From the NCBI GenBank assembly GCA_034521595.1, contig JAXHMG010000002.1, forward strand, positions 205,340 through 269,339: a stretch of DNA of 64,000 nucleotides, written 5' to 3'. The translations under genes were made by a program, and so were the position numbers. The notes below the pieces were generated by a model that worked only from the letters and a program-made list of their open reading frames with translations, was not told the origin of the DNA and searched no databases. This DNA comes from Gemmatimonadota bacterium. Its GTDB lineage: Bacteria > Gemmatimonadota > Gemmatimonadetes > Longimicrobiales > Gaopeijiaceae. Shown one piece after another: positions 1-64,000 of this stretch. Position 1 is the first letter of the stretch, and every line of letters starts with the position of its first letter.

Positions 1-2
1 CC

Positions 3-1457
3 CTCAACCGGACCCAGTACGACAAGCCTCCGCTCATCCCGCGCCAGGCTCCCCTCTGGGACCAGCTCGTCAACTACCTGCAGTACTTCGATTGGCAGTG
101 GTCGCGCTCGCTGGACGGAGCGCAATCCGTTTTCGCGGGGGCCCGCATCCCGTTCACCATGCTCTTCACCGGGCTCGGCGTGTGGGGCGCGTACGAGCAC
201 CTGCGCCGCGATCGAGTCAGCTTTTATTACATGGGCGTGCTCTTCGTGACGCTTTCGTTCGGGCTCGTCTACTACCTCAACTTCAAGCACGGCTACTCGC
301 TGGAAGCGCCCAGGCCCGACCGTAGCCTCCACGAGGTTCGCGAGCGGGACTACTTCTTCATCGCGAGCTTCTCGGTCTGGGGACTCTGGGCCGGCATGGG
401 CATCGTGACGCTCTGGCGGGAGGCGGCGTCCGAGTTCAAGACCACGATGGCCAAGGCGAGCCCCGTGCTCGCCCTCGCGCTCATTCCGCTGATGCTCAAC
501 TGGGGTTGGGCGGACCGCAGCTACGACTACTCCGCGCGAGACTGGGCCCACAACCTCCTCATGAGCGTGGAACCGTACGGCGTCATCTTCACGAACGGGG
601 ACAACGACACCTTCCCGCTCTGGTACCTCCAAGAGGTGGAAGGCGTCCGGAGGGACGTCACGGTCATCGTCACGTCCTACCTGAACACGGAGTGGTACAC
701 ACTCCAACTCAAGGCGCTCACGCGTCCGTGCCCGGAGGGTGTCGACCCGTCGTCGGACTGGACCGTCATCCAATGCCAGCGCCCCTACACGGCGGAGAAC
801 ACCAACGCGGCATACGTGGCCGAGCCCGAAGCGTCGGGCGAGAAGACGCCGCTTCTGCTCGACGAGCCGGTCTCTCCGCCGAGCGGCCCCGTGCTCTCCC
901 TCAGCGACGAGCAGATCGGGCGGGTGGCCGCCTCGTACACGCCCATCGAGGAGACGCAGCATCTGCAGCTCGGCGAGGTCGTGGCCAGGATCGAAGCGGG
1001 CTCCTACCTCGCGCCCTGGCAGCAATTCGCCCTCAACCTCGTCAACGAGTCGATCGGGGAACGCCCCATCTATTTCGCTTCCAGCGGCAACGCCGCCGGC
1101 TCCCTGGGGCTTCAACCATACCTCGTACGGCACGGGCTGGCGTTCAAGCTGCACAACGGGGCACTCGAAGAAGCCGGCCAAGATGTCGTGGAGCTGGAGC
1201 AGTCGCCGTACACGTCAGTGACGGGCAACTGGGTGGACGTCCCGCGGACCCGGAAGTTGTTCGAGGACGTGTTCGTACACCGCTCGGGGATCCCCGACGA
1301 ATGGTCTCACTGGCCCGATCTGGCCACGATCGGCATTCCGAACTACTACTCGTGGGGATACCTGGCGTTGACCCAGGCAGCCGTGCAGGCCGAAGATTCG
1401 GACCTCGTCGACCACTATCGAGCGCGCGCCGAGGCCTGGGCCGAGCTGGGCAGCTGA
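3..1457 (+). CDS. DUF2723/TMEM260-like polytopic membrane protein (putative protein O-glycosyltransferase), 5'-truncated by the window edge
   Basis: Frame is open from base 3 (LNRTQYDKPP...YFDWQW). Contains VRERDYFF and FTNGDNDTFPLWY motifs and several TM segments. Confidence 0.8.
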   Translation, partial: LNRTQYDKPPLIPRQAPLWDQLVNYLQYFDWQWSRSLDGAQSVFAGARIPFTMLFTGLGVWGAYEHLRRDRVSFYYMGVLFVTLSFGLVYYLNFKHGYSLEAPRPDRSLHEVRERDYFFIASFSVWGLWAGMGIVTLWREAASEFKTTMAKASPVLALALIPLMLNWGWADRSYDYSARDWAHNLLMSVEPYGVIFTNGDNDTFPLWYLQEVEGVRRDVTVIVTSYLNTEWYTLQLKALTRPCPEGVDPSSDWTVIQCQRPYTAENTNAAYVAEPEASGEKTPLLLDEPVSPPSGPVLSLSDEQIGRVAASYTPIEETQHLQLGEVVARIEAGSYLAPWQQFALNLVNESIGERPIYFASSGNAAGSLGLQPYLVRHGLAFKLHNGALEEAGQDVVELEQSPYTSVTGNWVDVPRTRKLFEDVFVHRSGIPDEWSHWPDLATIGIPNYYSWGYLALTQAAVQAEDSDLVDHYRARAEAWAELGS

Positions 1458-1508
1458 GCCGGCCGGCCCACTCCCCGTGACGCGCTCATTCCTCGGACCC
1501 CGACACTC

Positions 1509-1889
1509 ATGCGCACGATCTCGACCCCCGACGCACCCGAGCCCAAGGGGCACTACAGCCAGGCCATCGTGCATGGTGGCCTCGTTTACGTGGCAGGCCA
1601 GCTCGCGACCGACCCGAGTGACCCCGACGCGGACCCCGGTGATGCCGGTGAGCAGACCCGGCTCATCTTCCGGAACATCGAAGCGATCCTGGGCGCCGCG
1701 GGCTCCAGCCTGGATCGGCTGCTCCAGGTCACCATCTACGTCTCGGACATCGGGGCCTGGGCGACGGTGAACGACGCCTTCGCCGACGCGCTGGGCGACC
1801 ACCGCCCCACTCGAGCCATCGTGCCGGTCGCGACCCTCCCACCGGGACGGGAGGTGGAAGTCGTCGCCATCGCCGCCGTGGACGAATAG
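1509..1889 (+). CDS. RidA/YjgF/UK114 family enamine-imine deaminase
   Basis: 126 aa with GHYSQA, VYVAGQ and RPTRA...VEV motifs. Confidence 0.9.
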   Translation: MRTISTPDAPEPKGHYSQAIVHGGLVYVAGQLATDPSDPDADPGDAGEQTRLIFRNIEAILGAAGSSLDRLLQVTIYVSDIGAWATVNDAFADALGDHRPTRAIVPVATLPPGREVEVVAIAAVDE

Positions 1890-1935
1890 AGGAAACGGAG
1901 GCGTCGGCTCGGCCGCTCCGTGCTCGGCGTGGTGC

Positions 1936-2262
1936 TCAGCCTTTGCGCGGCAAGGTCATGTTGTCCAGGAAGCGCCGGTCCTTGCTCGAGAGCGCCTGGA
2001 CGCCTTCCTCGTCGATACGGTGGAGGAGGCGCTCGACCTCCTCCCGGTTCAGCGGGTGCAACCGCTCGACCTCGATAGCTCCCCACCGCTCGCGATCTTC
2101 CTGCTCCCGTACTGCCGGCGCCGCGTAGTGGGAGTTCGGCGCCTCCACTCGCCTCGCCTCCGCAATCCGCCGACGGCGCCGGGCCACGTACGCCCGGCGC
2201 AGCGCATATCCGCCCATCACCACGGCCATGGCCATGGCCAGGCCCATCATCCACACATCCAT
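1936..2262 (-). CDS. Small membrane-anchored hypothetical protein with a C-terminal DUF6576-like helical motif
   Basis: N-terminal TM helix followed by EVERLLHRIDEEGVQALSSKDRRFL. Start is ATG 2262 or TTG 2274. Confidence 0.65.
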   Translation of the reverse strand: MDVWMMGLAMAMAVVMGGYALRRAYVARRRRRIAEARRVEAPNSHYAAPAVREQEDRERWGAIEVERLHPLNREEVERLLHRIDEEGVQALSSKDRRFLDNMTLPRKG

Positions 2263-2396
2263 AAGCGCTTGCAACCGTGTACCTCGTCCTGCCCCGCTGC
2301 ATTCGCGGGGACGCCGCCCTCAACATGATGCGACGGGGACGGCGGACGAAAGGTTGCGTGACACGACCCGCGGGCGGGCCGGGAACGCAAGGACCC

Positions 2397-4868
2397 TCAG
2401 ACGGTCGGACGGAGCTCGATCCACCCCGGGCCGGACGGGACCGGACGCACCACGGGTCCTCCGGGAACGCCGTCGGCTCTGGCTTCGAGGAGGTAATTGA
2501 ACAGCTCGGGTCGGGCGTCCACGGCAGCGCCCCGGGTGATCAGGATCATCCTCGGGATCTCCTGCGTCAGCGCTTTCAGGAGCGACAACGTCCGGCTCCG
2601 GGTTTCGGAGTCCAAGCGGTCGAACGGCTCCTCGACGGGGAAGGAGGCCAGGACCCGGCCCGATCCCGCCGTCAGCGAAGCCGCCGCGAGACGCAACGCG
2701 AGTCGTGCAGCCGCGAGATCCTCCTCGGAAAGCGGATGGAGCACGCCCATGGTCCCCTGCAGGTGAGCTCGCCCACCGGATTCGGTCACGGCGAGGATCC
2801 GGCCTCCGGAGATGCGGCAGAGGAAGCGCGACGCTCGATCCAGGAGCTGATCCAGCGCACGTTGGAGTCGCGCGGCCCGCACCCGGCCGAGCGCCTCCAC
2901 CACGGGCTTGTCGGGCCCTGCCAGCGCTCCCGCCAACTCCCCGTGCGAAGCCCCACCACCGCCCCGCTCCGCCAGCCGGTTGCGAAGGATCTCCACACGC
3001 TCCGATCCGGCCTCGATGGCCGCGTGGAGCCGCACGGCGCGGCCTTCGAGGTCCCGTAGGTGCTCGGGCTTCAGCTCGAGCTGCGCCCACCGACTCCGCC
3101 ACCAGCTGCCGTCCTGCACCACCGCCTCCCATTCCTCCTTGAGCTCGGCGAGCACCGCTTCGTAGTGCGCGGCCAGCACACGGCCGCACGTCGGGCAAGG
3201 AGCGTCCGGACCGGCGGACTCCATCCTGCGAAGCCTCGCCCGCAGCTCCCGTGCCCGGTCGCGGTACGCCTGCAACGTGGTCTCGGCGTCCTGGCGCTCA
3301 CGAAGCCAATCCATCGTGGCCGCTTCGAGGTCGCCGTCCACTTCCGCGGCGTCCGCCCGCACCTGCTTGAGCTCCCGCTCGGCGGCATCCAGCTCTTCGG
3401 CGAGCGCCCGGCTCTCGGCCGAGCCGCTGGCCATCGCGTCCCCCCGATCGTCCGACGCCGGCCCCGGACGGTGGTCCGGATCGACCCCGGCCCGGTCCAG
3501 GGCAGCATCCAGGACGGTCAAACCCCTGCTGGCCGCGACCGCCTCGACGGCCAGCCTCAGCGCCGAATCGAGGGTTTCGGCCTCGATGCCCTGCCAGAGC
3601 CTGCCGAGCGGACTCGCGTCGCCGATCCGGCCACGGACGAACTCGGCCACGGCGCGACGGGTGCGTGAGCCCCCGCCGAACACCGCGGTGAGCCCTTCCG
3701 GAATGGACGTGCTGATCCGCCCGAGCCCCGGGACCGTTCCCTCGAGCACTTCCATGCGCCCCACCGGATGGGAGCCGAGGTCTTCCTCTTCGGGGAGCCA
3801 CGCCGCAAGCCGATCGAGGGCCTCCGCCGAGCTCGAGCCTTCTCGCATCAGCTCCGCCTCCACGGCGTCGCGGAGCCGTCGCACGGCCTCGGTCGGCAAC
3901 CAGGCTTCCGCGGGCACGCGCGGCTCACGGCCGACTTCCACGGCGAGGTGGAGCGCCCGGTCCCGTAGCTCTTCGATCGGGGTCCCCTGGAGCGCGAGCA
4001 GGTCCGAGGGAACCGCGCCTTCGAGCCGTACCCGCACGATCTTGCCCTCGATGCCGCCCGGGACCTCGTCGGCGACCTCCCGCACCCGCCGCCGGACCCG
4101 GTCGGGGTCACCCGAGCCCACCTTGATGGGGGCGAGGGCCACGACCGGCCTCCCGCGAACCCGATGAAACGTCGCTTCCCCCCGTTCGACATCGACGGTC
4201 ACGAACCCCTTTTCGTCCGCCGCTTCGTCCCACGGATCGAGGGCGACGCGCTCGAGCGAGCCGGCGTACCGCACTCCTCTCGTCACCTCCCGGGCTCGGT
4301 GCTCCCCCCCGAGCGCGACGTAGTCCCATTCGTCCGGTTCCACGTGCACGCCGCGCACCGGCCCTCCCGAAGCGGTGTGTGCATGCAGCACGAGGAGATT
4401 CCAACGGCGAGTCGGGTCGGGCTCCGGCACCACCGGTGGTTCCCGGACCGCCGCGCGATGGGGGACGAGACACGCATGCAGGTCGAGCCGGTCGATCAGG
4501 ATGGACCGGGTGAGCCCGGTCGCGGCCTCCACGTTCGAGAACGTGTCCAACACGGCGAGGGCGCCCGGATCCCCCGAGCGGCGGGGGGTGTCTCTGGGCC
4601 CCGCCACCATCAGGACGGGAGCTCCGGACAGCGAGGAACGCAGCAGCTCGAGCCCCCGGGCGAGCGCGACCACGGCTCCGGCCGGCGGGTCCGGCCGGTC
4701 GAACACGTCCCCGGCCACGACCACCACGTCAGGCCCGATTCGTACGAGCTCCCCCACGGCACGCTCGAACGCGGCCGATACGTCCCGCTCCCGGATGTTC
4801 ATCTCGCTCTCGACGCGGCCGTACGCCCGAAATCCGAGATGGAGATCCGAGAGATGGGCGACGATCAC
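2397..4868 (-). CDS. SbcD/Mre11-like metallophosphoesterase fused to a shortened, degenerate SbcC/Rad50-like coiled-coil/zinc-hook region
   Basis: HLSDLHLG, AGDVFD and YAGSLER in the N-terminal half. Coiled coil around CPTCG (3183-3197). LSEED and VEEPFDRLD sit at the signature and Walker B positions. Confidence 0.85.
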   Translation of the reverse strand: MIVAHLSDLHLGFRAYGRVESEMNIRERDVSAAFERAVGELVRIGPDVVVVAGDVFDRPDPPAGAVVALARGLELLRSSLSGAPVLMVAGPRDTPRRSGDPGALAVLDTFSNVEAATGLTRSILIDRLDLHACLVPHRAAVREPPVVPEPDPTRRWNLLVLHAHTASGGPVRGVHVEPDEWDYVALGGEHRAREVTRGVRYAGSLERVALDPWDEAADEKGFVTVDVERGEATFHRVRGRPVVALAPIKVGSGDPDRVRRRVREVADEVPGGIEGKIVRVRLEGAVPSDLLALQGTPIEELRDRALHLAVEVGREPRVPAEAWLPTEAVRRLRDAVEAELMREGSSSAEALDRLAAWLPEEEDLGSHPVGRMEVLEGTVPGLGRISTSIPEGLTAVFGGGSRTRRAVAEFVRGRIGDASPLGRLWQGIEAETLDSALRLAVEAVAASRGLTVLDAALDRAGVDPDHRPGPASDDRGDAMASGSAESRALAEELDAAERELKQVRADAAEVDGDLEAATMDWLRERQDAETTLQAYRDRARELRARLRRMESAGPDAPCPTCGRVLAAHYEAVLAELKEEWEAVVQDGSWWRSRWAQLELKPEHLRDLEGRAVRLHAAIEAGSERVEILRNRLAERGGGGASHGELAGALAGPDKPVVEALGRVRAARLQRALDQLLDRASRFLCRISGGRILAVTESGGRAHLQGTMGVLHPLSEEDLAAARLALRLAAASLTAGSGRVLASFPVEEPFDRLDSETRSRTLSLLKALTQEIPRMILITRGAAVDARPELFNYLLEARADGVPGGPVVRPVPSGPGWIELRPTV

Positions 4869-6253
4869 GAGGGCTGGCGGCTGCCGCCGAGAGGACGCCC
4901 GGCCGCCTCCGTCGGAGGCGGAGCACGTCGTGCCACGAGCACCTCGTCGCGAGTCTCGGATCGATCCCGCCGCTCGGTCTCCCAGTCGGGCGGCCCGAAC
5001 CCCCTTGGATGGTGCGCGGCCTTCGGGCCCCAGACCATGACGCCCTCGGGTGCCAGGAGCTCACCGAGACGCCGCTGCGCCGCCTTGGACACCGCCTCCA
5101 GACCGCCGACCGCGTCGAAGGCCCGGCCATCGACCAGGACGAGATCGAACGGGCCCTCGAGCTCCGAGAGCCGGTCGGCGAGGTTGCCGGTCAGAACCCG
5201 CCGCCTGGACCGGTCGAAACCCTCACCCTCCTCGGCCTGTTCTTCGACCTGCTCCCACTCCGGCACCGTGCCGAAGTGGCTGAGGCCGAGCTCCACGACG
5301 CAGTGCGCCCGCTCCAGAACGGTCACCTCGGCCCGCTCGTGCCGTGCCAGAACTTCGGAGGGAGCGTGCGACGCGCCACCCCCGACGTGGAGGACGCGGG
5401 GCGCCTCAGGGGCATCGGAGGATGCGAGGATCTCCCTCGCCGTGGCCACGTCCCAGGCGATCTCGCTTCCGGACGCCCACGTCCCATCCCCGACGCTCCG
5501 GCCATCCCCGCCACGCTCCGCCCGCTGAACCGTCCGGACGACGTCACCTTCGAGCAACAGCCATTCGATCACGTCCCCACCCGCGTGCACCCGCTCCTCC
5601 ACTCGAACCGGTGGCGGGCCCACACACCCCTTCGCCACCTCGCGCCGGCGAGGCGTACCGGATCGGACCACTCCGTACGTCATGCCACCGAGCGACACGA
5701 GGACGAGACAGAGGACGAGCAACGACGCCGGGGTCGGCGCCTGGGGGAGCAGAAAACCCGTGAGCGCGAAACCCGCGGCCGCCCCGAAGGCCCCCACCGA
5801 GGCATGCCGGGGTGGGACGGCGCCGGCATTGCGATACGCCTCGAACACCAGTCCGCTCAGGAGCGCTCCGCACGCGTAGAGGGGGAGCCCGACCAAAACG
5901 GCCAGCCCCAGCCCCTGCCCGACCCGACCACTCCCGATCGTGGGCACCATCGTCCAAACCGTCCCGAACACCGTCGCCGCCAGGAACGCGACCAAGGTGA
6001 AGATCCACCTTCGGCGTATGCCGTCGACCGGCTCCGGCTTGGGGTACGGAGTCCACAGTCCGACCGCGAGCGCCGTCGCTTCGACGGTCAGAACGGTGGT
6101 CAGGGAGCGAGTGAAGCCCGGACCGCTGTAGAGAAGCAGACCCATGCCCACCTCGGCGGCCACGGCGCTCGCGAATCCGACCACGAACACGGGCACCCAC
6201 CCGAGGGGATGCCGGGCCTCGCCGGGCGGTCGACCCGCCGGACCTGCGCTCAC
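4865..6253 (-). CDS. Membrane domain fused to a spermidine-synthase-like SAM-dependent transferase domain
   Basis: About 6 N-terminal TM helices, then VLHVGGGAS, VLER and FDLVLVD Rossmann motifs. 4-nt overlaps with both neighbours. Confidence 0.7.
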   Translation of the reverse strand: MSAGPAGRPPGEARHPLGWVPVFVVGFASAVAAEVGMGLLLYSGPGFTRSLTTVLTVEATALAVGLWTPYPKPEPVDGIRRRWIFTLVAFLAATVFGTVWTMVPTIGSGRVGQGLGLAVLVGLPLYACGALLSGLVFEAYRNAGAVPPRHASVGAFGAAAGFALTGFLLPQAPTPASLLVLCLVLVSLGGMTYGVVRSGTPRRREVAKGCVGPPPVRVEERVHAGGDVIEWLLLEGDVVRTVQRAERGGDGRSVGDGTWASGSEIAWDVATAREILASSDAPEAPRVLHVGGGASHAPSEVLARHERAEVTVLERAHCVVELGLSHFGTVPEWEQVEEQAEEGEGFDRSRRRVLTGNLADRLSELEGPFDLVLVDGRAFDAVGGLEAVSKAAQRRLGELLAPEGVMVWGPKAAHHPRGFGPPDWETERRDRSETRDEVLVARRAPPPTEAAGRPLGGSRQPS

Positions 6254-6759
6254 GAGGCGACCGACCCGAAGGCCCCTTCGTGGTAGACCATGGACGGCTG
6301 CTCACTCACGCCCGTGGCACGCACTTCGCCCACGATGATCGTGTGATCACCCCCCGGATGCGCTTCGTGGAGCGTGCACTGAAGCCACGCGGAAGCCCCC
6401 CTTATGACCGGATGCCCGTCCGGCCCCACGAACCACTCCACCTCGTCGAAGCGACCCTCCGAGGGATCGACCGCGAAGCGACTCGCGACCGAAGCCTGCG
6501 CTTCGGAGAGGACGCTGATACCGAACCCTTCGGCCTCGAGGATCCGATCATGGGTATCCGACGACCGATCGATGCAAACCAGGACGAGGGGCGGCTCGAG
6601 CGAGACCGACGTGAAGGCGCTCACGGTCAATCCCCACGGATAGCCGGAAGCATCGGTAACGGCCACGACGGTCACCCCGGTGGGAAAGCGTCGCATGGCT
6701 TGCCGGAAGTCGCCCGTGCTCACTGGTGAAACCATTGGCTCGTCATCCTCGGGAGGCAC
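6250..6759 (-). CDS. Flavin reductase family protein (HpaC/RutF-like)
   Basis: FRQAMRRFPTGVTVV, SFTSVSLEPP-like and GGDHTIIVGEV motifs. The true start may be ATG 6735. Confidence 0.9.
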   Translation of the reverse strand: MPPEDDEPMVSPVSTGDFRQAMRRFPTGVTVVAVTDASGYPWGLTVSAFTSVSLEPPLVLVCIDRSSDTHDRILEAEGFGISVLSEAQASVASRFAVDPSEGRFDEVEWFVGPDGHPVIRGASAWLQCTLHEAHPGGDHTIIVGEVRATGVSEQPSMVYHEGAFGSVAS

Positions 6760-6861
6760 GATGGAGTCGCCGGGGCGTGCTTGCTCGTCGGTGCCTCACC
6801 GCTAGGTTTCGAAGCCCGAGCCGAGGCGGTGCCGGACAGCGAAACTGGACTGAAGGCCCTG

Positions 6862-7851
6862 ATGCGACGCCATTTCCTAACGATTGCGGTGATCTTAACC
6901 GTGGCCAGCGGCTGCGACAACGTGGCGTGGGGTGGAATCGACGTCACGATCGAGTCGCCCTCGACGCTCGCGGACACCGGCCGGGACTCCGCGAGCGTCG
7001 AGGAGCCCGAAGCGCCCCAACCCCGCCTGGGACCCGCGCTCTTGGCTGGTAGACGCCAAGGTTCCGAGGTGCGGCTGTCTCCGGTGGGCATGCTCCTCGA
7101 CGACTCCCTCGCCCCGCTCCCCGGCCCGGCCGACAGCGCCGCGCACGCCGAGGCGCTAGCCATGCTCGACAGCGGCTCGGAGTGGGTGCTCTTCGGCGCC
7201 GGCGCGAGAATCGGGACGCTGCGCGTCACCGAAACGGCGCAGGACCCGGAGCTGTGCGGCCTCGACCGCGTGCTCGTGGGCCCGCCGGAGCTGTTGCCGG
7301 ATGCGGCGAACCAGGAACGCTTCCTCGCCCTCTCCGCCGACTACGCCGAGGCCTGGTCGGCAGGTGAATACGCGCCGCTCGCGCACAACTATAACCAACG
7401 GGTGGCTTCACTCGAGCTGGGTGGGGCCGCGCTTCCCCGTGTCGGAGCGCGCTGGCCGGCCGAGGGCATGCTCGGCTCGAGGCAGGACATCCAGGCGTTC
7501 CGGCCCGCCGAGGACGCCACACCTTCGATCGCCGCGACGTTCGTCGTCGGAGACGCGCTCGACACTTCGGCGCCCTCCACCGACGCGTACGCGCTCTTTC
7601 TGATGGCCCGCGAGAGCCCCGAAGGATTCGAGGAGACGTACCTCTGGTACCGGCCGGCGGCCGAGGGCAAAGCGGTGCCCCGCCTGGTCGAGCACCTCGA
7701 CTGGGATCGAGACGGACGCGCCGAAGCGCTGTTGGAGGTGCTGGGAGAGGGCCGCCGAGGGTACGTCGGCTTGGAACGGGACGACGACGGAGCCTGGAGC
7801 GAGGCCTACCGGAGTCCCTGCGCCCATACGTCGGGGACCACGGAGCGTTGA
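6862..7851 (+). CDS. Hypothetical lipoprotein
   Basis: MRRHFLTIAVILTVASG-C lipobox and a DWDRDG loop. Stop overlaps the start of the downstream binding protein. Confidence 0.7.
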   Translation: MRRHFLTIAVILTVASGCDNVAWGGIDVTIESPSTLADTGRDSASVEEPEAPQPRLGPALLAGRRQGSEVRLSPVGMLLDDSLAPLPGPADSAAHAEALAMLDSGSEWVLFGAGARIGTLRVTETAQDPELCGLDRVLVGPPELLPDAANQERFLALSADYAEAWSAGEYAPLAHNYNQRVASLELGGAALPRVGARWPAEGMLGSRQDIQAFRPAEDATPSIAATFVVGDALDTSAPSTDAYALFLMARESPEGFEETYLWYRPAAEGKAVPRLVEHLDWDRDGRAEALLEVLGEGRRGYVGLERDDDGAWSEAYRSPCAHTSGTTER

Positions 7852-8768
7852 CGCGCCCTTCATCGGCGCCACGCCGCGTCGCGCGGCCGCGGCTCCGCTT
7901 TTGGGCGTGCCTCTGCGCTTGCGTTGCGGGGCTGGCGGCGGCGTGCGATGCGCCGGAGCAGGACGCGAGCCAGTCGTCGATGTCCGGCGCGATCGAAGTC
8001 CGGGATGCGAGCGGCCGCACCGTGCGGCTCGCTGACCCAGCCACCCGCGTCATCTCCCTCGTGCCTTCCGCCACGCTCACCCTCCGGGCGATTGGCGCCG
8101 CGGACCATCTGGTGGGACGCACCGACTTCGACGAGGGAGTGGGCCTCGACTCCCTGCCTTCGGTCGGTGCCGGCCTGGAGCCGAGCCTCGAGGCCATCGT
8201 CTCGTTGCGCCCGGATCTGGTCGTACGCTTCGCCGGCGACCAGGACCGCCGCACCCCGTCACGGCTCGACGACCTGGGCATTCCGCACCTCGCCGTCCGG
8301 CCCGACAGGATCGAGGACGTCCTCGCGAGCATCGACATGCTCGGACGGGTGACGGGGCGCTCGGCGGCCGCCGATTCGCTCGTCGACCAAATCCGCGCCG
8401 ATCTGGATCGGGTCGGGGAGCTGGTCGCGTCCCGACCGCCCCTCGAGGTCGCCTACGTGCTCGGCGGCACACCCCCGTGGGTCGCGGGTCCCGGCACGTA
8501 CATCCACGAGCTCATCGAGCTCGCCGGAGGGGAGAACGTCTTCGCCGACCTCGACAACCTCTACCAGGCGGTGAGTCCGGAGGAGATCCGGTCCCGTGCC
8601 ATCGATGTCGTGCTCGTGTCCGGCACCGACGTCTTCGACCGGACATTGGCACCCGACGCGCGCATCGAGACGGTCGACGAGAGCCTCGAGATTCCCGGTC
8701 CGAGCCTCGCGAGCTCGGCACGCCGCATGGCCGAGCTGCTACACGGTCCGCTTCCCTCCGGGCCATGA
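7848..8768 (+). CDS. Cobalamin/Fe-chelate ABC transporter substrate-binding lipoprotein (BtuF-like)
   Basis: RVISLVPSAT, EAIVSLRPDLV, AGGENVF and VSPEEI motifs plus a lipobox. Confidence 0.85.
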   Translation: MTRPSSAPRRVARPRLRFWACLCACVAGLAAACDAPEQDASQSSMSGAIEVRDASGRTVRLADPATRVISLVPSATLTLRAIGAADHLVGRTDFDEGVGLDSLPSVGAGLEPSLEAIVSLRPDLVVRFAGDQDRRTPSRLDDLGIPHLAVRPDRIEDVLASIDMLGRVTGRSAAADSLVDQIRADLDRVGELVASRPPLEVAYVLGGTPPWVAGPGTYIHELIELAGGENVFADLDNLYQAVSPEEIRSRAIDVVLVSGTDVFDRTLAPDARIETVDESLEIPGPSLASSARRMAELLHGPLPSGP

Positions 8769-9757
8769 GCCGCTGGGCCTTGGGCGTCGGCCTGACGGTC
8801 GCCACCCTCGCCTCCGTCCTTCTCGGCGTGCGCCTCGGCTCGGTTCCGCTCTCGACGGCCGAGGTGCTCGGCGCGCTCGGCGGAGGCGGAGATCCGGTGG
8901 CCCGGGATATCGTGGTCCGGCTGCGGCTTCCCCGGGTCCTGCTCGGGTTGCTCGTGGGGGGTGGGCTCGCGATCTCGGGGGCCACCTTCCAGGCGCTGCT
9001 TCGAAACCCGCTCGCCGAGCCCTACATCCTCGGTATCTCGGGTGGGGCATCCGTCGGCGCGGTGCTCGTGCTCGCGTTCGGTTGGATCGCGGCCGGATCC
9101 TGGGCCCTCCCCCTCGCGGCATTCATCGGCGCGCTCGTCGCCATCGGGCTCGTCTTCCGGGTCGCCACGGCGACGGGGCGAGCGATGGACGTACGCGTGC
9201 TCCTCCTCGCCGGCGTCGTCGTGGCGGCATTCTTCTCGGCATGCATCGCCTTCATTCTCTCCATCTCGCCCGCGCGCACGGTGCAGAGCGCCGTCCTCTG
9301 GATCATGGGCAGCTTGGCCGGCGCCACCTGGCGTGGGGTCCTCCTGACCGCCGTTTACACCACGCCCGCCGTGCTCCTGTTGATCGGGTTGGCCCGACCG
9401 CTCAATCTCCTCTCCATCGGCGAGGAAACCGCCCACCACCTCGGAGCCGACGTGGAGCGCGTCAAGCGCGCGTCCCTCGCGGTGGCGGCGCTCATCACCG
9501 CCTCCGGGGTCGCGGTCGCCGGCGTCATCGGGTTCGTCGGGCTGATCGTTCCACACGCGGTCCGACTCCTCGTCGGCTCCGACCACCGGGCTCTGCTTCC
9601 GCTCTCGTTCTTGGCGGGTGCCGCATTCCTCACCCTCGCGGACCTCGCGGCCAGGCTGACGCTCGCTCCCACCGAGATCCCCATCGGGGTGATCACGGCC
9701 TTCATCGGCGTCCCGTTCTTCCTCGTGCTCCTCCGGCGTAGCGTGACGGGTCGATGA
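8765..9757 (+). CDS. FecCD/BtuC family ABC permease
   Basis: RLPRV, RNPLAEPYILGISGGA, GVIGFVGLIVPH and EIPIG motifs. ATGA overlap with the upstream stop. Confidence 0.92.
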   Translation: MSRWALGVGLTVATLASVLLGVRLGSVPLSTAEVLGALGGGGDPVARDIVVRLRLPRVLLGLLVGGGLAISGATFQALLRNPLAEPYILGISGGASVGAVLVLAFGWIAAGSWALPLAAFIGALVAIGLVFRVATATGRAMDVRVLLLAGVVVAAFFSACIAFILSISPARTVQSAVLWIMGSLAGATWRGVLLTAVYTTPAVLLLIGLARPLNLLSIGEETAHHLGADVERVKRASLAVAALITASGVAVAGVIGFVGLIVPHAVRLLVGSDHRALLPLSFLAGAAFLTLADLAARLTLAPTEIPIGVITAFIGVPFFLVLLRRSVTGR

Positions 9758-10533
9758 AGATCGCGGCGGAGGGCATCGTCGTGCGGTACCCCGGGAGCAG
9801 CGCTCCGGCCTTGGACGACGTCTCCATGAACGTGCCGTCGGGCTCGCTCTACGCGGTGCTGGGACCGAACGGCTCCGGAAAGTCGTCGCTCATGCGCGCG
9901 TTGCTCGGCATACGGCCGCTGGAGCGAGGGCGTGCGCTCCTGGAGGACCGTCGCGTCGAAGATTGGGACCGGCGCGCGCTCGCCCGTGCGGTAGGCGCGG
10001 TGACCCAGAGCGAAGCGATCTCGTTCCCGCTCACCACACGCGAGATGGTGGCCATGGGCCGCTACCCCTACCTCGGCCCCCTCGAAAGGGAGCGCGACAC
10101 CGACCGGAACGCCATCGAGCGCGCTCTGTCCTCATGCGATCTCCTGGAGCTCGCCCGACGCGACGTGACCACGCTCTCGGGCGGAGAATTCCAGCGAGCG
10201 CGCCTCGCCCGCGCACTGGCGCAGGAGCCACGGGCCCTGGTTCTCGACGAGCCGACCGCCAGCCTCGACGTGGGTCACGAGATGACGATCCTCGAGCTCC
10301 TCAGATCCTCGGCGGACGCCGGAATCACCGTGCTCCTGATCACCCACGGCCTCGATATGGCGTCCCGCTTCGCCGATCGCCTGCTCCTCCTGTCTCGCGG
10401 GATCGTGGCCGCGGAAGGGACGCCCCAGGAGGTCGTGCGCGAGGAAATCCTGCGCGAAGTGTACGGGTGGCCGCTCGCGGTGCACGAAGATCCCACCACG
10501 GGGGCTCCGAGGGTCACACCTCTTTCTTCCTGA
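9754..10533 (+). CDS. Cobalamin/Fe-chelate ABC transporter ATPase
   Basis: GPNGSGKS, LSGGE and LDEPT motifs. Confidence 0.92.
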   Translation: MKIAAEGIVVRYPGSSAPALDDVSMNVPSGSLYAVLGPNGSGKSSLMRALLGIRPLERGRALLEDRRVEDWDRRALARAVGAVTQSEAISFPLTTREMVAMGRYPYLGPLERERDTDRNAIERALSSCDLLELARRDVTTLSGGEFQRARLARALAQEPRALVLDEPTASLDVGHEMTILELLRSSADAGITVLLITHGLDMASRFADRLLLLSRGIVAAEGTPQEVVREEILREVYGWPLAVHEDPTTGAPRVTPLSS

Positions 10534-10574
10534 TCGCTCCTCGCGCCCGGCGGTGGCGACCGGCCACGCACTGC

Positions 10575-11564
10575 TCAGTACTCCGCCATGCCTTCGGCGT
10601 CTTCGCGAAGGGTGACATAGCTTCCGTACCGAGACTCCGGAATCCGCCCCTCCTCGACGGCCTCTAGCACGGCACAGTCCGGCTCGTGCCGGTGGGTGCA
10701 CGACCGAAACCGACATGCCGCGCCCATTGCGTGGATCTCGGGAAAGCAGATCTCCACGTCTTCCGGTGCGATACCCCAGAGCGCGACGTCACTGAACCCC
10801 GGCGTATCCGCGACCAGCCCGCCGCTCGCGAGGCGGATGAGCCTGGAGCCGACGGTCGTGTGTCGGCCCGTCGACGTCTTTCCGGACAGGGCTCCGACCT
10901 TCAAGGAGAGTCCGGGCTCGAGTGTGTTCAGGAGGGACGATTTGCCGACACCGGACGGGCCCACGAGCGCCGAAGCTCCCGAAGCGCACAGCGCGCGGAG
11001 CGTATCCATGCTCTCGCCGGTCACGGCGCTCACCGCGAGCACATCGTAGCCGAGCCCACCGTACAGCTCCGTCAAAGCACCGACGTCAGCCGCATCCTTC
11101 GCGAGATCCACCTTGTTGACCACCAGGACCGGACGCATGCCGCTGGCCTCGACGAGGGCCAGCAGGCGGTCGATCAGCTCGGGCGTGGCCTCCGGCTCGC
11201 CGAACGCGACCACGGCCAGGACCCGGTCGAGGTTCGCGGCCAACACCTTTCCGCTCCGCCCGCCCCGCCCGCGTCGGACCAAGGCGGTGCGCCTGGGCTC
11301 CACCCCCTCCACGGTCCACGCTTCATCCGAAGGAGCCACACGGACTCGGTCGCCGATGACCGCCTGGGCTGCTTCGTCGGGACGCCGCTTCAACCGACCC
11401 CGGAGCGTCGCCTCCACCCGCCGACCGTCATCCAGCTCGACCACGTACGCTCCACCCGCGCTGGCATGCACGGTACCGAAAAGCGCCCCCTGCGGGAGCG
11501 TGTCGTCACTCCCACGGGGGGCGCCTCGGGACCTTCCCGGCCGCCTTCGCGGCCCGGCCGTCAC
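10575..11564 (-). CDS. rsgA: Ribosome small subunit-dependent GTPase A
   Basis: NKVD, GPSGVGKSS, GRHTT and DTPG motifs, with a C-terminal CRFRSCTHRHEPDC zinc finger. Confidence 0.95.
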   Translation of the reverse strand: MTAGPRRRPGRSRGAPRGSDDTLPQGALFGTVHASAGGAYVVELDDGRRVEATLRGRLKRRPDEAAQAVIGDRVRVAPSDEAWTVEGVEPRRTALVRRGRGGRSGKVLAANLDRVLAVVAFGEPEATPELIDRLLALVEASGMRPVLVVNKVDLAKDAADVGALTELYGGLGYDVLAVSAVTGESMDTLRALCASGASALVGPSGVGKSSLLNTLEPGLSLKVGALSGKTSTGRHTTVGSRLIRLASGGLVADTPGFSDVALWGIAPEDVEICFPEIHAMGAACRFRSCTHRHEPDCAVLEAVEEGRIPESRYGSYVTLREDAEGMAEY

Positions 11565-12466
11565 GCCGCGAAGGACTCCAGAGCGTTGCCCTTGTCGCCT
11601 TCACGGAGACGCCGCAGGGCACGATCACGGAGCTGGCGGATCCGCTCGCGCGTCACGCCGAGCAGGTTGCCGATCTCTTCGAGGGTGTGCTCACGCTCAC
11701 CTTCCAAACCGAAGTACAGTCGCAGCACCTTGGCGTCGCGCGCCTCGAGCGTGGACAGCGCCTCGGTGATCATCTCCGTGAGCAGGCGACCTTCGACCTC
11801 GATCTCCGGCTCCGCGGCCTCCTCGGTGATGAACCGTTCGACGAGCTGAGAGTCCTCCGAGTCACCGATCGGCGCGTCGAGTCGGATCTCGGCCGCGTTC
11901 AGCGTCTGCAGCGACTCGACGAGCTCCGGCGTGAGCGCGGTGGCTTCGGCCAGCTCGTCGGTCGACGGGTCGCGCCCTTTCTCCTGCTTGAGACGCTCCT
12001 TTTCCCGGAAGATCCGAGCCAGATCGCTCGCGCGGTTCAGCGGCACGCGCACGGCACGGCCGTGATTGGCCAGCGAGGCGAGAATGGCCTGACGGATCCA
12101 CCACACGGCGTAGCTGATGAACTTCACGCCCTGCTCGGGATCGAACTTCCGCGCGGCCGTCACGAGCCCGACATTTCCTTCCTGGATCAGGTCCGTGAGG
12201 GAGACGCCACGATTCTGGTACTTCTTCGCGACGCTGATCACGAAGCGCAGGTTCGCGCGAGCGAGCTCCTGAATCGCATCCTGATCACCCTTCTGGGCAA
12301 GCGCGCCGAGCTCCTTCTCACGCTCGGGCGTGATGAGCTCATGACGGCTCACGTCGCGCAGATACTGGTCGAGGGCGCTCTGCTCCTCCACGCTGGCGTC
12401 GAAGCCGGAGAGCAGGTTGCCTTTACCACGACGTTGCTGACGCTTTCCAGTCGGGGCAGCTGCCAT
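11561..12466 (-). CDS. Sigma-70 family RNA polymerase sigma factor, RpoD/SigA-type without region 1.1 (paralogue 1)
   Basis: ANLRFVISVAKKY, DLIQEGNVGL, KFISYAVWWIRQ and TLEEIG...TRERIRQ. AAGGAG RBS upstream. Confidence 0.93.
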   Translation of the reverse strand: MAAAPTGKRQQRRGKGNLLSGFDASVEEQSALDQYLRDVSRHELITPEREKELGALAQKGDQDAIQELARANLRFVISVAKKYQNRGVSLTDLIQEGNVGLVTAARKFDPEQGVKFISYAVWWIRQAILASLANHGRAVRVPLNRASDLARIFREKERLKQEKGRDPSTDELAEATALTPELVESLQTLNAAEIRLDAPIGDSEDSQLVERFITEEAAEPEIEVEGRLLTEMITEALSTLEARDAKVLRLYFGLEGEREHTLEEIGNLLGVTRERIRQLRDRALRRLREGDKGNALESFAA

Positions 12467-12570
12467 TGTGTTCTATTCTCCTTCGAGTCTTCTCCCGCGC
12501 CAAGACGGTTGAAAAACGGACCGTCCCGCAGACCGGAAGAGCATAGACATCATAAACTCCTAAGCCGTTT

Positions 12571-12599
12571 AAGGTGCCGGGGCCGGCCAGGAGTGTCAA
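12571..12599 (-). promoter_or_regulatory. Candidate sigma-70 promoter of sigma paralogue 1
   Basis: TTGACA-N17-CACCTT on the minus strand, about 105 nt upstream of the ATG. Confidence 0.55.
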
Positions 12600-12746
12600 C
12601 GTTACTTGAGCGGCACTCTTACTCTGTGCCTCCCGTGAGGTTCCGCCCTCCAACCTCCATATAGCGCCTCGCACGCCGTGCTGCAAAATCGGAGGCCGGG
12701 CATCCGGTTGCTCCGCGGATGAACACTCCCCTAGCTTGGCGTTCTC

Positions 12747-13577
12747 ATGACCTCGACCCCACCCTGCATCGTGGTCGGTGCAACCGACCGTGGCCTTCGG
12801 CGCGCCCGTAACGAGGACAGCTTCACGGTCTTCCCCGAGCACGGCGTCGCTGTCGTCGCCGACGGCATGGGTGGCCACCCCGGAGGTGACGTAGCAAGCG
12901 AGATCGCGGCCCGAACCACGGCCGACCGCCTCCGGCGCGTCTTCCCACACGGCTCGGAAACGAACGACCCGGGAGCCGACCCCGCCACGTCTCCGTCCAC
13001 GGACCACATTACACGGAAGACCCGGGAAAGAGCCATGAGACAATCGGTCCTCGACGCGCACCAGGCGGTGCTGTCCCGTGGCCGCGCCGAGCCGTCGCTG
13101 ACCGGCATGGGGACGACCACGACCGCGCTCGTCGTGGACGCGGATGCTGCCCGCTACACCGTCGGCAACGTGGGGGACTCGCGCGCGTACCTTCTGCGAG
13201 ACGGGCGGCTCGAGCAACTCACTCGGGACGACACCCGACTCCAAGAGCTGATCGAAGCCGGCGCCGTCCGCCCTGAAGACGCCATGGGCCACCCGGAATC
13301 GCACATGCTCACGCAGTGCGTCGGGTTGGCGCCCGCGCCCGTGCCCCGGGTCGTCGAGGATCGCACTCGCCCGGGCGACGTGTTCCTTCTCTGCTCGGAC
13401 GGACTCATCGCGTGCCTCCGCGACACGGAGATCCGGGCGATTCTCACCCGGTCGCTCGACGGCACCGCGGCCGGAGCCGAACGTGCCGTGGCGCGCCTCA
13501 TCGAGGAGACGAACGCCGCCGGTGGCGTGGACAACGTCACGGTCGTGGTGATCTCGATTCCGGAACACGACGCGTGA
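12747..13577 (+). CDS. PP2C/PPM Ser/Thr protein phosphatase (PrpC/Stp1-like)
   Basis: RARNED, VADGMGGH, GMGTT, NVGDSR, CSDGL and DNVT motifs. Confidence 0.93.
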   Translation: MTSTPPCIVVGATDRGLRRARNEDSFTVFPEHGVAVVADGMGGHPGGDVASEIAARTTADRLRRVFPHGSETNDPGADPATSPSTDHITRKTRERAMRQSVLDAHQAVLSRGRAEPSLTGMGTTTTALVVDADAARYTVGNVGDSRAYLLRDGRLEQLTRDDTRLQELIEAGAVRPEDAMGHPESHMLTQCVGLAPAPVPRVVEDRTRPGDVFLLCSDGLIACLRDTEIRAILTRSLDGTAAGAERAVARLIEETNAAGGVDNVTVVVISIPEHDA

Positions 13578-14850
13578 TGCGCTCCAAGACCCACTCCGGG
13601 GCGACCTCGCGCCGTTCGAAGGTGAACACGCGGAGAACCCGGGTCGTGGTGTAGAGCTCGCGCGTGACCTTGGGAAGGTCGAACAGCCCCGGCACACCGT
13701 CCGGGCCCGACCGCTCGACACCTCCGCCCCGCCGCTCGATCAACAGGTCGAGCTGAAACATCGCCGCCTTCGCGGGGAAGTCCACCATGACCTCGCCGGA
13801 CTCGAGACCGAGCTCCGTGGCGAGATCGTCCTCGATCGCCCGTTTCCAGGGCGAGGCGCCCACGGCCCAGTCCTCGACCCGGCGTCCCTGGAGGTCGGCC
13901 GCGGTCAGCTCCACCGCCCGCTTCGGCAGGCGCCGGTGCCGGAGCGCGGGGAGCCACCGGGACGCGATCCGCCCGGCCACCTCACCGTCGTCTTCGAGAG
14001 CCCGCCGTCCGATCTCGTACAGGAGCTCCTCATCGGTCGGCCCCACCAGCTCTTCCGGATCGAGCAATCCAGCGCTCACCGAATCCTCCACGATCCGCTT
14101 GTACAGCGCCGTCGCCGCGCGCACCGCGTGATGCCAGTACACGTTCCGGAACATCTGGTATTTCGCGAACAGGAGTGATTCGAGCGCCGCGACTCCCTTC
14201 TCGTGAACGCCGACCTCGTACGCCCCCGACTCCGGGTCCCGGACGAGCACGAGCGCCTGGAGCAAGCGGGGCACGTCGACCTCACCGTACGGGACCCCGC
14301 AGAACCGGGCGTCCCGGCGCAGATACTCCATCTTGTCCAGATCCAGGCTGCCGCTGATCAGGCCCCGCAACGGCACCGTGCTCTGCCCGCTGATGAGCTG
14401 GTGGATGCGGTCGGCGGCCGCCAGACCGAGCGGGGCCAATGCGTCACGAAGGGCCGGAGCTCCGAAGAAGCGGCGTCCCGCCTCCTCGTGGTCACCGGGC
14501 ACGTGATCGGCGTCGAGCTCCTCGAGCGCGTGTGAAAAGGGATAGTGGCCGATGTCGTGCAGGAGGGCGGCGTACGGCACCAGCTCCTCGTCCTCCCATG
14601 CTTCCGGCGGCACCCCACCTCGGTCCCTGAGCCGCTGCAGCGCCTGCACGGTCAGGTGGTACACGCCGAGCGCGTGATCGAAGCGGGTGTGTGTCGCGCC
14701 CGGGTAGACGAGGTGGGTCCACCCGAGCTGACGGATGTAGCGGAGACGCTGAAACTCCGCTGTATCCACGATCCGCCGGGCCGTCGCGTCGAGCCGGATC
14801 GTGTTCCACAGCGGGTCACGAATGATCTTGCCTCGAGGTGTCGTGCTCAT
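13537..14850 (-). CDS. HD-domain phosphohydrolase (SAMHD1-like dNTP triphosphohydrolase family)
   Basis: FQRLRYIRQLG, HTRFDHALG, LLHDIGHYPFSH and DLDKMEYLRRD motifs. Confidence 0.88.
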   Translation of the reverse strand: MSTTPRGKIIRDPLWNTIRLDATARRIVDTAEFQRLRYIRQLGWTHLVYPGATHTRFDHALGVYHLTVQALQRLRDRGGVPPEAWEDEELVPYAALLHDIGHYPFSHALEELDADHVPGDHEEAGRRFFGAPALRDALAPLGLAAADRIHQLISGQSTVPLRGLISGSLDLDKMEYLRRDARFCGVPYGEVDVPRLLQALVLVRDPESGAYEVGVHEKGVAALESLLFAKYQMFRNVYWHHAVRAATALYKRIVEDSVSAGLLDPEELVGPTDEELLYEIGRRALEDDGEVAGRIASRWLPALRHRRLPKRAVELTAADLQGRRVEDWAVGASPWKRAIEDDLATELGLESGEVMVDFPAKAAMFQLDLLIERRGGGVERSGPDGVPGLFDLPKVTRELYTTTRVLRVFTFERREVAPEWVLERITRRVPESRSPRP

Positions 14851-15076
14851 CGTGCTCTTCCGAGCTCGAAGGATGCCGCGGCCCGGATGCGCGTGGGTGC
14901 GTCCGCGGCGAAATAATCCACCTTCACCCCGGGAGTGGGGTCGGTCGATGGCATGGCGAGCCGGTGGCCGCCAGGCCCGCGACCCTCTATCTTCCCGAAG
15001 AAACCGCGAAAGCGCCAGCCCCCGTCTTCGGGCCCGTTGCCGCTCCGCATCCCACGCAGCCGATCCATCACGAACC

Positions 15077-15766
15077 GTGCACCCGAACCCGACGCTCCGC
15101 GAGCACGTCCATGCACTGGCGGAGAATCGTCCCGGCGTCTACCGGATGACGGCGCCCGACGGTCGACTCCTGTACGTCGGGAAGTCCGTACGGATTCGGA
15201 GCCGCCTCCTCTCCTACTTCACCGCGCCGCGCGGGGAAAAGGCATGGGAGCTGGTGCGCGAGATGCGGCAGATCCGTCGCGCCCAGCCGCGGTTCAACGT
15301 GCAACATCGGCGCAAGAAGATCTATGCTTTCGTGAAGATCACCCAGGAGTCGGCGCCGCGGCTCCTCCCGGTCTCCCGCATCGCGGCCGACGGCGCGAGC
15401 TATCTCGGCCCATTCCCCCGCATCGGAGCGGTGGCGCGAGCCGTGCGGGAGCTCGCGCACACCCTGGGGCTCAGGGACTGTCCCGGCGACACGCCCGTCC
15501 GCTACCGAGACCAGCTCGAGCTCTTCCAGGGAGCCGGGTCCGTGCCGCGGTGCTTGCGTGCCGAGCTCCATACCTGCCTCGCGCCCTGTCGCGGCCGGCC
15601 CACGTTCGCCGAGTACCGGGATGCGGTCTCGCTTGCGGCGTTTCCGGGGCGAGCTCCCCTCGCCGAAGAGCGGGGTGGAGCGGGAGCGAGCCTCCGCCGC
15701 CGTCACCGAGGTCTACGGAGCGCCCGATCCCGGACCCGAAGCGCTCCCGACGGGGGCGGGCGGCAC
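15077..15766 (+). pseudogene. Degraded UvrC-like GIY-YIG nuclease gene
   Basis: PGVYRM...LLYVGKS...RLLSYF and a Cys cluster (RDC...CLRAELHTCLAPC). The segment before IRRAQPRFN is too short. Plausible coding shifts frame near 15640 and there is no proper stop before the convergent gene. Confidence 0.65.
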
Positions 15767-17065
15767 TCAGCGGCTGACGCGCGCGCAGGCCCGTACCATC
15801 CGCTCCACGCCCTCCGCCACCTCGCCCGCCGAGATCAAGAGGGACGGGCCGATGCGGATCACGTTCCCGTGCAGGCCGCCGGCCCCCACGAGCAGCCCCT
15901 CCTCGCGCGCCGCGTCGACCAGGGCCGCGGTCCGATCGGGATCGGGATCTCGTGACTCGCGGTCGCGGACCACCTCCATCCCGACCATCAGGCCCTTGCC
16001 ACGGACCTCTCCGATCCACGGATGCTCCGCACGGAGCGCCTCGAGTCCGCTCCAGAGCTCACGGCCACGCGCTTCGGCATTCGTCGGGGCGTCGTGCTCG
16101 ACCAGCACGTCGAGCGTCGCCGACAGCGCGGCCATGGCCACGGGATTGCCTCCGAACGTGGAAATCGTGTTGCCGGACCACGCCTGCGCGATCTCGTCCG
16201 TGGTGGTCGTCGAGCCCGCCGGAAATCCTCCCGCCAGGCCCTTGGCCATCACCAGGATGTCGGGGACGACCCCGTCGTGCTCGACGCCGAACCAGTGCGA
16301 GCCGGTCCGGCCGAGACCGGCCTGCACCTCGTCCGCGATGAAAAGCCCCCCGTAGGAACGGACGAGCTCGGCCGCCCGTCTCAGGTAGCCCTGCGGGGGA
16401 ACGATGTATCCGGATACGCCCTGGATCGTCTCGGCGAGCAGCGCCGCGGGCCGCCCGTCCGTCGTGGTCACGATGACCTCCTCGAGCTCCTCCACGAGAC
16501 GATCCACGCACGTCTCGTCGCACGGACGCCGGAACGGGCAGCGGTACGGATACGGGGCGCGGGCGTGCACCACGCCGTTCGCCGGTGCCGGAAGCGACCG
16601 GAAGGTCGGGTGCGCCGTGAGTCCCATTCCGAGCGCGGAGCGCCCGTGATAGCCTCCCCGGAGCGCCACGACCTCACGGCGCCCGGTGACCGCCCGAGCC
16701 AGAAACACCGCCGTCTCGATCGCCTCGGTGCCGGAGTTCGTGAAGAACGTGCGTTCCAGCCCGCCCGGAGCCAGATCGGCCACCCGTCGGGCCGCTTCCA
16801 CGTGGGGCTCGGTCTCGTACAGCGTGGACACGTGCCCGAGTCGGCGCGCCTGCCCCTCGACGGCCTCGATGAGGCGGGGATGGCAGTGCCCCAGAGAGGT
16901 CGTGAGGATCCCCGCGTACAGGTCGAGGTACTCGCGCCCATCCGTGTCCCACACCCACACGCCCTCCCCCCGGTCGAGGGTGAGCGGCTCGGCGTACAGG
17001 TGACGCATCGAAGGCCAGAGGTACTTCGCGCGTCCCTCCCGGATCCGTTCCGTCGTTCTCGTCAT
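15767..17065 (-). CDS. Class III PLP-dependent aminotransferase
   Basis: NSGTEAIE, YHGRS, FIADEVQAGLGRTG, MAKGL and TFGGNP motifs. Confidence 0.93.
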   Translation of the reverse strand: MTRTTERIREGRAKYLWPSMRHLYAEPLTLDRGEGVWVWDTDGREYLDLYAGILTTSLGHCHPRLIEAVEGQARRLGHVSTLYETEPHVEAARRVADLAPGGLERTFFTNSGTEAIETAVFLARAVTGRREVVALRGGYHGRSALGMGLTAHPTFRSLPAPANGVVHARAPYPYRCPFRRPCDETCVDRLVEELEEVIVTTTDGRPAALLAETIQGVSGYIVPPQGYLRRAAELVRSYGGLFIADEVQAGLGRTGSHWFGVEHDGVVPDILVMAKGLAGGFPAGSTTTTDEIAQAWSGNTISTFGGNPVAMAALSATLDVLVEHDAPTNAEARGRELWSGLEALRAEHPWIGEVRGKGLMVGMEVVRDRESRDPDPDRTAALVDAAREEGLLVGAGGLHGNVIRIGPSLLISAGEVAEGVERMVRACARVSR

Positions 17066-17090
17066 CCCTGGCCTCTCCCGACTCGCCCAC

Positions 17091-17549
17091 TCACAGCCCG
17101 GCCATCTCCTTCACCCGCTCGAACTCATCCGCTTCGACGGATTGCACGGAGAGCCGGCTGTAGCGCACCAGCTCCATGTCGGAGAGCCGCGGGTCGCCCT
17201 TGACGTCGGCCAGAGGCACGAAGTTGGGCGCCTTCGCCACGAACTCGATGTCCACCATGAACCACCGCGGGTCGTCCTCGTCGGACTTCGGATCGTGGTA
17301 GGCGTGCTTCGGGTCGAACGCGAAATGGTCGGGGTACGCCTCTTTGCACACGCGGGCGAGTCCGGCCACCCCCGGAGGCTTGGCGTTGGAATGGTAGAAG
17401 AAGACTTCGTCTCCGACCTTCATCTTTTTCATGTTGTTGCGGGCCGCGTAGTTCCGCACTCCCTCCCAACACGTGGAGCCGTCGCGCTCCAGGTCGTCGA
17501 TGGAATACACGTTCGGCTCCGACTTCATCAACCAGTACTGCTTCGCCAC
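17091..17549 (-). CDS. EVE domain-containing protein
   Basis: YWLMKSEP, WEGVRNYAARN, FFYHSN and RLSVQ motifs. Confidence 0.93.
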   Translation of the reverse strand: MAKQYWLMKSEPNVYSIDDLERDGSTCWEGVRNYAARNNMKKMKVGDEVFFYHSNAKPPGVAGLARVCKEAYPDHFAFDPKHAYHDPKSDEDDPRWFMVDIEFVAKAPNFVPLADVKGDPRLSDMELVRYSRLSVQSVEADEFERVKEMAGL

Positions 17550-17694
17550 GCTCCAACCTCCCGCATCCAGGGATCGCTTCCGTCACGACGCCCCCGATTA
17601 CTCGAGCGCGTCGAGGCTGCCCAACGCCGCGTCGAGCGCGACGGAGCCCACCCAGACCGCCGCGGCCCTGGTCCACCGCGACCCGACCGGGCGA

Positions 17695-17884
17695 GGCCCG
17701 GAGGAACACGCTCCCGGAGAAGCGAGCGCCGCGCCCACGAATGGCCCGGGCCCACCCGGCTGACTCAACCCACCGCGCCTCCCCCGGGCCGCCCCACGAC
17801 GCCCCGGCAGAACACGACGACCACGTAGCCCGACGACAACCCCCGCCGTCGCGCGAGCGCCGAGGGAGCGTGTTCCTCCGGGCC
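17695..17884. repeat. 190-bp intergenic element bounded by perfect 21-bp inverted repeats (MITE/REPIN-like)
   Basis: GGCCCGGAGGAACACGCTCCC at 17695-17715 and its exact reverse complement at 17864-17884. Confidence 0.75.
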
Positions 17885-17902
17885 ACCACCAAACCGGTAG
17901 GG

Positions 17903-19315
17903 TCAGACCCGCGCCGGCCCGATATCCACTTCGATATCCCGCCACCGCTCCCGCCGGAACACCACCACGCTGAGCACGGCTCGCGAGCAGTGCCCCAGGA
18001 CGATCGCCAGCCAGATGTGGTGGGCCTCCAGGGTACCGAAGCTCTGGATGGAGAAGCACATGCCCAGGGGAAGGACGACCTGCGACAAGATGGAGATGTA
18101 CATCGGACTCCTGGTGTCGCCCGTGCCCTGCAGCCCGCCCGTGTACGCGAGCGCCACGGTGATGAAGAGTCCGGACACCGCGAGGTACCGGAGCAGCTCG
18201 ACGCTGAGCGCGAGGACCACCTCGTCCTCCATGCCGAAGATGCTCAGCAGGACCTCGGGCACCAACACGAAAGCCATGCCGATCGCGGCGGCGAGCATCA
18301 GCCCGAAGCCGGCCGCGGTCTGAACCGCGCGGCTGGCCCGCGCCGGCTGTCTCGCTCCCAGGTTCTGGCCGGCCACCGCCGCGGTGGCTCCCATGATCCC
18401 CACGGAGGTCCACGTGATGAAGGAGAAGAGCTGCGTGTAGCTCACCACGTACGCGGCCTGGGCCTGCGCGCTCACGGCGAGCGAGCCGACGAAGGCGAGA
18501 AGAAACACGCCGCCGATGTTCATCGCGACGCCCTGGATGCCGGTCGGAAGGCCGAACCGGAAGATCTCCCGGATGATGGCCCAGTCGGGACGGAGCCCCA
18601 TGTCCCGGTGAAAGGCCACGACCCAACGCCCTTCGACGAGCCGCACGAAGGCGTATACCGTGACGAGCGCGGCCGAGAGCACCGTCCCGAGCGCAGCGCC
18701 CGTGGTCCCGAACGCGGGTATCGGTCCGAGCCCACGGATCAGGACCACGTTGAGCACGATGTTGAGCGCCGTGAGCACGACACCGAGACGGAGCGGCGTC
18801 CGGGCGTCGCCCGCGGAGCGGAGCGCCCCTCCGAGCATGAAGAACATCAACATGCCGAAGGAGAAGACGAACATGATCCTCAGGTAGGGGAGCGCTTCGG
18901 CCCGCACCTCGGGGGCGGCATTCACGAGCTCGAGCAACACGGGGGCCGCGAAATACCCGACGGGGGCCAACACACCCACGACCAGGATCACGGAGGTGAG
19001 GAAGGCCTGGTAGACGGTGCAGTTCACCTTCTCCGGCTCGTCCGCGCCGGCGAACCGCGCCACGAGCACGCCCATACCGGTGAAGAGTGAGCTGATGAAG
19101 ACGATCACCACCACCCAGATCTGCCACGAGACGCCGATGGCCGCGTTACCGGTGTAGCCCACGTAATGCCCGACCATCGCGTGATCGACGAGGCCCTGCA
19201 TACCGCCGATGATGTTCTGGAGCATGGTCGGCCACGCCAGCTTCCAGACCGCGCCCTTGATGGGCCCTTCGACGATGGACCGATCGAATCGCCTGGCCGG
19301 GGGCGGGATCCTCAC
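17903..19315 (-). CDS. MATE family efflux transporter
   Basis: About 12 TM segments, with LAWPTM, DHAMVG, RSAGDARTP and QGTGDTRSP motifs. Confidence 0.93.
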   Translation of the reverse strand: MRIPPPARRFDRSIVEGPIKGAVWKLAWPTMLQNIIGGMQGLVDHAMVGHYVGYTGNAAIGVSWQIWVVVIVFISSLFTGMGVLVARFAGADEPEKVNCTVYQAFLTSVILVVGVLAPVGYFAAPVLLELVNAAPEVRAEALPYLRIMFVFSFGMLMFFMLGGALRSAGDARTPLRLGVVLTALNIVLNVVLIRGLGPIPAFGTTGAALGTVLSAALVTVYAFVRLVEGRWVVAFHRDMGLRPDWAIIREIFRFGLPTGIQGVAMNIGGVFLLAFVGSLAVSAQAQAAYVVSYTQLFSFITWTSVGIMGATAAVAGQNLGARQPARASRAVQTAAGFGLMLAAAIGMAFVLVPEVLLSIFGMEDEVVLALSVELLRYLAVSGLFITVALAYTGGLQGTGDTRSPMYISILSQVVLPLGMCFSIQSFGTLEAHHIWLAIVLGHCSRAVLSVVVFRRERWRDIEVDIGPARV

Positions 19316-19446
19316 CGGAGGGCCCCGTCACGGACAGGCTGGATACAGTAAGCGTCCACGGATGAAAGCACGGGTGGTGAGGCGAGGGATGGCCGGCATC
19401 GGCCCGGAAGCTAATCGCTATCCGGCGACCACCGCTATCGAATTGG

Positions 19447-19482
19447 CCAGGGGCCGGCCCGAGCGCTCGGGCCGGCCCCTGG
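19447..19482. terminator. Perfect 36-bp palindrome downstream of pckA (terminator or mRNA-stabilising hairpin)
   Basis: CCAGGGGCCGGCCCGAGCGCTCGGGCCGGCCCCTGG is fully self-complementary. No long U tract follows. Confidence 0.6.
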
Positions 19483-19522
19483 ATCCGTCATCGGGTTTCG
19501 GACGTTGGCAACCCGCTGAGGG

Positions 19523-21142
19523 TCAGCGCGGTCCCGCGCGCTTCACCTCGCCCCCGACCTGATCCTCGAACTGGGCGAAGTTCTCCTTGAACATGCTCGC
19601 GAGCTCCGCGGCCGCGGCGTCGTATTCGCTGCCGTTCTCCCAGGTCTCGCGCGGCTGGAGAACGTTGGACGGCACATGCGGCACCGCGGTCGGCACCGAA
19701 AGACCGAACACCGGATCCTCCGTGAAATCGGCGTGCTCGAGCGATCCATCCAGGGCGGCGGTCACCATCGCGCGAGTATACCAGAGCTTCATGCGCCTGC
19801 CCACGCCGTATCCACCGCCGGACCAGCCGGTGTTCACGAGCCAGACGTTCGCGCCGCTTTCCCGGAGTCGCTCGCCGAGCATCGCGGCGTACACGCCGGG
19901 CTCGCGCGGAAGGAACGGCGCTCCGAAACAGGCGCTGAACGTCGCCTTGGGCTCGGTGACACCTCGCTCCGTGCCGGCGACCTTCGCCGTGTACCCGGAC
20001 AGGAAATGGTACATCGCCTGTTCGGGGGTGAGTCGGGAGATCGGAGGAAGCACGCCGAACGCGTCCGCGGTCAGGAACAGAACGTTCCGGGGGTGGCCTC
20101 CGCGCCCCGGAATGACGGCGTTCGGGATGTAGTGAATCGGGTACGAGGCCCGCGTGTTCTCGGTAATCGAGCCGTCGTCGAAGTCGATCTCGTGGGTGCC
20201 CTCGTCGAGCACGACGTTCTCGAGGACGGTCCCGAACATCTGCGTCGTCTGGTAGATCTCCGGCTCGCCCTCGCGGGAGAGGTTGATCGCCTTCGCGTAG
20301 CAGCCGCCTTCGAAGTTGAAGACCCCACGGGAGCTCCAACCGTGCTCGTCGTCTCCGATCAAGCCCCGGCTCGGGTCGGCGGAGAGGGTCGTCTTTCCGG
20401 TGCCCGACAGGCCGAAGAAGAGCGCCACGTCCCCGTCGTCGCCCACGTTCGCGGAGCAGTGCATCGGAAACACGCCGCGCTCCGGCAGCATGTGGTTGAG
20501 CACGGAAAAGATCGACTTCTTGATCTCTCCGGCGTAACGCGTGCCGGCGATGAGTACCTCACGGGTCGTGAAATTCACCACGATGGCCGTGCTGGACCGC
20601 GTACCGTGCCGCTCGGGATCGGCTTCGAGGTGGGGTGCGTGCAGCACCGTGAAACCGGGCTCGAATCCCGCCATCTCGTCCGCACCCAGGCGGAGAAACA
20701 TGTTGTACGCGAAGAGTGAGTGCCACGGGCTCTCACTCACCACACGAACGTCGATGCCGTACTTCTCGTCGGCGCCGGCACGCGCATCGCGCACGAAGAG
20801 GTCGCGCCCCTGAAGGTGTGCGATCACGTCCTCGCGAAGGGCGTCGAACTGCTCCGGCGCGAGCGGAACGTTGACGTCACCCCAGTCGACCGCCTCCTCG
20901 GTGTTCGCGTCCCGGACAATGAATCGATCGTTCGGGGAACGTCCGGTATGCGGAGCCGTCACGGTGGCGATCGCGCCCATATGCGCGATCCGGCCGTCCT
21001 CCCGCCGAAGGGACTCCTCGTAGAGTCGCGCGGGAGAGAGGTTCCAGTATACCTCGCCCGTCGGCTCGAGGCCGTGACGCTTCAGGTCGTAACCTCCACG
21101 GCCCGTCGGGGCGACGGGATGCTCGATGGTCCGGGTCGTCAT
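19523..21142 (-). CDS. pckA: Phosphoenolpyruvate carboxykinase (ATP)
   Basis: TGRSP, YAGEIKK, MHCSAN, GLSGTGKTTLS, LIGDDEHGW and NFEGGCYAK. AGGAG RBS before ATG 21142. Confidence 0.97.
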   Translation of the reverse strand: MTTRTIEHPVAPTGRGGYDLKRHGLEPTGEVYWNLSPARLYEESLRREDGRIAHMGAIATVTAPHTGRSPNDRFIVRDANTEEAVDWGDVNVPLAPEQFDALREDVIAHLQGRDLFVRDARAGADEKYGIDVRVVSESPWHSLFAYNMFLRLGADEMAGFEPGFTVLHAPHLEADPERHGTRSSTAIVVNFTTREVLIAGTRYAGEIKKSIFSVLNHMLPERGVFPMHCSANVGDDGDVALFFGLSGTGKTTLSADPSRGLIGDDEHGWSSRGVFNFEGGCYAKAINLSREGEPEIYQTTQMFGTVLENVVLDEGTHEIDFDDGSITENTRASYPIHYIPNAVIPGRGGHPRNVLFLTADAFGVLPPISRLTPEQAMYHFLSGYTAKVAGTERGVTEPKATFSACFGAPFLPREPGVYAAMLGERLRESGANVWLVNTGWSGGGYGVGRRMKLWYTRAMVTAALDGSLEHADFTEDPVFGLSVPTAVPHVPSNVLQPRETWENGSEYDAAAAELASMFKENFAQFEDQVGGEVKRAGPR

Positions 21143-21268
21143 GTATGCTCTCCTGAGAGCTGTATCCGGCTCCACCGCTCACGACTTGTCCCCAAGCCCA
21201 GCAGCCACCGGATGTTCATGGTCCGCATAACGAAAGCACCGGTCGGGGGGAGGCCGACCAGAAAGGCA

Positions 21269-23539
21269 TTAAACTTGGCCATTTCTCCCCTGCCAGTCCA
21301 CCGCGGCCACCGTCGCCAGGTTCATGACGTCCTGCACGGAGCAGCCCCGCTGCAGGATGTGGACGGGCCGGTCCATCCCGAGCAACACCGGCCCGATCAC
21401 GTCCGCCCCACCGAGCTTGTCCAGGAGCTTGTAGGCGGCGTTCGCGGCCGAAAGGCGTGAGAACACGAGCACGTTGGCGGGTCCCTGCAGGTTGCTGAAC
21501 GGATAGATGTGGCGGAGCTTCACGGCATCGACCGCCGTATCCGCCTGCATCTCCCCGTCGATCTCGAGGTCGGGCTCGGCGGCCCGAACCAACTCCACGG
21601 CCCGTGCCACCCGGGTCGCCTCGTCGTGCGTGGACGATCCGAAGTTGGAGAACGAGACCATGGCGACCCGGGGCGTGATGCCGAGCTCCCGCACGAACTT
21701 CGCCGTCTGGAGCGCGATCTCGGCCAGCACCCGCTCGTCCGGCTCGATGTTGACCGTGGTGTCCGCGAAGAAGACGAGCTCCCGGTTCGGGAAGGCGAGC
21801 ATGTAGAGCCCCGCGACCAGGCCACCCCCGCCCTCCTCGGGCCCGATGACCTGGAGGCACGGCCGGAGCACTTCCGCGTAGTTCGCTTCGATTCCGGCGA
21901 CCAACGCATCGGCCTTTCCGTGCCGGAGCATGCTCGCCGCGAAATAGATCGGCTTTTGCAGGTTCCACTGCGCCTCCGCGAGGGTGAGCCCCCGGCGCCC
22001 GCGCAACCTGAAGAGCTCGGCCGCGTACCGGTGCCCCTCTTCCTCGAGGGTCGCGGCGTGCAGGATCTCCACGCCGTGCAGGTTCACCCCGAGCGCTTCG
22101 GCCTTCTCGGCGACCCGCGGCGCGCGCCCCATCAGCACCGGGTGGACCGTCCCCTCCTCGACGAGCTGGGCGGCCGCGCGGATGACCGTGTCGTTGTGGC
22201 CTTCCGGAAATACGACGCGAGCCGGCTTGCGCCGCGCGCGGTTCGTCATCCACCGCATGACCTCCCGGCCCGGTCCGAGACTCGCCCGCAGGCGATCCCG
22301 GTACTCGTCCGGATCGAGCTCGGTGCGCGCGAGCCCGCTTTCCATGGCCGCCTCCGCCACCGCCGGAGCAACGTGGAAGAGCACGCGGTGATCGAACGGC
22401 TTCGGAATCAGGTAGTCCCGCCCGAAGGCGATCTCGGAGCCGTCGTACGCGCCCCGCACCGTGTCCGGCACCTCGGCCCGGGCCAGGTCGGCGAGCGCGT
22501 GGGTCGCGGCGAGCATCATGTGATCGTCGACGCCCCGGGCCCGCACGTCCAACGCGCCCCGGAAGATGAAGGGGAAGCCGAGCACGTTGTTGACCTGGTT
22601 CGGGTAGTCCGAGCGCCCGGTCGCCATGATCGCGTCGTCCCGGACTTCGGCCACTTCTTCCGGCAGAACCTCCGGGTCCGGGTTGGCCAGCGCGAAGATG
22701 ATGGGATCCTTCGCCATGGACGCGACCATCTCGCTCGTCACGACCCCCCGGATCGACAGCCCGACGAAGACGTCGGCTCCATCCATGGCATCGGCCAAGG
22801 TGCGGCGGTCGGACTTCACGGCGAAGGGAAGCTTGTACTCGTTCATCCCCTCCTCGCGACCCTCGTAGATGACGCCCTTCGAGTCGACGATGAGGATATG
22901 CTCGGGTGAAACTCCGAGCCGGCGGAAGTGCTCGGCCGTCGAGAGAGCGGAGGCGCCGGCCCCGCTGAACACGACGGAAACGCTCCCGATGTCCTTTCCC
23001 GTGACCTCGAGCGCGTTCACCAACGCCGCACCGGCGATGATCGCCGTGCCGTGCTGATCGTCGTGGAAGACCGGAATGTCGAGGGATTCCTTCAGCCGAC
23101 GCTCGATCACGAAGCAGTCCGGCGCGGAGATATCCTCGAGGTTGATCCCTCCGACGGTCGGCTCCAGGAGCTCACAGAACCGGATCACCTCCTCCGGATC
23201 TTCGGAATCGACTTCGATGTCGAACACGTCGACCCCGGCGAACCGCTTGAAGAGGACCCCCTTCCCCTCCATGACCGGCTTGGCGGCCGAGGGCCCGATG
23301 TTGCCGAGCCCCAGCACCGCGGTTCCGTTCGAGACGACGGCCACGAGGTTGCCCCTCGCCGTGTAGCGGAACACGTTTTGCGGATCTTCGTGAATCGCGC
23401 GACAGGGCTCGGCCACTCCCGGCGAGTAGGCAAGGGAAAGGTCACGCTGGGTCGCCACGGGCTTCGTCGCGACGACTTCGATCTTTCCCGGACGGGGTTG
23501 CTCGTGGTATTCCAGGGCTTCCGTGCGCCGGTCGGGCAT
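21269..23539 (-). CDS. maeB: NADP-dependent malic enzyme with C-terminal PTA-like domain
   Basis: [26 protein letters not shown] and [11 protein letters not shown], followed by a PTA domain (DGEMQAD). Confidence 0.96.
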
Positions 23540-23623
23540 CAATGAGCGACTCCGCTAACATTCGTCGATGAAGAAAGAAGAGAGGGAGCTTGACCCCGGG
23601 CGACCCCGGAATCAAGGGAATCC

Positions 23624-24928
23624 ATGCCAGCGAGGTCCCATGAAGCGCGTAGAGACGGGAATCCGGATTTGAGTGCCTCTGCGCGCCACGTCGTCGTCAC
23701 CGGTCTCGGCCCGGTCACCGCGGTCGGCTCCGGCGTCCCGGCGCTCGAGGAGGGTCTTCGGGCGGCACGCTCGCCGATCCGGGCTGCGAGCACGTTCGAC
23801 GTGGCGGCCTTTCGGAGTCGCATGGCCGCCGAGCTCCGCGACTTCGACGCAACCGCGTACCTCGATGCCAAGCAGGCGCGGAGGCTCGACCGGTTCGTCC
23901 AGCTCACCCTCGCATCGGCACACCTGGCCGTGGACGATGCCGGCGTGAGCCGAGACATGCTGGCCGGTGCCCGCACGGCGGTGATGATGGGCTCGGCGAT
24001 GGGCGGCATCGCCCACGCGGAGACCCAGCTTCGGGCGTTCATCTCCGACGGAGCCCGCGCCATCGACCCGCGCATCGCGACGACCACGTTCGCCGGCGCC
24101 GCGAGCTGCCACATCGCCATCGAGTACGGGATCACGGGCCCCAACGCCACGAACGCCATGAGCTGTGCGGCGGGAACCATGGCCATAGGGGAAGCGGCGC
24201 GCCTCATTCGCACGGGCGAAGTCGACGTGGCGTTGGCGGGCGGAGCCGACGCGCCCCTCGCGCCCGTGTGCTACGGGGCGTTCGCGTCGATGCGGGCCAT
24301 GAGCAAGCGGAACGACGAACCCGAACGGGCCTGCCGGCCCTTCGACCGGGACCGTGACGGGTTCGTCATGGGCGAAGGCGCCTGCGTGCTCGTGCTCGAG
24401 GAGGCCGAGCACGCCCGTGCGCGAGGAGCCCACGTCTACGCGGAGATCGGGGGGTACGCGAGCAACAACGACGCATATCACATGGCCGCCCCCCTCCCGG
24501 ACGGCTCCCGCGCCGCCGCCTGCATGAGCGCGACGATCGAGGCCGGGGGGCTCACCCCCGGTGACATCGACCACGTCAACGCGCACGGCTCCTCCACCCC
24601 GCTCAACGATTCCACGGAGAGCAGCGCCGTCCGCCAAGCGTTGGGTCCTCGTGCCGACCACGTCTCGGTAACGGCCACGAAGCCCTATCACGGCCACGCG
24701 CTCGGCGCGTCCGGCGCCATCGAAGCGGCCATCGCGTGCCTGTCGATACGAGATGGCTGGGTCCCGCCGGTGCTCAACCTCGAGCAACCAGGAGAGGACT
24801 GCGACCTCGACTACGTGACGGATCCTGCCGGCCGTGACCAGCCCGTACGGGCGGTGCTTTCGAACTCGTTCGGGTTCGGAGGAATCAACGCGGTGCTCCT
24901 TCTCGTCGCGCCCGACCAGGCCGGCTGA
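23624..24928 (+). CDS. fabF: Beta-ketoacyl-ACP synthase II family protein
   Basis: MSCAAG, RPFDRDRDGFVMGEG, NAHGSST, GHALGASG and SNSFGFGG. The true start may be TTG 23669. Confidence 0.88.
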   Translation: MPARSHEARRDGNPDLSASARHVVVTGLGPVTAVGSGVPALEEGLRAARSPIRAASTFDVAAFRSRMAAELRDFDATAYLDAKQARRLDRFVQLTLASAHLAVDDAGVSRDMLAGARTAVMMGSAMGGIAHAETQLRAFISDGARAIDPRIATTTFAGAASCHIAIEYGITGPNATNAMSCAAGTMAIGEAARLIRTGEVDVALAGGADAPLAPVCYGAFASMRAMSKRNDEPERACRPFDRDRDGFVMGEGACVLVLEEAEHARARGAHVYAEIGGYASNNDAYHMAAPLPDGSRAAACMSATIEAGGLTPGDIDHVNAHGSSTPLNDSTESSAVRQALGPRADHVSVTATKPYHGHALGASGAIEAAIACLSIRDGWVPPVLNLEQPGEDCDLDYVTDPAGRDQPVRAVLSNSFGFGGINAVLLLVAPDQAG

Positions 24929-24946
24929 GCGGAGCGACCCCAACCC

Positions 24947-25957
24947 GTGCCGGAGCTCACCCCCGAGCTGTGGATGCTCCTGCCGCTGGCGCTCGCGGCG
25001 GGCATCGACCTCTACCTGACCCTGCTGATCGTGGGTGCCGCGCCCACGCTGCCGTGGTGGCAGCACCCGCTGCCGGGCGCGCTGGGGGACCTCGACCATC
25101 CGCTCATCGTCGTGGGCGTCGGGTTCCTGTACATATTCGAGCTCCTCGCGGAGCGCCGTCCCGCGTCGGGGCTCGTGTGGAACGCCGTGCACGCGCTGAT
25201 CCGGCCCGTCTCCGGCGCGCTGCTCACGGCGCTGCTCCTGCACGGCCAAGCCACCGAGGTCGTGATCTCGGGCTCGCTGGCCGGCGGGGCGTTGACGGCG
25301 CTGTCGCACGCCGTCCGGTCCGGCGGCCCGATCGTCCGATGGCTCGACCCCTCTCCGACGCCTCCCCCACGGCTGGTCTCCGTCCTCGAGGACGTGCTCG
25401 TCCTCGGTCTCGTCATCGCGGTGCTGGACGCACCCCGACTCGCGTTCGGAGCCGGGTTGGCATTCGCCGTCTTCGCCATTCCGGGGGCCGCCACGGCGAT
25501 GCGGGCATTCGCTTTCGCCATCCGCCTCACCGGGGAGCGTGTGTTCCAGACCATCCGCGGGCGGAGCTGGACCACGCCCGACCGTCTGCCCGACTGGGTC
25601 CGCTCCTCCCTGGAAGACGACATCATGGCCCCCGGTGGCGGCCTCCGGGGGGCGCGGGCGGCCCTCGTCCGCATGCCGGGACTCCGCCGGCTCGTGACCG
25701 GATGGGTGGTGGTCCGGGGGGACGACCCGGCGTTCGTGCACGGCCGCCGGGGTGGCGTCGGACGGCGGGTGGAGCTCGGCTCCCTGCAGCCATGCGGCGT
25801 CAGCGATCACGACTTCTTCCGGACGTTGGACCTCCGGGACGAAAGCGGGAACGCAGTGCGCATCGTCTTCTTCGTGAACGGTCCGAGCGCCGCGTCGCTC
25901 GCGGCCGAGTTCGCCCTCGAAGCGTCGAGCGCGGGAGCCCCCGCCGCCCCATCATAG
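24947..25957 (+). CDS. DUF4126-like membrane protein with a C-terminal extension
   Basis: AAGIDLY, WNAVHALIRP and VSVLED motifs with multiple TM segments. Confidence 0.7.
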   Translation: MPELTPELWMLLPLALAAGIDLYLTLLIVGAAPTLPWWQHPLPGALGDLDHPLIVVGVGFLYIFELLAERRPASGLVWNAVHALIRPVSGALLTALLLHGQATEVVISGSLAGGALTALSHAVRSGGPIVRWLDPSPTPPPRLVSVLEDVLVLGLVIAVLDAPRLAFGAGLAFAVFAIPGAATAMRAFAFAIRLTGERVFQTIRGRSWTTPDRLPDWVRSSLEDDIMAPGGGLRGARAALVRMPGLRRLVTGWVVVRGDDPAFVHGRRGGVGRRVELGSLQPCGVSDHDFFRTLDLRDESGNAVRIVFFVNGPSAASLAAEFALEASSAGAPAAPS

Positions 25958-25992
25958 GCGCGGTTCGTCGACGTTCCCGCGACAAAAAACCT

Positions 25993-26021
25993 TTGACCGC
26001 GGAATCGGCGGTCGGTACCTT
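25993..26021 (+). promoter_or_regulatory. Candidate sigma-70 promoter of sigma paralogue 2, with an overlapping inverted repeat
   Basis: A6 tract, then TTGACC-N17-TACCTT. GACCGC-N7-GCGGTC overlaps the -35 box and spacer. Confidence 0.6.
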
Positions 26022-26093
26022 GAATTTCACGCCTTAGCACTTCGGGCCGGCTGTTCGTGCCCCGACGGTCCCGCTCACGGACCCGATCGTCGC

Positions 26094-27014
26094 GTGCCCG
26101 ACATCGCCGTGCTGCGACTCGTTCGACCCGAACCCGAGGAATCGATCAAACGTATGTTTTCTTCCTCCCGCGGCTTGGATTCGTTCGACCAGTACCTGCA
26201 GGACGTGGAAAAATACCCCTTGATCCAGGACCCCCGGGAGGAGCGAGAGCTCGCCCGGCGCGCGCGCGTCGGGGACAAGGAAGCGGCCGAGCGCCTGGTG
26301 ACGGCCAATCTCCGCTTCGTGATCTCGTACGTGAAGAAGTATCAGGGTCGGGGGCTCGGGCTCGCCGAGCTCGTCTGCATCGGGAACGAGGGGTTGCTCA
26401 AGGCGGTGAAGAAGTTCGATCCCGACAAGGGCGTGAAGTTCATCTCCTACGCCGTGTGGTGGATCCGGCAGACGGTGCTGCAGGCGCTCGCCGAGCAGAC
26501 CCGCTCGGTGCGCATCCCGCTCAACCAGAACTCGAACCTCGCCCGGCTGGCGCGGACCGACACGCAGCTCACTCAGAGTCTCGGCCGCTCTCCGACCGAT
26601 CAGGAGATCGCCAGCGAGATGGAAGAGCCGGTGGAAACGGTGCGGGCTCTGCGACGGGTCGCGGCGTCCGAGCTCAGCCTGGACGCCCCCATCGACCGGG
26701 GGGATCGCGATAGCGCGAGCTTCGGGGAACGGTTCGCCGGAGCGGAAGCGGAGGACATCGAGGAGGATATCGAGGCCACGGCCCGCCGTGATTTCCTCGA
26801 GACGATGTTCGAGACCTACCTCACCGAGCGCGAGCGCAAGATCCTCTACCTCTACTACGGCCTCGACGACGGCGAAGAGCGAACCCTGGAGGAGATCGGC
26901 ACGCTCCTCGGCGTGACCCGGGAGCGCATCCGCCAGATCCGGAACCGGGCCTTCGAGAAGCTCCGCGATAGCCCACAGGGGGAATCGCTCTCGGGATTCT
27001 GGACGCCGAACTGA
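26094..27014 (+). CDS. Sigma-70 family RNA polymerase sigma factor, RpoD/SigA-type without region 1.1 (paralogue 2)
   Basis: ANLRFVISYVKKY, KFISYAVWWIRQ and TLEEIG...TRERIRQ. Start is GTG 26094 or ATG 26154. Confidence 0.92.
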   Translation: MPDIAVLRLVRPEPEESIKRMFSSSRGLDSFDQYLQDVEKYPLIQDPREERELARRARVGDKEAAERLVTANLRFVISYVKKYQGRGLGLAELVCIGNEGLLKAVKKFDPDKGVKFISYAVWWIRQTVLQALAEQTRSVRIPLNQNSNLARLARTDTQLTQSLGRSPTDQEIASEMEEPVETVRALRRVAASELSLDAPIDRGDRDSASFGERFAGAEAEDIEEDIEATARRDFLETMFETYLTERERKILYLYYGLDDGEERTLEEIGTLLGVTRERIRQIRNRAFEKLRDSPQGESLSGFWTPN

Positions 27015-27109
27015 TCCCCGGCAGCGAGCGAGGCGACCCTACCGCTCACGCGCCCCCCGGGTTCGGCGCCGCCCGACCCCGAACCCCGCTCCCCGGACGC
27101 CTCGCACGG

Positions 27110-29221
27110 ATGCAAGCAATGATGGCCAAGCTCATGGCAGCCGCCCGCATGGCCGGTCTGTCCATGGCAATCGGCATTCTGGGGGGCACGGCGCTCACCG
27201 GCTCGCCCCCCGTGGCTTCGGACCTCGCGGCACAGGAGCCCCCGCCGACGCCCACCGATGACAGCTCGGAGGGCTGGAACACGGCGCGCGCCCTCGAGCT
27301 CGTGGAGCGCGCCCGGGAGCAGCGGCAGTCGCTCGTGGTGGACAGCACCATGCACTCCTACCGGGCCGACGCGCGCGGCCACGTCTACTTCTTCATGGAC
27401 CGCGCCGGCGGCGATACGCGCTCCCTCGTCAAGGCCGACCAGATCGCCCTGGACGTGATGTGGCAAGCGCCCGGTCGGACCAAGCAGCACATCGCGGGCC
27501 TTCGCGACCGGAAGCTCCTCCCCACCGACATCCGCTACCACCTCGACCACCTCACCATCGTCCAGGACGACTTCGGCGACTCGATGCGGATGGGTGACGG
27601 CGACGAGGTGTCCGAAGTCCTCCATCCGGTCGGGCCGAGCTCCGAGGACACCTACGACTTCCTCGTGGCCGATTCGCTCACCCTCCTCCTTCCGGAGAGG
27701 GAAGGGCGGGTACAGGTCTTCGAGCTTCGCGTGCGCCCGAAGAGCCTGGACCGTCCGGGCTTCGTGGGAAGCGTGTTCCTCGACCAGGCCACGGCGGCCA
27801 TCGTGCGGATGAATTTCTCCTTCACGCCGGCCTCCTACGTCGACCCGTACATCGACTACATCCGGGTGTCGCTCGACAACTCGCTGTGGATGGGACGGCA
27901 CTGGCTCCCCTATCGCCAGGAGATGGAGATCCGGCGCGAGCTTCCGTTCATGGACTTCCTCGCCGGAAGCGTCATCCGAGGACGCTTCGAAGTTCGGGAC
28001 TACGAGTTCAACGTGGCGTTCCCGCCGACGACGTTCACCGGTCAGGAGGTCACGTCTGCTTCCATCACGGAGCGAGAGGCGTTTCCGTTCACGGAGCCCC
28101 TGCTCGCCGGGCTCGACGAGGAAGGGCTGGCTCCGACCCCCTCGCTTTCCGACGTCGAGAAGCAGGTGCGGGAGGTCGTCGAAGACCGGTTCCTGACGGG
28201 TCTCGCGCCCTTGCGCTTCCATCTACCCTCGATCTCCGAAGCTTTCCGGTACAACCGTGCCGAAGGGGTCTTTCTCGGCGCCGGAGCATCGCTCCGGCCC
28301 AGCGACCGGATCCAGCTGCGCGGTGCGGCCGGCTACGCGCTCGGACGCGAAAAGCCGTCCGGTTCCCTCGCGGTCACCACCGCGCGCGGGCGCCGCGTCC
28401 ATCCGCGTGTCGATCTCTACTGGAATGCGTCCCGGGACATCGGCGGCCACCCCGGAGCCCCCCCGCTCGAGAACACGATCGCGGCGCTGTCGGGCCGGAA
28501 GGACTACCTCGACCCGTACTTCGCCCGAGGCGCGGCGATCACCTTCCAGGGCCGCTCCGCGACCGAAGGCCCTAGGCTCACGCTCCGCTGGGAGCAGCAC
28601 CATCAGGCCCGGGACGTGGTCTCCGACGACCTCACCACGACCGAGTACCGACCCGTGCGGGGGATCGACCGGGGCACGTTGGGAAGCGCCGAGCTGACCG
28701 TGCCCGTCTCCCTCACGCCCACGACCTCCGCCGAAGGAACCCTCACCGGCGGCCGGATCGCCAGTCGCGCCTTCGCGACCCTCGGGCTCGAAGCACGACA
28801 GACCTTCGACCTCCACCCGCTTCGCGGAGACGGCGAGGTCTCGGCCGCCACCGGCTGGGCCACGGGAGACGCCCCCGCGCAGGCGCTCTACCTGCTCGGT
28901 GGCCGCACGACGCTACCCGGACACGGCTACCGTGATTTCGTCGGCGACCGCTACTGGCTCGTGCGAGCGGAAGGCACCATCCCGGTATACGAGCCCTGGA
29001 TCGGCGTGCGTCTCATCGGCGCGGCGGGCGCGACCTATCTCGGTCCGAGGGATCTCCCGGAGCGCTGGACGTCCGAGGACTCGAACGGCGTGCGGGCCTC
29101 GGTCGGTGCGGGTCTCTCCCTCGCGTGGGACATCATGCGCATCGACCTGGCCTACGGGGTGCGAGGCGGCGGCTGGGAAGCCGTCTTCTCCGTCGCTCCC
29201 GGGTTGCGGCCCTGGATCTAA
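27110..29221 (+). CDS. Secreted, probably outer-membrane protein (DUF5686-like N-terminus, beta-barrel-like C-terminus)
   Basis: Signal peptide, RYNRAEG and LGGRTTLPG motifs, and C-terminal amphipathic beta strands (RIDLAYG). Exact start uncertain. Confidence 0.6.
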   Translation: MQAMMAKLMAAARMAGLSMAIGILGGTALTGSPPVASDLAAQEPPPTPTDDSSEGWNTARALELVERAREQRQSLVVDSTMHSYRADARGHVYFFMDRAGGDTRSLVKADQIALDVMWQAPGRTKQHIAGLRDRKLLPTDIRYHLDHLTIVQDDFGDSMRMGDGDEVSEVLHPVGPSSEDTYDFLVADSLTLLLPEREGRVQVFELRVRPKSLDRPGFVGSVFLDQATAAIVRMNFSFTPASYVDPYIDYIRVSLDNSLWMGRHWLPYRQEMEIRRELPFMDFLAGSVIRGRFEVRDYEFNVAFPPTTFTGQEVTSASITEREAFPFTEPLLAGLDEEGLAPTPSLSDVEKQVREVVEDRFLTGLAPLRFHLPSISEAFRYNRAEGVFLGAGASLRPSDRIQLRGAAGYALGREKPSGSLAVTTARGRRVHPRVDLYWNASRDIGGHPGAPPLENTIAALSGRKDYLDPYFARGAAITFQGRSATEGPRLTLRWEQHHQARDVVSDDLTTTEYRPVRGIDRGTLGSAELTVPVSLTPTTSAEGTLTGGRIASRAFATLGLEARQTFDLHPLRGDGEVSAATGWATGDAPAQALYLLGGRTTLPGHGYRDFVGDRYWLVRAEGTIPVYEPWIGVRLIGAAGATYLGPRDLPERWTSEDSNGVRASVGAGLSLAWDIMRIDLAYGVRGGGWEAVFSVAPGLRPWI

Positions 29222-29344
29222 GCTCGACGGCGGCCCCCGGCCGGCGGGACAGGGCGGTGAGCGTACGGAACGGGCGTCCCTCGTCCACGCGCCCACCGCC
29301 TCCGCCCCGAGCGCCGCTCCGCCGGCCACCGGGCCCCGGTCGAT

Positions 29345-29710
29345 TCAGGCGGCCGCGGACACGTCCTCGTCGTCCTCCGCGCTCTTCGGGGACAGAAGCA
29401 CGACCTCGCGGGCGATCACCTCCGCGGTGGGGATGACCACTCCGTCCCGCTCGTACGAGTCGTACTCGACCCGACCCTCGACGTAGATGCGGTCGCCCGT
29501 GCCGATGTAGTCCTCGGCGAACTGCGCGAGCCGGTTCCAAAGCGTCAGCCGGTGCCAGTCCGTGCGCTCCTCCCCTTCGTTGCCGGGGACGGGGCGCCGG
29601 TTCGTCGCCAGCGAAAAGTGCGCGACCTTGGTTCCGTTCTTCGTCTGCTGCACGTCCGGGTCACGCCCGACGTTCCCGATCAGCGTGATCCTGTTGACCG
29701 AACGACTCAT
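29345..29710 (-). CDS. ssb: Single-stranded DNA-binding protein (short, no DDIPF tail)
   Basis: VNRITLIGNVGRDP, FSLAT, TDWHR and IYVEG motifs. Confidence 0.93.
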   Translation of the reverse strand: MSRSVNRITLIGNVGRDPDVQQTKNGTKVAHFSLATNRRPVPGNEGEERTDWHRLTLWNRLAQFAEDYIGTGDRIYVEGRVEYDSYERDGVVIPTAEVIAREVVLLSPKSAEDDEDVSAAA

Positions 29711-29835
29711 GGGTCCTCCTCCGAGATGGGTGCGTACCGCCCGGCATGCGACGGTCCGGGCGTGTTTCGACCCTCAGGATGGAAGACCCGACCGGGCGCC
29801 ACGATGGCGGAACGGGCCAATGTCTCGCCCCGGGC

Positions 29836-32625
29836 TCAACCCTTGCATTCGTACCAGTTCGGGCCCACACCCCACTCGGCCACGAGCGGCACGTTCAGCT
29901 CGAGCGCAGCCTCCATGCGCGACACCACGAGCTTCCGCGCCGCCTCCACTTCCGCTTCGGGGACCTCGAGCAACAGCTCGTCGTGGACCTGGAGCAGAAT
30001 CGCCGCCGACGTGTCGGCTTCGTCGAGCGCCGCCTGCACCTCGATCATCGCCTTCTTCATGAGATCGGCCGCGGTTCCCTGGATCGGGGTGTTCTGGGCC
30101 ACGCGCTCACCGAACTGCCGCAGGTTCCAGTTTCCCGATTCGAGCTCGGGGACGTAGCGGCGGCGTCCGAGCAACGTCTCGACATACCCGTGCTCTTTGG
30201 CCGACTCCACCTGGGCGTCCAGGAAGGTCCGCACACCCTCGAAGCGCTCGAAGTAGGTATCGATGAACTCCTTGGCTTCTTCGCGCGTGATCCCGAGCCG
30301 CTTGGCCAGCGAAAACGGGCCCTGGCCGTAGAGGGTGGCGAAGTTCACCGTCTTCGCCCGCGCCCGCATGTCCGCGGTGACGTCCGCCACGTCCACGTCG
30401 AAGATGACGGCGGCCGTCTGGCGGTGAACGTCGACCCCGTCCCGGAACGCGCGCACGAAGGCTTCGTCCCCCGAGAAGTGCGCGAGAACGCGGAGCTCGA
30501 TCTGTGAGTAGTCGACCCCGAGAAAGAGCGTGCCCGGCGCCGCCACGAATCCCTTGCGGATCTCCCGCCCCAAATCCGTACGGATCGGGATATTCTGCAA
30601 GTTGGGCTCGCTCGACGAGAGCCGTCCCGTGGCCGCGACGGTCTGGTTGAAGCTCGTATGGAGGCGACCCGTGCGGGAGTTCACGAGCTGCGGGAGAGCG
30701 TCGACGTACGTGGAGCGGAGCTTTTCGAGCTCGCGGTATTCGATCATCAGGCGGGGCACGTCGTGCCCCATGGCCGCGAGCTCCTCGAGCACCGACGCGT
30801 CCGTCGAAGGGCCCGTCTTCGTCTTCTTCAGCACCGGGAGCTCCAGCTTCTCGAACAGCACCTCCCGGAGCTGAGGCGTCGAGTTCAAGTTGAAGTCGCC
30901 CCCGGCGATCTTGTAGATCTCCTCCCCGATCAGCTCGAGCTCGCGCTTGAGCCGCCCCCGCATCTCCTCGAAGAACGCCTCGTCGATGCCGATGCCGATA
31001 CGCTCCATGCGGGTCAGCACCGGCACGAGCGGCATCTCGAGCTCGACCATCAGGTCGGCGAGGGCATGCTCCGCGAGCCGGTCGCGGAGGCGTTCCGTCA
31101 GCGTGAGGGCGACCGTCGCCGCTTCGCCCAGGTAGTCGCGCATCCCCGCCGGCGGCGCCTCGGGCACGGCGATCCTGTCTCGTCCGCTCCCCACCACGTC
31201 CGCGAGGGACTGCGGCTTGTGGCCGAGCTCCTCCATGGAGAGGGTCCCGAGCTCGTGGCCGCGACGGCCCGGGTCGAGCACGTAGCTCGCCACCATCACG
31301 TCGAACGCCATCCCGCGGAGCGTCACGCCTCCGAGTGAGAGGGCGAGCGCCGTCGCCTTGAGGTCATGGCCCACCTTGGGCGCGTCGTCGTCCTCCAGGT
31401 ACGCGCGGAGAGGGGCGAGCGCCTCGCTGTCGAGCGCCGGGAGATTCCCGGGCACCCCGTTCCCCTCGTCGCCGTCCTCGCCTTCCAAGGAGAGCTCGAG
31501 AGGACGTCCGTGCCCGAAGGGAAGGTACCAGGCCTCTCCTCCCGACACCGCGAACGCGATACCGACGAGCTCGCCGCGAAGGATGCTCGCCTTCGACGCC
31601 TGGGCGACCACGGCGACCCGCTCTTCGGCGCGGAGGCGCTCGACGAGACGGTCCACCTCGCCCGGATCCTTGACGATCCGATACACGACCGTGGCTCCGG
31701 CCACGCCGTCTTCCTCCCCCTCGCCCCGAGCCGCGGTCGCGAACTGGTCCGTGAGACGACGGAACTCGAGCTCGAGGAAGAGGTCGCGCAGCTTCTCGTT
31801 GTCCGGAACGCCCAGGCGGAGCTGTTCCAGGTCCAGATCGATGGGCAGGTCGGTCATGATCGTGACGAGCCGCTCGGAGATCCGCACGTCGTCGGCGTGC
31901 TCACGCAACGGCTTGGCGGCTCGAGCGGGCTGGACGTTCTCCGCGTCCTCGAGGAGCGACTCGATGTCGGCATACTCCTCGATGAGCGACACGGCGGTCT
32001 TCGGACCGATGCCGCGCGCCCCCGGCACGTTGTCGGAGGAATCCCCCACCAGCGCCAGATAGTCGATGACCCGGGACGGAGGAATGCCGAACTTCTCCAC
32101 CGCGTTCTCCTCCGTGACCCACTCGGCCGCGACGCCGTTCGCGCCCCCGCGCCCGGGATTCAGGAGATGCACGCCCGGCTGCACGAGTTGGTAGAAGTCC
32201 TTGTCCCCCGAGACGATGACGGCCTCCAAGCCGGCGTCCCGCGCCTGGAGCGCCAATGTTCCGATCACGTCGTCGGCCTCGTATCCGTCCAACTCGATGA
32301 CGGCGTCGTTGAACGCTTCGACGATCTCCCGTATCCGCCCGAGGCTGTCGCGCAAATCGTCGGGCATCTTCTCGCGCGTGGCCTTGTACTCGGGGTACGC
32401 CTCGTCACGGAACGACGTCCCCGCGTCGAACACCACGGCCAGGTAGTCCGGCTCGAAGTCCTCACGGATGTCGAGGAGAAAGCGGGTAAAGCCGAAGGGC
32501 GCGGACGTGTTCTCACCCGCCGCGTTCGACAGGGGCCGGTTGATGAACGCGAAGTACGCCCGGTAGATGAGCGCGTACGCGTCGATCAGAAAGATGCGGG
32601 GGGCGGTTTTCGGCGGGATGTCCAA
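29836..32625 (-). CDS. polA: DNA polymerase I
   Basis: 5'-3' exonuclease domain (YEADD, GDSSDN) and polymerase motifs TGRLSS, DYSQIELR and QVHDEL. Confidence 0.97.
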   Translation of the reverse strand: MDIPPKTAPRIFLIDAYALIYRAYFAFINRPLSNAAGENTSAPFGFTRFLLDIREDFEPDYLAVVFDAGTSFRDEAYPEYKATREKMPDDLRDSLGRIREIVEAFNDAVIELDGYEADDVIGTLALQARDAGLEAVIVSGDKDFYQLVQPGVHLLNPGRGGANGVAAEWVTEENAVEKFGIPPSRVIDYLALVGDSSDNVPGARGIGPKTAVSLIEEYADIESLLEDAENVQPARAAKPLREHADDVRISERLVTIMTDLPIDLDLEQLRLGVPDNEKLRDLFLELEFRRLTDQFATAARGEGEEDGVAGATVVYRIVKDPGEVDRLVERLRAEERVAVVAQASKASILRGELVGIAFAVSGGEAWYLPFGHGRPLELSLEGEDGDEGNGVPGNLPALDSEALAPLRAYLEDDDAPKVGHDLKATALALSLGGVTLRGMAFDVMVASYVLDPGRRGHELGTLSMEELGHKPQSLADVVGSGRDRIAVPEAPPAGMRDYLGEAATVALTLTERLRDRLAEHALADLMVELEMPLVPVLTRMERIGIGIDEAFFEEMRGRLKRELELIGEEIYKIAGGDFNLNSTPQLREVLFEKLELPVLKKTKTGPSTDASVLEELAAMGHDVPRLMIEYRELEKLRSTYVDALPQLVNSRTGRLHTSFNQTVAATGRLSSSEPNLQNIPIRTDLGREIRKGFVAAPGTLFLGVDYSQIELRVLAHFSGDEAFVRAFRDGVDVHRQTAAVIFDVDVADVTADMRARAKTVNFATLYGQGPFSLAKRLGITREEAKEFIDTYFERFEGVRTFLDAQVESAKEHGYVETLLGRRRYVPELESGNWNLRQFGERVAQNTPIQGTAADLMKKAMIEVQAALDEADTSAAILLQVHDELLLEVPEAEVEAARKLVVSRMEAALELNVPLVAEWGVGPNWYECKG

Positions 32626-32728
32626 GGCGCGTCGGGGTCCGGGGATCGAGACGAAGCAAGATAGCAGCCCGTGGTAGAAGATGGCCCCCGCACGTCCATG
32701 ATCTTCGGCGAGGCGACGTGGTCCGGGC

Positions 32729-35203
32729 TCAGTCCTCTCCCTGTTCGTAGAGCACTCGGTACAGCCCCAGGTTCCGGCGCACGTTCTTCACGTACCCGCG
32801 GGTCTCCGCGAACGGAATTCGCTCCGTGAAGCGCAGCTCGTCGGCGGCTTCCGGATATCGCCGCCAACGGTTGGCCCGCGTCGGCCCGGCGTTGTACGCC
32901 GAGAGCACGAGCGGCAGCGCTCCGTCGTAGCGCTCGGTCATATCCCTGAGGAACGCCGAGCCCAGATGCAGGTTGATCTCGGGGGTAGAGAGCACGTCCG
33001 AGGTGAAATCCACGGGCCCGTGCCGACGGGCGAGCTGCTCTCCGGTCGGCGGCATGACCTGCATGAGCCCGATGGCGCCGGCGTGGCTCACGATATCCGC
33101 CTTGAACGCGGACTCCTGGCGGATCAGCGCCGCGAGCATGATCGGATCCACGCCCCACTCCTCCGCCTCCCGGCGGACGAGCTCGCGGTACGGGAACGGG
33201 AAGGTCACCCTCAGGACCGCCCGGTCCCAGCCGCCGCTCTCGCGAAGCGCCCAACCCAGGCTGATGCCGTCGATCGTGCGGCCCCGCTCGATGAGCGCCT
33301 CGGCGAGACGGAGCGTGACCGCCCGGTCGCCACGAGCGCGGTCCCGGAGCCGCGCCACCTCCGCGTCCGCGCCCCGCCGCAGGTCGGCCTCGACGAGCAT
33401 GTCGAGGCGGTCCAGCCCCTCGCTGAGCCACGCGGGCTCCTCGGGCTCGACCCCTTCCGAAAGCTCGACGGAATACGGCTCACCCAGGAGGTCGGCCGCC
33501 ATCACGGCATAGTACGAAGTCGGTTGCCCCAGCACCCGCCGCAGGTGCTCCGTCCCGGCCGCCCGGTCACCCAGCTCCAGGCGCACCCGTCCGGCCCAAT
33601 AGGTGGCCTCCTCCCAACGCCGGCCGTCGGGAAACTCTTCGATGTACGCCTCGAACGTACGGGCGGCTTCCTCCAGCGCTCCCCGCCCGAGATGGATCTG
33701 GCCCACGCGCATGCGCGCCTGTCCGGCCCGGGAATGCGTGCGAGCGTTCTCGGCCACGGCCCGGTAGTGCTCGAGCGCTTCCTCCTCGCGGCCCGCGCTC
33801 TCGGCGTCGTAGCCACGCATGAAGACGATCTCGGCTGCTTGGGCGCTCTCGGGGTAGTCCTCGACCAGCCAGCGTCGCAGCGTCCGCTCGTGCTGGGGAA
33901 GGCCCTGACGATCCCGCATGCGGGCCCAGATCTGGAGGTTGCGGGCCGCGAGGCGCCGGTCGGAGAGCGTTTCCCGGAGCGAGCGGAATTCCGCCAACGC
34001 CTCGTCCTGCCGGTCGCGCACGGTGGCCATGAGCCGCGCCCGCGCGAGTCGGGCCGCGTCGGGAAGGAGCTCACCGCGCCGCTCCGCCTGTCGCTGCGCC
34101 CGGTCGTAGGCGTCCAGCGCCCGCCGTCCGTCGCCGGCCCGGTCGAGGATGGGCGCCACCCTCAGATGCTCCTCGAGCTCCAGGTCGCCGAGGTCCACGA
34201 GCGCCGCCGCCGCTCGCGAACGGGTCGATCTCCGCCCCTCTTCCAACCCCCTCTCGAAGAGCGGACGTGCTCCCGCCGTGTCGCCCTCGGCCAGGAGGAG
34301 TCGTCCGAGGTCCACCCCTGCCTCCGCTGCCCGCGCGCTTCCGATGCCGGAGCCCTCCTCCAGCAGATCCGCGAGCACCTCGGCCGCCCGGGCCGAATCG
34401 CCCGCCGTGAGAAACGCGTCCGCCTCCGCCCGCCACACCTTCGCCGCCGCGGTCGGGTCGGTCACGAGCGCGACGAGGGTGCGCGTGCTCGCCGTATCTC
34501 CCTTTTCGACGGCGTCGGGCACCAGATCGGCGGCCAGCCAGCTCCGCACCACCGGTGCCCCGTCGAACGCCGCCAGACGCGCTTCCGCGTCGCGGTGCTC
34601 GCCCGCCCGCCAATGCGAGCGCAAGCCGCGCGCCCGCGCCGCCGGACGTTCCTCCGCGTTGACGCTCGAGACCTCCAGGTACCGGTCGAAGCGCTCCGCG
34701 GCCTCCGACCAAGCTTCCGCATGCTCGTACGCTCGGCCGAGCAGAAAGAGTCCTTCGCCGCCGCTCACCTCGTCCAGCCAAGCAGCGCCCTCGAGAAGCT
34801 CCAGCACGCCGGGCCAGTTGTTCCACCCGGCCTCGGCCCGCGCCAGCAGGAGGACGTTCCGGGGATCGCTCGAAGCCATCCCCTCGTCACGGAGGGCCAA
34901 CGCCGCGTGCCAGTACCGACCCACGGCCAGGTCGTCGAGCGCCGAGTCGGAGGGCATGTCCCGGAGCGCGTCATGGTCCGCGGGGTCGTCGGCCCGCCGG
35001 GCGGCGAAGCCGATCTCGTACCCGGCTCGGGTTTCCCGTGCCTCCGGGACCGCGACGTCCGCGCCGTCCGCGTCTCCGGACGAGGTGGGCTGCGCGACGG
35101 CCCGAGAAACGCCGCTACGTTCGTGACCGGGCGCGCTCACCCCCGAGACGAGGATCGTGAGCGTCCCGACCGTGAGCACCCAGGGAAATATTGATCGTGG
35201 CAT
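32729..35203 (-). CDS. Soluble lytic transglycosylase with TPR repeats
   Basis: IRQES, AIGLMQ, AYNAG and ETRGYV motifs. Signal peptide from ATG 35203. Confidence 0.9.
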   Translation of the reverse strand: MPRSIFPWVLTVGTLTILVSGVSAPGHERSGVSRAVAQPTSSGDADGADVAVPEARETRAGYEIGFAARRADDPADHDALRDMPSDSALDDLAVGRYWHAALALRDEGMASSDPRNVLLLARAEAGWNNWPGVLELLEGAAWLDEVSGGEGLFLLGRAYEHAEAWSEAAERFDRYLEVSSVNAEERPAARARGLRSHWRAGEHRDAEARLAAFDGAPVVRSWLAADLVPDAVEKGDTASTRTLVALVTDPTAAAKVWRAEADAFLTAGDSARAAEVLADLLEEGSGIGSARAAEAGVDLGRLLLAEGDTAGARPLFERGLEEGRRSTRSRAAAALVDLGDLELEEHLRVAPILDRAGDGRRALDAYDRAQRQAERRGELLPDAARLARARLMATVRDRQDEALAEFRSLRETLSDRRLAARNLQIWARMRDRQGLPQHERTLRRWLVEDYPESAQAAEIVFMRGYDAESAGREEEALEHYRAVAENARTHSRAGQARMRVGQIHLGRGALEEAARTFEAYIEEFPDGRRWEEATYWAGRVRLELGDRAAGTEHLRRVLGQPTSYYAVMAADLLGEPYSVELSEGVEPEEPAWLSEGLDRLDMLVEADLRRGADAEVARLRDRARGDRAVTLRLAEALIERGRTIDGISLGWALRESGGWDRAVLRVTFPFPYRELVRREAEEWGVDPIMLAALIRQESAFKADIVSHAGAIGLMQVMPPTGEQLARRHGPVDFTSDVLSTPEINLHLGSAFLRDMTERYDGALPLVLSAYNAGPTRANRWRRYPEAADELRFTERIPFAETRGYVKNVRRNLGLYRVLYEQGED

Positions 35204-35250
35204 ATCCCATCGTATCGCTGCTGCGCTCCAGATGTTCCCGAACGCGCGAA

Positions 35251-35282
35251 GGGCCGGCCCGGCTTCTCGCCGGACCGGCCCC
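35251..35282 (-). terminator. GC-rich hairpin downstream of the ExbB/TolQ gene
   Basis: GGGCCGG...CCGGCCC stem with an internal CCGGC/GCCGG stem. Confidence 0.4.
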
Positions 35283-35312
35283 TCTTCGACCGTTGTCGAA
35301 GATCGCGGCCGG

Positions 35313-36023
35313 CTAGCTGCTGCTGCCGCCGCCCTCGCGTCCCATCTCGATCGCATGGATGGTATCCACCATCTTCTGCGCGGACTCCTCCATGTCGATG
35401 ACGAGGCTGTCGATACGGGCGACGAAGTAGTTGTGCCCGATGGACACCGGAATCGCGATGGCCAGACCGCCGGCCGTCGTCAGCAGAGCAACCTTAATAC
35501 CACCCGCCACGAGCGTGGCTTCGACCTCACCGGCGGCCTCGATCGACTGGAAGGCGATGATCATGCCGATCACCGTCCCGAGGAAGCCGAGGAGCGGTGC
35601 GACGTTGGTGAGCGTCGCGAGAACGACGAGCCCCTTCTCGAGCTTGCTCATCTCGATCAGGCCCTGGTTCTCGATGGCCTTCATGACCCGCTCCGTACCC
35701 TCGTCGGCCCGCTCGAGGCCGGCGTAGAGGATGTTCGCGGCGGGCGCGTCGCTGTCACGGGTGTACTCCAGCGCCTCACGAATCCGGCGCTGCGTCAGCA
35801 TCTCGTCGACCTCTCTAAGGATCTGGCGCGTCTTGGAGGCCTTCGCCGTCAAGGTGATGAACTTGACGAGGATGACGATGATGCCGAGCACCAGACAGAG
35901 GGCCAGCGGCCAACGCATGAAGCCCGTGTTCTCCCAATTCGTCACCAGCTGCTCTTGCCAGGTCAGCTCAGGTGAGTCGACGCCTGGGATCTGGAGCAGT
36001 GCGGCGTACAGGTGCATCGCCAA
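35313..36023 (-). CDS. MotA/TolQ/ExbB proton channel family protein
   Basis: APLLGFLGTVIGMI and ALLTTAGGL motifs. GGAGG RBS, with TTGACA about 115 nt upstream. Confidence 0.92.
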   Translation of the reverse strand: MAMHLYAALLQIPGVDSPELTWQEQLVTNWENTGFMRWPLALCLVLGIIVILVKFITLTAKASKTRQILREVDEMLTQRRIREALEYTRDSDAPAANILYAGLERADEGTERVMKAIENQGLIEMSKLEKGLVVLATLTNVAPLLGFLGTVIGMIIAFQSIEAAGEVEATLVAGGIKVALLTTAGGLAIAIPVSIGHNYFVARIDSLVIDMEESAQKMVDTIHAIEMGREGGGSSS

Positions 36024-36147
36024 GGGGGACCTCCAGCGTAGTTTCTAGTGTGTGCGTTACGGACGCCCGCCACCTGTGAAGCTCGGGTGGACGGGCGATT
36101 TTTCGAGGGTCGCAACATGGTGTTCCCCCCTTGAGAGTGTCAAGTCC

Positions 36148-37164
36148 CTATTTTGGGCCGTTGTCGCGGGCCTTGTGGCAGGCCGCACGACGTCCGGGAG
36201 CCCAGTCTTCGAGCGATGGCAACGTGCTTCGGCACGTCTCGTCCTTGTCCGGATGTGGACATCGAGGGTGGAACGGACACCCTCCCGGAGGATCGATCGG
36301 GCTCGGTACGTCGCCCGGCAGCACGATGCGCCTCCGCTGCGCCCTCCCCACCGGATCCGGGCGGGGAACCGCCGAGAGCAGCGCGCGGGTGTAGGGGTGC
36401 AGCGGCTCGCGATAGAGATCGGCGGCCGGCGCCGTCTCGACGACACGGCCGAGATACATGACCGCCACGTGGTCGCTCACGTGCTCGATGAGGGCGAGAT
36501 CGTGCGCGATGAAGAGGTAGGTGAGTCCGAGCTCGCGCTGCAGATCCTCCAGGAGATTCACCACCTGGGCCTGGACCGACACGTCCAGCGCGCTCACCGG
36601 CTCGTCCAGCACCAGGAAATCCGGCTCGACCGACAGCGCGCGCGCGATCCCGAGCCGCTGCCTCTGCCCTCCGCTGAACTCGTGTGGATACCGGTCCACG
36701 TGCTCCGCGCGGAGTCCCACCCGCTCCAGGAGCTCGACCACCCGGTCGCGACGGCTCGCCCCCCCCAGGCCGTGCACCCGGAGCACCTCTTGCAGCATCG
36801 CACCAACCGAAACCCGCGGGTTCAGCGAGCCGAACGGGTCCTGAAAGACGATCTGAGCCCGCCTTCGGTAGCGCCGGAGCCCGCGCCGGTCGAGCGCACG
36901 AACGTCCTCCCCGTCGAAGAAGATCTCGCCCTCGTCGGGCTCGATCAGCCGGAGGATCGAGCGGCCCGTGGTGGACTTGCCGCACCCCGACTCCCCGACC
37001 AGCCCCAACGTCTCCCCTCGGCCGATGTCGAAATCCACTCCGTCGACGGCCTTCAGCACCCTCGCCTTCCGGCCCACCGTCCCCCGCCGGACCGGGAAAT
37101 AGGTCCGGAGCCCCCGGACGCGCAGCAACGGTTCCTTATCCGCTCCACGTCGGCCCGCGCTCAT
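36148..37164 (-). CDS. Oligopeptide/dipeptide ABC ATPase (OppF/DppF-like)
   Basis: [20 protein letters not shown] and GCPFHPRC motifs. Confidence 0.93.
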
Positions 37165-38180
37165 GCCCCGCTCCCGGCCGAAGCCACCGGGCCCGCGGTG
37201 GCCCGCCAGCACCGGGCGAGGCGATCCTCACGGCCGAGCTCCACCAGCGCCTGAGGCTCGGCGCAGCGCTCTTCAGCCAGGTGGCACCGCGCCCGGAACC
37301 GGCATCCTTCCGGCCAGCGGGTGGGCGAGGGCACGGTTCCCGGGATCGGCTCGAGGCGGCGCTCCGGATGGTCGATGGAGGGCAGGGAGTCGAGCAGCCC
37401 GCGCGTGTACGGGTGGCGGGCGTCGGCGAAGATCTCCTCCACCGTGCCGCGCTCCACCACCTCGCCTGCATACATGACCACCACCCGGTCGCACACCTCC
37501 GCCACCACCCCGAGATCGTGGGTGATGAGCAGCACGGCCATCCCCCGACGCCGCCGAAGATCGGCGAGGAGCTCGAGAATCTGCGCCTGGATGGTCACGT
37601 CGAGCGCCGTCGTCGGCTCGTCGGCCACCAGGAGATCCGGCGCGCAGGAGAGCGCCATGGCGATCATGACCCGCTGACGCATCCCACCCGACAGCTCGTG
37701 GGGGTATTCGTCGAAGCGGCGGTCCGCGCCCGCGATGCCCACCTCGTCGAGCAGCCGCACGGCCTCCTCCCGCGCCGCCTTCCGCCCCAGGCCCCGGTGC
37801 AGGCGGAGAACCTCCGCGATCTGGTCCCCGATCGGGTACACCGGATTGAGCGAGCTCATCGGCTCCTGGAAGATCATCGAGATCTCGTTGCCCCGGAGCC
37901 GGCGCATGCGCCGCGCGCTCGCCCCGACGAGCTCCTCTCCCCGGTACCGGATCGAGCTGCCTTCGAGGATCCGGGCGGGCGGCGTCGGGAGCAGCCCGAG
38001 GATCGACAGCGACGTCACGGTCTTGCCACAGCCGGACTCACCCACGATGCCCACCGTCTCGCCCGCCCGCACGTCGAAGGAGATCCCGTCGACCGCTCGC
38101 GCGGTTCCCTGATCCGTGTCGAACCAGGTCCGGAGGTTCGCGACCGAGAGCATCGGACCGGCACCACCCACCGCCGTCAC
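37161..38180 (-). CDS. Oligopeptide/dipeptide ABC ATPase (OppD/DppD-like)
   Basis: [24 protein letters not shown] and [11 protein letters not shown] 38180 overlaps the upstream stop. Confidence 0.93.
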
Positions 38181-39304
38181 GAGCGCAGCCTCGGGTCGAG
38201 CGCGTCGCGCAGACCGTCGCCCACCAGATTGAACGAGAGCACGGTGAAGACGATGGCGAGCCCCGGAAAGGTCGACAGCCACCACGCGTCGAGGAGGTTC
38301 CCGCGGCCGGCGTCCACCATGGTGCCCCAGGACGCCGTGGGCGGCTGGACGCCGAGCCCGAGGAACGACAGCCCCGCTTCGAGCACGATGGTGTTTCCGA
38401 TGCCCAGCGTGGCGGCCACGATGACGGGGGCGAGCGCGTTCGGGATCAGGTGCTTGAATATGATGCGGGGCTTCGAATACCCGAGCGCTTCGGTCGCCTG
38501 GATGAACTCCCGCTCCCGCAGGCTGAGCACTTCCCCCCGCACGATACGCGCGGTGCCCGGCCACTGGGTCAGGCCCAGGACGGCGGTGATCAGGAAGATC
38601 GACGGCTCGAAGAGCGCGATCACGGTGATCAGCAACACGAGCCGGGGAAAGGAGATCACCATGTCGACGAAGCGCATGATGACGGTATCGACCCAACCAC
38701 CGAGGAATCCGGCCACCGCCCCGAGCACCGTGCCGATCGTCACGCTGATCGTAACCGCGACGAACCCGATCAGGAGAGAGATGCGGGCGCCGTAGAGCAG
38801 ACGCGAGAGGACGTCGCGGGCGAACTGGTCCGTGCCCAACGGGTGCGTCGCCGAGAGCCCCACGTAGCGCTCGGTCACGAGGTCCCCCTGCAGGTTGGGA
38901 TCGAACGGCGCGACGAGCGGCGTCACGAGCGCGATCGCGTAGAGCCCCACGATCACGAGGAGGCCGGCGACGGCCGTTCGGTTCCTCGAGAACGCACGCA
39001 CGGCCAGGTCCCACTGGCTCACCGCCACCTCCCCGCGGCCCGCCACCCGACCCGCGTTCCGCCAGGACCAGACCCACGGCACCACCAGGGCCGCCAGCAC
39101 GGTCCCCACGGCCAGCCGCTCGTCCCACGCGCCCCCGAGCGCCCCGCGCACCCGCTCGGTCCGGGCGAAGAGCACCCAGATCGCCCCCGACCACGCGAGC
39201 AGGGCGCCCACGCCCGGGCCCCACCGGCCCGCGAGGAGCTGAGGCGACCCCGGGAGCACCACGGAGAGGGCACGCCCGACGAACCCACGCTGCCGGTCAG
39301 TCAT
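38177..39304 (-). CDS. Oligopeptide ABC permease (OppC-like) with an N-terminal TM extension
   Basis: HPLGTDQFARD and EAGLSFLGLG motifs. Confidence 0.92.
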   Translation of the reverse strand: MTDRQRGFVGRALSVVLPGSPQLLAGRWGPGVGALLAWSGAIWVLFARTERVRGALGGAWDERLAVGTVLAALVVPWVWSWRNAGRVAGRGEVAVSQWDLAVRAFSRNRTAVAGLLVIVGLYAIALVTPLVAPFDPNLQGDLVTERYVGLSATHPLGTDQFARDVLSRLLYGARISLLIGFVAVTISVTIGTVLGAVAGFLGGWVDTVIMRFVDMVISFPRLVLLITVIALFEPSIFLITAVLGLTQWPGTARIVRGEVLSLREREFIQATEALGYSKPRIIFKHLIPNALAPVIVAATLGIGNTIVLEAGLSFLGLGVQPPTASWGTMVDAGRGNLLDAWWLSTFPGLAIVFTVLSFNLVGDGLRDALDPRLRS

Positions 39305-40283
39305 AGCGGATGCGGGGGTCGACGACGGCGTAGAGGATATCCGCCACCAGATTCGCCAGCACCACCATGACGGCGAAGAAGAACGAAGCGGCCATCACCA
39401 GAGGATAGTCGCGCGTGCTGATCGCCTCGACGATGCCCCGGCCCATGCCCGGCCAGGCGAAGATCAGCTCGATGAACACCGTGCCGCTGAAGAGCACCGG
39501 GATGTAGAGGCCCACCAGCGTGATCACGGGGATGAGGGCGTTCCGGAGCGCGTGCTTGAAGACGACCGTCCGCTCGGGGAGCCCTTTGGCTCGAGCCGTG
39601 CGCACATAGTCCTGGCGGATCACCTCCAGCATGCTACCCCGCATGTAACGCGCGATCCCCGCCGTCAGCACCAGCGAGAGCGAGACGGTGGGCAGCACCA
39701 GGTGGCGCGCCCGGTCGACGAGTTGGTCCCACGCGCCCATGGACTCGTGGCCGGTGCTCGTCATGCCGGACGCGGGGAACCAGAGGGGCCATTCCCACAC
39801 GTTCCGGGCCATCAGGCTGAACGTCAGGATCAGCATGAGGGCGAGCCAGAAGGAGGGCATCGAGTAGAAGAAGAGGAGCACGACGCTCAGGCTCGAGTCG
39901 AGCCCGGAGTGTTGCCGGACCGCCTGGATGGTCCCGAGCACGATGCCGACGAGGAAGGCCACCGTCAGAGCGCACACCGAAAGGATGAGCGTGTTCGGGA
40001 GGAACGCCCAGAGGACTTCCGTCACCGGCCGGTTGTACGAGAAGGAGTACCCGAAGTCACCGGTGAGCATGCTGCCCAGCCAGCGCAGGTAACGGATGTG
40101 CACAGGCTGGTCGAGCCCGAAGTTTACGCGCATCTGCTCGATCACGTCGGCGCTCATGCCCGGCGCGAGCAGATAGAGCGTGGGGTCGCCCGGGGCCAGG
40201 TTCACCACGAAGAAGACGATCGTGGCGATCCCGAGCACGAGCGGAACCGCCCCGAGCAACCGGCGGACGATGTACCTCGTCAC
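39297..40283 (-). CDS. Oligopeptide ABC permease (OppB-like)
   Basis: APGDP, YVRTARAKGL, HALRNAL and RDYP motifs. Confidence 0.93.
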   Translation of the reverse strand: MTRYIVRRLLGAVPLVLGIATIVFFVVNLAPGDPTLYLLAPGMSADVIEQMRVNFGLDQPVHIRYLRWLGSMLTGDFGYSFSYNRPVTEVLWAFLPNTLILSVCALTVAFLVGIVLGTIQAVRQHSGLDSSLSVVLLFFYSMPSFWLALMLILTFSLMARNVWEWPLWFPASGMTSTGHESMGAWDQLVDRARHLVLPTVSLSLVLTAGIARYMRGSMLEVIRQDYVRTARAKGLPERTVVFKHALRNALIPVITLVGLYIPVLFSGTVFIELIFAWPGMGRGIVEAISTRDYPLVMAASFFFAVMVVLANLVADILYAVVDPRIRYD

Positions 40284-40337
40284 GGGTGCCGCCGGACTCC
40301 CGTCAGCGCCGGGAGCGTCCGGAACGCCCCCGCCACG

Positions 40338-42056
40338 TCACCGCGTCTCGGGGTCGATGTACCAGTCCCGGATGCTCACCCACTCGCCCCGCTGGTCCAT
40401 GACCACGTTCCGCACGCGACGGTTCACACCGTCCAAGCGGTCGGGAAAGTAGAAGAAGGTGTAGGGCTGCTCCTCGCCCAACACGCGCTGGTACTCGGCC
40501 CACAGCGGCAAGGCTTCCTCCCGGTCCACGGTAAGGGCGAGCGTGTCGAGGAGCCGGTCGATCTCGGAATTCTGCGTCCCGGACCAGGCGTACGGCTGGT
40601 CGATCCGTTCCGAGTGGAAGAGGTCGGTGTCGTCGAGCTTGAACTCGGTGACCCAGCCCATCACCACCCCGTCGAAGTCCCTGAGCTCCGGGGTGTTGAT
40701 CTGCTGCAGCAGCGTGCCCCATTCCACGACCTGGGGCCGGATCTCCACCCCGATCGAAGCGAGCTGGGCCTGCATGATCTCGGCGATGTCCTGCCGCTGC
40801 TGACTCCCCTGGTTGTACTTGACCGAGATGGAAAGCGGCACGCCGTCGGCGTTCTCCCGCACCCCGTCTCCGTCCCGGTCCGTCCACCCGGCTTCTTCGA
40901 GCAGCGCCCGGGCGCCTTCGGGATCGTAGTCGAACGCCACCGTCGCCTCGGGATCATAGGCCCAGTGGAACGGGGGAACGCTCGAGTTCGCGACCGTCCC
41001 GTAGCCCTGCTGGATCGCCTCGACGATCTCCTCCCGATTCGTGCCCATCGTGAGGGCCTGACGCACCCGCCGGTCGGAGAGCTGCGGCCGGCGCGCGTTC
41101 CACGCCACGAAGACGTAGTTGCGGAACGTGAAGCTCAGGAGCTCGAGGTGCTCCGCGTCGATCACGCGCTCCGCCTGGTCGGGTCGCACCGCGAAGTAGA
41201 TGTCGACGTTCTCCGTGAGCAGCTCCGTGAGCAGCGTCGTCTGCTCCGGGATGACGCGATGGATGTATCGGTCGAGGTACGGCCGGCCGCCCAGCTCGGA
41301 GGGGAACGCCGGGTTCGCCTCGAAAACCCAACGGTCCTGCTGCGTGTGCGACTCGAACACGAACGGCCCGTTGCCCACGGGGCACTGGGTGCCGTAGGGA
41401 TGCTGACGGAGCTCGGCGGGCGGCACGTCCCCGAGCAGGTGTTCGGGAAGGATGCCCAACGTCGTCCAGGCGTCGAGGAATTCCGCGTGGGGCTCCAGGT
41501 GAATGCGCACGGTGAAGTCGTCGAGCACCTCCACCCCGTCGGGCCCCTTCACGTAGTAGTCCCAGAACGCCGCGTTCGGAAACGCCGTCTCGGGGTTCGT
41601 GACCGTGCGGTACGTGAAGGCGACGTCGTGCGCGTCGGTCCGCTCACCGTCGTGCCAGAAGACGTCGTCGCGGATGTGGAAGGTGAGCTCCGTTCCGTCG
41701 TCGGACACCTCCCACGACTCGGCCAGGTACGGCCGGGGCTCGATGTCCTCGTCGTACTGGATGAGGGGCATCAGGTTCACGAACTCCTGATGCTGGCGAG
41801 TCTCGTAAGACGACGAGACCGCCGAGTTCATGCCGTCCGGGAGCTCCCCGATGCTCGCGGTCACGACCGTGCCCCCGTACCGAGGATCGTCCGGGACCGG
41901 GTTGGCCTCGCGCTCCTCGGCCACCCACGCCTCGACCCGTGGGACCACCTCCTGGCAGAACGGGTCGGAAGACGCCGAGCGCGCGGCCGTCTCGTCACCG
42001 TCGCCTCCGCATGCCGCGACCGTCCCGACCAGACCCACAACCAGCAGCTTCTTCAT
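40338..42056 (-). CDS. Oligopeptide ABC substrate-binding lipoprotein (OppA/AppA-like)
   Basis: MKKLLVVGLVGTVAA-C lipobox, LAESWEVS, WHDG and PVGNGPF motifs. Confidence 0.92.
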   Translation of the reverse strand: MKKLLVVGLVGTVAACGGDGDETAARSASSDPFCQEVVPRVEAWVAEEREANPVPDDPRYGGTVVTASIGELPDGMNSAVSSSYETRQHQEFVNLMPLIQYDEDIEPRPYLAESWEVSDDGTELTFHIRDDVFWHDGERTDAHDVAFTYRTVTNPETAFPNAAFWDYYVKGPDGVEVLDDFTVRIHLEPHAEFLDAWTTLGILPEHLLGDVPPAELRQHPYGTQCPVGNGPFVFESHTQQDRWVFEANPAFPSELGGRPYLDRYIHRVIPEQTTLLTELLTENVDIYFAVRPDQAERVIDAEHLELLSFTFRNYVFVAWNARRPQLSDRRVRQALTMGTNREEIVEAIQQGYGTVANSSVPPFHWAYDPEATVAFDYDPEGARALLEEAGWTDRDGDGVRENADGVPLSISVKYNQGSQQRQDIAEIMQAQLASIGVEIRPQVVEWGTLLQQINTPELRDFDGVVMGWVTEFKLDDTDLFHSERIDQPYAWSGTQNSEIDRLLDTLALTVDREEALPLWAEYQRVLGEEQPYTFFYFPDRLDGVNRRVRNVVMDQRGEWVSIRDWYIDPETR

Positions 42057-42093
42057 GACGCGTCCCCGTGCTTCGTTGGAAAGGAGCCGCTCT

Positions 42094-42834
42094 CTACCGC
42101 CTCCACGTCCACTCGTCGTTGCCGTACCGCTCGGCCTCCAGCCGATCCGCCATGGCGAGGAGCGCTTCGTCGTACGCGCTCGGGCGCCAGGACGTCCCGT
42201 CGAGCCGCCGCTGGAAGCCCCGTACGACCGCGTCCCGGACGTCTTCGATCGTGACATCCTCCACGAGCGCGCGGAGCGGGCGAGCCGTCGACGCGGAGCC
42301 GAGCGTCGACTGATCGTCTTCGATCAAGATCGACCCGTGCTGCAGCAAAGCTCCACCCATCCGGGCCTGGGCGCTACCCACCAACTTGCCGCCCCCGGCC
42401 ACGACCTCGCCCTCCGCGGGCACGTCGAAGCAGGGTCCGGCATCCGGACGCAACGTCTTGCCGTCGGGTGCCAGCGTGACCTCCGCACCGAGGAGGCGCA
42501 AGCCCTCGACCAGCGCCTCGCTCACGGCACGATACAGCGCGCGAGGCCCGCCGAGCGCCCGCGCGGGAACCGCCACCGCGTAGGTGAGCTCGCTCCGGTG
42601 GAGCACCGCGCGTCCCCCGGTCGGCCGACGCACGACCGCCCCTCCCCTCCCCCGTGCCGGCTCGTTCCGGCCCAGGGACACGGTCGGCTCGGACCATTCG
42701 TAGAGCCGGAGCGCCGCCGTTCCGTCCGTGATGCTGCGGGCCAGAGCATGGTCGATCGCCATGTTACGCGCGCCGGACATCGGCGGGTCGTGGTACACGT
42801 GCCACACGGTCACGGCGCGTCCGTACTCCCGCAC
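42094..42834 (-). CDS. Lipoate-protein ligase/octanoyltransferase (LipM/LplA-like)
   Basis: NMAID, RRPTGGRAVLH, KLVGSAQ and LQHGS motifs. Adjacent to gcvP and gcvH. Confidence 0.88.
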   Translation of the reverse strand: MREYGRAVTVWHVYHDPPMSGARNMAIDHALARSITDGTAALRLYEWSEPTVSLGRNEPARGRGGAVVRRPTGGRAVLHRSELTYAVAVPARALGGPRALYRAVSEALVEGLRLLGAEVTLAPDGKTLRPDAGPCFDVPAEGEVVAGGGKLVGSAQARMGGALLQHGSILIEDDQSTLGSASTARPLRALVEDVTIEDVRDAVVRGFQRRLDGTSWRPSAYDEALLAMADRLEAERYGNDEWTWRR

Positions 42835-42840
42835 GTCATG

Positions 42841-45712
42841 CTATTCGACGCCGGCGTACGACTCCACGGGTGGACAGGCGCACATGAGGTTCCGGTCGCC
42901 GTAGGCGTTGTCCACCCGCCGCACGGCCGGCCAGAACTTGTGCACGCGCGTCCACGGCGCCGGATACACCGCCTGCTCGCGCGTATACGGCTTCTTCCAC
43001 TCGGCGGACACCACCATCTCGACGGTGTGCGGCGCGTTGCGGAGCACGTTGTCCTCCTTGTCGGCCACGCCCAGCTCGATCTGCTCGATCTCGCCACGGA
43101 TCGAGATGAGCGCGTCGCAGAAGCGGTCGAGCTCTTCCTTGGACTCGGACTCGGTCGGCTCGATCATGAGCGTTCCGGCGACCGGGAACGAGACCGTCGG
43201 CGCGTGGAAGCCGTAGTCGATCAGACGCTTGGCCACGTCCTCTTCCGTGACCCCCGTCGCCTTCCGCAGCGGCCGGAGATCGACGATGAACTCGTGCGCG
43301 ACCAGCCCCTTCTCTCCACGATACAGCACGTCGTAGTGGGGCTCCAGGCGCTTCGCCATGTAGTTCGCGCTCAAAATGGCGATCTCGGAGGCGCGGCGCG
43401 CCCCGTCCGGCCCGAGAAGGGCGATGTAGGCCCACGAGATGGGCAGGATGCTCGCGCTCCCCCAGGGAGCGGCGGCAACGGCCCCGATGGCACGCTCGCC
43501 CCCGACCGTGTGGACCGGATGACCCGGAAGGTAGGGCGCCAGCTTCTCGTTCACGCAGATCGGGCCCATGCCCGGCCCGCCCCCACCATGCGGGATCGCG
43601 AACGTCTTGTGCAGGTTGATGTGGCACACGTCCGCCCCGTAGTCTCCCGGGCGGCAAAGGCCCACCTGGGCGTTGAGGTTCGCGCCGTCGAGGTAGACGA
43701 GCCCGCCGTGACCGTGCACGACCTCGCACACCTCCCGGATGTGCTCCTCGAAGACACCGTGCGTCGAGGGGTAGGTGATCATGATCGCGGCCAGGACGTC
43801 GGCGTGCTCTTCCGCCTTGGCGCGCAGATCCGCCAGGTCGATGGTGCCGTCCTCGCCGCTCTTCACGACCACGACCTTCATGCCGGCCATGACCGCGCTC
43901 GCCGGGTTCGTCCCGTGCGCGGACGCCGGGATCAGGCACACCTTCCGGTGCGGTTCGCCGTGGTCACGGTGGTGCGCCCGGATCGTGAGCAGGCCGGTGT
44001 ACTCGCCCTGCGCCCCCGAGTTGGGCTGCAGCGACGTCGCGGCGAACCCGGTGATCTCGGCGAGCTGGCCCTCGAGGCGCTCGAAGAGCTCCAGGTAGCC
44101 GCCCACCTGCTCGACCGGCGCGAACGGATGCTGCTCCGCGAACTCGGGCCAGGTCACGCTCGCCATCTGCGTCGTGGCATTCAGCTTCATGGTGCAGGAG
44201 CCGAGCGGGATCATGCTCGTGTTCAGCGAGAGGTCCCGCGACTCGAGACGGTGCAGGTACCGGAGCATGTCCGTCTCGGAGTGGTACTTGTTGAAGACCT
44301 CGTGCTCCAGGTACGGCGACGTGCGCTCCGCCCAATCGGGAAGCGGGGGCGCTCCCCTCCTCGGCCAGCGACCGCGCGGTGAACTCCGGGGCCTCGCCTC
44401 CGTTGAACACGGCGAAGAGGTCGTCGAGGTCCTCCGCCTTCGTCACCTCGTCGACGGCGATCCCGAGCGTCCCGTCCCGGAAGTCGCGCAGGTTGATGCC
44501 GCGCTCGAGGGCCCGCGTGAGCACCGCGCCCGCGTCGTCGTCGGGCCGCACCCGGATCGTGTCGAAGTAGCTGTCGGTGAGCAGCTCGTGGCCGAGCAGG
44601 CCGAGCCCGGCGGACAGCACGCCCGCCTGGTCCCGCACCCGCTCCGCGATCCGGCGAATGCCTTCCGGTCCGTGATAGACCGCGTACGCTCCGGCCATGA
44701 TGGCGAGCAACACCTGGGCGGTGCAGATGTTGGAGGTGGCCCGCTCGCGCCGGATGTGCTGCTCGCGCGTCTGGAGCGCCATGCGGAGGGCGGGCTCTCC
44801 GTCGGCATCCACCGAGACGCCGATGATCCGTCCCGGCATCTTGCGCTTGAAGCTTTCCCGTGCGGCCATGAAGGCGGCGTGCGGACCGCCGAAGCCCATC
44901 GGGACCCCGAACCGCTGGCTGTTCCCGACGACGATGTCGGCGCCCCAATCTCCGGGAGGCTCGATGAGCGCGAGCGCGAGCAGGTCCGTGGCCGCGATCA
45001 CCGACACGTCCGCGTCGTGCGCACGCTCGGCGAAGTCCCGGTAGTCGAGCACCCGCCCGTCGGTCGCGGGATACTGCACGAGCGCCCCGAACACCTGGTC
45101 GCCGAATGCCTGCTCCCGGTGGTCGCCCACCACGACTTCGATGCCGAGCGGCTCCGCGCGCGTGCGCACGACCTCGATGGTCTGCGGGTGACAGAGCTCC
45201 GAGACGAAGAAGACGTGTCCCTTGTGCTTCGCTTCGTTATGCGCCAGATGCATGGCTTCCGCGGCGGCCGTCGCCTCGTCCAGCAGGGAGGCGTTGGCGA
45301 TCTGCATGCCGGTCAGATCCATGACCATGGTCTGGAAGTTGAGGAGCGCTTCCAGCCGGCCCTGCGCGATCTCGGCCTGATACGGGGTATACTGGGTGTA
45401 CCAGCCCGGGTTCTCCAGAATATTGCGCTGGATGACCGCCGGCACGTGCGTGTCGGCGTATCCCATCCCGAGAAACGAGCGGAAGACCTTGTTCTTGGAC
45501 GCGATCCGGCGGAGCTCCCGCAGGAGCTCCGCCTCGGGAAGAGCCGACTCCAGATCGAGCGGCTCGTCGCGGCGAATCGAAGCCGGAACGGTGTCCGCGA
45601 TGATGTCCGCGAGAGACGTGTAACCGAGCGTGTCGAGCATCGACGAGACGGCTGTCTCGTCCGGGCCCAGATGGCGACCCGCGAAGTCGGCGGGCGCATC
45701 GATGCGAGTCAT
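42841..45712 (-). CDS. gcvP: Glycine dehydrogenase (single-chain P protein) with an apparent frameshift near 44345-44349
   Basis: The N-terminal half has [14 protein letters not shown] and TSNICTAQ. The C-terminal half has [12 protein letters not shown] and NLHKTF in a different frame. Removing one base of the 5-nt G run restores one ORF. Confidence 0.93.
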
Positions 45713-45759
45713 GTCCGATCCCCTATAGGGTAATGTCAGGTGGATGAGGGGAGCGGGGT

Positions 45760-46146
45760 TCAGTCGATATGATCCGCGTACGCATCGGCGTTCAGGAGGC
45801 CCTCCAACTCGGCCGGCTTGGCGACCTTGAGGCGGACCATCCACCCGTCTCCGTACGGATCGGAGTTCACGAGCGAGGGATCGTCCTCGAGGGCTTCGTT
45901 GACCCCCACGATCTCACCCGTGACCGGGCTGTAGAGATCACTCACGGCCTTCACCGCCTCGATCGTGCCGAAGACGTCCATCTGGTCGAAGGACGAGCCC
46001 TGGTTCGGGAGCTCCACGAACACGATATCGCCGAGCTCTCCCTGCGCATAGTCGGTGATCCCGACCGTGTATACCCCCTCCTCGTCCGTCGGCTTGAGGT
46101 ACTCGTGCTGTTCGGAGTAAAGGAGGTCGATCGGGATATCGGACAT
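45760..46146 (-). CDS. gcvH: Glycine cleavage system H protein
   Basis: GITDYAQGELGDIVFVELP, EAVKA lipoyl-lysine motif and DPYGDGW. Confidence 0.96.
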   Translation of the reverse strand: MSDIPIDLLYSEQHEYLKPTDEEGVYTVGITDYAQGELGDIVFVELPNQGSSFDQMDVFGTIEAVKAVSDLYSPVTGEIVGVNEALEDDPSLVNSDPYGDGWMVRLKVAKPAELEGLLNADAYADHID

Positions 46147-46351
46147 CGGCTGTGTCTCCAACGTATTGATCTGCTTGATCTGCGCTCGGGGGTGGCCCTG
46201 ACGATGATGGCGCCGCACAAGAAGGTCAAGGCACGTGCGTCCCGACATGGCGGGACTGGAACAACGGAGCGTCCGCGACCATCTTCGGAGGAGTGTGGCA
46301 CCTCGAGCCGCACTCCATTCCAAGCTTCCCGATCAAGCACCAAGAGATGCC

Positions 46352-47518
46352 ATGTCCACGCTACTGACCGACGCCCGACCCGCGCTAACGACCCTCTCCG
46401 AAGACGAGAGCCTGTTCCAGGAAGCCGTGCGGGACTTCGCCCGGTCGGAGATCGCTCCCAAAGTCATGGAGATGGACGAGGCGCAGCAGATGGACCGCGG
46501 GATCATCGACCAGCTCTTCGAGCTCGGCCTCATGAGCATCGAGATTCCCGAAGCGCACGGGGGCACCGGAGCGGACTTCTTCACCTCGGTGCTCGTGGTC
46601 GAGGAGCTCTCGAGGGTCGACCCGTCGATCGGGGTGCTCGTCGACGTGCAGAACACCCTCGTCATCAACGCCTTCCTGCGCTGGGGCAGCGAGGAGCTGA
46701 AGGCGCGCTACTTCCCCCGTCTCGCGAGCGACACCGTCGGTGCCTACGCCCTCTCCGAAGCCGGGAGCGGGTCGGATGCGTTCGCCCTGTCGTGCCGGGC
46801 CCACCAGGACGGCGACGACTGGATCCTCAACGGCCAGAAGCTCTGGATCACGAACGGCAACGAGGCCGGCATCTACATCGTGTTCGCCACGGTCGATCCG
46901 GACGCCGGATACCGGGGCATCACCGCCTTCATCGTCGAGCGCGACTTCGACGGCTTCAGCGTGGGCAAGAAGGAGGACAAGCTCGGCATCCGGGCCTCCT
47001 CCACCACGGAGCTCGTCCTCGAGGACGTGCGGGTCCCCTCCGAGAACGTGCTCGGCGAGGTCGGCAAGGGATACAAGGTGGCCATCGAGACGCTCAACGA
47101 GGGCCGGATCGGCATCGGGGCGCAGGTCGTGGGGCTCGCGCAGGGCGCGATCGACCATACGACCCGCTACGTGCAGGAGCGTGAACAGTTCGGCCGCGCC
47201 ATCGGCTCCTTCCAGGGCGTGCAGTTCCAGCTCGCCGAGATGGCCACGGAGACCGAGGCCGCACGCCTCCTCGTGTACAACGCCGCCCGCCTCAAGGACG
47301 CCGGCGAGCCGTTCCTCCAGCAAGCCGCCATGGCGAAGCTCTTCGCGAGCGAAGCGGCACAGAGGATTGCCTCCACGTGTATCGATCTACACGGCGGCTA
47401 CGGCTTCACCAAGGAGTACCCGGTCGAAAAGCTGTACCGCGACGCGAAGATCGGCACGATCTACGAGGGGACGTCGAACATGCAGAAGCAGACCATCGCA
47501 AAGGCTTTGATGAAATGA
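46352..47518 (+). CDS. Acyl-CoA dehydrogenase (short/branched-chain type)
   Basis: [24 protein letters not shown] and IYEGTSNMQ motifs. Confidence 0.93.
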
Positions 47519-47733
47519 GCCAACCGGAGCCCACGCTCGCGCTCGTCACCTTCGGCGTCATGGAGATGGTGCTGCTCTTCGGCATCCTCGTGATGCTGTT
47601 CGGCGCCAAGAAGCTGCCCGGCCTCGCGCGCGGGATCGGAAGCGGCATCCGCAACTTCAAGGGCGAGCTCGAGGCTCCGAAGTCGGAGGAAGACGAGACG
47701 TCCGAGGCGGACTCCGAAGCCGACAAGACCTGA
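47515..47733 (+). CDS. tatA: Twin-arginine translocase subunit TatA/E
   Basis: TM helix followed by [22 protein letters not shown]. Confidence 0.9.
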
Positions 47734-47745
47734 GGGTGCGGTAGC

Positions 47746-48531
47746 TTGAGCCCGTCGCTCGACCGCGTGGTGGTCGTCCTCGACCATCCCAAGGACGTGG
47801 TCAACATCGCCGGCACGCTCCGGGTGATGATGAATTTCGGGCTCTCGAAGCTTCGCCTGGTTCGCCCCGACGACTTCGACGCCTACCGCATCGAGGGGAT
47901 CGCGCACCGGAGCGGCCCGCTCATCGAAGCCACCACGCTCCACGACAGCCTCGCCGACGCCCTCGCGGACACCAGCTACGTCGTGGGGACTACCGCCCGC
48001 GCACGCACCGCGGGCCGCTCGTACACAGAGCCCCGGCGTGTCGCACCCGAGATCGCGCGGCACACCGAAGAGGGGCTCGTCGCCATCGTGCTCGGCCGGG
48101 AAGACCGCGGGCTCACCAACGCGGAGCTCGACAAGTGCCATCAGGTGGCCATCATCCCGACCCACCCCGAGTACTCGAGCCTCAATCTCGCCCAGGCGTG
48201 CCTCGTGCTCGCCTACGAGACGTTCCTCGCGGTCGAGGGCGGCCGCGAAGAGCTCCCCAAGGGACGGCGGGCCACCCGCCTCCCGACCCATGCCGAGCTC
48301 GAGCAGACCTTCGACGCGCTCGCCGACGGGCTCGCCCGCATCGACTTCTACAAGGCCCGAAGGCCGGAGGCCGTCCTGCGCACGCTCCGTACGCTCATCA
48401 CGCGCGCCGAGCCGGACTTGCGGGAAGCCCGCCTGCTCGCCGGCATCGGCTTCGAGATCGGGAACTACATCGACCGGGCCACCGTCCCGAAGCCCCCGGC
48501 GGACCGGGCCGAGGACCCCGCCCACCAGTGA
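47746..48531 (+). CDS. SpoU/TrmH-family RNA methyltransferase (TrmJ/LasT-like)
   Basis: GTTAR, LGREDRGLTN and SSLNLAQA motifs. Confidence 0.88.
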   Translation: MSPSLDRVVVVLDHPKDVVNIAGTLRVMMNFGLSKLRLVRPDDFDAYRIEGIAHRSGPLIEATTLHDSLADALADTSYVVGTTARARTAGRSYTEPRRVAPEIARHTEEGLVAIVLGREDRGLTNAELDKCHQVAIIPTHPEYSSLNLAQACLVLAYETFLAVEGGREELPKGRRATRLPTHAELEQTFDALADGLARIDFYKARRPEAVLRTLRTLITRAEPDLREARLLAGIGFEIGNYIDRATVPKPPADRAEDPAHQ

Positions 48532-48655
48532 GCGGGCCCGAGTCAGTGAGCGGGCGTGCGCGGTTGTACTCGCCGGCCGGGAAGCCCTATGTTCCTTTCT
48601 TGATCCACTCCCTGACGGGACGCCACTCACCCTCCCCGAAGGCGCCGTGACGAGC

Positions 48656-50185
48656 ATGGCACCAAGCGACGGCCCAACCGCTCGGTCGAACGTCGAAGCG
48701 CGGTACAAGGTCCTCCTCGAGGCCGGACGCATCCTCACCTCGACGCTCAGCGTGGAGGAGCTGTACGCCGCCCTGCACGAAGAGACGGCCAAGGTCCTCA
48801 GCGCCGACAACTTCAGCGTCTCGCTCTACGACCAGGGCCGGGATCTCGAACGGGTGGTGTTCCGGGTCCAGGACGGTGCGCCTCAGGACGTCGACCTCGA
48901 ATTTCGTGGCTCCGACTCCGAGGTCATCCGGTCCAATCACGGCGTGCTGGTGGAGGACGACGCCGAGAAGCTGACGGCGCTCGCACGGATCGAGGGAGGC
49001 GAGCGCGCGTGCCGGTCCGGCATCGCCGCGCCGCTCGCGCACCACGGCCGGGTCATCGGCGCGGTGAGCGTCTGCAGCCCCGAGCCCGACGCCTACACCT
49101 CGGACGACCTCGCGCTGCTCCAGGGCATCGCGGACGTGGCCGCCATCGCCATCGACAACGCGCTCCAGTTCGAGGAGATCGAGCGGCGGCGCAAGGAGGC
49201 CGAGCGCATCGAGGAGATCGGCCGGGTGCTCACCAGCGAGCGCGATCCGAACGAGGTCCTCGGGCGGGTCGTGGAGGCCGTGCTCGACGTGCTCGACGTG
49301 GACGGCGCCGCCGTCTGGCAACGCCGGGGGCGCGAGGACGCGTCCGGGCGTATCACGGACTCCGGGGGCGACATCGTCATTCCCGTGGGGACGCCCTGGG
49401 AGCTCGCCGACGAGCTCGAAGAAGCGCTCATCGCCGGCCGGCGGCCCGCCATCGTCGACGACATCGCCGCGAGCCGGCTGATCCCCGAGCACCTGCGGGA
49501 GCACCTCAACGGAGGCTCGGGCATCGCCGTGCCCATCGTCGTGGAGGACGAAGTCGTCGGGGCGCTCGTGGCGGGAAGCCGGCAGCCGCGAGACTTCGGC
49601 GCCGAGGAGAGCGCCGTGCTCCAGCGGTTGGCCCGGCAGGCTTCGGTCGCGCTCGAGAACGCCCGACTCCACGAGACACTCCGAGCGCTCTCGCTCACCG
49701 ATCCCCTCACGGGCCTCCCCAACCGCCGGCGCCTGCAGCTCCACCTCGAGCAGGAGGTCGCCGCGGCTCGGCGAGGCCGTCCGCTCACGGTGGTCGTCTT
49801 CGACATCGACAACTTCAAGAGGGTCAACGACGCCGAAGGGCACCTCGTGGGCGACGATATCCTGCGCTCCTTCGCCCACGTGCTCGTCGAGGAAAACCGG
49901 GCCATGAACCTGGTCGGCCGCTACGGAGGCGACGAATTCGTCTCGGTCCTCTCGGACAGTGATCGTGAAGGGGCCAAGCAGTACCTGGCCCGCGTGCAGG
50001 ACCGACTCGAGAGCCACGCCCAGCTCGCCCCTCACGACGTCTCGGTGAGCATGGGCATCGCGGAGTTCGATTCCGAGGAGATGCAATCGGTCGAAGAGCT
50101 CTTGAGCGTCGCCGATCTCGATATGTATCGCATCAAGGCCGAGCGTCGGGCCCAGCGCGCATCCGGGACCGGCACGAAGGCCTGA
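48656..50185 (+). CDS. GAF-GAF-GGDEF diguanylate cyclase
   Basis: Two GAF domains (AIAIDNA, VALENARL), DPLTGLPNRR, DIDNFKRVND and RYGGDEF. Confidence 0.92.
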   Translation: MAPSDGPTARSNVEARYKVLLEAGRILTSTLSVEELYAALHEETAKVLSADNFSVSLYDQGRDLERVVFRVQDGAPQDVDLEFRGSDSEVIRSNHGVLVEDDAEKLTALARIEGGERACRSGIAAPLAHHGRVIGAVSVCSPEPDAYTSDDLALLQGIADVAAIAIDNALQFEEIERRRKEAERIEEIGRVLTSERDPNEVLGRVVEAVLDVLDVDGAAVWQRRGREDASGRITDSGGDIVIPVGTPWELADELEEALIAGRRPAIVDDIAASRLIPEHLREHLNGGSGIAVPIVVEDEVVGALVAGSRQPRDFGAEESAVLQRLARQASVALENARLHETLRALSLTDPLTGLPNRRRLQLHLEQEVAAARRGRPLTVVVFDIDNFKRVNDAEGHLVGDDILRSFAHVLVEENRAMNLVGRYGGDEFVSVLSDSDREGAKQYLARVQDRLESHAQLAPHDVSVSMGIAEFDSEEMQSVEELLSVADLDMYRIKAERRAQRASGTGTKA

Positions 50186-50249
50186 TCCGCAGCACCCCGA
50201 ACGTTCGACCTACTCCATTTCGCTACAAATCCTGGGGGCACCACCCGAC

Positions 50250-51038
50250 ATGACCGCTTCCGCCGCTGGCACCGAAACCCGTGAGCTCCTCGACTTCGCC
50301 ACCACTTTGGCCCGCGAGGCCGGGGACCTCACCCTCCACTACTTCGGCACCGTCGTCGAGCACGACGCGAAGGGCGACGGCTCGCCCGTGACCATCGCCG
50401 ACACCGAGGCCGAGCGGCTCATCCGCGCTCGCGTGGAAGAGCGCTACCCCGAGCACTCCATCCTCGGCGAGGAGTACGGCGAGTCGAACGAGGGCGCGCG
50501 CGTGCGCTGGATCCTCGACCCCGTCGACGCCACCCGCTCCTTCATGCGGGGCGTGCCGCTCTACGGCGTGCTCATCGGCATCGAGGTGGACGGCGAGCCT
50601 GCGGTCGGCGTCGCGCACTTCCCGCCGCTCCGCGAGACCGTCGCCGCCGGAAAAGGACTCGGCTGCACCCTGAACGGGGAGCCGTGCAAGGTTTCGGACG
50701 TCGACCGGATCGAGCAGTCCGTGGTCTGCACCACGGACGTGGAGCGCATCCTCTCGCGTCCCCAGGGACCGGGCTGGCGGCGCATCCAACAGAAAGCCGC
50801 TTTCTCCCGGACGTGGGGCGACTGCTACGGGCACGCCCTCGTCGCGACCGGGCGCATCGAGGCGCAGGTGGATCCGGTCATGGCCTCCTGGGACGCGGGA
50901 CCCTTCCTCACCATCGCGACCGAGGCGGGGGGACGCTTCACCACGCTCGAGGGCGAGGAGACGCTTCACGGCGGCTCCGGCGTGAGCTCCAACGGGCGCA
51001 TCCACGACTACGTGCTCGAAGAGTTGGCGAAGGGCTGA
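50250..51038 (+). CDS. Inositol monophosphatase family protein (HisN-like histidinol-phosphatase)
   Basis: SPVTIAD, GEE, WILDPVDATRSF, WGDCYG and WD motifs. Confidence 0.85.
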   Translation: MTASAAGTETRELLDFATTLAREAGDLTLHYFGTVVEHDAKGDGSPVTIADTEAERLIRARVEERYPEHSILGEEYGESNEGARVRWILDPVDATRSFMRGVPLYGVLIGIEVDGEPAVGVAHFPPLRETVAAGKGLGCTLNGEPCKVSDVDRIEQSVVCTTDVERILSRPQGPGWRRIQQKAAFSRTWGDCYGHALVATGRIEAQVDPVMASWDAGPFLTIATEAGGRFTTLEGEETLHGGSGVSSNGRIHDYVLEELAKG

Positions 51039-51100
51039 GCCGGGCTCTAGATTGCGAAATCTCGAACCGATCGCATCCCATCCCTCCGAGGAATCGATCC

Positions 51101-51550
51101 GTGGGCGACAGCGAAGCCAGTAGCGCGGGCGATGCGCCCGAGCCGCGCCGGGGCACCGTCTTCTTCGTCGATGACGACGACCGCCTACGCACGGTCACCT
51201 GCCGGCTCCTCAAGGCCCGCGGATTCGAGGTGCTCGAGGCCGAGTCGGCCGAGCGCGCCCTCGACGTGCTCGAAAAGTACGAGGATGACATCCACGTCGT
51301 GCTCATGGACATCAACCTGCCGGACGGGTGGGGCGCTTCGGTCGCGCAGCGCCTCCGCGACGTCCGCCCGAACATGGCCGTGGTCTTCACGACCGGCTAC
51401 GCCGACGTCGACCCCATCCTGGCCAGCGCGCTCAACGACGCCGAGTTCGTGGTGAAGAAGCCCTTCTCGACCGAGCAGCTCGTGGAGATCCTGGAGCGGG
51501 CGATCGGGGGGGAGAGCGAAGAGAGCCCCGGCGACACGCAGGCAGTGTAG
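51101..51550 (+). CDS. Single-domain response regulator (receiver)
   Basis: VDDD, LMDINLP, TTGY and KKPF motifs. Confidence 0.88.
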   Translation: MGDSEASSAGDAPEPRRGTVFFVDDDDRLRTVTCRLLKARGFEVLEAESAERALDVLEKYEDDIHVVLMDINLPDGWGASVAQRLRDVRPNMAVVFTTGYADVDPILASALNDAEFVVKKPFSTEQLVEILERAIGGESEESPGDTQAV

Positions 51551-52330
51551 CTACCGGCGGCCGATCAGCACCGCGAGCAGCGCACCCGGAACCGCGCCCA
51601 ACATCACCCGCCCGATCGTGCCCCACACACTGCTCGTCTCTTCGGGCAGCACGATCTGGTCGCCTGCCTGGAGGTTGAGCTGGTCGAGGGTGCGCCCCTC
51701 GCGCATCGCTTCCCGGAGCTGATCACCTCCGATGAGGCGCTCCGAGCCGCGCTCGATGCGCAGCGATTCGAGGTCGGCCGAGCCCCCCGGCCCTCCCGCG
51801 ACCATCAGGGCATCGGTCACCAGGCTCTCGGCGGGCACCACGTAGAAGCCGGGCGAGCCGACCTGGCCCTGGATCGACAGCCGCATGAGCCCCTGGGCGC
51901 GCACCACCGGATCCCGGATGAACTCGCCCAGCTCACGTGTCAGATGCTCCTCGATCTCCGAGCGCAGGACGCCGTCCAGCGGGATCTCGCCGAACAAGGG
52001 CAGCACGATCTTCGGGCCGGACTCCACGGCGACGGTGTCGGGGAGCTGCGGCTCGCCCTGCACGGAGAGCACGATCCGGTCGCCCACGCGGAAATCACCG
52101 TTGCGGAGACGCGCGCGGACCCGCTCGATGCTGCTGCTCGCCTCCCGCTTCACGCGGTCGGAGTACGCAGGGGACGCCAGCACCTCGTCATAGAACTCGA
52201 CGAGCCGCTCGAGGTCCGCGCGGGTGCGCACGGAGTTCCCGGGATCCGTCTCCAAGAGGGTCTGGGCGACGCCGACGGAAGGAAGCGTCAGCAGGCCGAG
52301 CACGGCTACCGCTAGCAATATGTTCCGCAT
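51551..52330 (-). CDS. Polysaccharide export protein (Wza/OPX-like, Poly_export + SLBB)
   Basis: FRVGDRI, LPLFGEI, GQVGSPGFY, AGG and LQAGD motifs, plus a signal peptide and hydrophobic C-terminal helix. Confidence 0.82.
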   Translation of the reverse strand: MRNILLAVAVLGLLTLPSVGVAQTLLETDPGNSVRTRADLERLVEFYDEVLASPAYSDRVKREASSSIERVRARLRNGDFRVGDRIVLSVQGEPQLPDTVAVESGPKIVLPLFGEIPLDGVLRSEIEEHLTRELGEFIRDPVVRAQGLMRLSIQGQVGSPGFYVVPAESLVTDALMVAGGPGGSADLESLRIERGSERLIGGDQLREAMREGRTLDQLNLQAGDQIVLPEETSSVWGTIGRVMLGAVPGALLAVLIGRR

Positions 52331-52344
52331 ATCCTCAAACTAGA

Positions 52345-52361
52345 TGCAAGGGTCGGGCCCG
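52345..52361 (-). promoter_or_regulatory. Candidate sigma-54 (-24/-12) promoter of the wza-like gene
   Basis: CGGGCCCGACCCTTGCA (GG-N10-GC) versus consensus YTGGCACG-N4-TTGCW. It would give a very short leader. Confidence 0.45.
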
Positions 52362-52584
52362 TACACGGGGCCTCCGAGTCCGGAAAATTCATGGCACCAC
52401 CGCCACACCTTGCAGACACGCCCACCACACCCTCTGTTCCCCCGCTGACCAGTCCGTTCGGCGGCGTGTCGCAGTCGTTCGCGACGGGCTGCCGCACCCC
52501 CCAAAGCCAAGCACGTTTCTTGCACGTTTGGGGGCTTTGCTTCCACACGCTCATTACGCATTCATCCCGATAGAACGCCACCGC

Positions 52585-53523
52585 ATGGACAACGCTTCCG
52601 ACTTCACACCGCTCGTGCTGCTGGTCGACGACCAGGAATGGACCTCCCGGTCCATCGAGAGCATCCTGCGCCCGAAGGGCCACGTCGTGCTCAAGGCCTA
52701 CACGGGGCAACAAGCGCTCGAGTTGGTCACGAAGGTGAACCCCGACGTCGTCATGGTGGATGTGCACCTTCCGGACGTCGACGGCATCGATCTGGTGCGT
52801 AGGCTGCGGGAATCACCGACCATACAACCCACCACGCCGATCCTGATGGTCACGGCGAGCAACGTGGGTAAGGCCGCGCGCCTCGAAGCGCTCGGCGTCG
52901 GTGCGTGGGACATCCTCACGCACCCCGTCGACCCCAGCGAGCTAGTGCTGCGCATGGAGACGTTCGTGCGCGCCAAGCAGGAAGCCGACCGCAACCGTGA
53001 CGAAGGGCTCATGGATCCGGGCACCGGCTTCTACAACGTCCGGGGCGTCCTGCAACGCGCCAAGGAGATCGGCGCGGACGCGGTGCGCTTCCATCGACCC
53101 ATGGCGTGCGTGGCGCTGGGTCCGCACATGCTGGGTGGAGCGGGCGAGGACCAATCGGCCGCGGAAGCTCTGGTGGACGAGATCACCGAGCGGGTCGCGG
53201 GCGCGCTTCGTTCGGTCACGCGCATCTCCGACACCATCGGCCGGCTCGGGCCGGGCGAGTTCGTGGTCGTCGCGCCCGGCACCGACCAGAGCGGCGCGCT
53301 CCGGCTGGCGGACCGCGTCATGGAAGCGGTCGAGCAGTTCGCCGCCGAGCAGGGGATCGAGCCCTCGGAGCTGGCGGACCTCAAGCAGCTTCGCGCCGGA
53401 TTCTACGCCGTGGGAGGCGATGAGCCCCTCACCCCGGAGGACCTGCTCCTCAAGGCGACCATGGCGCTACGGCGCGCCCAGGCCGACGACGACAGCTTCC
53501 GGGTACGGGCCTACGAGGCGTAA
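52585..53523 (+). CDS. Response regulator with a degenerate GGDEF domain (REC + GPGEF, intact RxxD I-site)
   Basis: LVDDQ and MVDVHLP receiver motifs, DPGTGFYN and RISD-TIGRL-GPGEF. Confidence 0.85.
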   Translation: MDNASDFTPLVLLVDDQEWTSRSIESILRPKGHVVLKAYTGQQALELVTKVNPDVVMVDVHLPDVDGIDLVRRLRESPTIQPTTPILMVTASNVGKAARLEALGVGAWDILTHPVDPSELVLRMETFVRAKQEADRNRDEGLMDPGTGFYNVRGVLQRAKEIGADAVRFHRPMACVALGPHMLGGAGEDQSAAEALVDEITERVAGALRSVTRISDTIGRLGPGEFVVVAPGTDQSGALRLADRVMEAVEQFAAEQGIEPSELADLKQLRAGFYAVGGDEPLTPEDLLLKATMALRRAQADDDSFRVRAYEA

Positions 53524-53547
53524 CGGCCGAGCATCCTCGGCACGCCG

Positions 53548-56019
53548 CTACCCCTTCTTCCGCTCCCCACCCGACAGGAGCTGGACGCTCTCCTCGTCGT
53601 CCTCCTCGGGAATCGGCTGGTAGTCGGGCAGGTAGGTCGTGTAGTAGTACGCGTCGTATCCCTTCGTCGGATCGACGTCGTTCAGGATCGCGCCGAGCAC
53701 CCGGATCGGGAGTCGCTGGATCTGCTCCAGCTTCGCGTGCGTGAGCTGCTTGTCGGTAGCCCCCGTCCGAAGCACGAGCGCCAGGTTCCCGACGAGCGAC
53801 GACAGGATCACCGCATCCCCCCCGGCGGCGAGGGGTGGGGAATCGACGATGATCACGTCGTAGGACCGCTTGAGGGTCCCCAGGAAGTGAGCGAGCCGGT
53901 TCGAGGCCAGCAGCTCGGGCGTCGACGAGCCGCGCGACCCGCTCCCGATGAAGTCCAGGTGCTCGATGTCGGTCGACTGGATGATGTCGTGGCCCGTCCG
54001 CTCGCGCAGGTAGTCCACGAGCCCCGGAGCCCGGTCGCGTCCCAGCAGCCGGTGCGCGTCCCCGCGCCGGGTATCCCCGTCGATGAGCAGCGTCCTCCGG
54101 CCCACCTCGGCGAACGCGACCGCGAGGTTCGAGGACACCAACGACTTCCCCTCTCCTTCCGAAGGGCTGGTGACGGACAGCGTGATGGGTCCGGCCGAGC
54201 CGTACGCGAAGCCGAGATGGATGCGGAGCTCCCGGAAGGCTTCGAGCGCCTGAGCCGTGTTCAGCGCCCCCTTCCGACGCCCCGCCGTCTGGATGCGCGG
54301 AATGCTGCCCAGGATCTCCAGCCCGAACTCGCCGGTGACGTCCGACGCGTAGCGGAAGCGTGCGTCCATGCGGTCCATGAGGAGTGCCCCACCCATGGCG
54401 CTCCCCACACAAGCCAGGAAGACGAGGGCTGCGAGGTTCCGTCGGTTGTCACCGCTCGGAAACTCGGGCACCGTCGCCCGGTCGAGAACACGCACGTCCG
54501 GAATCGAGCTCGCCGCAGCGAGGCGCGCGGTCTCCACACGGCTCCGGAGCTCGTTGTAGAGGGTCTCGGTGATCTGGACGCGGCGCCGGCGCCGGCCTTC
54601 CTCGATGGTCCGGGGCGGGATCTCGCTCAGCTCCGCGCCGGCCGAATCGATCCGGGTCTGGATCTGGTTCTCGCGCGCGGTGATCTGCTGCAGCAGCCCC
54701 CGCGCCACCTCCGGAATGCTCTCGGTCTCCAGCGTGTTGATCCGGTCCAAGAGGTCCTGGACCGGCGGAAACTCGTCCGAGTATCGCTCCCTCAGGGCCC
54801 GTAGCTCGGAGCGCGCCTCGACGAGCTCGGTGAGCAACACCCCGAGCTCCGACGAGCTGGTCACGGACGGGATGGCTTCCAACGCCTCGATGCGGACGCC
54901 TTCGGTCTCGAACGATTCGACCACTTCCTCGAGGCGCTGCCGGTCGCGGCGCACCGTCTCGAGCTCGACCTGCATGTCGAAGAAGTTGCTGAAGACCGGG
55001 TCGCGCGTCTGCTCGAGCCCCGGCGAGATCGGCGTCGCCTGGTCCGAGGGCAGCGTGATGGTGTTGACGCGGTACTCCTCGAGGTCCTGCTCCGCCTGCG
55101 CGAGCTCTTCCTCGGTGTAGCCGAGCTGCTCTTCGAGAATCGCGACCGACTCCTCGAGGCGGCTGCTCTTGAGCTCGGCCGCCAGCGCCACGTGCCGCTC
55201 CATGAGCGAGTTGAGGACGCTCGTGATCTTCTCGGGATCCTCGCCCGGGAGGGACAGCCGCAGGAAGTTGCCCTGTTGGTCAATCGACGTGATGAGCCGC
55301 TCGGAGAGCCGCTGTCCCGCGTCCCGGGGGCGCAGGATCTGGAACTCGACCTCCGCCTCCGGCGGGAAGCTCCCGGCCTCCGGCTGCCACTCGAACCCGA
55401 CGTCCGCTCCCACCGGCCCTCCGAGCTCACCGCGCTGCACGACCGAGCCTTCGGACGTCGAGAGCGTGAAGCTGTTGCCGTCCGAGCCCACTTCGAGCGT
55501 GTATCGTCCCGGCCGGAAGTCGTCCGCGAGTGTGAGCGAACCGAACGCCTCCTCGTGTTGCCGCGGCGCGTTCACGTAGAGTCCCTCCCGGACGGCCACG
55601 GTATCCAGGACGGAGTACGAGCGCAGCAGCTCGATCCAGGCGTCCGCCTCCAGCAGGCCGCTGGCCCGGATCGGAGTGACGTCTCCGGTGTTTCCCCGCT
55701 CGGGCTGCACCTCCAGCCAGAGGCTCCCTTCGGCCGTGTAGGTGACGGGCGTCATCCGCCACGCCACGGCGCCGCCGATCACACCGATCACGGCCGCGGC
55801 GAGCACCCACCACTTGTAGCGGAGCACCGCATACAGGTAGCGGCGGATGTCGATGCCGCCCCCCTCGTCCTCCATCTCCCCGTAATACGGTGGAGGGGGA
55901 GGAGGACCGTAGCCCGGCGGGCCCAGGCCTCCCGACTCGGGCGCAGGGGTGATATCCGACCCCGGAGGGTTCACGGCCCCGTCTCCCTCGGGAGAATGGG
56001 TCAGATTGTCGTCAGCCAT
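53548..56019 (-). CDS. wzc: Polysaccharide co-polymerase/tyrosine autokinase (Wzc-like)
   Basis: Two TM segments flanking a periplasmic coiled coil, SPSEGEGKS, LIDGD, IVDSPP and a C-terminal Tyr cluster GYDAYYYTTY. Confidence 0.9.
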   Translation of the reverse strand: MADDNLTHSPEGDGAVNPPGSDITPAPESGGLGPPGYGPPPPPPYYGEMEDEGGGIDIRRYLYAVLRYKWWVLAAAVIGVIGGAVAWRMTPVTYTAEGSLWLEVQPERGNTGDVTPIRASGLLEADAWIELLRSYSVLDTVAVREGLYVNAPRQHEEAFGSLTLADDFRPGRYTLEVGSDGNSFTLSTSEGSVVQRGELGGPVGADVGFEWQPEAGSFPPEAEVEFQILRPRDAGQRLSERLITSIDQQGNFLRLSLPGEDPEKITSVLNSLMERHVALAAELKSSRLEESVAILEEQLGYTEEELAQAEQDLEEYRVNTITLPSDQATPISPGLEQTRDPVFSNFFDMQVELETVRRDRQRLEEVVESFETEGVRIEALEAIPSVTSSSELGVLLTELVEARSELRALRERYSDEFPPVQDLLDRINTLETESIPEVARGLLQQITARENQIQTRIDSAGAELSEIPPRTIEEGRRRRRVQITETLYNELRSRVETARLAAASSIPDVRVLDRATVPEFPSGDNRRNLAALVFLACVGSAMGGALLMDRMDARFRYASDVTGEFGLEILGSIPRIQTAGRRKGALNTAQALEAFRELRIHLGFAYGSAGPITLSVTSPSEGEGKSLVSSNLAVAFAEVGRRTLLIDGDTRRGDAHRLLGRDRAPGLVDYLRERTGHDIIQSTDIEHLDFIGSGSRGSSTPELLASNRLAHFLGTLKRSYDVIIVDSPPLAAGGDAVILSSLVGNLALVLRTGATDKQLTHAKLEQIQRLPIRVLGAILNDVDPTKGYDAYYYTTYLPDYQPIPEEDDEESVQLLSGGERKKG

Positions 56020-56086
56020 GCGCCTGAACCTCTGAAGGAGCGACGTCCGCGCGCGTTCGTGGAGTCATGATCCGAACATCCCACTC

Positions 56087-56103
56087 GGCAAGCTCCACGC
56101 CAC
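56087..56103 (-). promoter_or_regulatory. Candidate sigma-54 (-24/-12) promoter of wzc
   Basis: GTGGCGTGGAGCTTGCC (TGGC-N7-TTGC). Confidence 0.55.
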
Positions 56104-56145
56104 GCCGTACAGCGCGGCAAGTTCCGGGTTCCGCCGGTGTCGATG

Positions 56146-56163
56146 TGTGGCAAGATAAACACA
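56146..56163. promoter_or_regulatory. Candidate enhancer-binding-protein site (TGT-N12-ACA)
   Basis: TGTGGCAAGATAAACACA, with related boxes at 59036, 59056 and 52390. Confidence 0.45.
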
Positions 56164-56281
56164 TGTAGCACCGATGAAGCGGTCGCGTCCACACCCGACC
56201 CTTGTACGAACGCAACACTCGACGAAGATTGAAGGCCTGAACCCTCCCCAACCCGCCGACCTACAAGGCGTCACCCCCCCG

Positions 56282-57856
56282 ATGCAGCAACGACACACAT
56301 ACCCCGGCGGCCAGGCTCCCGCTCCCTCCAGTCCCGATCTGGAGTTGGTGGCGGTCGATCCCGAGGTACGTAAGTCGATCGAGGTGCTCGTGGTCGATGA
56401 CGAGCATTCCCTGCGGGAGAGCTGTGCCTCGCTGCTGCGGAGCGAAGGGTTCGAGGTGACGGTGACCGGACGCGGAGACGAAGCGCTGCGCATGGTCAAG
56501 AACCGGCACTTCGACATCGCGCTCTTCGACCTCTACATGTCACAGGTCTCCGGGCTGGAGTTGATGGAGGCCACGCTCGAGGTCAACCCGGACACGATCG
56601 TCATCGTCATGACCGGGAACCCCACCGTGGAGTCCAGCGTGACGTCGCTCCGCGCCGGGGCCTGGGATTACCTGCCGAAGCCGTTCTCGGCCACCCACTT
56701 CGAGATCCTGGTGGGGCGCGCGGCCCACGCCGTGGTCGTCGCGAGGGAGAGCCGCAAGGACGAGAGCCGCCGCGTGCTGGCCTCGGCGGCGGAAGAGGGC
56801 GCCGACAGCCACAGCGAGCAGGTCAAGCTCTACGGCCAGAGCGACGCGCTGCGGAAGGTCATCGGCCTTGCCGAGAAGGTGGCGCGCACCGACGCGTCGG
56901 TCTTCATCACCGGAGAGAGCGGCACCGGCAAGGAAGTCATCGCGCAGTACATCCACCTCCACAGCCGGCGACAGAGCCGCGAGATGGTGCCGGTGAACTG
57001 CGCCGCCATCCCCGAGGACCTCCTCGAGTCCGAGATGTTCGGGCACGTCGAGGGCGCCTTCACGGGCGCCGTGCGCGAGAAGGAAGGGCTGCTCGAGGTC
57101 GCCAACGGCGGCACCCTCTTCCTCGACGAGCTCACGGAGCTGCCCATGTCCACCCAGGCCAAGCTGCTCCGCGTGCTCCAGGACGGCGTGGTCCGGCGCG
57201 TGGGCTCGACCAAGACCGACGCGGTCGTGAACGTGCGGTTCATCGCCGCCACGAACCGGGACCCCATGGAGGCGATCGCGGCCGGGCACCTCCGCAAGGA
57301 CCTCCACTACAGGCTCCGGGTGGTCCCCATCGACATTCCGCCGCTCCGTGAGCGGCCGGAAGACGTGCCCGTGCTCGCACGGAAGTTCCTCGACGAGTTC
57401 TGGGCGCAGCACCGCGACGCCGGAACCGAGCCGCCGACCTTTTCCGACGACGCGCTCGCCGCGCTCCGGCGCGCGCCCTGGAAGGGCAACGTCCGGGAGC
57501 TCCGCAACGTCATCGAGCACCTGGTGGTCCTGGCCGAGCCCGGAAGCGAGGTCCAGCCGGACGACCTCGTGTTCATCGACGCCGAGCCCGAGGTCGGTGG
57601 GGACGGAGACGGGAGGGCGAGCTTCGCGGCCTCGATCATGGATCTCGACTACCATGCCGCGCGGGAACAGGTGCTGGCGCAGTTCGAGGTCGACTACCTC
57701 AAGCACGTCGTGCGTACGTCCGGTGGCAACATCTCCGACGCGGCCCGCATGGCGGGGGTCGACCGGACCACCCTCTACCGGCTCATGGAGAAGCACGGGA
57801 TGGAGCGGGACAGCCTGATGCGTGCGCTCCACGAAGCCGGCCGAATGCCCGAGTGA
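56282..57856 (+). CDS. Sigma-54-dependent response regulator (NtrC/Fis family)
   Basis: REC domain, GESGTGKE, GAFTGA, LFLDE, WKGNVREL and a Fis-type HTH (GNISDAARMAGVDRTTLYR). Confidence 0.95.
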   Translation: MQQRHTYPGGQAPAPSSPDLELVAVDPEVRKSIEVLVVDDEHSLRESCASLLRSEGFEVTVTGRGDEALRMVKNRHFDIALFDLYMSQVSGLELMEATLEVNPDTIVIVMTGNPTVESSVTSLRAGAWDYLPKPFSATHFEILVGRAAHAVVVARESRKDESRRVLASAAEEGADSHSEQVKLYGQSDALRKVIGLAEKVARTDASVFITGESGTGKEVIAQYIHLHSRRQSREMVPVNCAAIPEDLLESEMFGHVEGAFTGAVREKEGLLEVANGGTLFLDELTELPMSTQAKLLRVLQDGVVRRVGSTKTDAVVNVRFIAATNRDPMEAIAAGHLRKDLHYRLRVVPIDIPPLRERPEDVPVLARKFLDEFWAQHRDAGTEPPTFSDDALAALRRAPWKGNVRELRNVIEHLVVLAEPGSEVQPDDLVFIDAEPEVGGDGDGRASFAASIMDLDYHAAREQVLAQFEVDYLKHVVRTSGGNISDAARMAGVDRTTLYRLMEKHGMERDSLMRALHEAGRMPE

Positions 57857-58953
57857 TGTCCCGCGAGCAGCCCTACCCCATGGAGACGGAGCACGGCTCC
57901 GGCGACGGCGCGCTCCTGGAAGCGGCCGCGCAGCGCGTCGCCGCACGCTTGCACGAGCACTTCCCCGACCGTGCCCCGGGCGAGCACGAACGGCTCCGGC
58001 GACGGCTCGCCACCCTCGTGGTCACGCTCAAGCGGATCGCCGCCGGCGCCGGCGCAGCGGCGGTACCCGCGCACACCCGCACCGACGAAGCGCTCGTCGA
58101 CCGGCTCGAGCAGGAGCTCCTCTGGCTTCCGCGGACCGAGAGCGACGCCGAAAGCGCGGTCCGCGCGCTGCGCGCGTGCGCCACCTACAAGAACGCGCCC
58201 GAGGCCAGGACAGGAGCGCCCGCGGAGCAGGACGACCTCCGAAGCCACATGGTCGGCCCCGACGCGCTCGAGCTCCTCGTGGAGGTCGCCCATGACTTCC
58301 GCTCGCCGCTCACCTCCGTCCTCTTTCTCGCCGAAACGCTGCGCGACGGTCACAGCGGCGAAGTCAACGATCTGCAGCGGAGCCAGCTCGGGCTCATGTA
58401 CAGCGCGGCGTTCGGCCTGGCGACCATCGCCACGGACGTCGTCGACCTGGCGCGTCGCGGGCTCGACCTCGTCGACGAAGATCCCTCACCCTACGCATTC
58501 GCCGACGTGTTCCGGAACGTGGAGCGAATGGTGCGCCCCATGGTGGAAGAGAAGGGGCTCGAGCTACGCGTCGAGATTCCGGAGCACGGGCAGGCCGAGG
58601 GCTACCCGCACGCGTTGGGCCGGGTGTTGCTCAACCTCACCACGAACGCCCTCAAGTTCACCGACGAGGGGTTCGTCGAGATCGGAGTGCGCCCGCTCCC
58701 GCACGACCGGATCGAGTACTACGTGCAGGACACGGGCCGGGGGATCCCCCCGGACCGGCAGGAGGAGCTCTTCCAGCCGTTCAAGAAGCGGAAGGGTGAG
58801 GACCAGAGCGGCGAGTTCTTCTCGGGAAGCGGCGTGGGCCTTTCCATCGCGCGCCGGCTCGTCGAGGCGATGGGCTCGGAGCTCGACTACACCACTTCCG
58901 GGGGCGAAGGGACCCGCTTCTCGTTCGTGCTCCACACGACACGGCGCCGCTGA
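57853..58953 (+). CDS. Cytoplasmic histidine kinase without TM or recognisable sensor domain
   Basis: H-box AHDFRSPL, NLTTNALKF, DTGRGI and GSGVGL motifs. Confidence 0.9.
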   Translation: MMSREQPYPMETEHGSGDGALLEAAAQRVAARLHEHFPDRAPGEHERLRRRLATLVVTLKRIAAGAGAAAVPAHTRTDEALVDRLEQELLWLPRTESDAESAVRALRACATYKNAPEARTGAPAEQDDLRSHMVGPDALELLVEVAHDFRSPLTSVLFLAETLRDGHSGEVNDLQRSQLGLMYSAAFGLATIATDVVDLARRGLDLVDEDPSPYAFADVFRNVERMVRPMVEEKGLELRVEIPEHGQAEGYPHALGRVLLNLTTNALKFTDEGFVEIGVRPLPHDRIEYYVQDTGRGIPPDRQEELFQPFKKRKGEDQSGEFFSGSGVGLSIARRLVEAMGSELDYTTSGGEGTRFSFVLHTTRRR

Positions 58954-59035
58954 CGCTCCCGCGTCGCGGTCCACCCGCTGCACACATCTCTCCGACACCT
59001 TGACCCGGCCTCCTGCTCCAGGGGGTCGAGCTACT

Positions 59036-59073
59036 TGTGGCAGCCATCCCACAGTCGTCGTTGGACGGCTACA
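59036..59073. promoter_or_regulatory. Tandem candidate enhancer boxes upstream of the priming glycosyltransferase
   Basis: TGTGGCAGCCATCCCACA (59036-59053) and CGTCGTTGGACGGCTACA (59056-59073), with starts 20 bp apart. Confidence 0.45.
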
Positions 59074-59238
59074 GATTTCGCCGGTTCGACGTGACGGACG
59101 GCCGGTGTACTACAACTATAAGTCGCTCCGCCAAAACAACTTACGAGATATTCGTCCCGACGGTCACGGATGTGAACGCCCCTTGCACAAGAGGTTCGAC
59201 CCGTAGCGAAGACTCGAACCTGCAAGGCAATACATCTC

Positions 59239-60018
59239 GTGATGAGCTCAACCACCAGCAGAAAGCACTGGGGACTGCAACAGCGGAGCATGGTGCCGGC
59301 GCGCACCTTCCCCGGTTCGCTGACGACCGAGCCGTTTCGACTCGAGCCCAAGGCCGAGCGTTCGCCCCGCACGCCGGACAACAGCGAGCGCATTCGCCGG
59401 GCTCTCAATATTCTCGTCGCGGCGATCGGAATCATCGTGGCCGCCCCCGTCATGCTCATCGTGGCGGTGCTCGTCAAGCTGACCTCGCCCGGACCCGTCA
59501 TCTACAAGCAGCCCCGGGTGGGCATCGATCGGCGCGGCAACCGCGGTCCCGGGTCGGACAACTACCGGCGGCAAGCGGACCACGGCGGCAGGCTGTTCAC
59601 GATCTACAAGTTCCGCACCATGCGGAACGACCCGAAAGCGGGCGAGACGTGGGCCACCAAGAACGACCCACGCATCACGCCCATCGGAGCGTTCATGCGC
59701 GCCACCCGCATCGACGAGCTCCCGCAGTTCTTCAACGTGCTCAAGGGCGACATGAACATCGTCGGGCCGCGCCCGGAGCAGCCGAAGATCTTCTCCGAGC
59801 TCCGTCAGGACATCACCCGCTATCAGGACCGGCAGCGGGTGCTGCCCGGCATCACCGGCCTCGCGCAGGTGAACCTCGGGTACGACGAGGACCTCGAGGG
59901 CGTGAAGAAGAAGGTCGACCTCGACCTCCAGTACATCGAACGTCGCTCGCCGACCGAAGACCTCATGATCATGGCCAAGACCATGCCGGTCATGGTGTTC
60001 AGAAAGGTCTGGATGTAG
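59239..60018 (+). CDS. Priming sugar transferase (Bac_transf, WcaJ/WbaP C-terminal type)
   Basis: YKFRTM, DPRIT, RIDELPQ, VGPRPE, PGITGLAQ and DLQYI motifs. Start uncertain (59239, 59242 or 59290). Confidence 0.92.
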   Translation: MMSSTTSRKHWGLQQRSMVPARTFPGSLTTEPFRLEPKAERSPRTPDNSERIRRALNILVAAIGIIVAAPVMLIVAVLVKLTSPGPVIYKQPRVGIDRRGNRGPGSDNYRRQADHGGRLFTIYKFRTMRNDPKAGETWATKNDPRITPIGAFMRATRIDELPQFFNVLKGDMNIVGPRPEQPKIFSELRQDITRYQDRQRVLPGITGLAQVNLGYDEDLEGVKKKVDLDLQYIERRSPTEDLMIMAKTMPVMVFRKVWM

Positions 60019-60053
60019 CCGAGGCACGCCCCCCCAGGGGTCGTCGAGCGACT

Positions 60054-60098
60054 GAAGAAGGCCGTCCCGCCGCGTTGGTGGGGCGGTCTTTTTCTTCG
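60054..60098 (+). terminator. Rho-independent terminator
   Basis: AAGGCCGTCCCGCC/GGTGGGGCGGTCTT stem followed by a T run. Confidence 0.75.
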
Positions 60099-60336
60099 GC
60101 CTCGGTATCGCTCCTACCAACGTGTTCGCATACAAACACGGTTGTATACCAATACGCTGGCATACCTATATGTTGGTGTGTTCGGATACGAGATCTTTTC
60201 AATCCGGATCCTGCAGCCGGCACTGACGAGAGCCCAAGCGGGCGTGGAAGAGCGTGATCAGGTGGAAACCCCTGGCTCTCATCGTGCTCCGTGGAGTATC
60301 ATGTGAGTCGAGAACCTGATGCCCAGGAGTTGCCTG

Positions 60337-60579
60337 ATGCTGCGGGAATACGTGAGTGGCGCTATGCGACGTGCCCACTACGAGATTTTGGAAGAGGACG
60401 GGACGTACTACGGAGAGATCCCGGCCGTTGAGGGAGTGTATGCGAACGCCGAGAGCCTCGAGGCGTGTCGCGACGAGCTGGAGGAGGTTCTCGAGGAGTG
60501 GGTGCTGTTTCGGATCTCTCGCAACCTCCCTGTCCCTGTCGTAGACGGGATCGACCTACGCGTGCACAAGGTGGGCTGA
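60337..60579 (+). CDS. hicB: HicB family antitoxin (short form, no DNA-binding domain)
   Basis: YEILEEDGTYYGEIP...GVYANAESLEACRDELEEVLEEW...NLPVP. AGGAG RBS. Confidence 0.85.
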   Translation: MLREYVSGAMRRAHYEILEEDGTYYGEIPAVEGVYANAESLEACRDELEEVLEEWVLFRISRNLPVPVVDGIDLRVHKVG

Positions 60580-60663
60580 GTGCCCTCATTCGGGCCGATC
60601 AGCCGTAGAGGCCGCTACCGACCTTCGTCGTCACGAAGGACTCGAGCTCCGGTGTCAAGCTGA
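60580..60663 (+). pseudogene. Truncated hicA toxin remnant
   Basis: A GTG directly after the hicB stop encodes (M)PSFGPISRR, a HicA-like N-terminus. Unrelated sequence follows, with a stop after 27 codons and no GxxH motif. Confidence 0.6.
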
Positions 60664-60734
60664 CGTTCATGGTGGTACCTCGGGTAAGGGGGGAGTTGAT
60701 ATCGCTGCGCGGTGCCGCCGGGAGGCTCCGCAAC

Positions 60735-61928
60735 TCACCCCGACCTCACCACATGCCTTCGGGTCGGCTCCCAGAGCGCGTCGTTCCCGCCCGACACGGC
60801 GCGCAGGAAGGCGTGCGCGGCGGCCAGATTCCCGGTGACGAGGTACGCGGGGATGGAGAAGACGGACGGCACGTGCGGCCGGTTCGCGAGGGCCCACCCG
60901 GTCGCGGCGAGCACGAGGAGCAGGGTCCCGAGCCCGAAGAGGACCGCCGCGACCGCCGAGGCGGGAGCCAGCACGCCGAGCGCGGCGAACGCGGCGAGCG
61001 CGGCCCACGGCAGCGCCCACCGGCAGACCTTGTGGCTGAAGAGCTTCCAGGCGAAGAGCCCGTGGCGGAACGGGTTCATGAGCGCGCGCTTGTACCAGAG
61101 CGTCTGCATGCCGCGGGTGATGGTGCGGACCTTTCGCCGGTACTCCTTGCGGAGCCCGGAGGCGCGGGGCACGAAGCACACCGCGTCGGACACGCTCTCC
61201 GCGCGGTAGCCGTGCTCGTGCGTGTGGAGCGCCGCCGCGAAGTCACGGCTGAGCGACCCCGGCAGGGGCAGGCGGTGGAGCTCCGGCCGGATGGCGTAGA
61301 AGCAGCCCGACGCGCCGATGATGCCGCCCACGCGCGTCTCGAGCTCACGGATCCCCATCTCGTAGCCGACGTAGCCGCCTTCGCCCGCGTTGCCGGTACC
61401 CGCGTCGTCGGCGCCCACGCTCACGTCCCGGCCGGAAGCGCACCCGACCTCCGGGTCCCCGAACCGCGCGATGAGCGGCTTCAGCGCATCCGAGCGGATC
61501 CGGATCGAGGCGTCGGTGTTGACGATGATGTCGCCCCGCAGGTGCTTCGCCGCCGCGTTCTCGGCCCGCGTCTTCCCACCCCGCTCCGTGAGGCGCAGGA
61601 GCTCCACCCCGTCGTCCTCGTACTCGCGCACGATCTCGTCGGTACGGTCGCTCGAGGCGTCCGAGATGATGAGCAGTTGCAGCCGGTCGCGCGGATAGTC
61701 GAGCGCCAACAGGCTCTTCACCAGATCCCGGATCTGGTCTTCCTCGTTGTACGCGGGCACGCTGATGGACACCCGCGGCCAGTCGTCGTCGGCCGGGGGC
61801 TCCGCCGGCCCCGAATCCGAGCGGAGCCGGGCGAGCAGGGCCAGCAGGAGCGGGTACCCCGCATACGTGTAGAGCAGGAGGGCCAAGGCGGCTGCCACCA
61901 CCCCGATCGCGATAGGCTGCACCGTCAC
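60735..61928 (-). CDS. Glycosyltransferase family 2 (membrane-bound)
   Basis: VPAYNEE, DASSDRT, GKTRAEN, NTDAS and ASGCFYAIR motifs with flanking TM segments. Confidence 0.9.
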   Translation of the reverse strand: MTVQPIAIGVVAAALALLLYTYAGYPLLLALLARLRSDSGPAEPPADDDWPRVSISVPAYNEEDQIRDLVKSLLALDYPRDRLQLLIISDASSDRTDEIVREYEDDGVELLRLTERGGKTRAENAAAKHLRGDIIVNTDASIRIRSDALKPLIARFGDPEVGCASGRDVSVGADDAGTGNAGEGGYVGYEMGIRELETRVGGIIGASGCFYAIRPELHRLPLPGSLSRDFAAALHTHEHGYRAESVSDAVCFVPRASGLRKEYRRKVRTITRGMQTLWYKRALMNPFRHGLFAWKLFSHKVCRWALPWAALAAFAALGVLAPASAVAAVLFGLGTLLLVLAATGWALANRPHVPSVFSIPAYLVTGNLAAAHAFLRAVSGGNDALWEPTRRHVVRSG

Positions 61929-63052
61929 TCCCGGATACAGGTTCGATAGATGTCGTCGTAGCGCCGCACCCAGGGGGCCACGGCGTAGTCCCGCGCGAGC
62001 CGGTCCCGCGCGGCCTCGGCCCGCCCGGACGCCTCCGGAGCGCCCGCGAGCACGGGCTCGAGCGCCCGGGCCATCGCCGCGGCGTCACCGGGCTCCACGA
62101 GCACGGCTTCCGTGTCGGAGACCACGTCGGGGATCCCGCCCACGGCCGTCGTCACCACGGGCACCCCGGCGGCCATCGCTTCGAGCAGCACGATGGGCGT
62201 CCCCTCGGTCCACGAGCTGATGAGGAGGGCGTCGAACGCCTTCATGTACCGGCCGGCCCCCGGCACGACCCCGTGCCAATGGATCCGCTCCGCCAGCCCC
62301 TCCTCCGCCGCCCGCGCCTCGAGCGACGGCCGCAGACGTCCGTTCCCGACGAACGAGAGCCGGGCTTCACCGCCACCGAGCTCGCCGAACGCGCCCAGCG
62401 CCACGTCCGGCGCCTTCTCGGGACTCATGCGCCCGATCCAACCGACCACGGGCGCGCCGTCCGGCAAGCCCAGTACTTCGCGCGCCTCGTCCCGCGCAAG
62501 GAACGGCGACGCGGGCGCCCAGGCGTTCGGCAGGCAGTGCAGCGCGCCCTGCGGAACCCCGACGCCCAGCAGCTCCCGCTCGAGCTTCGCCGACACCGCG
62601 ACGACCGCGTCGAACCGGCGGTAGGCGCGCCGCTGCAGCCACTCGTACAGCCGTCCCTTGAAGCTGCGCGCCGTGAACCCCTCGAGCGCCGTGAAGCCGT
62701 GCACGGTGGTGACGGTCGGCACGCCCGCGGCCCGCCCCACCGGCGCGTCGACGACGTCCGGGCGGTACCCGTGCGTATGCATCACGTCCGCCCGCGCCTC
62801 CGCGAGCGCGTTCCGCACCGCCCGCCGCTCCGCCAGGTACTGGCGGGCACCGAGCACGAGGGGCACGGCGCGTACGTCCTCCACCTCGAGGAGGGCGTCC
62901 CAGAAGGGCTGGCCCTCCGGCGGCTCGGTGAAGGAGGCCACGACCGTCACCCGGTCGCCCCGCGCGGCCTGCCCGGCCGCCAGCGTCAGGACCACGGATT
63001 CCAATCCGCCGAACGCGGCGGGCGCGAGGACGTGCACGATCGAGCGGCTCAC
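61925..63052 (-). CDS. Glycosyltransferase family 4
   Basis: GGLE, HTHG, GRMSPEK and EGTPIVLLEAMAAG. GTG 63052 overlaps the upstream stop. Confidence 0.92.
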   Translation of the reverse strand: MSRSIVHVLAPAAFGGLESVVLTLAAGQAARGDRVTVVASFTEPPEGQPFWDALLEVEDVRAVPLVLGARQYLAERRAVRNALAEARADVMHTHGYRPDVVDAPVGRAAGVPTVTTVHGFTALEGFTARSFKGRLYEWLQRRAYRRFDAVVAVSAKLERELLGVGVPQGALHCLPNAWAPASPFLARDEAREVLGLPDGAPVVGWIGRMSPEKAPDVALGAFGELGGGEARLSFVGNGRLRPSLEARAAEEGLAERIHWHGVVPGAGRYMKAFDALLISSWTEGTPIVLLEAMAAGVPVVTTAVGGIPDVVSDTEAVLVEPGDAAAMARALEPVLAGAPEASGRAEAARDRLARDYAVAPWVRRYDDIYRTCIRE

Positions 63053-63972
63053 CTGCCCCCTCCCGGACGCAGCCCCACCGCCCAGCACTCGAGCGCCTCG
63101 ATGCCGATGCCGGCCGGCACGTTCAGGCGGGGGATCGCCATGGGATCGAGGCCTCGGCCCACCCACCCTCGGTCGAGCGTGAACCCGGCCCGGTACCCGG
63201 CCCGCCGCACCACCGCACGCACACGCTCGTCATGGAGACCGTAGGGGTAGGAGACCGTGTCGACCTTCACGCCGAGCCGTCCCTCGATCGCTTCGCGGGC
63301 GCCGACGAGCTCCCGTTCCAGCTCCGCGTCATCCATGCGGGTCAGGTTGGGATGGGTCGCGGTGTGGGCTCCGACACTCAGCATCTCCCGCCCGTCCAGG
63401 GCCGACTCGAGCCTCTCCCAGGTGGCGGGGAGGAAGCTCGCGGGAAGGTCCGGTCCCGCGGCCCGGGCGTCCTCATCCGGCTCAGGGAGGATCTCCCCCG
63501 CGGCGCCGCGGTGCTCCGACAGGTGCCGGACCCGCTCGTCGTCCGTGAGCTCCCCCGCCTCGGCGAGCCGGTCCCACCAGAAGGGCCGAGGCCGCTCGCC
63601 GGCCTCCGAGACCACGAAGACCGTCGCGGGCAGCTCCAACCGTGCCAGCGCCGGCAGACCGTGCTCGAAGAACCCCTCGTAGGCATCGTCGAACGTCAGA
63701 GCCGCGAGCCCCCGAACGGAGCGCCCGGCAAGGCCGCGCTCCACCAGCTCGGAGAGGGGCACGACGCGGTAGGCGTCCCGCATCCACTCGAGCACCCGCT
63801 CGAAGTGGCTCACCGCCATGTGGAGCGAACCGTCCCCGTGCCCGGCCTGGTCATCGCTCGACACGTCGTGGAAGCAAAAGACCTGCCCGCCCGCTCGCAC
63901 CAGCCTGGCCACGCGTGGGACGGAAGCCGCGCTGAGGGCGCGGTAGAGGGCGTGGGAACGGGGGGTGCTCAC
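63049..63972 (-). CDS. Polysaccharide deacetylase (CE4/NodB-like)
   Basis: LTFDDAY, GAHTATHPNL and SYPYG motifs. Confidence 0.9.
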   Translation of the reverse strand: MSTPRSHALYRALSAASVPRVARLVRAGGQVFCFHDVSSDDQAGHGDGSLHMAVSHFERVLEWMRDAYRVVPLSELVERGLAGRSVRGLAALTFDDAYEGFFEHGLPALARLELPATVFVVSEAGERPRPFWWDRLAEAGELTDDERVRHLSEHRGAAGEILPEPDEDARAAGPDLPASFLPATWERLESALDGREMLSVGAHTATHPNLTRMDDAELERELVGAREAIEGRLGVKVDTVSYPYGLHDERVRAVVRRAGYRAGFTLDRGWVGRGLDPMAIPRLNVPAGIGIEALECWAVGLRPGGGR

Positions 63973-64000
63973 GGACGCGGGTCGATGATTCGGGTCTGGT

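Follow-up and report, generated by a model that had tools for sequence, protein, structure and literature searches.

The window, as the whole stretch of 64,000 nucleotides analysed here is called, comes from a Gemmatimonadota genome (G000) and contains on its minus strand a single unbroken 823-aa open reading frame, P0001, in which an SbcD/Mre11-like half is joined to a miniature SbcC/Rad50-like half (Table 1). An earlier, sequence-only reading, in which the strand was left unstated, had described this ORF as an SbcD-SbcC (Mre11-Rad50) fusion with both catalytic centres altered and the zinc hook retained. The ORF was confirmed, all motifs quoted there were found in their places, and the description as a fusion is supported by the results given below. 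The plus strand over 2397-4868 is interrupted by stops. The ORF begins with a GTG codon and ends with a stop codon at 2397-2399; its start and the stop of the upstream gene P0002 share four nucleotides (GTGA). A search of window positions 1-10000 gave no Rfam match, and no terminator-like or promoter-like site was found at 1800-2500.

The integrity of the gene was checked against other sequence data. A contig produced by a second assembler (Logan, run X1), possibly from the same sample as the window, spans window positions 2000-4724 including the fusion junction, with four differences and no gaps. Full-length fused orthologues are present in many other assemblies. Since the second contig is free of gaps and the fused form recurs across assemblies, an assembly artefact, including the collapse considered in the sequence-only reading, is excluded. 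The search for homologues of P0001 yielded 415 proteins at E <= 1e-3. The lengths of the 120 listed span 798-848 aa. The annotations of the homologues read 'metallophosphoesterase' or 'SbcCD nuclease subunit'.

Table 1. Features of the P0001 gene, with window coordinates and the basis of each assignment
Feature	Coordinates	Strand	Basis
Whole gene, fused SbcD/Mre11-like and mini SbcC/Rad50-like	2397..4868	-	ORF and full-length homologues
Mre11/SbcD phosphoesterase and capping domain, residues 1-315	3924..4868	-	profile, structure, alignment
Motif III GPRD, residues 90-93 (canonical GNH(D/E))	4590..4601	-	alignment
Motif V GGEH, residues 187-190 (canonical GHxH)	4299..4310	-	alignment
Rad50-binding helix-loop-helix and linker, residues 316-369	3762..3923	-	model, split orthologues
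Reduced Rad50-type head N-lobe and disordered connector, residues 370-483	3420..3761	-	model
Pseudo-Walker A FGGGSRTRRA, residues 397-406, without GK[ST]	3651..3680	-	sequence, model
Ascending coiled-coil helix, 72 residues, 484-555	3204..3419	-	model; canonical SbcC homology
Zinc hook, residues 556-565; CPTCG 558-562 at 3183-3197	3174..3203	-	sequence
Descending coiled-coil helices, residues 566-652	2913..3173	-	model, hhalign
Coiled-coil base and Rad50-type head C-lobe, residues 653-823	2400..2912	-	profile, structure, hhalign
LSEED, residues 713-717, signature-motif position (Rad50/SbcC SGGE)	2718..2732	-	alignment
PVEEPFDRLD, residues 744-753, Walker B / D-loop position	2610..2639	-	alignment
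ITRG, residues 777-780, H-loop position, His to Arg	2529..2540	-	alignment

SbcD-like half and SbcC-like half of P0001

The AlphaFold monomer model, calculated from a 113-sequence alignment, reached a pLDDT of 92.8 and a pTM of 0.89; a shallower alignment of 25 close homologues gave a mean pLDDT of 59.4, and that model was set aside. Retained in the model are an Mre11 fold, helices for Rad50 binding, a Rad50-type head of two lobes and, with the hook, a coiled coil of 72 residues. Residues 1-315 superimpose on 4tug_D (Z 28.1, rmsd 3.1, 280 aligned) as a phosphoesterase fold with a capping domain, and the Mre11 fold match was also returned by Foldseek (E 3.4e-16). Model residues 1-361 align with 3av0_A at Z 26.3, but with an rmsd of 7.5. 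By primary structure, the N-terminal half matches 3auz_A (E 2.2e-11) and canonical Gemmatimonadota SbcD (32% identity, E ~1e-39 to 9e-41), the latter being closer than another SbcD-like protein of the same genome (24%, E 8e-9). Pfam recognised Metallophos only, and the NCBIfam model TIGR00619 (sbcd) scored 40.2 bits, below its cut-off of 77.65. The Rad50-binding helix-loop-helix is modelled as helices 325-342 and 348-357, and the linker around it (residues 316-369) lies where other lineages have the gene boundary.

Motif I (SDLH, 7-10) and motif II (GDVFD, 53-57) of the nuclease are present in P0001. Alignment with M. jannaschii Mre11 and canonical Gemmatimonadota SbcD places GPRD opposite GNHE/GNHD and GGEH opposite GHxH. 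In motif III, position 91 is occupied by Asn in none of 69 family representatives and by Glu in 18 of 69, and by Pro in the window protein; Arg stands at position 92 in 59/69, and D93 is conserved family-wide. In motif V, Gly takes the place of the first His (position 188) in 41 of the 67 sequences compared, and the second His, H190, is retained in 59/67. Other ligands retained in the family are D8 (53/61), H10 (58/61) and D54 (64/67). H162 of motif IV is invariant among 25 close homologues, yet occurs in 27/68 of the wider family. The metal ligands of P0001 were assigned by what we take to be their counterparts in the P. furiosus Mre11 structure. Judging by these alignments, the binuclear centre appears to have lost its second metal site in most family members.

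The two-lobed Rad50-type head of the model (residues 370-811) matches 3qku_A (Z 16.0, rmsd 3.9, 242 aligned) and 3qf7_A (Z 15.6). The C-lobe also matches 3qku_A by sequence (E 1.5e-4) and 3qkr_B, P. furiosus Rad50, by profile (E 1e-6). The hhalign comparison of the C-terminal halves with canonical Gemmatimonadota SbcC gave a probability of 100 and an E-value of 8e-47. Together with the 3qku_A structural match, this bears out the earlier assignment of the C-terminal half to SbcC. The NCBIfam model TIGR00618 (sbcc) scored 14 bits against a cut-off of 478.5. Neither AAA_27 nor AAA_23 of Pfam was matched in P0001.

The alignments to the P. furiosus Rad50 profile and, through hhalign, to canonical SbcC equate S-E-E-D with S-G-G-E, VEEPFDRLD with LILDEP..LD and an Arg with the H-loop His. 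The N-lobe is not covered by the profile alignment to canonical SbcC, so the loss of Walker A is deduced from the predicted fold and from the absence of GK[ST]. Neither GxxxxGK[ST] nor GK[ST] occurs anywhere in P0001; the modelled N-lobe consists of strands 374-398 and helices 401-459, with strand 392-398 followed by helix 401-412 at the pseudo-Walker A. The motif equivalences proposed earlier are thus upheld by alignment, and that of Walker A by fold only. Across the family, position 404 of the P-loop is Arg in 24/36 and Lys in 0/36, position 746 of Walker B is mostly Gly or Ala, and position 779 of the H-loop is Arg in 21/71. The window protein reads FPVEE at Walker B, and the LD of the D-loop is retained in its clade. 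Because Walker B has changed only from Asp to Glu and LD is kept, the nucleotide pocket is less erased in the window's clade than in the wider family.

The two helical arms of about 70 aa around CPTCG, suggested in the sequence-only reading, were confirmed in the model as helix 484-555 and helices 566-638 (566-584, 588-598 and 602-638), followed by a short helix, 641-646. The hook cysteines are nearly invariant (C558 in 96/97 and C561 in 96/96 family sequences). According to the model, CPTC (558-561) is the apical CxxC zinc hook, with zinc binding predicted. PADLOC reported a weak match to LmuB of Lamassu (E 1.1e-5) over residues 451-632, in the coiled-coil region only.

Genomic position, distribution and selection

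The window's Gemmatimonadota family (f1) was compared with two sister families of the same order (f2 and f3). Of 121 f1 genomes, 102 carry the remodelled form, either as a fusion or as a pair of neighbouring genes. The remaining 19/121 gave no match to it, so its presence in f1 is not universal. The remodelled form was not seen outside f1. Its habitats, as represented by sequencing runs, include salt pans and sediments. A strong match to the canonical SbcC N-lobe was obtained in 16/20 f2 and 13/20 f3 genomes, against 0/20 f1 genomes, and G000 gave none. Among five f2/f3 genomes lacking such a match, four had no match to the hook region either and one had a hook-region match at a contig start. 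A canonical hook-type SbcC elsewhere in the genome, whose presence the sequence-only reading had wished to see checked, was found neither in G000 nor in any of 20 other f1 genomes sampled. A phylum-wide tally of 103/151 genomes was discarded as a family count, the hook region of the query also matching canonical SbcC (L168-L170).

In the sister families the corresponding gene neighbourhood contains an intact SbcD and an SbcC of 800 aa with the hook. At L176 the order is flavin reductase, P0002-like gene, SbcD and SbcC; at L175 and L177 SbcDC is followed by a convergent 432-aa gene. Where orthologues of P0001 are split, the halves are encoded at the same locus by two genes that lie side by side or overlap (16/16 loci examined), and split and fused versions interchange at one locus. 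P0002-like genes lie upstream in 63/80 loci and are shortened or missing in some, e.g. L044 and L079. This linkage predates the remodelling, since a P0002-like gene adjoins canonical sbcDC in L176. No partner gene specific to the remodelled form was found; its neighbours are common to canonical sbcDC loci. By position, the P0001 gene is very probably the orthologue of canonical sbcD-sbcC, remodelled in f1. That the protein serves as a decoy for, or regulates, a canonical SbcCD, as suggested earlier, is unlikely, since its gene is itself that orthologue and no canonical hook-type SbcC was found in the f1 genomes sampled. 'Undescribed system' was likewise an overstatement: there is no new partner gene, split and fused forms interchange, and fusions are already in print.

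The least saturated pair of orthologues, L013 and L014 (dS 0.39), has an overall dN/dS of 0.09, far from the value near 1 that the sequence-only reading had associated with a decaying gene. By region, dN/dS for this pair ranges from 0.05 to 0.19, with the lowest value in the Mre11 part (0.05), 0.075 in the hook and 0.064 in the C-lobe. The gene is under strong purifying selection, with the altered motifs fixed across the family. The search of relatives for the same fusion and substitutions was positive, and the word 'decayed' used earlier is wrong. A repurposed, ATP-independent role, also proposed there, is the most reasonable reading of a gene under selection.

Comparison with known Mre11-Rad50 systems

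P0001 and the canonical SbcCD of the sister families (L168, L174 and L176) are alike in genomic position and gene order, and in the presence of the Mre11 fold, capping domain, Rad50-binding helices, head, coil and CxxC hook. The hook-flanking pattern W.R.RQ.AET ... CPTCGR is common to P0001 and canonical SbcC. Differences lie in the catalytic motifs and in size. P0001 has no Walker A GK[ST], reads SEED for SGGE, lacks the Asp of Walker B and carries Arg in place of the H-loop His; in the SbcD half GNHD has become GPRD and GHxH has become GGEH. The SbcC part measures about 450 aa with arms of about 72 residues, whereas canonical SbcC has 800 aa and its hook Cys at residue 406. Fusion of the two genes is a feature of the window's clade, and they are separate in L176.

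Mre11/Rad50 fusions are known from Mimivirus (R555) and from plasmids and phages (SbcDC) (Yoshida, Claverie and Ogata 2011, PMC3175470). R555 is reported to keep Walker A, Walker B and the D-loop, and its nuclease motifs bar single substitutions; two of the fusions lack one P-loop segment. The fusions are described there as sporadic, located on plasmids, in viruses or beside transposases, and coexisting with an unfused pair (PMC3175470). In architecture they resemble P0001, with a single chain that has an Mre11-like N-terminal and a Rad50-like C-terminal part, and the order of fusion fits the geometry of the complex. In contrast to these fusions, as described there, P0001 is chromosomal and vertically inherited, replaces the canonical pair and is devoid of ATPase motifs. 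A second Mre11/Rad50-like bacterial pair is SbcEF (YhaO/YhaN) of Bacillus subtilis (PMC2811018). SbcEF is AAA_27-type and hookless, whereas P0001 possesses the hook and has no AAA_27/AAA_23 match. No description of an SbcCD orthologue free of ATPase motifs was found in the literature, subscription journals being outside the scope.

The fold matches of the model also include the calcineurin-like phosphoesterase LpxH, UDP-2,3-diacylglucosamine hydrolase (5b49_A, Z 13.1), and archaeal DP1 (5ihe_A, Z 12.9). The motif III His of LpxH is replaced by Arg (GNRD) in an active enzyme (PMC3087551), and in this Arg it resembles P0001. LpxH differs from P0001 in its retained Asn, its complete GHxH and its activity as a binuclear enzyme, and it has neither a capping domain nor a Rad50 part. 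In eukaryotes, the B subunits of replicative DNA polymerases are inactivated calcineurin-like phosphoesterase domains used as scaffolds; DP1 is their active archaeal relative. Like P0001, the B subunits have an Mre11-related fold minus metal ligands, conserved as a structural module, but they belong to another family and context and have no Rad50 partner and no hook.

Proposed function and competing explanations

Retention of the Mre11 fold, Rad50-binding helices, head, short coil and near-invariant CxxC suggests that P0001 is a structural Mre11-Rad50 derivative. From the motif states we infer that its ATPase and nuclease activities have probably been lost. The reading preferred here, to which we give an even chance and whose functional part we largely infer, is that P0001 acts as a nucleotide-independent, zinc-hook-dimerised scaffold for DNA-end binding or tethering, derived from a remodelled sbcD-sbcC. 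In f1 the operon has very probably been remodelled, SbcC being shortened from ~800 to ~450 aa and deprived of Walker A, Walker B, the glycines of the signature and the His of the H-loop. In SbcD, one metal site has lost two of its ligands, in motif III (Asn) and motif V (first His), and Arg has taken the place of the catalytic His. Fusion of sbcD and sbcC probably came afterwards, in the window's subclade. The product may form a homodimer, equivalent to M2R2, through an Mre11-type dimer contact and a shared hook zinc. Such a dimer would bind DNA, probably at ends, with no nucleotide cycle, and would serve as an end-binding, end-tethering or end-protecting scaffold instead of an ATP-gated nuclease. 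Ku was not found in the genome (93% complete), so a link to Ku-dependent end joining is unsupported.

How much the coiled coil and zinc hook contribute apart from ATP-driven nuclease gating is debated in the Mre11-Rad50 field. As an SbcCD orthologue that seems to have been stripped by evolution of its ATP site and of half its nuclease metal centre, P0001 offers a natural case of an Mre11-Rad50 machine without ATP. If DNA ends are indeed bound or bridged free of nucleotide, this would be a compact 823-aa single-chain system suited to structural and single-molecule study of hook-dependent functions. The annotation is corrected as well: repair capacity read from the current names is probably wrong for the f1 clade.

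The main rival, possible but on the unlikely side, holds that P0001 is an ATP-independent nuclease or phosphodiesterase with a remodelled site, the Rad50-like half being a dimerising DNA clamp. One metal would be held by D8, H10, D54 and H190 and the phosphate stabilised by Arg92. The absence of Asn91 in 69/69 representatives speaks against such an enzyme; the Glu found at this position in 18/69 could ligate a metal, but the Pro of the window protein cannot. Conservation of D8, H10, D54, D93 and H190, Arg92 in 59/69 and the lowest dN/dS (0.05) in the Mre11 part fit a working site, but Gly replaces the first His of motif V in 41/67, the motif IV His persists in just 27/68, and the second metal site seems gone in most members. 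LpxH, with Arg at the corresponding place in motif III, is an active enzyme (PMC3087551). Because of this precedent and of the one full metal site retained, some residual or altered hydrolysis may persist in P0001.

A more specific and rather doubtful proposal is that of a natural ATP-free Mre11-Rad50, a small hook-closed ring or rod reading DNA ends without cutting them. Its arms would be about 10 nm long with the zinc hook permanently closed, and the pseudo-ATPase heads would be kept together, or on DNA, with no nucleotide. In the clade of the window this might rest on pairing between the former P-loop, rich in Arg (RTRR), and SEED, the acidic stretch that was once the signature motif, on the partner head. 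The P-loop is net basic in 13/33 representatives and the signature acidic in 23/33, and the association of the two gave a Spearman rho of 0.23 (p 0.19) with phylogeny ignored. The single metal site and Arg92 would read the DNA end, and hook and coil would provide end-tethering or end-capping separable from the ATPase cycle.

It is improbable that P0001 is an adaptor or regulator of another Mre11/Rad50-like ATPase-nuclease, e.g. YhaO/YhaN (SbcEF), recruiting it to ends or restraining it. Candidates for such a partner exist, since an SbcD-like nuclease paired with an ABC ATPase is encoded twice more in the genome, both times without a CxxC hook. One of these pairs is of the YhaO/YhaN type, and its YhaN-like protein retains Walker A and has no hook. 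The YhaN-like ATPase occurs in G000 and 11/20 f1 genomes and in 0/40 of f2 and f3, a distribution that points towards the remodelled family but covers only about half of its sampled genomes. The second pair is restricted to G000 among 61 genomes, as against 102/121 for the remodelled protein, and the genes are unlinked, YhaO/YhaN lying about 31 kb from P0001.

Even less credence is given to co-option away from DNA ends, e.g. to a structural or membrane-associated role in which the coiled-coil protein would work alongside the membrane protein P0002. The GTGA overlap implies translational coupling and P0002-like genes lie upstream in 63/80 loci, but a P0002-like gene also stands beside canonical sbcDC (L176), P0002 is shortened or missing at L044 and L079, and the conserved parts of P0001 belong to a DNA-handling machine. 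Loss of canonical motifs in both halves might suggest pseudogene decay or an assembly artefact, but this is refuted by the 415 homologues and the 798-848 aa length of all 120 listed, the dN/dS of 0.09, the family-wide fixation of the motif states, the second-assembler contig across the junction and the confident AlphaFold model.

The fusion gene and the identity of its halves

The fusion gene P0001 is a single open frame of 823 codons with a GTG start on the minus strand of window 2397-4868; the plus strand of this interval carries many stops. The start and the stop of the upstream neighbour P0002 share four bases (GTGA). The uninterrupted ORF and every motif quoted in the sequence-only reading were recovered in place. 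A contig of sequencing run X1, a salt-pan metagenome that is possibly the window's own sample, was produced by a different assembler and spans window 2000-4724 with four differences and no gaps. An assembly collapse, which the earlier reading had named as a refutation of the fusion, is therefore ruled out. At window 4725 and 4761, the X1 contigs diverge into two variants (C>G and A>G) at approximately half depth, which suggests co-existing strains in the sample.

Features of the fusion gene, its neighbourhood and the other nuclease/ATPase pairs of the genome
Feature	Position	Strand	Description
SDLH	residues 7-10	-	P0001 translation
GDVFD	residues 53-57	-	P0001 translation
GPRD	residues 90-93	-	P0001 translation
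GGEH	residues 187-190	-	P0001 translation
FGGGSRTRRA	residues 397-406	-	P0001 translation
CPTCG	residues 558-562 = window 3183-3197	-	P0001 translation
LSEED	residues 713-717	-	P0001 translation
PVEEPFDRLD	residues 744-753	-	P0001 translation
ITRG	residues 777-780	-	P0001 translation
432-aa gene	window 159-1457	+	no Pfam match; syntenic in 58/80 related loci
P0002	window 4865-6253	-	462 aa, translationally coupled to P0001
169-aa gene	window 6720-7229	-	no Pfam match; syntenic in 39/80 related loci
370-aa gene	window 7226-8338	-	no Pfam match; syntenic in 56/80 related loci
C1 pair	G000:C1:102404-106277 (117-kb contig)		387 aa + 901 aa; SbcD-like nuclease + ABC ATPase
C2 pair	G000:C2:174131-178188		455 aa + 897 aa; YhaO/YhaN (SbcEF)-type, AAA_27

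The sole Pfam match of P0001 was Metallophos (residues 3-93, E 2.5e-5), and the NCBIfam models of Mre11 and SbcD scored far under their cut-offs (sbcd, 40.2 bits vs 77.65), as did sbcc (14 bits vs 478.5). Searches against solved structures related residues 3-230 to Mre11 of M. jannaschii (E 2.2e-11) and residues 616-782 to the Rad50 C-lobe of P. furiosus (E 1.5e-4). A profile built from 18 stand-alone C-half homologues matched the same C-lobe (E 1e-6); in this alignment S-E-E-D pairs with S-G-G-E, the Walker B/D-loop stretch pairs with LILDEP..LD, and an arginine stands at the position of the H-loop histidine.

AlphaFold modelling was poor with 25 close homologues (pLDDT 59.4), and an alignment of 113 sequences gave a pLDDT of 92.8 and a pTM of 0.89. 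The model follows Mre11 4tug_D over residues 1-315 (Z 28.1, rmsd 3.1, 280 aligned), and the match to 3av0_A extends to residue 361, taking in both Rad50-binding helices. Residues 370-811 superpose on the Rad50 heads 3qku_A (Z 16.0, rmsd 3.9, 242 aligned) and 3qf7_A (Z 15.6), and on SMC heads too. The two helical arms read around the hook appear in the model as helix 484-555 and helices 566-638. The placement of FGGGSRTRRA at the Walker A position is a predicted one and rests on the modelled fold and the absence of any GK[ST]. With both sequence matches and both folds in the model, the proposed SbcD-SbcC identity is upheld, including the SbcC/SMC relationship of the C-terminal half.

Conservation of motif states and selection

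A word-indexed search found 415 homologues of P0001 at E <= 1e-3; among the matches listed (120 of 415), lengths are 798-848 aa and identities 62-100%, and those that are named are called 'metallophosphoesterase' or 'SbcCD nuclease subunit' of Gemmatimonadota by their sources. In 25 close homologues D8, H10, D54, G90-P91-R92-D93, H162, G187, G188, H190, C558 and C561 are invariant. When 50%-identity representatives were searched exhaustively, 1750 matched at E <= 1e-3 (170 at E <= 1e-30). The best 150 comprise 25 canonical SbcD proteins, whose motif III has N-H, and 125 members of the remodelled family, which occurs in fused and split forms.

Motif states were counted in these best 150. Asparagine at motif III is found in 0/69 members of the remodelled family and arginine in 59/69; the first histidine of motif V has become glycine in 41/67, and the motif IV histidine is retained in 27/68. 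D8 (53/61), H10 (58/61), D54 (64/67), D93 (67/69) and H190 (59/67) are retained. Lysine occupies the Walker A lysine position in 0/36, and the hook cysteines are kept in 96/97 and 96/96, so that catalytic motifs altered in both halves around a preserved hook, as first read, are a property of the family. Judged by the P. furiosus Mre11 structure, the retained residues presumably bind one metal and the lost ones the second. The DxH, GDxxD and GNHD motifs and His173, His206 and His208 are named catalytic in PMC3175470.

The dN/dS ratio (Nei-Gojobori) of the least saturated pair, L013 and L014 (dS 0.39), is 0.09 for the whole gene. By region it is lowest in the Mre11 part (0.05), the C-lobe (0.064) and the hook region (0.075) and higher in the linker (0.16) and the N-lobe (0.19); pairs including the window gave 0.16-0.19 at dS near 1. 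Purifying selection acts on all parts of P0001, most strongly on the Mre11 part, hook and C-lobe. Decay of the gene, implied when its motifs were called decayed and expected to appear as a fusion absent from relatives with dN/dS near 1, is ruled out by the conserved family, the fixed motif states and the low ratio.

Orthology to canonical sbcDC and its replacement

The related loci come from Gemmatimonadota, Longimicrobiales or Gemmatimonadales MAGs. L168, from another family of the phylum, encodes a 397-aa SbcD with GNHD and GHYH and after it an SbcC of 800 aa, whose motifs are GPNGSGKS, CPTC (the hook, at residue 406), TDGRY, SGGEE, LILDE..LD and ITH. P0001 is 32% identical to this SbcD over 334 aa (E 1e-39) and, around the hook, 32% identical to this SbcC over 188 aa (E 1e-20). 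The hhalign comparison of stand-alone C halves with seven canonical SbcC proteins (probability 100, E 8e-47) revealed a deletion of ~130 residues in the descending coil and ~200 N-terminal residues without counterpart, and did not cover the N-lobe of the P0001 family. In sister families of the same order a P0001-like neighbourhood houses a canonical sbcD-sbcC pair: the order in L176 is flavin reductase, P0002-like gene, SbcD, SbcC, and in L175 and L177 SbcDC is followed by the convergent 432-aa gene. P0001 is an orthologue of canonical sbcDC that retains the complete architecture and has lost the ATPase motifs and two ligands of one metal site.

The remodelled family also includes stand-alone N halves (~340-410 aa) and C halves (~440-500 aa). 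In 16/16 stand-alone C-half loci examined, a same-strand N-half gene lies directly upstream and the neighbours are those of the window, with a 4-nt overlap between the two halves in L172. A quick IQ-TREE analysis of the Mre11 part (56 rows) placed 44 of the 45 non-canonical rows in a single clade (SH-aLRT 99) with a long stem (0.55); one 'split' row groups with canonical SbcD, and another is the clade's sister. The fused and the split label are intermixed, the latter needing at least 5 changes on well-supported branches. Contig ends may have cut short some of the genes labelled 'split'. Support for the window's fused subclade is 100. The two arrangements are orthologous.

A search with the first 200 aa of canonical SbcC covered 61 genomes of the order (20 each of the window's family, coded f1, and of the sister families f2 and f3, and the window's own genome, G000). 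Strong matches (E 3e-57 to 9e-75) were found in 16/20 f2 and 13/20 f3 genomes, and in 0/20 f1 genomes, where the best match (E 3.6e-10) falls in SMC-like frames; G000 has none that would indicate a canonical sbcCD elsewhere. The 61-genome tallies for canonical SbcC, the C1 ATPase and the YhaN-like ATPase include G097 and G167, flagged unpublished; G057, flagged likewise, entered a phylum-wide tally, and these three genomes underlie no other result. The C-terminal 367 aa of P0001 were matched at E <= 1e-8, in long as well as short open frames, in 102/121 f1 genomes (77/88 high-quality genomes, 70/81 genera). The remodelled form was not seen in five f2/f3 genomes that have no strong canonical SbcC match. 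The suggestion that P0001 is a decoy or regulator of canonical SbcCD is unlikely, because the canonical complex was not found in the f1 genomes sampled.

Genomic context and possible function

G000 (3.49 Mb, 93% complete) has two more SbcD-like nuclease and ABC ATPase pairs, on contigs C1 and C2, the C2 pair lying ~31 kb upstream of where the window begins. Walker A is retained in the ATPases of both pairs, and a CxxC hook is absent from both. Of the 61 genomes, G000 alone yielded the C1 ATPase, so the C1 pair is probably an accessory system, possibly mobile or defence-related. A YhaN-like ATPase occurs in 11/20 f1 genomes and G000 and in 0/40 genomes of f2 and f3, the sister families keeping canonical SbcCD, these kin not being independent. 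The YhaO/YhaN-type pair may be a functional replacement for canonical SbcCD in f1. RecN was found in G000; Ku was not.

Among 80 related loci, synteny was seen for the P0002-like gene (63), flavin reductase (66), RidA (46) and the 432-aa gene. The neighbours of P0001 also flank canonical sbcDC, therefore these loci point to no partner that goes with the remodelled form alone, and the proposal of an undescribed system is not sustained.

The P0001 protein has probably lost the ATP cycle by which canonical Mre11-Rad50 is gated. It would still dimerise, through the Mre11 contact and zinc shared at the hook, and may tether, cap or scaffold the DNA that it binds, which would probably be DNA ends. 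Its strongest rival reading is a hydrolase that works independently of ATP through a remodelled active site: one metal site is intact in P0001, and for LpxH PMC3087551 describes a motif III His-to-Arg state as compatible with catalysis. P0001 might instead be an adaptor for the YhaO/N-type pair, although the patchy distribution of that pair makes this a poor fit. The earlier interpretation stands in part, as an Mre11-Rad50 fusion with a putative repurposed, ATP-independent role; decay is refuted and a decoy is unlikely.

Mre11/Rad50 fusions were published in 2011 (PMC3175470); by that paper they differ in being sporadic, often plasmid-borne or viral, in mostly keeping the Walker motifs and in coexisting with a normal pair. 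The literature outside subscription journals yielded no account of an SbcCD orthologue that lacks the ATPase motifs. P0001 is relevant to the Mre11-Rad50 field.

P0002 looks membrane-type, with a C-terminal part weakly resembling spermidine synthase (NCBIfam E 0.02-0.1 only); its counterpart lies upstream in 63 of the 80 related loci, is shortened or missing in some, and adjoins canonical sbcDC in L176. Between the RidA gene and P0001 lie ~500 nt of convergent intergenic DNA (window 1890-2396) with no Rfam match or terminator-like site; the sole ORF there, of 196 aa (1736-2326, minus strand), is odd in composition and matched no family. A full-length P0001 copy (63% identical) with a P0002-like neighbour also occurs in L028, a contig of 4.2 kb under the label Planctomycetota, which in all likelihood belongs to Gemmatimonadota and was mis-binned.
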